Origin: Flaccisagitta enflata | Lineage: Eukaryota | Reading direction: 5' to 3' | DNA: 64,000 nucleotides | NCBI GenBank assembly: GCA_965153355.1 | Contig: OZ231126.1 | Span: 11,966,001 to 12,030,000 of the forward strand | The notes under the pieces: generated by a model | The model's database searches: none | What the model was told of the DNA's origin: nothing | What the model saw: the letters and a program-made list of their open reading frames with translations, nothing else | Shown here: piece after piece, positions 1 to 64,000 of the stretch | How positions within the stretch are numbered: position 1 is the first letter of the stretch | Layout of the letters: the number at the start of each line of letters is the position of its first letter | Program-made: the position numbers and the translations under genes

Positions 1-85
1 ACGAAAAGACACAACGACGTAAAAACAATAATACGAAAAGTAATCAGACACTGACACAACAAAAAGACAAAAAACAAAAATATGT

Positions 86-220
86 AATAACAACATTAAC
101 AACAACATTAACAGCAACAACATTACTAACAACATTAACAGCAACAACATTATTAACAACAGTAACAACAACAACATTATCAACAACAACATTATCAACA
201 ACATTACCAACCACAACATT

Positions 221-255
<35 letters not shown>

Positions 256-275
256 CCACAACAACCACAACAACC

Positions 276-354
<79 letters not shown>

Positions 355-355
355 C
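86..355. repeat. (CAA)n microsatellite and derivatives; other long SSRs include (GAAT)n ~629-735, (CAA)n 16660-16733, (GTT)n 16911-17046, (GA)n 24130-24318, (CTTT)n 34430-34775, (CTT)n/(CTG)n 36140-36385, (GAT)n 43676-43986, (GAA)n 53395-53612
   Basis: Directly visible simple repeats; they account for the homopolymeric ORFs in the track. Confidence 0.95.
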
Positions 356-3300
356 CGGTAACGCGGGATCAATCAGTCCTTTGTCCATTCTCCTTTTGGG
401 AGAGTTGAAGTGGAGATATGGAAGCACTTCCGGTTTCTTCGGATCCGGATTCTGGCGTGTGTTGACGAGGAAGTCGGTCTTCAAGACTTCGGGATCTTCC
501 GGCACGAGGAAGAAGCGCGACCTGAAGCATCCCAACTCCTCAAACTCACCGTCGAAACATTTCGTCAACAGAGACCGAGTCGCTGATAGCAATTTGTTTT
601 TGTAAAACGTACAACAAAGAATGACTCAATGAATGAATGAATGAATGAATGAATGAATGAATGAATGAATGAATGAATGAATGAATGAATGAATGAATGA
701 ATGAATGAATTTATGAATGAATGAATGAATGAATAATTGAATTGATTAAGCTGATAGAGCGTGTCGACTTCTTATGTTTTTGTTCTGATCTCTTCTTATG
801 AGTCAATGGATGAGTTTATGTGTGAATGAATTACTGAATGAATGAATAATCACTAGAAAGTATAAACCATCGAATGCATGAACGAATAAACGAATGAATG
901 AATATTTGAAGGAACGGACGAATCAATCAATCAATCAATCATTCAGTGGATCAAAAAATCTGAACAGTATCTGGGTCCGCGACGGTGGGGGTTAAAGATC
1001 AATTCCATAAGATCGCTTTGACCAAAAGATCGCTAACTCTGTAAGTTTGCTAAAACTTTACATTTAGAGCCTCCGTACAAAGTTTCATGCAAATCCGTTT
1101 AAAAATGGCAAAGTTATGCACATTTTTCACTTTGAGGCTAGTAGGGTAGTTGGGTGGTAGGCTGGTTTGGATAAATAGTGCGCATATGTTGAGTTCTTCC
1201 ATTTAGAGACTCCATACCAAGTTTCAACCAAATTGGTTGAAAAATGTCCAATTTATGCAAGTTTTTCACTTTTAGACCAGTAAGCTGGTTGGGTGTTAGG
1301 TCGGTTTGGCAAGTTAGCATGCTCAAACATAAATAAATCACATATGTTAGAAATGTATGTCCGTCCGTTTCTTAAGTATGTGTGCTTTTGTTTCTTTTGC
1401 GTGCTTTGGCTTTTCCTCTTTCTCTATTATTCAATGCCAGCGTCTTTTGTTTCTCGCCATTTTTTATATTGAACGCTAGATGGGTAACCATATGGTTGCG
1501 CCTTGTATTTTGTGCCATTTGTTTTTATTACGTAGGCATACATACGTAACTCGTCTTTCGTATCATCCAATTTTTGGATTGATTGATTTTATTTATTTGC
1601 GGCATTGCTTCTTAAAGTGATTGATTGATTTTTCGTGATCGATTGAATGCGCCCTTGGAATTCACTAATTTCAATAATCTCTCATCTTTTTCTTGCAGAT
1701 AAACTTATGAACGGACAATTAACGTTAGTTTGACATCGACAGACTGTGGGTTGAAACCAACGAAAGTGGGCCTAAAAGTAAGTTTTATAGACGCGTCTTT
1801 TCTTTTATTAACGTTGTTTTTATCTTGTCTTCCGGTCTGTTATTTTTGTCTTTTGCCCTTTTGCATTTTTATCGCCGGATTTTAGTATGGTTTTTATCGC
1901 TTGCCCGATCAGCTTGCTATAGGGATGATATGGATGAATTTAATGGGATGGGCCGGGGCAGGGGCAGGTATTATCAGGTGGCATGGGCTCTGAAGAAGAT
2001 GAACATGTTGTCATGTGCTGTTTCTGTCCTTTATTGTGTCCTGTCTCGATTTCATGTTATCTTTTGCGTTTGCTGATCATCATTAACGCCCACTTTCCCT
2101 TTCATTTTTCCCCCTCTCTTCAGTTGTTGAAATTTTTATGGAATAAACGAGACGATCGCCTTCCTATTTTCCAATCGGCCAACTTTCTTTCACCACAAGT
2201 CGTCAGTCAGATAGACGCTCATAGACAGTGCCAGTTGAAACTCGTGGGCGTAATCATATTTCAACAATTTAAAAAACGACTCGACTCTTTCCATCTTCGA
2301 CCTCCGAAAACGAAATTGGACAATGGCAGCCGCGCGCAACGACGACACCGTCTCGACCGCTTCAACGTCATCTCGTGTATCTCACTTCGGTTTGAATCAG
2401 TGTCCGAGGTCGAATCGTTTGCGCGCAATGAGGAACGACATCACTGCGGAAATGGAAGGATGCCGGCGCCTTTTCGACGCCGTTTCTACTTGCACCGAAG
2501 GAACGAATGACTTCGACGACACCGCCTGTGAATCAGATGGCGCTCGACACGGCCTTCGGGATATGGTCTACGACTTTATATCGTATGCAAGGCAAATGGC
2601 GCTCGACTCGATGCCCGGCGACCCTCTTCGATTCGCGGCGTCTACTTTGCGTCGAATCCGGCGCGAATGGGACTCCATGCGTTTCTTTGATCGGGAGAAC
2701 TATCCAGAGGGTTTTCCTTCCAACGCCGACATCGTGAACGCAGTGCATAACGACATCGGGAATCGCAAAAGACCCGTCAATGAATTCTCATGGAACAGTC
2801 TCCCAACTGACACTCACGCCGCCCGTGACAATGTTACCGGCGCTCCGACTCCAAGGATGCGAACGTCTTCGCCAAACCCCGACGGATCCGAGTATCTACC
2901 ACTTCCGGTCCCGCGACATGGTGCGCAATCTCCAACTGGCGGCCAATTTTTAAATCTGCCGCCGATCCAAAGAGGAGATGCCGTCAATCAATGGGTATCA
3001 GATTTGGTCTCGGAAATTGAACCTGCGCGTGCGTCTCCGATGGAGCAAGCTGACGACATGCTTGCGGATCTCGACGACGCCGACGCTCTTGCAAGAGGCC
3101 GCGGGATCATCAACGGATTGACGCCGCAGGAGAGGGCGAGGCGACGCTTCGTCAACAGGAGTGCTGAGAGAGACAGATGGGGTAGGCAGTTGGAGGAGGA
3201 AATGCGACAAGGCCGTCGGCTGATTGACGATATGCAGCAGCAACAACGGGAGGAGGAGCAGCGACAGCAACAGGAGCAACAGCAGCATCAATTGCAGATG

Positions 3301-6300
3301 CAGCAGCAGCAACTCCAACAGCAACGTCAACTCCACCGACCACAGGAGCAGCAGCAAACGACGGCTCAACGGCAGCAGCAAGAGCTGTTGCAGCAGCAGC
3401 AGTTGCAGCAACTCCAACAATTTTGTCAACAAGATCAACAACAACATCAGATCCTGCAGCCGGCGCCACAACCTGTAGCTCAACAACAGCAACAACACGA
3501 CCAACAGCAGCAACAGCAGCAACAGCAACAACAACAAGAGCTGCGACAACATCAAACGGCAATGCAGCCGCATGAACAACAACAACAGCGGCAAAACGAT
3601 GCAGGAGAACATATGCAACAGCAACTGCAGCAGCAACAGCAACCTTCCGCCGCGATCCCAGCGGTGGTAGTGGATCCTCCAGCTTCAAATAACCATCCTG
3701 TCGAAAGCATGAACGTCAGTGAGGAGACAGAAGAAGAGAGACAGCAACGCCTTGCAGATCAACGTCTGCGCATGATGGCTGAAGGTGAAGGTGGTGGTGC
3801 AGCAACAGCTCCAAAGGCGCCGATCGCGGTGCCATTGGGATTCCAACAGCGAAGCTCATCACAAGAAGACAAAGAGTTATACGACAGAATGTGTAACTTT
3901 CGCCAGCAGCAGCAACGAGATGAAGATAGAAGAGCAGGAGTATTCAACAATGCGGCAGAAATGCAACGAAAGCACTGGAATAGCCTGAACGACGGCGGCA
4001 TTGGTGGAGCTTTAGAGCAGCGGGATGTGAAGCTTAGACAACTGTCTGAGCTGGACCAGCAGCAGCCGCAGCATCCGCCGAAAGACCGTCGATCCATCTT
4101 CAGAAATTTCAATCCGGGATTGTTCAATTCGAACATACAGCAACGTCATGTGCAGTCAGTGGAAACGTCCGTCAAGCAGCCGATGCAGCAGCAGCAACAG
4201 TTGGAGCAGCAGCAGCAGCAAGGACAGCGTCAGCGTCAACTGCAGCAGCAGAATGAACAGCAACAGCGTCCTGACCAGCAACAGCAGCTTCAACATCAAC
4301 AGTGGCAGCAGCAACGGCTTCAACAACAGCAACAGCATCAGGATCAGCATCATCAAACCCCAGCAGCAACGATTCTCCCTACCGCACCGGAAGTGATCTT
4401 CGAGAAGCAGATTGGTTCTGCTAGAAGGGAGACTGGTCTTCCCCATCAAGAGGAAAAGGTCTTCAACACAGCCGGAAGCGGAGGTGATGCAACGGAGGCG
4501 ATGCGCAGGAGGCAGAAGCAGGAGGCCGCTGACGCGAAGTTGGCACAGCAGCTGCAAGATAAAGAGAGAAGAAAAGTCGCTCCCAAGAAGACAATGAGTG
4601 GATTGCAGCCGAAGGCGCCGAAAGTAGCGCAAGCGCCTCTAGCAACGCCTCAAGCGGAAGTCATCCAGCAGAATCAACGTTTGCAGCAGGAAGTGGATAG
4701 TTTGAAGATGCAGATTCAGCAGAGAGACTTTGACCTTGCTGCAGCGAGAGCAGAAGAGAGACAACGCGAAGAAAAACAACAACAGCGACAGTACGTCCGC
4801 CAAGATTTTGATGCTCCCCGATTCCATCAAGATGATCGTCAACAACAAATGAATCAGCAAGAGGAAGTTGGGTGGAGTGTAAAAACCACCAAAAAGAGAT
4901 CTCCGGTAAAAGTCGGGGGTCAATACGCGTTTACCCAACAACCCCCAGCGTATCATCAAGTGGAGCATCATCAAGTAGCCCGTCAACCGGAAGTCCACGT
5001 TCAGATGCCCAACAATCCGGCTCTGGACAGGTTTTTGGAAAGAGCGGCGTACAATGATCTCATGCGAGCAAGGGAGGTCGGCCTCAAAGCGTTGGAGAGA
5101 GCAAGACCTGAGAAGCCTCTGCAGGAGCTTTCATCCACCGACTTCATGATGTGGAAGAGGAAGTTCAAAGATGCTGAGAAGCATGAAGGCTTGACGCAAA
5201 TGGACATCTTATTGGAATTGCCTAAGTGGTTTGCTGGTCCGGCAAAAGAGATCATTGAAACTGCGACGATTGATGCAACTGAAGCGACAGCAAGAGGAGA
5301 GATTGACGACGCCTTCGCAAAAATGGACGTCGTCTTTATGGCAAGGCGCTGCAACATTGCGGCGCTGTTCAACGAAATCGTCGCGGAGGCGAAGATCCAG
5401 TCGGCCGACCATGCAAGGCATTTCAATTTGTCTGCAAGGTTGCAAAAGGCAAAGAAGATTGCGAGGACCTGTGGAGAAGTGCAACAATGCTATCGTGACG
5501 AGCTGCTGCAGGAGATCCTCAATAAGAGGGTCCCTCATCTTGCAGATAAATTCTGGGAAAAGCAACATGAAGCAGCCCAAAATGGACAGTTATTTTCATT
5601 CGACAACTTGGTCAACATGATCGAGACTTGGGCGGTGATTCAGCGCAACAAAGGCGCAAGTTGCAAAACAGCATCAGTAGCAGCAGTTGCGACGACAGAA
5701 AAAGAGGCGCCTTCATCATATGAGGACGCCTTGACCAATGGCAAGCAAAAGGTGCAGTCGACGGACCGCTGCAACGTCTGCAGTGGAATGCATCAAACGG
5801 AAGAGTGTCATCAATTGTTAGAGTTGGAAGTGGACGCGAGAGTTCAGAAGATCATGTCTCGTCGTCTTTGCTTCCACTGCCTCGCGCCAGGTCACAACGC
5901 CAAAGGATGCGCGAACAGACCAACTTGCCAGACCTGTAAGAAGCGGCACGCGACTATTCTCCACGGGCGCACCTACAAGAAAGAAGAAAAGGAAGAGAAG
6001 AAAGGAGAAAATAAGCAGGGAAATAAAGTACCGCTGGCTCCCTTCAAAAAGTCAGAGGATGCGGCTGCAGCAGCACCAACAGCTCCGTCGACGACGGAAG
6101 CAGCCGATCCAACGGAAATAATCTCTCCTAACGCCACGGCATGACTGGCGGCGACGGCAACGTCGCGGTCCATCTCTTCATTCGACAACGTTGTCCGTCC
6201 GATCGTTCCAGTGACTATTATAAACAATTCTTCGGGTGCGCAGAGGACGATATACGCTATGATCGACTCAGGCGCTGATCGCGACGTGATCAGTACCAGT

Positions 6301-9300
6301 GTCATTCGCAGTCTTCTGATTCCAACAAAAACAGTGCAAATGACGGTAATTACTGTGGGAAGTCATGTTGTTGAGGATCGTTTCATCGCATCATTCACCA
6401 TGCAATCGGTCGGCGAGGAATATGTCGTCGACGTCAACGACGCGTTGGTGGGTGATTTGTTAACGAGTGAACGCGACATTCCTCCTTTTCTCCGCGACCT
6501 ATCTGACCAACCTCACATCAAAGGCATAAAATTTCCAGAAGCTGAAGGCGGTGTGATGATGATCATCGGAGCGGCGCATGCGGATGCCGCCGTCGCTCAA
6601 GAAATCCGCCGAGGGCCTTCAGGATCTTTGACTTGCTTCAGATGTCTATTCGGTTGGACTGTATGTGGAAAAACGGGGAAGAGAGGACGAGATATTGCAT
6701 CGATCAATGCTATCGCGACGGATGACCGCGTCCTCAACGACAACATCGATCGCATCCTCGACAATCGCGTCCTCAACAGCAACATTGACCGCATCTTCTA
6801 CCATGACTTTGCATCGTCAATCGTCTCGCAAGAGGAGATGGGTGATTCCCTGGAAAACATCAGAGCGTGCAAAATGTTAGAGGAAAAGACTTATTTTTGC
6901 CCGATTGTGGGAAAATATTTTGCTCCCGTCACATGGAAATTTCATCACGACAAAATCATGGAAATTCTGAGAAGAGTGAAGTCACGACCTACTGCGATGA
7001 AGCGGCTCGCCAACCAACGCTTCCGCTTCAAACGTGATCCAGCCTTTAAAGAAAGAGTCTTCCGTGAGATCGAGAAATTTTACGAGACGGGAGTGGCGAT
7101 TGAGATCAACAGCGTCGACGACGACGACAGCATTGAAAAGCCGCGCTGGTACTTACCACTTCACGTTGTGGAATTGCGCGGTAAAACGCGCGTATGCCAC
7201 GATGCGCGTGCGGCGACCGACGGGATCTCACTCAATGATTTGCTCGTCGGGGGTCCAAACTTGATGAATAGCTTGATGGACATCCTCATGCGTTTTCGTC
7301 AGTGGAAAATCGCCTTTATGTGTGATATAAAGGCGTTTTTCCACCAGATCCGCGTCCATCCTGACGACGCTGATCTGTTCAGATTCTTTTGGTTCAAAGA
7401 TCGTACTCTACGGGAAGCAATTTTGAATCTGTTCTTATCTCATGTCTTCGGCAGCCAATCCAGCTCATTCGTCACATCTTTCACCGTCAGAAAGCATGCT
7501 GAAGTAATCCGGCCCAAATATCCCTACAACGTCTACGATCTTATTCGCTACGGCTTCTACGTCGACGACGGAAGTGGGGGTGGGGATTCGGTCGACGAAG
7601 CACTGCAGCTGAAGGTGGATTCAGTGGCGGCGATGGCTGAAGGCGGGATGGACCTTGTGAAATGGAAGAGTAATGCGCGGCAATTGATGGATGGAGATCC
7701 AAACGTTCCAATCCCCATCTCAGATAAGCAAGATGATGCGCCGACGAAGGTGTTGGGCGTCTCATGGCTTCCGGCGGAAGACGTCTTTATCTTCATCTGC
7801 GACGAAGAATTCAAAACTCTTAGAGCAAAAACACCTCGTCAATTGGTCTCCATGCAAGCCAAACTTTATGATCCATTGGGATTTTGGAGCCCAAGCGCAT
7901 ATATCGGCAGACGACATCTTCAACTCTGTCGTCCACAGGAAGTGGGATGGGATTCGCCCTTGGAAGAGAGCGTCGAGGAATCCTTCTTCCGCTACACTTC
8001 ATCTTGGCCTCTTCTACAACAATACCGAATTGAACGCTGGTGGAATGGCGGCGTCGACAACAGCGACATTGCGGAAATCACAATTGAGATCTTTTGCGAT
8101 GCGGCTCCAAAAGGCGGATATGGAGCAGTTGCATATCGACGTCAAGTCAATCGAGATGGAGGTGTTCACATTTCATTCATTGCCTCCAAATCTCACGTCA
8201 TTCCACTCAATCCAAAACGTGCTTCTCATCACAACAGCGTTCCACGCGTCGAGATTGTATCCGCAGAAAAAGCAGTGCAGCTCAAACGCTTCGTCGGAAG
8301 GACCATCGACTTGGACAATCTTGTCGTAAGATTTTGGTCTGATTCTGAATCTGCACTGAAGATGATTTACAATCCGGCGAAACCGAGGCCTGTATTTTTC
8401 GCCAATCGTCTCTCCAAGATCCATAGTGGGTCTGATCCTCAACAGTGGCGCTGGGTTGACTCGTCAAACAACCCGGCGGACCACTGTAGCAGAGGCATCC
8501 AGGCCCATGAAGCCGAAAAATGGCGTCAATTCCATCACGGTCCCGCATTTTTGCGTCTTCCCGAAGATCAATGGCCAAAGACGAACATCGCGACGTGCCC
8601 TATTTCTGCACAAGTCGCCGCATTGTATGTGGCTGAAAGTGAAAAGAAACAAGTGGCTGACGCGATACTTCTTGCAGCAGCTTCTCGGGGAAAATGGATG
8701 CATAAGTTGCGGATCATCGGCATGGTTCTTATCGCAGTCAAAAGGTGGAGAGCGTATCCAAGGGCGAAGACACGAGCAGCAAAGGATCTCCTTCCTAAAC
8801 CGGAAGTGACGCAAGACGTTTTGGAGGAGGCGCGCAAACAGCTCGTCAAGTCAATGCAGCGGCATCATTATTCCGACGTCTTCGAACAATTGGAGTTGGG
8901 AAAAGTCTTTAAACCAGAAAGCCGTCATGACTTCATCATAAAAATAAGGAGATGCGAAACTGGAATCCTTTACCGACGACGACGGTATCCTTCGCGTCGG
9001 CAGCCGATTGGAAAACGCCGACATCGCACATGACGCTAAATTTCCCTTCATCCTGCCGCCAAAAGACGAGAATGTGAAATCATTAATTCGCCATTATCAT
9101 CATAATGATTTTCACGCGGGTGCAAAGCATACATTGTGCCAATTACGCCAATTTGTGTGGATTACAAAAGGTCTTCAGGCTGTCAAGAGCGTCGTCAACA
9201 CGTGCTTCAGATGCCAGAAGAACTTTAAAAAGAACGCAAATCAGCAAATGGCCAATCTTCCATCAAATCGCGTCAATCCTGCGCCTGTCTTTGCAGAGAC

Positions 9301-12300
9301 TGGATTGGATGTCATGGGGCATTTCCTAGTTAAAATGAACGGGCGTGCTGATCATAAGGTGTGGATCGCAGTGTTCACCTGTTTCGTGTCACGCGCCGTC
9401 CATGTGGAATTGCTCTTCAACATGTCAGCCGATGCGATGGTAAATGCAATCATCCGCTTTGCAGCAAGGCGCCCAGGAATCCGCCGATTCACGTCAGATT
9501 GCGGAACGAATCTAGTTGGCGCCAATAATATCCTCAAGAAGGAAATGGAAGCTTGGAACCGCTCGTCAACTTCCGAATTGCAGCGGCGCGGCCTTCGGTG
9601 GGATTCATCACGCCGAGAACACCCCACTATGGAGGGGTGTGGAGAAATCGTCTCTCTTTTTAAGCGCCATCTTGCTTCCATCTCGACTGGCGCCATCCTC
9701 CACGCCGACGCCTTCAACACTGCCGTTGTCGAAGTTGAAGGAATTCTCAATCGCCGTCCTCTGACAGCGCTCAGCGATGATCCAAATGACTCTGAGGCCC
9801 TCACACCGAATCATATCCTCAATCCATCAACATCCGGTCACGTCCTCTAGATCTGGTGCAACAAGGCGTCAACTCTGACGCCGACTCGCGAAGATTCAAT
9901 GGAGGCGTGCGCAATCGCGTGTGGATGCGTTTTGGAAATCGTGGAGGGTCGAATATTTGCCGCTTCTTCACGCGCGAAGCAAATGGTCGAGATCCGAGAA
10001 AGACTTTGCGGTTGATGACATGGTCATCGTCATGGACGAAACGCTGCCTCGTCACAATTGGAGTTAGGACGTGTCATGGGCGTCGCGGGATCGTCAGCCC
10101 GTCCGGAGGGCTCACATCCGGCGCCAAGATGGAAAGATCGTGACGAAAGACCGCACGGCTCGTGCGGCTGGAATTGGACTCATAAAAAACGCTAAGTTTT
10201 GAGAGAGAGAGAAAAAGGCGCATGGGCCTGTCCATTAGTAACTATAGATATGAGTGATTGAAACTCTGACTTGTTATATTTACAAAGAGTTGTTATTATT
10301 CATATTTGGTTCTGATTATCCATGCTTTCATCTTTCCTCTTGTCAATTATGTTGTCCATTTCCACTTACACAAAAACACTGATTCATTCGCTCTGTCTAT
10401 ATGTACATATTATTGTGCCAAAATCCGTTCTTACCATTATCAGTTCTCATTACGAACATTTCAAAGCTTCCGCTGACGACGTCATTCCATCTACGAAGTC
10501 AGTTCGCATCTTGAAGTCGCTCGTCGGAGTCAAGATGTCCCGTCAGCAGCGTCTCGAGGCCGAAGCCGACGTGTCGACGTCGTACGGATCCTTGGATCTC
10601 CATCGACTCTTCAACGACGGCTCGACTCGAGAAGGATCTGCATCCACGACGTCGTTCGGGGCGGAGGAGGAGTGCTGTCGTGCTGGTACCAATGGCGACC
10701 TTCTGCCCACGTGAGACGCAAAAATGGCGAATAAAAAGCGTCAACAAGATGATGCGTTGGTGAATCGTCAACAGCCATCCAACGCCGTTGATCCTGCGTC
10801 GCTTCCTCCATTGGTGGTCATCAGAGATGGAGGTTCGAGGCGGATCTCGATCAATCGGCCGCCGACGGACTTATCCACCACTGCCGCGGCGGCGTCATCA
10901 TCATCGGATTTACCCCCATCGCCTCGCCGATCCGGCCTTGATTTCGGTCGCCCAGCGTCTCGTGATCAAGCGCCTGCAGCTGCATGTCAACGCAGCGGGG
11001 GCGAAGAGAGAGAGAGATCGGTCAATGATGGAGCAAGAGTGGAGGAGGAGGGGGTGGAAACAGAGGAGGAGGTGTTAGTGAATGGGGAGGCGGTGGAGAA
11101 AGACATTGACCCGGAAGTGGACACATGTATCGCCGGAAGAGAAACACCAACGGATGCAGGCACGTTGGTGGTATCGCATCATCAGGTCCGACGCCGGAGT
11201 CTCTCCTCTTCAAAGAGTTTGGAAAACTTTCAGTAAAGGCAACAAACAAACTCTCCGCGCTCATCGGCTAATCAAACAGAGCTTGGCTCGGAGACTCTGG
11301 AGCGCAAAATCCAAAGTAATAAAAGAAGGAGGGAGCATGATAAGTATGTTCGCCGCATTGTCCAGGCGACGAAGAGGAAGAATGCGGCTCCGGCCTCTGG
11401 ATGCAACTGCACTTTCATCTGCAGCAAATTCGCCGACGCTTCCGCAACTCCACCAGCGGTATTTGTGCTCGACGCAGCCGCAGCTACATCAGCGGCAATT
11501 CACTCTACAGCATCAGGAAGTCGCCAATCGCGCCCTGGATTGGTTCATCCCCCAAATCAGCAGCAACACAGGGTCCTCGTGATTACCCCTCACAACAGTC
11601 GAAGAGAGATCACGTCGGGGAAAGACTCCACAAACGCGTAATGTGCCGAGTCAACAGTGTGGGCCAGATTCCAAAAGCAAAGGCCCCTTCAAGCGCCTCC
11701 AAGCGCGCCCTCTGAGCAGTACGCCCAAAGGCCAGGAGAAGCTTCGTGGTTCGTCGACGGCAACGTTGGCAGCAACCCAGAAGCTGAATCAGGCTGCCTG
11801 GGGCAGCGGCAGCAAAGGGAAGAAGACCAAGAGAGCTGGGAAGAAGCATAAAGCAGCAACCAAGGGAGGTTCTACTTGCGGTGCTTCGGCGCCCGCTGTT
11901 AAACCTCAAGTCTCTGGTCAGCAGACGGGAGCGTCTTCCTTTCACCCGCAGCCATCAAAAGCAGCGGTGAAGAACTAGTTGGCGGTGCTTCAGCATCTGT
12001 TAAAGCTGGTGTAGCGCCTCGTCAGCAAACCAGTCTGCCAAGGTCTGCAGCAAGTGCAGAACCCGCTCCCTCGTCGGATCCAGCCTTTGATCCTGCGCAT
12101 GGACACACATCGCCGAGTCATTGCTACGAGAAGCCTCTTCACTGACCTCAAACGCTCCATTGGGTGTGGTGAAGAATTTAGCATCAAGGCTTCCGAAAGA
12201 CTTCTTCGCGTCGCTTAATCCGCGTCAACGAGTTGAAGCGGCTCGTCAAGTCTTAGACGAGAGGATTCGTCGCAACATCCAAAAGGAGAGAGACGATGCT

Positions 12301-15300
12301 CGTCAGCAGCAATGGCTGCGGACAATGAGGTGGTCAAAGGCAATAAGCGAGTCGTGGAACTGGAGAAGCAGCTTGAAAAGGAGAAGCAGGCCTGTGCGAT
12401 GAAGGCTAAGAAGAAAGAGGAAGCCGTGGAACGCGCAAAGGCGGCTATGGCCGTCGACTTTAAAACTGCGTCCGCTGTGCGCCCCATTTCGACTGGCGCC
12501 GAATTGCGATGCAGCATCTCCACCTCCAGCGTCTTCTCCTGCAGAAGAAAAGTCGGTCAGCAGATCCTGTCGCAAAAGACGCTCCCAAGCCTGGAAATAA
12601 GAAAAATCGAACCAGGCCTTGGAAAATCAGACCGCCAGTTAAACACTGATTGGTGCCACGCAGTTGCTGTTCAATTTAACTACGAATTTGCAACATGGCG
12701 TGGAGAGCGCCGCCATTCGCTGAGGATCGTATTCCACCATCACATCCTCATCCCATCGATGGACAGGCCGGCCAAGTCGGGGGCGCTACCGGGCGTGGGG
12801 AATGACGTCCGCCGGGGCCTGCGAAAACGCCCGCAGTATCATGGTTTGGGAAGGGTTGAGGTTGAGTTTTTGTGGTAAATTTGAATCTGTGTACGATAAG
12901 AACTTTACTAATCAATCTGCCCCATTTTTTTCTCTTTCTTTCTTCCTTCGGGAGGACATATTCTCAGACGGCTGCACCACCTGCTTTCGATGCGGTCGCC
13001 GTTGACGACTTCATTCATCGCCTTCGCCCACGGATTGACGAGGTGTTGGAGCCCCGAATGACCCGCTCGTCTCTGTAATGGAGAAGGCGCAGGTGATGTG
13101 GTCGTTCCATGATGCTTGCTGTTTTTTTTTTACCTTACAGATTCGTTTTTATATATAGTTAGTAACTTATTTATTTTGTCTTGTTTTGTTTGGTTCCTTG
13201 GAACATGTACATTTTTGTTTTGTTTGTTTTAGACATGGTCTTTTTAGTCATTATTACGAATACTTTCGTATGACATGTTTTAGTAGTATGCCCCTACTCA
13301 TTATTTTCCACTCTTAAGTCAAATCCCAGGCTTGAGTGCTCAGGTCGTTCCCCTTTCCCTCATCTCCTAACTTTTACAGAGCGGGTGCCTCAACCTCCTC
13401 CTCGCCGCCTCGTCTCCATCCCGTCATCGTGATGGTTGAAAATTTGCTGGTGGTGGATCCTTTCCGGACGGGAATCATCATTCGTGCAGTCATCGATCTG
13501 TTGATAGTTAGGGTGGGACAAGAGGCGGTGGACGAGGGGCAGGGGCTGTGTGTAAATTTTTTAAGGAAGGTAGTATCGGTTTTTAGCAGGGTTTCCGACT
13601 GGAAACTAGGTGTTTGATTTTTGAAATTCGTGAAATTCCAAAATGGGGCAGAATGTTAGAAATGTATGTCCGTCCGTTTCTTAAGTATGTGTGCTTTTGT
13701 CTTTTATGCTTTTGGCTTTTCCTCTTTCTCTATTATTCAATGCCAGCGTCTTTTTGTTTCGCCATTTTTATATTGACGCTAGATGGGTAACCATATGGTT
13801 GCGCCTTGTATTTTGTGCCATTTGTTTTTATTACGTAGGCATACATACGTAACTCGTCTTTCGTATCATCCAATTTTTGGATTGATTGATTTTATTTATT
13901 TGCGGCATTGCTTCTTAAAGTGATTGATTGATTTTTCGTGATCGATTGAATGCGCCTGGAATCACCACTTTCAATAATCTCTCATCTTTTTCTTGCAGAT
14001 AAACTTATGAACGGACAATTAACGTTAGTTTGACATCGACAGACTGTGGGTTGAAACCAACGAAAGTGGGCCTAAAAGTAAGTTTTATAGACGCGTCTTT
14101 TCTTTTATTAACGTTGTTTTTATCTTGTCTTCCGGTCTGTTATTTTTGTCTTTTGCCCTTTTGCATTTTTATCGCCGGATTTTAGTATGGTTTTTATCGC
14201 TTGCCCGATCAGCTTGCTATAGGGATGATATGGATGAATTTAATGGGATGGGCCGGGGCAGGGGCAGGTATTATCAGGTGGCATGGGCTCTGAAGAAGAT
14301 GAACATGTTGTCATGTGCTGTTTCTGTCCTTTATTGTGTCCTGTCTCGATTTCATGTTATCTTTTGCGTTTGCTGATCATCATTAACGCCCACTTTCCCT
14401 TTCATTTTTCCCCCTCTCTTCAGTTGTTGAAATTTTTATGGAATAAACGAGACGATCGCCTTCCTATTTTCCAATCGGCCAACTTTCTTTCACCACAAGT
14501 CGTCAGTCAGATAGACGCTCATAGACAGTGCCAGTTGAAACTCGTGGGCGTAATCATAACATACATGTGTTGAGTTCTTCCATTTGGAGACTCCATACCA
14601 AATTTCAACCAAATTGGTTGAAAAACGCCAAAGATATGCACATTTTTCACTTCTAGGCTGGTAGGCTGGTTTGGTGGTAGGCTGGTTTGACAGGATAAAT
14701 AGTGTGCATATGTTGAGTTCTTCTATCTAGAGACTCCATACTAAGTTTCAACCAAATTAGTTGAAAAATGACAAAGTTATGCAAGTTTTTCACTTTTTGG
14801 TCGGTAGGCTGGTTGGGTGGTAGGTCGGTTTGGCCAGTTAGCATGCTCAAATGCATATGAATCATATACATATGTTGAGTCCTTCCATTTAGAGACTCCA
14901 TACAGTGGGGTTCGTGGAATAACAGCCTAAACTGGAGGAAGGTATTTAAGTGTCTTAATTTCATTTGACAAACTTGATATTTGAAATATAAGTTGTTCAC
15001 TTGATGCTTTTGTTGCTATGGAAACCAAAATTATTTTTTCAAACATTTATAACCACTAAAATACCAATATTTTGAAAAATATTGTCAGGGAACATTGCTC
15101 AAAATTAAATTTGCTACAACTTTCCCACAGTATGTCCTGTAAGAATATTGCTCGTTTAGCCGTTGCCAGGGAGCATCATTTAGCGGTTGCTAGGTGTGAT
15201 GCCCCCTAGCAACGGCCAAACGAGCAATATTCTTACAGAACATACTGTGGGAAAGTTGTAGCAAATTTAATTTTGAGCAATATTCCCTGAAAACATTTCT

Positions 15301-15963
15301 CAAAATATTGATATTTTAGTGGTTATAAATGTTTGAAAAAATAATTTTGGTTTCCATAGCAACCGAAAAACTCAGGGACAAAAGCATCGAGTGAACAACT
15401 TATATTTCAAATATCAAGTTTGTCAAATGAAATAAGACACTTAAATACCTTCCTCCAGTTTAGGCTGTTATTCCATGAACCCCACTGTACCAAATTTCAG
15501 CCGAATTGGTTGAAAAATGTCAAAGTTATGCACATTTTTCTCTTTTAGGCCGGTAGGCTGGTTGGGCTGGTTGGGTTGGTTGGATCACAAAAATCGGATA
15601 GGATGTAAAGCGCCTTAACCTAGTACAACTTCCCACCAAATATGAACCAAATCGGTCAAAGCATAAAAAAGTTATCCATTTTTTAAAATCCGTGACGACG
15701 ACAACGACGACAACGACGACAACGACGACGACACCCACCCGCCTTGAATTATAGTCCGCGTCGGAATGATATTCCGTCGCGGACAAAAATGAATCATTGA
15801 CTAAAACGTGTCTTCATCGGGTTTGTCATTTACATAATTACATCCTTTTTTTACCTGGCGTGATGTCGCCGTTTGTTGTGACCACAAGTCCGAAGACGAT
15901 TTGAATAACGCAAAAAATAAACGCAAAAAGGAGCTTCAATTTCAACGGCAAAACAAATCGTGA
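356..15963 (-). CDS. Pancreatic-lipase-family gene, 5' part: candidate signal-peptide exon 15855-15963 and exon 356-582; gene continues beyond the window start
   Basis: Exon 582-356 encodes ATRSLLTKCFDGEFEELGCFRSRFFLVPEDPEVLKTDFLVNTRQNPD, resembling the lipase N-terminal C..LGCF...P..P....T.F.L.TR.NP motif; cag acceptor at 583-585. Exon 15963-15855 encodes a hydrophobic stretch (LKLLFAFIFCVIQIVFGLVVTTNG) and splices in phase 1 to it. The start codon was not located. Confidence 0.62.
1345..2258 (+). repeat. 5' LTR (TGTTAG...TAATCATA)
   Basis: Direct repeat of 13654-14558; contains Inr-like TCAGTT at 2120-2125 and AATAAA at 2142-2147. Confidence 0.95.
2259..2269 (+). promoter_or_regulatory. 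Putative self-priming primer-binding site (TTTCAACAATT)
   Basis: Abuts the 5' LTR, lacks the TGG of a tRNA-CCA PBS, and is complementary (one G-U pair) to AGTTGTTGAAA at 2122-2132. Confidence 0.6.
2323..6144 (+). CDS. gag: BEL/Pao Gag, 1273 aa, with long polyQ/low-complexity N-terminal region
   Basis: Intact ORF; C-terminal CNVCSGMHQTEEC / CFHCLAPGHNAKGC / CQTCKKRHATILH zinc-knuckle triplet typical of BEL/Pao. Confidence 0.93.
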   Translation: MAAARNDDTVSTASTSSRVSHFGLNQCPRSNRLRAMRNDITAEMEGCRRLFDAVSTCTEGTNDFDDTACESDGARHGLRDMVYDFISYARQMALDSMPGDPLRFAASTLRRIRREWDSMRFFDRENYPEGFPSNADIVNAVHNDIGNRKRPVNEFSWNSLPTDTHAARDNVTGAPTPRMRTSSPNPDGSEYLPLPVPRHGAQSPTGGQFLNLPPIQRGDAVNQWVSDLVSEIEPARASPMEQADDMLADLDDADALARGRGIINGLTPQERARRRFVNRSAERDRWGRQLEEEMRQGRRLIDDMQQQQREEEQRQQQEQQQHQLQMQQQQLQQQRQLHRPQEQQQTTAQRQQQELLQQQQLQQLQQFCQQDQQQHQILQPAPQPVAQQQQQHDQQQQQQQQQQQQELRQHQTAMQPHEQQQQRQNDAGEHMQQQLQQQQQPSAAIPAVVVDPPASNNHPVESMNVSEETEEERQQRLADQRLRMMAEGEGGGAATAPKAPIAVPLGFQQRSSSQEDKELYDRMCNFRQQQQRDEDRRAGVFNNAAEMQRKHWNSLNDGGIGGALEQRDVKLRQLSELDQQQPQHPPKDRRSIFRNFNPGLFNSNIQQRHVQSVETSVKQPMQQQQQLEQQQQQGQRQRQLQQQNEQQQRPDQQQQLQHQQWQQQRLQQQQQHQDQHHQTPAATILPTAPEVIFEKQIGSARRETGLPHQEEKVFNTAGSGGDATEAMRRRQKQEAADAKLAQQLQDKERRKVAPKKTMSGLQPKAPKVAQAPLATPQAEVIQQNQRLQQEVDSLKMQIQQRDFDLAAARAEERQREEKQQQRQYVRQDFDAPRFHQDDRQQQMNQQEEVGWSVKTTKKRSPVKVGGQYAFTQQPPAYHQVEHHQVARQPEVHVQMPNNPALDRFLERAAYNDLMRAREVGLKALERARPEKPLQELSSTDFMMWKRKFKDAEKHEGLTQMDILLELPKWFAGPAKEIIETATIDATEATARGEIDDAFAKMDVVFMARRCNIAALFNEIVAEAKIQSADHARHFNLSARLQKAKKIARTCGEVQQCYRDELLQEILNKRVPHLADKFWEKQHEAAQNGQLFSFDNLVNMIETWAVIQRNKGASCKTASVAAVATTEKEAPSSYEDALTNGKQKVQSTDRCNVCSGMHQTEECHQLLELEVDARVQKIMSRRLCFHCLAPGHNAKGCANRPTCQTCKKRHATILHGRTYKKEEKEEKKGENKQGNKVPLAPFKKSEDAAAAAPTAPSTTEAADPTEIISPNATA
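6145..10185 (+). CDS. pol: BEL/Pao Pol (protease, RT, RNase H, integrase); in frame with gag after UGA; frameshifted from about 8945 onward
   Basis: PR IDSGADRD; RT DIKAFFHQI, FGSQSS, YVDD; RNase H FCDA, PRVE, WSDS, NPADHCSRG; IN GILRVGSRL, H..H..CFRC, GLDVMG, TSDCGTN, LNRRPL; ends LVRLELDS* (TAA 10183-10185). Confidence 0.93.
10535..13078 (+). CDS. Accessory ORF(s) of the LTR element between pol and the 3' LTR; fragmented, function unknown
   Basis: GC-rich coding-like chain of plus-strand ORF pieces (10535-10714, 10724-11236, 11082-11582, 11643-11978, 12121-12402, 12312-12878, 12968-13078) inside the LTR boundaries; S/A/P/R-rich, then a K/E coiled-coil-like segment. Confidence 0.6.
13640..13653 (+). 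promoter_or_regulatory. Polypurine tract
   Basis: AAAATGGGGCAGAA immediately 5' of the 3' LTR. Confidence 0.75.
13654..14558 (+). repeat. 3' LTR
   Basis: Near-identical to 1345-2258; the visible differences cluster in the first ~320 bp. Confidence 0.95.
14903..15487. mobile_element. Palindromic MITE, Tc1/mariner-pogo type
   Basis: CAGTGGGGTTC...GAACCCCACTG termini; TA TSD (14901-14902, 15488-15489); the arms are complementary over nearly the whole length; removal restores the host repeat gagactccataccaaatttc. Confidence 0.9.
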
Positions 15964-16156
15964 CTGGACAAAACCTTACCTCTCACTGCAAAGAGAGGTG
16001 ATCAAAAGACTAATCAATACAAAATCGGCAGTCTTCTTGTTCCCAGGACCGTGAATACATTTTGAGGTTGATTTATGGATTCGTGTCGATTTGAATGAGA
16101 TAGCCTCTAATTCGCTCTTGAGTATCGAAGTGTCGGTTTCGTAATGTAGGTCAACG

Positions 16157-62370
<46,214 letters not shown>

Positions 62371-63441
62371 GTAAACTGGACCATTTTTTTTGCCTATCGG
62401 TTGGTCCATCCGTTAATCTGTTCGTAACCCTGCTTTTCTTGGTGCTTCTGATTTAGAATTAAATTATGTTGAGTGTTTCCTTTCACTCAAATGTAGGTTA
62501 AAAGTCCAACAGAAGGCCAACCTCAGATACACAAAACATAAATATAAACATACATATACGTACAAACACACATTATAGTGGAGTAGGACAGCAGATGGTC
62601 ACTGCAAATCCGGACCAAAGCGTGAATTTTTTTTTACATAATTCTCATGATGTATATGAAAGATTCAGAAGGGGTGCCCTCATATTCGGGCCCTTCGGGG
62701 GTCCCTAGGGGCCCCCAAAAAAGCCCGTTGAGAGAAATTTTTCAAAAAAGTATCTTCAAAAGGGGGGTCAAAACAATAGGAAATTACCTAATTTGCCTAG
62801 ATCCAAGGTCCTGTAGACAAAAATTTTTTTTCAAAAACTTAAAAATTTTTGGGTCGGGTTCCCCCAAATTTATCCGAAAATTATTTTGAAAAAAAAGTTC
62901 TCTGAAAGGGGGGTCAAATCAACTGGAAATGATCTAATTTGCCAAGATACAAAGCCCTGGAAAAAACTTTTTTTTTTTAAACTTGGCTGTTTTTGCCGGA
63001 TGGATGGACCAATGGACGGACCAATGGACAGGCCAACAGACTGACAAAACGGGATGTAGAGTCGCTTGCACGTGACTTCACACATTATAATCAGGTTTTT
63101 ATTGAGACTTAAGTGAATCATATCTGTAATAAAATGGTCAAAATAAAGACACAGTGTACAGAAAATCCACAGCAAACACAGCAAACACTTCAATGAATCT
63201 TGTCAAACAAAGTTTCTCCAGGTAGCAATACCTCATTCACTAGAAAAGGGGGGGGGGGCGGGATTGGGCAATTAGCCCTAAGTAGACTAAACAATCTGCT
63301 TTCATCTTTTAAAGAAATCATTTATCTTTTTTTTTTTACACATAATTAGCTTTTTATTGAGACTTAAGTGGATCATATTTGTAATGAAATGGTCAAAATA
63401 AAGATACACAACAAACACAGCAAACACTTCAATGAATCTTG

Positions 63442-64000
63442 TCAAACAAAGTCTCTCCAGGTAGCAATACTTTGTTCACTAGCATCTGTATTCCCTTGAG
63501 AGCATTTACATTTGCATAATTGTGTGCATGGTAGATCAGCAGATTTGCAACTGCACCTTTTTGTACTACAATCTTTTTTGCAACCACATTTTACAAGATC
63601 GCTGAAGCTTAGTGCAACTTCAGCAATAGTTATCCAAACTGGCTGCCACTGATTTTCCTTCTTTTGCCAACCAAACAAAGAGGCAGAGGGTAATGAACCA
63701 TGATCATCAAAAGATGTTACCCAAATTCCAGTTTGATACACAATTCTTTTTATATGCTGGATAAGTGCATTTTTTGTTGGTGGAAGCTTCTCCATGCTTG
63801 ATTTTTTTTGCAAAAAATCTCTTTTCTAGCATCATTAACTTTAAGCAAAGGTGATGACTTTATGTACATATATATAATAAACCTTTCAAGTGTTTCTACC
63901 TCTTTTGAATCATCCTCAATAGACAGAAATGGTTCAACTGCCAGATTCGCAAATGTTTCTGTTGCTTCATCAAATGCCTTCCAAGTATTCCAGGCTGGTT
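63442..64000 (-). pseudogene. C-terminus of a transposon-associated protein with a Tesmin/TSO1-like CXC Cys cluster; 1-nt frameshift near 63800
   Basis: AWNTWKAF...LERFIIYMY...VNDARKEIFCKK / MEKLPPTKNALIQHIKRIVYQTGIW...GW...CGCKKDCSTKRCSCKSADLPCTQLCKC; intronless and antisense within a CA8-like intron; superfamily not assigned. Confidence 0.7.

Follow-up and report, generated by a model that had tools for sequence, protein, structure and literature searches.

Priming of reverse transcription is one of the few steps of LTR retroelements that depend on a host RNA, and self-priming removes this dependence. To our knowledge, experimental evidence of self-priming is confined to the Tf1 group, and a number of gypsy and copia lineages are predicted to use it. 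According to the published accounts, the Tf1 RNA pairs through its initial 11 bases with the priming site and is cleaved by RNase H between bases 11 and 12 (PMC7175516), and for Tj1 of S. japonicus, an element with a stop codon after gag, self-priming has been predicted from the same complementarity (PMC4600332). Predictions also cover the Ty3/gypsy clade Tcn1 and the Ty1/copia lineage TAR, with a complementarity of at least 10 bp starting 0–5 bp after the 5′ LTR as the criterion (PMC6317226). The first-pass annotation of the locus described below had assigned self-priming to the Tf1/sushi group, which is correct for that group but too narrow, since the Tcn1 clade and the TAR lineage are predicted to use it as well (PMC6317226). 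In other Ty1/copia elements half-tRNAs serve as primers; as no tRNA 3′ end is used, the priming sites lack TGG and correspond to the anticodon part of tRNA-Met or tRNA-Ile (PMC6317226). The Belpaoviridae are described in the ICTV profile as tRNA-primed, with an 18-nt site for the 3′ end of tRNA-Arg or tRNA-Gly, and as having genomes of 4.2–10 kb (PMC8742986). Here we describe a BEL/Pao element with a different arrangement behind its 5′ LTR, for which Tf1-like self-priming by its own RNA is the best single explanation, although we hold the chances that it is right or wrong to be evenly balanced.

Anatomy and class of the element

The element comprises 13,214 bp (1345–14558), and thus exceeds the size range of the ICTV profile. 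It lies in the 64-kb window, that is, the whole stretch of DNA that was analysed, and is located inside a tandem repeat of ~140 nt. Its parts are as follows:

1340–1344, no strand: left copy of the target-site duplication ACATA, identical to the 5 nt directly outside the other LTR
1345–2258, plus strand: 5′ LTR, 914 nt, TGT...ATA, from LTR-LTR alignment and blastn
2323–6144, plus strand: gag ORF, glutamine-rich, with zinc knuckles near its end, ATG at 2323 and TGA at 6142–6144, from translation
6145–10157, plus strand: pol (protease, RT, RNase H, integrase), continuing the frame of gag, from Pfam (PF05380, PF17921, PF00665)
10535–12625 (about), plus strand: third ORF, broken in the studied copy, from relatives mapped in pieces
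13640–13653, plus strand: polypurine-rich tract AAAATGGGGCAGAA, abutting the 3′ LTR, seen in the sequence, with a probable role suggested by its position
13654–14558, plus strand: 3′ LTR, 905 nt, carrying AGTTGTTGAAA again at 14422–14432
14559–14563, no strand: right copy of the target-site duplication, matching the left copy at 1340–1344

The two LTRs are 98.1% identical (blastn of 1345–2258 against 13654–14558), and the alignment shows their differences to be clustered in two small patches with indels. The LTR ends with A2258, where the LTR-LTR alignment stops; the DNA contigs of run X1, a collection of copies considered below, diverge past the same base, so that the LTR edge is independently confirmed. 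No second copy, solo LTR or other LTR element was found within the 64-kb window.

The assignment to BEL/Pao (Belpaoviridae), already proposed in the first-pass annotation, is upheld by the Peptidase_A17 domain (PF05380) in pol, which scores above its Pfam cut-off with an E value of 1.5e-28, and by the closest relatives. In the Pfam search PF05380 and a weak RVT_1 match are followed by Integrase_H2C2 and rve in another frame, and the translation of pol opens with a DSG protease motif. The order protease-RT-RNase H-integrase between LTRs with a target duplication, as expected for BEL/Pao, is therefore present, and pol is of the BEL/Pao type, so that RT and integrase do not cluster with Tf1/sushi. 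Among proteins, 90 are related at an E value of 0.001 or better, most of them containing PF05380, with identities of the pol relatives ranging from 76% and 51% down to 36%. The relatives P0001–P0010 align to pol in three pieces (tblastn), indicating that the studied copy has frame changes near 8943–8957 and 9841–9891. Proteins of the third ORF are intact elsewhere (P0091–P0094, 703–710 aa, 86–91% identity); neither a Pfam family nor a hydrophobic segment was found in this ORF, and a search of the ESM Atlas with 12237–12875 gave no match at ≥0.9.

The junction behind the 5′ LTR and its complement

The features that bear on priming lie around the end of the 5′ LTR and are given below, where listed substitutions are sites that reach a share of at least 5% among the copies of run X1:

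2111–2286, plus strand: conserved block of 176 nt over the putative R, U5 and priming site, with no listed substitution among copies
2119–2124, plus strand: initiator-like motif TCAGTT, with A2122 as the proposed first base of the RNA
2122–2132, plus strand: upstream arm AGTTGTTGAAA, the proposed self-primer, complementary to 2259–2269
2142–2147, plus strand: AATAAA, the sole poly(A) signal of the LTR in a motif scan, 20 nt after 2122
2234–2240, plus strand: second GTTGAAA, in U5, arm of a competing 7-bp stem by pairing with 2259–2265
2259–2269, plus strand: downstream arm TTTCAACAATT, at the position of a primer-binding site, the first 11 nt past the LTR

The two arms pair over 11 bp in a row with a single G-U pair (G2123/T2268), or over 12 bp when A2258/T2133 is counted, and the perfect Watson-Crick run within this duplex is 10 bp long (2124–2133 with 2258–2267). 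When the sequence was re-read, every position that the first-pass annotation had given for AGTTGTTGAAA, TTTCAACAATT, TCAGTT, AATAAA and GTTGAAA was found as described, as was the complementarity of 11 or 12 nt with one G-U pair. The likeness to the geometry of Tf1, on which that annotation had built its proposal, likewise held, in that the downstream arm begins at the first post-LTR base, while the upstream arm is located 137 nt before the LTR end, just 5′ of the sole poly(A) signal. In general terms, a stretch of ~10–11 nt after the 5′ LTR that is complementary to a stretch inside the LTR, as in self-primed elements, is thus present at offset 0. The duplex comes close to what published predictions of self-priming ask for (PMC6317226), the start of its perfect 10-bp run being shifted by one base into the LTR. 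Over the full 13.2 kb, complements of the 11-mer occur only in the two LTR copies (2122 and 14422), and for the 10-mer there is one further complementary site, at 6367. The heptamer GTTGAAA is found three times in the LTR (1750, 2126 and 2234), so that this motif may have another role.

How often such a duplex arises by chance was estimated in two ways. A stem of at least 11 bp at offset 0 was obtained in 1.36% of 5000 dinucleotide shuffles of the LTR (0.0136), and in 0.18% (0.0018) of the same shuffles when the arm was confined to the last 200 nt of the LTR. At real positions of the window, a stem of this length with at most one G-U pair was present within 914 nt upstream in 859 of 55070 cases (1.56%) and within 200 nt in 284 (0.52%); if any number of G-U pairs is allowed, the shares are 4.6% and 1.3%, respectively. 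Five BEL/Pao loci that carry a tRNA-type site served as controls. One of them, L011, likewise forms a stem of 11 bp at offset 0, its partner being placed near the start of its LTR, and the remaining four have stems of 5–8 bp. As one of five tRNA-type controls has an equal stem, the match is suggestive but not diagnostic; it is real and unlikely by chance, yet not decisive alone.

The observation of the first-pass annotation that no TGG directly follows the 5′ LTR can be extended, since no TGG-type tRNA site is present in the first 58 nt after the LTR, and the 18-nt tRNA-Arg or tRNA-Gly site of the ICTV profile is accordingly lacking there. The first TGG (2317–2319) lies 59 nt downstream and was rejected as a displaced tRNA site because of this distance from the LTR edge and its overlap with the gag start. 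Three BEL/Pao loci from metagenomes include both LTRs (L011, L012 and L015) and have a TGG-type site 0–1 nt after the LTR, and a TGGTCC motif upstream of gag in L007 and L013 is read as a TGG-type site at the same distance, so that a site of this type is seen in all five distant BEL/Pao loci in which the junction or the TGGT motif is visible. The metagenome scan for relatives returned 34 loci, the only close ones being L001 (98% over 1151 nt) and L002 (41%), both limited to pol, and scans of metagenome, viral and genome collections yielded no sister-family DNA with a 5′ end. ARAGORN detected no tRNA in the 64-kb window and none in 16 metagenome loci.

The 11-mer of the downstream arm contains 2 G/C in 11 positions and is followed by 8 nt of almost pure A/T. 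An A/T-rich 11-mer of this kind appears unlike segments of cytosolic tRNAs, and this composition at the would-be primer end would favour self-priming. The composition and the lack of TGG both speak against a host RNA that primes in trans, be it an internal or half-tRNA fragment or a small RNA ending in ...UUGUUGAAA, in which case the match to 2122–2132 would be due to chance or serve another role. Chance would in addition have to account for how long the match is and for where it lies, within the conserved block and just 5′ of the poly(A) signal. A host-RNA primer nevertheless has a precedent in the half-tRNA priming of Ty1/copia lineages (PMC6317226), and an 11-bp match is expected by chance in ~1.5% of cases and was seen in one of the five controls. 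Furthermore, the wobble at 2268 is kept in at least 95% of copies, as expected if a foreign primer sets the site. On balance a host RNA is a possible primer, but we regard it as rather doubtful.

For self-priming by the element's own RNA, the position of the RNA start is critical. TCAGT is a consensus of initiators, and a motif scan of the LTR found it at 2120 and 2203 only, with no TATAA anywhere in the LTR. With the sole AATAAA at 2142, only the first TCAGT can precede the poly(A) site, and it is the A of this motif with which the upstream arm opens; the end of R would be placed roughly 10–30 nt past AATAAA. RNA starts at the second TCAGT (2203) or the second CAGTT (2232) were considered and rejected, both being downstream of the only AATAAA. 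In ~6% of the poly(A) RNA run X22, none of 12,162,974 raw reads was placed on the element, a sample too small for a test. Contigs from RNA libraries cover the LTR but may contain DNA or read-through, and the assembler can join through R, so that such contigs cannot show ends. One of them (X15) spans 2106–2275, from 16 nt upstream of 2122 through the primer-binding site, as would be expected if the RNA starts further upstream, if the library contains DNA or if the contig was joined through R on assembly, and another (X17) covers 1917–2254 and continues into a foreign flank. Neither contig was counted in favour of a start at 2122 or against it.

Conservation among copies and folding

Run X1 contains 6693 contig pieces at 90–100% likeness to the element, of which 1841 are at ≥99%, 2593 at 95–99% and 2259 at 90–95%, and members of the family occur, across 11 studies, in marine metagenome as well as metatranscriptome runs. 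In its host the family is very abundant, and the element can be described as recently active and present in a very high copy number. Given this abundance and the presence in metatranscriptome runs, material for a test of the RNA 5′ end exists. Between 1802 and 2600 a total of 31 substitution sites (≥5%) are listed, none of which falls in 2111–2286, where 6.8 would be expected (P 4.5e-4; P 0.02 for the LTR part of the block taken alone). The block extends from 11 nt ahead of 2122 to 17 nt past the downstream arm, and both arms are invariant within the family at this threshold. Three rare single-base indels are found within the block or at its border (2119, 2253 and 2271), touching neither arm.

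These data bear on the reading that the post-LTR site is without function, a primer-binding site that has mutated or decayed in dead copies. The studied copy is indeed defective in pol and the third ORF, as would be expected of a dead copy. However, its LTRs are 98% identical, and the family accounts for thousands of contig pieces in X1 and recurs in the runs of 11 studies. Moreover, listed substitutions are absent from the first 28 nt past the LTR, whereas 21 sites are found in the next 280 nt. A decayed site is therefore considered highly improbable.

For folding, the start at 2122, which is the start in question, was taken as given. In the RNA defined in this way, the helix between the 5′ end and the primer-binding site is part of both the minimum-energy and the centroid structure with pair probabilities of 0.83–0.89, and in the minimum-energy fold it is extended by a second short helix (2136–2140 with 2249–2253). 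The fold as a whole is no more stable than those of shuffles, with z values of −0.87 for 2122–2275 (154 nt) and, at a length of 209 nt, +0.90. The duplex of the two arms amounts to −10.5 kcal/mol compared with −6.8 for the shorter competing stem. The latter stem (2234–2240 with 2259–2265) had been suggested in the first-pass annotation to act as a U5/PBS switch, an idea that did not withstand folding, as its pair probability in the model RNA is 0.0 and forcing it costs 2.5 kcal/mol (−26.7 vs −29.2). An Rfam search of 1300–2500 returned a single snoRNA match at chance level (E 0.25).

The same helix could also be a long-range structural stem that closes R-U5 and hides or presents the priming site, thereby regulating priming, dimerisation or packaging, with something else serving as primer. 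Retroviruses have U5-leader and U5-IR stems that are comparable to such a stem. The high predicted probability of the helix and its extension by the pairing of 2136–2140 with 2249–2253 are in line with a structural role, as is the conservation of the entire R-U5-PBS block. In addition, the control L011 has a complement to its tRNA-type site, indicating that complements of this kind can coexist with tRNA priming. By contrast, a purely structural stem would still leave the TGG-less site in need of another primer, and it would not be required to end exactly at the LTR edge, as this one does. We consider a solely structural role unlikely.

Proposed priming route and comparison with known systems

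If the element primes itself, transcription would start in the 5′ LTR at A2122 or a few bases off, and the first 9–11 nt of the RNA would fold back over R-U5 (~137 nt) and pair with 2259–2269. The RNase H of the element would subsequently cleave this RNA between 2132 and 2133, where the duplex ends, and the new 3′ end would be extended through U5 and R, setting the LTR end exactly at A2258. A duplex that ends at the LTR edge is what a primer junction predicts, and since the duplex starts at the first post-LTR base and the polypurine tract abuts the 3′ LTR, both LTR edges can be read as primer junctions.

The wobble pair sets a limit on the length of such a primer. In the general model of reverse transcription, as for Tf1, the plus-strand DNA copies the whole primer. 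Copying of a full 11-nt primer would thus give many progeny with C at 2268, but G2123/T2268 is kept in at least 95% of copies and neither base has a variant at ≥5%, so that a ~9-nt primer, a later start or no self-priming fits better. The wobble therefore argues against a full 11-nt primer and inheritance from it. With this restriction, a BEL/Pao lineage in a marine planktonic animal may have given up tRNA priming and start reverse transcription with its own first 9–11 nt, a proposition to which we assign neither more nor less weight than to its negation.

A literature search over main texts, for the most part from outside the subscription journals, found no work linking self-priming with BEL/Pao, and the main text of the BEL/Pao survey does not mention a primer site (PMC3118150). 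Within that scope, the statement of the first-pass annotation that it knew of no described BEL/Pao self-priming case is thus sustained, and the element, if it is self-primed, would be the first BEL/Pao case in the literature searched. All three LTR-retrotransposon superfamilies would then have acquired or retained self-priming, so that the switch to it would be easy and recurrent, and the description of the Belpaoviridae as tRNA-primed throughout would need an exception. Such a case would also be relevant to the hypothesis of hairpin priming as the ancestral state of LTR elements (PMC3601003), and would call for caution with annotation pipelines that seek tRNA-type sites in animal elements.

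With canonical BEL/Pao elements (Belpaoviridae, Semotivirus) the element shares the gene order, the Pao-type domain, the integrase, LTRs flanked by a 5-bp duplication and the polypurine tract. It differs from them, as far as they are described in the ICTV profile, in the lack of a TGG-type site, its length of 13.2 kb, the third ORF of ~700 codons and the LTR end ATA. A priming site without TGG is also found in half-tRNA-primed Ty1/copia elements, from which the A/T-rich 11-mer would set the element apart, as it appears unlike a tRNA stem. The self-primed Ty3/gypsy elements Tf1 and Tf2 of S. pombe and Tj1 have a duplex of equal length with the same adjacency to the LTR; the present element, known here from its sequence alone, differs from these in being a BEL/Pao element of an animal host and in having one G-U pair in the duplex. 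Compared with the predicted self-primers of gypsy and copia, which were likewise proposed from sequence alone by a rule of this type but are plant and fungal elements and comprise whole lineages, the case described here is that of a single BEL/Pao family.

Motifs and metatranscriptome coverage around the conserved block

The 914-nt LTR of the BEL/Pao element contains three copies of the heptamer GTTGAAA (window positions 1750-1756, 2126-2132 and 2234-2240), and the complement of this heptamer opens the sequence that follows the LTR. The first of these, at 1750-1756, sits well inside U3. A short distance before the conserved block (2111-2286), no contig of the metatranscriptome run X15 aligned to window 2043-2105 at 90% likeness or more, while the flanks on either side were covered, and the element copies in the X15 sample may differ in this stretch.

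An LTR segment complementary to the site after the LTR is also found in the control locus L011, a distant BEL/Pao element, where 11 nt near the LTR start (L011 positions 7612-7622, LTR positions 23-33) are complementary to the element's own TGG-type site. The same 11 nt resemble the 3' end of the tRNA expected to bind that site. The complement in L011 may be due to chance or represent a masking element.

Insertion site and repeats

The BEL/Pao element interrupts an array of ~140-nt repeats, which runs on at either flank (1058-1344 and 14564-14903) with ~72-85% identity. Elsewhere in the window, an inverted repeat of ~560 nt with 77% identity is formed by 22272-22787 and 37810-38370, located 15 kb apart, and further inverted pairs include 19077-20456 with 49779-50285.

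Coding capacity and the gag-pol junction

The gag ORF contains long glutamine-rich stretches (3400-4400), encoded by CAA/CAG repeats, which cross-match microsatellites at 1-360, 16600-17050 and 26570-27460. The integrase part of pol carries two frame changes in this copy (8943-8957 and 9841-9891), despite an LTR identity of 98%; the copy at 1345-14558 is young but defective. Downstream of the integrase part lies a further reading frame:

10535-12625, third ORF, ~700 codons, broken in this copy

Databases contain four proteins, P0091-P0094, in which the third ORF is unbroken, at 86-91% identity. Since its sequence is of low complexity, and neither a Pfam family nor a hydrophobic segment was found for it, the third ORF lacks the appearance of an envelope gene.

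In this copy, gag is closed by a TGA at the 6142-6147 junction, followed by the codon CTG, with pol continuing in the same frame. Judged from this arrangement, expression of pol looks like stop-codon read-through rather than frameshifting. Read-through for pol is reported for the S. japonicus Ty3/gypsy element Tj1 and for type C retroviruses (PMC4600332).

What the first reader, a model, noticed from the sequence alone, without database searches (positions are those of the whole stretch)
10186..13653. 3.4-kb non-env accessory gene region between pol and the 3' LTR
Seen: after an AT-rich spacer (10190-10440), about 2.5 kb of GC-rich coding-like sequence starts at ATG 10535 (MSRQQRLEAEAD...). 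It has disordered S/A/P/R and acidic tracts, a basic K-rich stretch, and a coiled-coil-like segment (NKRVVELEKQLEKEKQACAMKAKKKEEAVERAKAAMA). I see no signal peptide or transmembrane helix. Known: extra 3' ORFs in BEL/Pao elements such as Cer7, Tas and roo are env-like. Inference: this is a different, uncharacterised accessory protein, possibly an RNA-export, anti-silencing or particle factor.
Basis: partly seen in the sequence, partly recalled or inferred. Interest (0 to 1): 0.72.

Follow-up and report, generated by a model that had tools for sequence, protein, structure and literature searches.

The report
Non-env third gene in BEL/Pao retrotransposon
A 13-kb BEL/Pao retrotransposon of a marine animal carries, after pol, a broken copy of a real family gene for a basic, mostly disordered protein of about 705 residues that is not an envelope protein and has no known relatives.

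Summary
The window has a 13.2-kb BEL/Pao LTR retrotransposon: LTRs 1344-2258 and 13653-14558, 98.25% alike, with target duplication ACATA. After the pol stop (10183-10185) comes an AT-rich spacer, then ATG 10535.

In this copy the reading is broken: at least 17 frame changes and one in-frame stop. Public assemblies hold 34 distinct natural open frames of 703-803 aa. They start MSRQQRLEAEAD and end at the window's TAA 12640-12642. The third gene is therefore real, about 2.1 kb rather than 2.5 kb. More distant relatives (41-58% identity) keep a helical block best.

The protein is basic (pI 9.8). It has no signal peptide or membrane helix. 494 of 703 residues are predicted disordered, and there is a long charged helix. 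Pfam, PDB sequences, Foldseek, BFVD and the Atlas gave no match. It is not env-like.

RNA-library contigs from three studies cover it. Function is inferred only: a trans-acting, nucleic-acid-binding accessory factor. The closest analogue is CERV of Cer1. No splice or subgenomic mRNA was shown.

The parts
1344..2258 (+). 5' LTR (TG start at 1345); target-site duplication ACATA at 1340-1344
   Evidence: blastn against 13653-14558: 98.25% over 916 columns; ends and flanks read
2323..6144 (+). gag, 1273 codons, open. The N-terminal two thirds are Q-rich low complexity; CCHC knuckles lie near the C-terminus. Ends at an in-frame TGA (6142-6144).
   Evidence: Translation; no Pfam family; the same in-frame stop is present in another copy, L002
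6145..10185 (+). pol: protease (DSGAD), reverse transcriptase, Pao 'Peptidase_A17' region, integrase. Open in one frame to about 8950, then at least 5 frame changes in the integrase part; stop at 10183-10185.
   Evidence: Pfam Peptidase_A17 E 1.5e-28, Integrase_H2C2 E 1.4e-9; RVT_1 and rve below their cut-offs; translations
10186..10534 (+). AT-rich spacer between pol and the third gene (GC 0.375). Its last ~80 bases are in frame with ORF3 and conserved in other copies.
   Evidence: N-terminal extensions of 40-93 residues in 7 of 34 natural proteins
10535..12642 (+). Broken copy of the family's third gene (ORF3): 18 frame segments, in-frame stop at 10712-10714, natural stop TAA at 12640-12642
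   Evidence: Frameshift-aware alignment to natural protein P0015: 627 of 692 aligned codons identical, 17 frame changes
11104..11400 (+). Best-conserved block of ORF3 (residues about 190-285 of P0007): three predicted helices and the basic cluster KRRREHDKEVRRMVQATKRK. In the window it is split over five frame segments.
   Evidence: 63 of 96 residues identical and no gaps against the distant relative P0009, compared with 71 of 147 in the N-terminal part; models; segments
12215..12482 (+).
   Evidence: AlphaFold2 helix 563-649 with block pLDDT 79-92; 41% charged residues and no significant heptad pattern
12643..13652 (+). Untranslated region after ORF3: GC-rich to about 13080, then AT-rich, with a purine-rich tract (aaaatggggcaga) just before the 3' LTR
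   Evidence: RNA fold z-score -1.20, not notable; P0005 and P0006 are ORF calls in other frames here
13653..14558 (+). 3' LTR; target-site duplication ACATA at 14559-14563
   Evidence: the LTR pair differs by 5 mismatches and 8 gap openings

Best explanation
The region is a decayed copy of a real, family-specific third gene (ORF3) of a large BEL/Pao (Belpaoviridae) LTR retrotransposon. The element is abundant in a marine animal.

Shown: intact natural copies encode a protein of 703-710 residues. It is basic (pI 9.8) and about 70% predicted disordered. It has a conserved three-helix block carrying a bipartite-like basic cluster, lysine/alanine-rich basic stretches, and a long charged helix near the C-terminus. 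It has no signal peptide or membrane helix. It has no detectable relative outside its own family, so it is not an envelope protein.

Inferred: it acts in trans as a nucleic-acid-binding, probably nuclear, accessory factor for the element's RNA or replication complex, much as CERV of Cer1 or Rev-type proteins do. My own split of the function:
- RNA export or expression control: about 0.3
- RNP or particle chaperone: about 0.2
- chromatin tether for integration: about 0.15
- antagonist of host silencing: about 0.15
- passenger with no role: about 0.2

How it is expressed (spliced subgenomic mRNA, internal promoter or reinitiation) is not shown.
For: Element anatomy: LTR pair, target duplication, gag with CCHC knuckles, and pol with Pao and integrase domains.

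Gene reality:
- HMMER over 1.84 billion representatives, using the window's own frame-2 reading with stops as X, gave 8 hits. The best is P0007 (703 aa, E 1.6e-141).
- Four clusters at 90% identity, with 81, 87, 11 and 4 members.
- 34 of the 45 listed members are 703-803 aa. All 34 are distinct, and 194 of 703 columns vary.
- Distant relatives P0009, P0012 and P0013 (41-58% identity) conserve the helical block best: 63 of 96 residues against 71 of 147 in the N-terminal part.

Not env:
- 0 Pfam families at E up to 0.01 for the window pieces; only chance-level rows at E up to 10 for natural proteins.
- 0 PDB sequence matches and 0 Foldseek PDB matches at E up to 0.001.
- Highest hydropathy window 1.17.

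Features: pI 9.8, 109 K+R against 80 D+E, nine basic clusters; 494 of 703 residues below pLDDT 50; helix 563-649 at pLDDT 79-92.

Linkage and RNA:
- Contigs from RNA libraries of three studies (X13, X18, X19) cover 10220-12922. Two X19 contigs run from integrase into the spacer and from the spacer into ORF3.
- At the listed ORF3 indel sites, the RNA contigs that cover them nearly always carry the state unlike the window's: 14 of 15 run-by-site cells (6 sites, 3 runs; 3 further cells have no cover, table 4).

Analogue: CERV lies in the same place, has no outside homology, is nuclear, and is needed for genomic RNA export (PMC10309623, passages read).
Against: - No function was tested. The basic clusters are motif matches only.
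- The long helix has no heptad pattern.
- No splice joint or subgenomic RNA was seen. The laid stretch left out the 5' leader, only 16 of 224 loose ends were shown, and the runs are contigs, which cannot show strand, starts or level; DNA may be present in RNA libraries.
- No dN/dS could be computed, because no DNA of intact copies could be fetched.
- In run X1 the depth over central ORF3 is about half that over pol, and 4 of the 7 listed joints are deletions in or next to ORF3 (3 within it, one starting 18 bases past its stop). Many genomic copies therefore lack an intact ORF3, which fits a trans-acting or dispensable gene but also a passenger.
- Disordered orphan proteins are easy to over-read.
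Confidence: 0.75

Rival explanations
1. ORF3 is a sequence captured from a host or other gene that rides along as a passenger. It is kept open only because the family expanded recently, and it has no role for the element.
For: It is an orphan with low-complexity composition (50% S+A+P+Q+G+T). In X1, depth over ORF3 is roughly half that over pol, and there are deletion joints in or next to ORF3. The window copy itself is heavily broken.
Against: 34 distinct open frames, with 194 variable columns and no stop. Clusters 87-93% alike all keep about 705 codons. Relatives at 41-58% identity still align, with one block clearly better kept. No homologue was found outside the family.
Confidence: 0.15
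2. It is a degenerate or very divergent envelope/fusogen gene, like the third ORFs known in other BEL/Pao elements.
For: [quoted passage not shown] Third genes of BEL/Pao are described as env-like in the ICTV profile (PMC8742986, whole text read) and in PMC13524379 (passages).
Against: No signal peptide and no membrane helix (highest hydropathy window 1.17). Only 5-6 cysteines, and 70% predicted disorder. No Pfam, PDB or Foldseek match. BFVD rows have TM-scores of 0.04-0.13.
Confidence: 0.03
3. It is not a gene: the open frames are chance products of GC-rich sequence and automatic gene calling on metagenome contigs.
For: The window copy has no long open frame. Gene callers also produced ORFs in other frames nearby (P0005, P0006, P0011).
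Against: Frames of 703-710 codons with the same start and stop recur in 34 distinct sequences. Differences between clusters include length changes that keep the frame.
Confidence: 0.02

Closest known systems
CERV of Cer1 (C. elegans Ty3/gypsy element; PMC10309623)
   Same: [quoted passage not shown] It has a basic nuclear-localisation-type motif and a helical zipper-like segment, and acts in trans on the element's own RNA (passages read).
   Different: Different superfamily (Ty3/gypsy, not BEL/Pao), and I found no sequence relation. CERV is 517 aa and made from a 5-exon spliced mRNA that shares gag exons; no splicing is shown here. Nuclear location and an export role are untested here.
Env-like third ORFs of BEL/Pao elements (roo, Tas, mosquito BEL elements with chuvirus-like glycoprotein)
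   Same: Same superfamily and the same place in the element (PMC8742986; PMC13524379; PMC3118150).
   Different: Those are membrane glycoprotein/fusogen-like. This protein has no signal peptide, membrane helix or fusogen match. At 13.2 kb the element also exceeds the 4.2-10 kb given for the family.
Non-env ORF3s of bdelloid rotifer LTR retrotransposons (PMC5408684)
   Same: They show that LTR elements pick up varied third genes that are not env, some of which are only coiled-coil or helical proteins (passages read).
   Different: Those elements are Ty3/gypsy-like. The best-defined ORF3s there are enzymes (GDSL esterase, DEDDy exonuclease); no enzymatic domain is present here.
Rev/Rex-type regulators of complex retroviruses
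   Same: Small basic trans-acting proteins encoded 3' of pol that carry unspliced RNA out of the nucleus (recalled knowledge; also the framing in PMC10309623).
   Different: Those are much smaller and made from multiply spliced mRNAs, with defined arginine-rich and export motifs and an RNA response element. None of this is shown here: the one export-signal-like match (residues 217-227) and the fold of 12643-13090 (z -1.20) are unremarkable.

Membership tests
BEL/Pao LTR retrotransposon (Belpaoviridae) | Pol with the Pao-type domain set in the order protease, RT, RNase H region, integrase | tested here: met
   DSGAD protease motif at pol residues about 42-46; RVT_1 at 375-511 (below cut-off); Peptidase_A17 at 563-734 (E 1.5e-28); then Integrase_H2C2 (E 1.4e-9) and rve (below cut-off)
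BEL/Pao LTR retrotransposon (Belpaoviridae) | Two LTRs with a target-site duplication, and gag with CCHC knuckles | tested here: met
   LTRs 98.25% alike; ACATA on both sides; CCHC motifs read in the gag translation
BEL/Pao LTR retrotransposon (Belpaoviridae) | Genome of 4.2-10 kb with genes gag, pol and sometimes env (ICTV profile) | tested here: not met
   The element is 13.2 kb, with a 1273-codon gag and a non-env third gene. The range is taken from PMC8742986. This is a descriptive range, not a rule that excludes membership.
BEL/Pao LTR retrotransposon (Belpaoviridae) | Primer-binding site complementary to tRNA-Arg or tRNA-Gly next to the 5' LTR | not tested
   The bases after 2258 were read but not compared with any tRNA
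Retroelement envelope / viral fusogen | Signal peptide and membrane anchor | tested here: not met
   Highest 19-residue hydropathy 1.17; N-terminal 30 residues average -0.72
Retroelement envelope / viral fusogen | Sequence or fold likeness to a known envelope family | tested here: inconclusive
   No Pfam family of note, no PDB sequence match, no Foldseek match at E up to 0.001. The model is mostly low-confidence (mean pLDDT 45.8).
CERV-like export factor | ORF in the env position without env features, with basic nuclear-localisation-type motifs | tested here: met
   Position; nine basic clusters and one bipartite-like cluster at residues 265-286
CERV-like export factor | Made from a spliced mRNA | tested here: inconclusive
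   No splice-type joint in the three RNA runs over 5900-13700.
CERV-like export factor | Nuclear protein needed for export of unspliced genomic RNA | not testable with these tools
   Needs localisation and loss-of-function experiments
CERV-like export factor | Sequence homology to CERV | not tested
   No CERV sequence was at hand. The all-against-library search returned only this family.
Coiled-coil oligomer | Heptad pattern of hydrophobic residues along the long helix | tested here: not met
   7 of 25 a/d places hydrophobic; 4714 of 5000 shuffles reach this; 41% charged residues

The most novel reading that the evidence does not exclude
This BEL/Pao lineage is a 'complex' belpaovirus. Its third gene would encode a Rev/CERV-like trans-acting factor that binds the element's unspliced RNA in the nucleus and licenses its export or packaging. 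It would have been invented independently of retroviruses and of Cer1, and copies that have lost it would be mobilised in trans.
Probability: 0.25. Interest if true: 0.75.

Novelty: new variant of a known kind. Interest (0 to 1): 0.55.

Why it matters
Third genes of BEL/Pao elements are described in the literature I read as env-like only. My four literature searches found no report of a non-env accessory gene in this superfamily. Here there is one, intact in many natural copies, present in RNA libraries from three studies, and without relatives elsewhere. It adds BEL/Pao to the retroelement groups that evolved their own regulatory or accessory proteins (complex retroviruses, Cer1, rotifer and plant elements). 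It also offers an abundant marine-animal system for asking what such orphan, disordered proteins do for a retroelement. The element further extends the known size range of the family.

Tried and rejected
- Whole genome: none is held, so no copy census or LTR dating was possible.
- Self-similarity: tblastx of 10186-13653 against the rest of the window gave nothing at E up to 0.01, so ORF3 is not a gag or pol duplicate. A weak tblastn row of P0017 on the Q-rich gag region (E 2.9e-4) is compositional.
- Plain tblastn ran through wrong frames. I replaced it with a frameshift-aware alignment.
- DNA of related ORF3 copies: JGI metagenome contigs matched 598 patterns but held no relative, and IMG/VR matched 108 with none. 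A pol query found only two 1.1-kb contigs of gag/pol. dN/dS was therefore not computed.
- Longer or fused forms: none among 8000 scored candidates, which is weak evidence.
- ESM Atlas: no usable hit.
- Folds: Foldseek on BFVD gave one row at E 1.9e-4 with TM-scores 0.06/0.07, which is meaningless for a disordered model. VIA-align on the 96-residue block gave a flat list of long helices with Z at most 6.1.
- Complex prediction on two copies of residues 515-660: no verdict.
- Rfam over the window: 0 matches.
- RNA fold of 12643-13090 as a possible response element: z -1.20.
- Earlier findings of this scan: four look-ups, nothing.
- Rejected idea: that ORF3 alone decayed in this copy, showing it to be dispensable. 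Integrase is broken as well.
- Intron-like signals at 12876-12973 lie after the stop; the reads were cut at the repeat there.
Full report
**Anatomy.** The window holds one LTR retrotransposon. Its LTRs are 1344-2258 and 13653-14558, 98.25% alike over 916 columns. They differ by 5 mismatches and 8 gap openings. The 5-base duplication ACATA flanks both ends. The flanks themselves are related repeats of about 140 bp (1058-1348 against 14578-14876, 85%).

Inside lie three parts:
- An open gag of 1273 codons (2323-6144). It has a Q-rich N-terminal part and CCHC knuckles, and no Pfam family.
- An in-frame TGA, then pol. Pol has a DSGAD protease motif, RVT_1 (below cut-off), Peptidase_A17 (E 1.5e-28), Integrase_H2C2 (E 1.4e-9) and rve (below cut-off).
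- Pol is open in one frame to about 8950. It then changes frame at least five times before its stop at 10183-10185.

This is a BEL/Pao element of 13.2 kb. The ICTV profile gives 4.2-10 kb for the family (PMC8742986, whole text).

**The observation.** After the pol stop there is an AT-rich spacer (10186-10534, GC 0.375). It is followed by GC-rich sequence (10535-12642, GC 0.554) that starts with ATG 10535 and reads MSRQQRLEAEAD. In this copy, however, they lie in different frames, and the frame from 10535 stops at 10712-10714.

**Is it a gene?** I read the window's frame 2 from 10535 to 11638 with stops as X and searched 1.84 billion representative proteins. There were 8 hits, all from one family. 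The best was P0007: 703 aa, E 1.6e-141, aligned from residue 1. A word-based search with P0007 found full-length proteins P0015 (710 aa), P0016 (709) and P0017 (705), 87-92% identical, plus two shorter ones. Their clusters at 90% identity have 81, 87, 11 and 4 members. No member carries a name.

Of the 45 listed members of these four clusters, 34 are 703-803 aa. I left four short ones (81-176 aa) out of the alignment. The 34 are all distinct sequences from different contigs, and 194 of 703 columns vary. Seven of the 34 begin 40-93 codons further upstream, in frame through the end of the spacer. All end ...KNQTAS or close to it, which corresponds to the window's TAA at 12640-12642.

A search with the window's 213-codon frame 12237-12875 found 4 proteins. 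Two of them (P0003, P0004) join the K-rich stretch, the helix and the C-terminus in one frame. More distant members exist: P0009 (45%), P0012 (58%) and P0013 (41%). Against P0009, residues 190-285 keep 63 of 96 identities without gaps. The N-terminal part keeps 71 of 147, with 42 places gapped. No protein longer than 1231 aa matched (weak evidence).

I take the gene as real. No dN/dS could be computed, because no DNA of intact copies could be fetched.

**The window copy.** A frameshift-aware alignment of natural P0015 to the window aligned 692 codons, 627 of them identical. They fall in 18 frame segments, which means 17 frame changes and one in-frame stop. Seven of the 17 sites lie near a run of three or more equal bases, against a background of 33%, so they do not look like simple homopolymer errors.

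In DNA run X1, at five of the ORF3 indel sites listed, 44-55% of the depth shows the state unlike the window's. The rest does not, so the window's states are at least partly real variants.

The breaks are unevenly spread:
- none in 6.7 kb of gag to RNase H
- at least five in 1.2 kb of integrase
- at least 17 in 2.1 kb of ORF3

Two other gag/pol copies differ from the window by substitutions only: 50 in 996 and 36 in 1165, with no gaps. Other copies run on unlike the window just before 8974. A mosaic copy, or uneven assembly of a high-copy repeat, could explain this. I could not decide between them. Because integrase is broken too, this copy says nothing about whether ORF3 is dispensable.

**Occurrence and RNA.** 20 listed runs from 12 studies hold part of 10500-12900. 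These are marine metagenomes plus a coded organism A; five are RNA libraries. None holds half of the words, and the best share is 0.39.

I laid 5900-13700 on four runs:
- X1 (DNA) placed 14,708 contigs. Summed word depth was about 430,000-720,000 over pol and about 200,000-400,000 over ORF3.
- Four of the seven listed joints are deletions in or next to ORF3 (three inside it, one starting 18 bases past its stop). One of them skips 10548 to 12984.
- Contigs from the three RNA libraries (three studies) cover ORF3. One X13 contig of 2190 nt spans 10220-12388.
- Two X19 contigs bridge integrase to spacer (9942-10438) and spacer to ORF3 (10408-10703).
- At the six indel sites listed inside ORF3, the RNA contigs carry the state unlike the window's in 14 of the 15 run-by-site cells that have cover (three runs by six sites; three cells have none).

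These are contigs. They show presence, not strand, ends or level, and DNA can be present in RNA libraries. No splice-type joint was seen. However, the 5' leader was not in the laid stretch, and only 16 of 224 loose ends were shown.

**What the protein looks like.** P0007 has pI 9.8, with 109 K+R against 80 D+E. Half of its residues are S, A, P, Q, G or T. It has nine basic clusters, including a bipartite-like one at 265-286 and KKTKR...KKHK at 427-437, and an acidic tract at 151-180. Its highest hydropathy window is 1.17, and its N-terminus is hydrophilic.

AlphaFold2 with 11 sequences gave mean pLDDT 45.8, with 494 of 703 residues below 50. It predicted helices at 201-285 and 520-552, and one long helix at 563-649 with block pLDDT 79-92. 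The conserved block modelled alone gave three helices, with pLDDT 69.3 and pTM 0.29. The long helix is 41% charged and shows no heptad pattern. I therefore call it a charged helix, not a shown coiled coil.

No family or fold match was found in Pfam, PDB sequences, Foldseek PDB, BFVD, VIA-align or the Atlas.

**Mechanism.** What is shown: a conserved, family-specific gene for a basic, largely disordered, non-membrane protein. It lies in the env position and is present in RNA libraries. What is inferred from composition and position: it binds nucleic acid, probably in the nucleus, and serves the element in trans. The closest worked example is CERV of Cer1. CERV is an ORF in the env position without outside homology. 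It has a basic localisation motif and a zipper-like helix, is nuclear, and is needed for export of unspliced genomic RNA (PMC10309623, passages). Membership in a CERV family is not claimed: no sequence relation was tested or found, and splicing and localisation are unknown.

**Novelty.** Non-env third genes are known in Ty3/gypsy-like elements of rotifers (PMC5408684, passages) and in Cer1, and additional ORFs are known in plant elements (listing). For BEL/Pao, the texts I read speak only of env-like genes (PMC3118150 passages; PMC8742986; PMC13524379 passages). My searches found no non-env case. Subscription papers, Repbase entries and supplements were not seen. I rate it a new variant of a known kind.

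Noticed in passing
window 2323-6144: gag is unusually long (1273 codons). Its N-terminal two thirds are glutamine-rich low complexity and it has no Pfam family; only the C-terminal part, with CCHC knuckles, looks like a usual gag.
   Followed up: partly
window 6142-6144; L002 about 618-620: gag and pol are in the same frame, separated by a TGA followed by CTG. Another copy from a metagenome contig has the same in-frame stop, so pol is probably made by stop-codon readthrough.
   Followed up: partly
window 8950-12642: All frame breaks of this copy lie in its 3' third (integrase and ORF3), with none in 6.7 kb upstream. Other copies run on unlike the window just before 8974. Either a mosaic copy or uneven assembly; unresolved.
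   Followed up: partly
window 1058-1348 and 14578-14876: The element sits inside an array of repeats of about 140 bp. The two flanks are 85% alike, with further copies at 1183-1308, 14564-14689 and 14725-14833.
   Followed up: no
window 10539-12984 (run X1): DNA contigs of run X1 show copies with internal deletions in or next to ORF3: 10539 to 10748, 10548 to 12984 with 17 other letters between, 10813 to 11131, and 12660 to 12744, which starts just past the stop (table 5).
   Followed up: no
window 12876-12973: Intron-like signals lie downstream of the ORF3 stop: GTAAAT, TACTAAT, a long pyrimidine tract, then CAG. The reads were cut at the pyrimidine repeat, so nothing could be seen there.
   Followed up: no
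window 10455-10534: The roughly 27 codons before the ORF3 Met (EHFKASADDVIPSTKSV.ILKSLVGVK) are in frame and conserved in other copies. The AT-to-GC switch lies here. This may be the start of an exon joined to upstream sequence.
   Followed up: no
window 18134-18778, 24964-25722, 53341-53943 (minus strand): Host exons: two pieces of an amino-acid transporter (Aa_trans, E 3.8e-10 and 7e-12) and an SPX domain (E 8.2e-8).
   Followed up: no
window 616-740, 16910-17040, 17639-17770: Long microsatellites (AATG)n, (GTT)n and (GT)n lie near the element.
   Followed up: no
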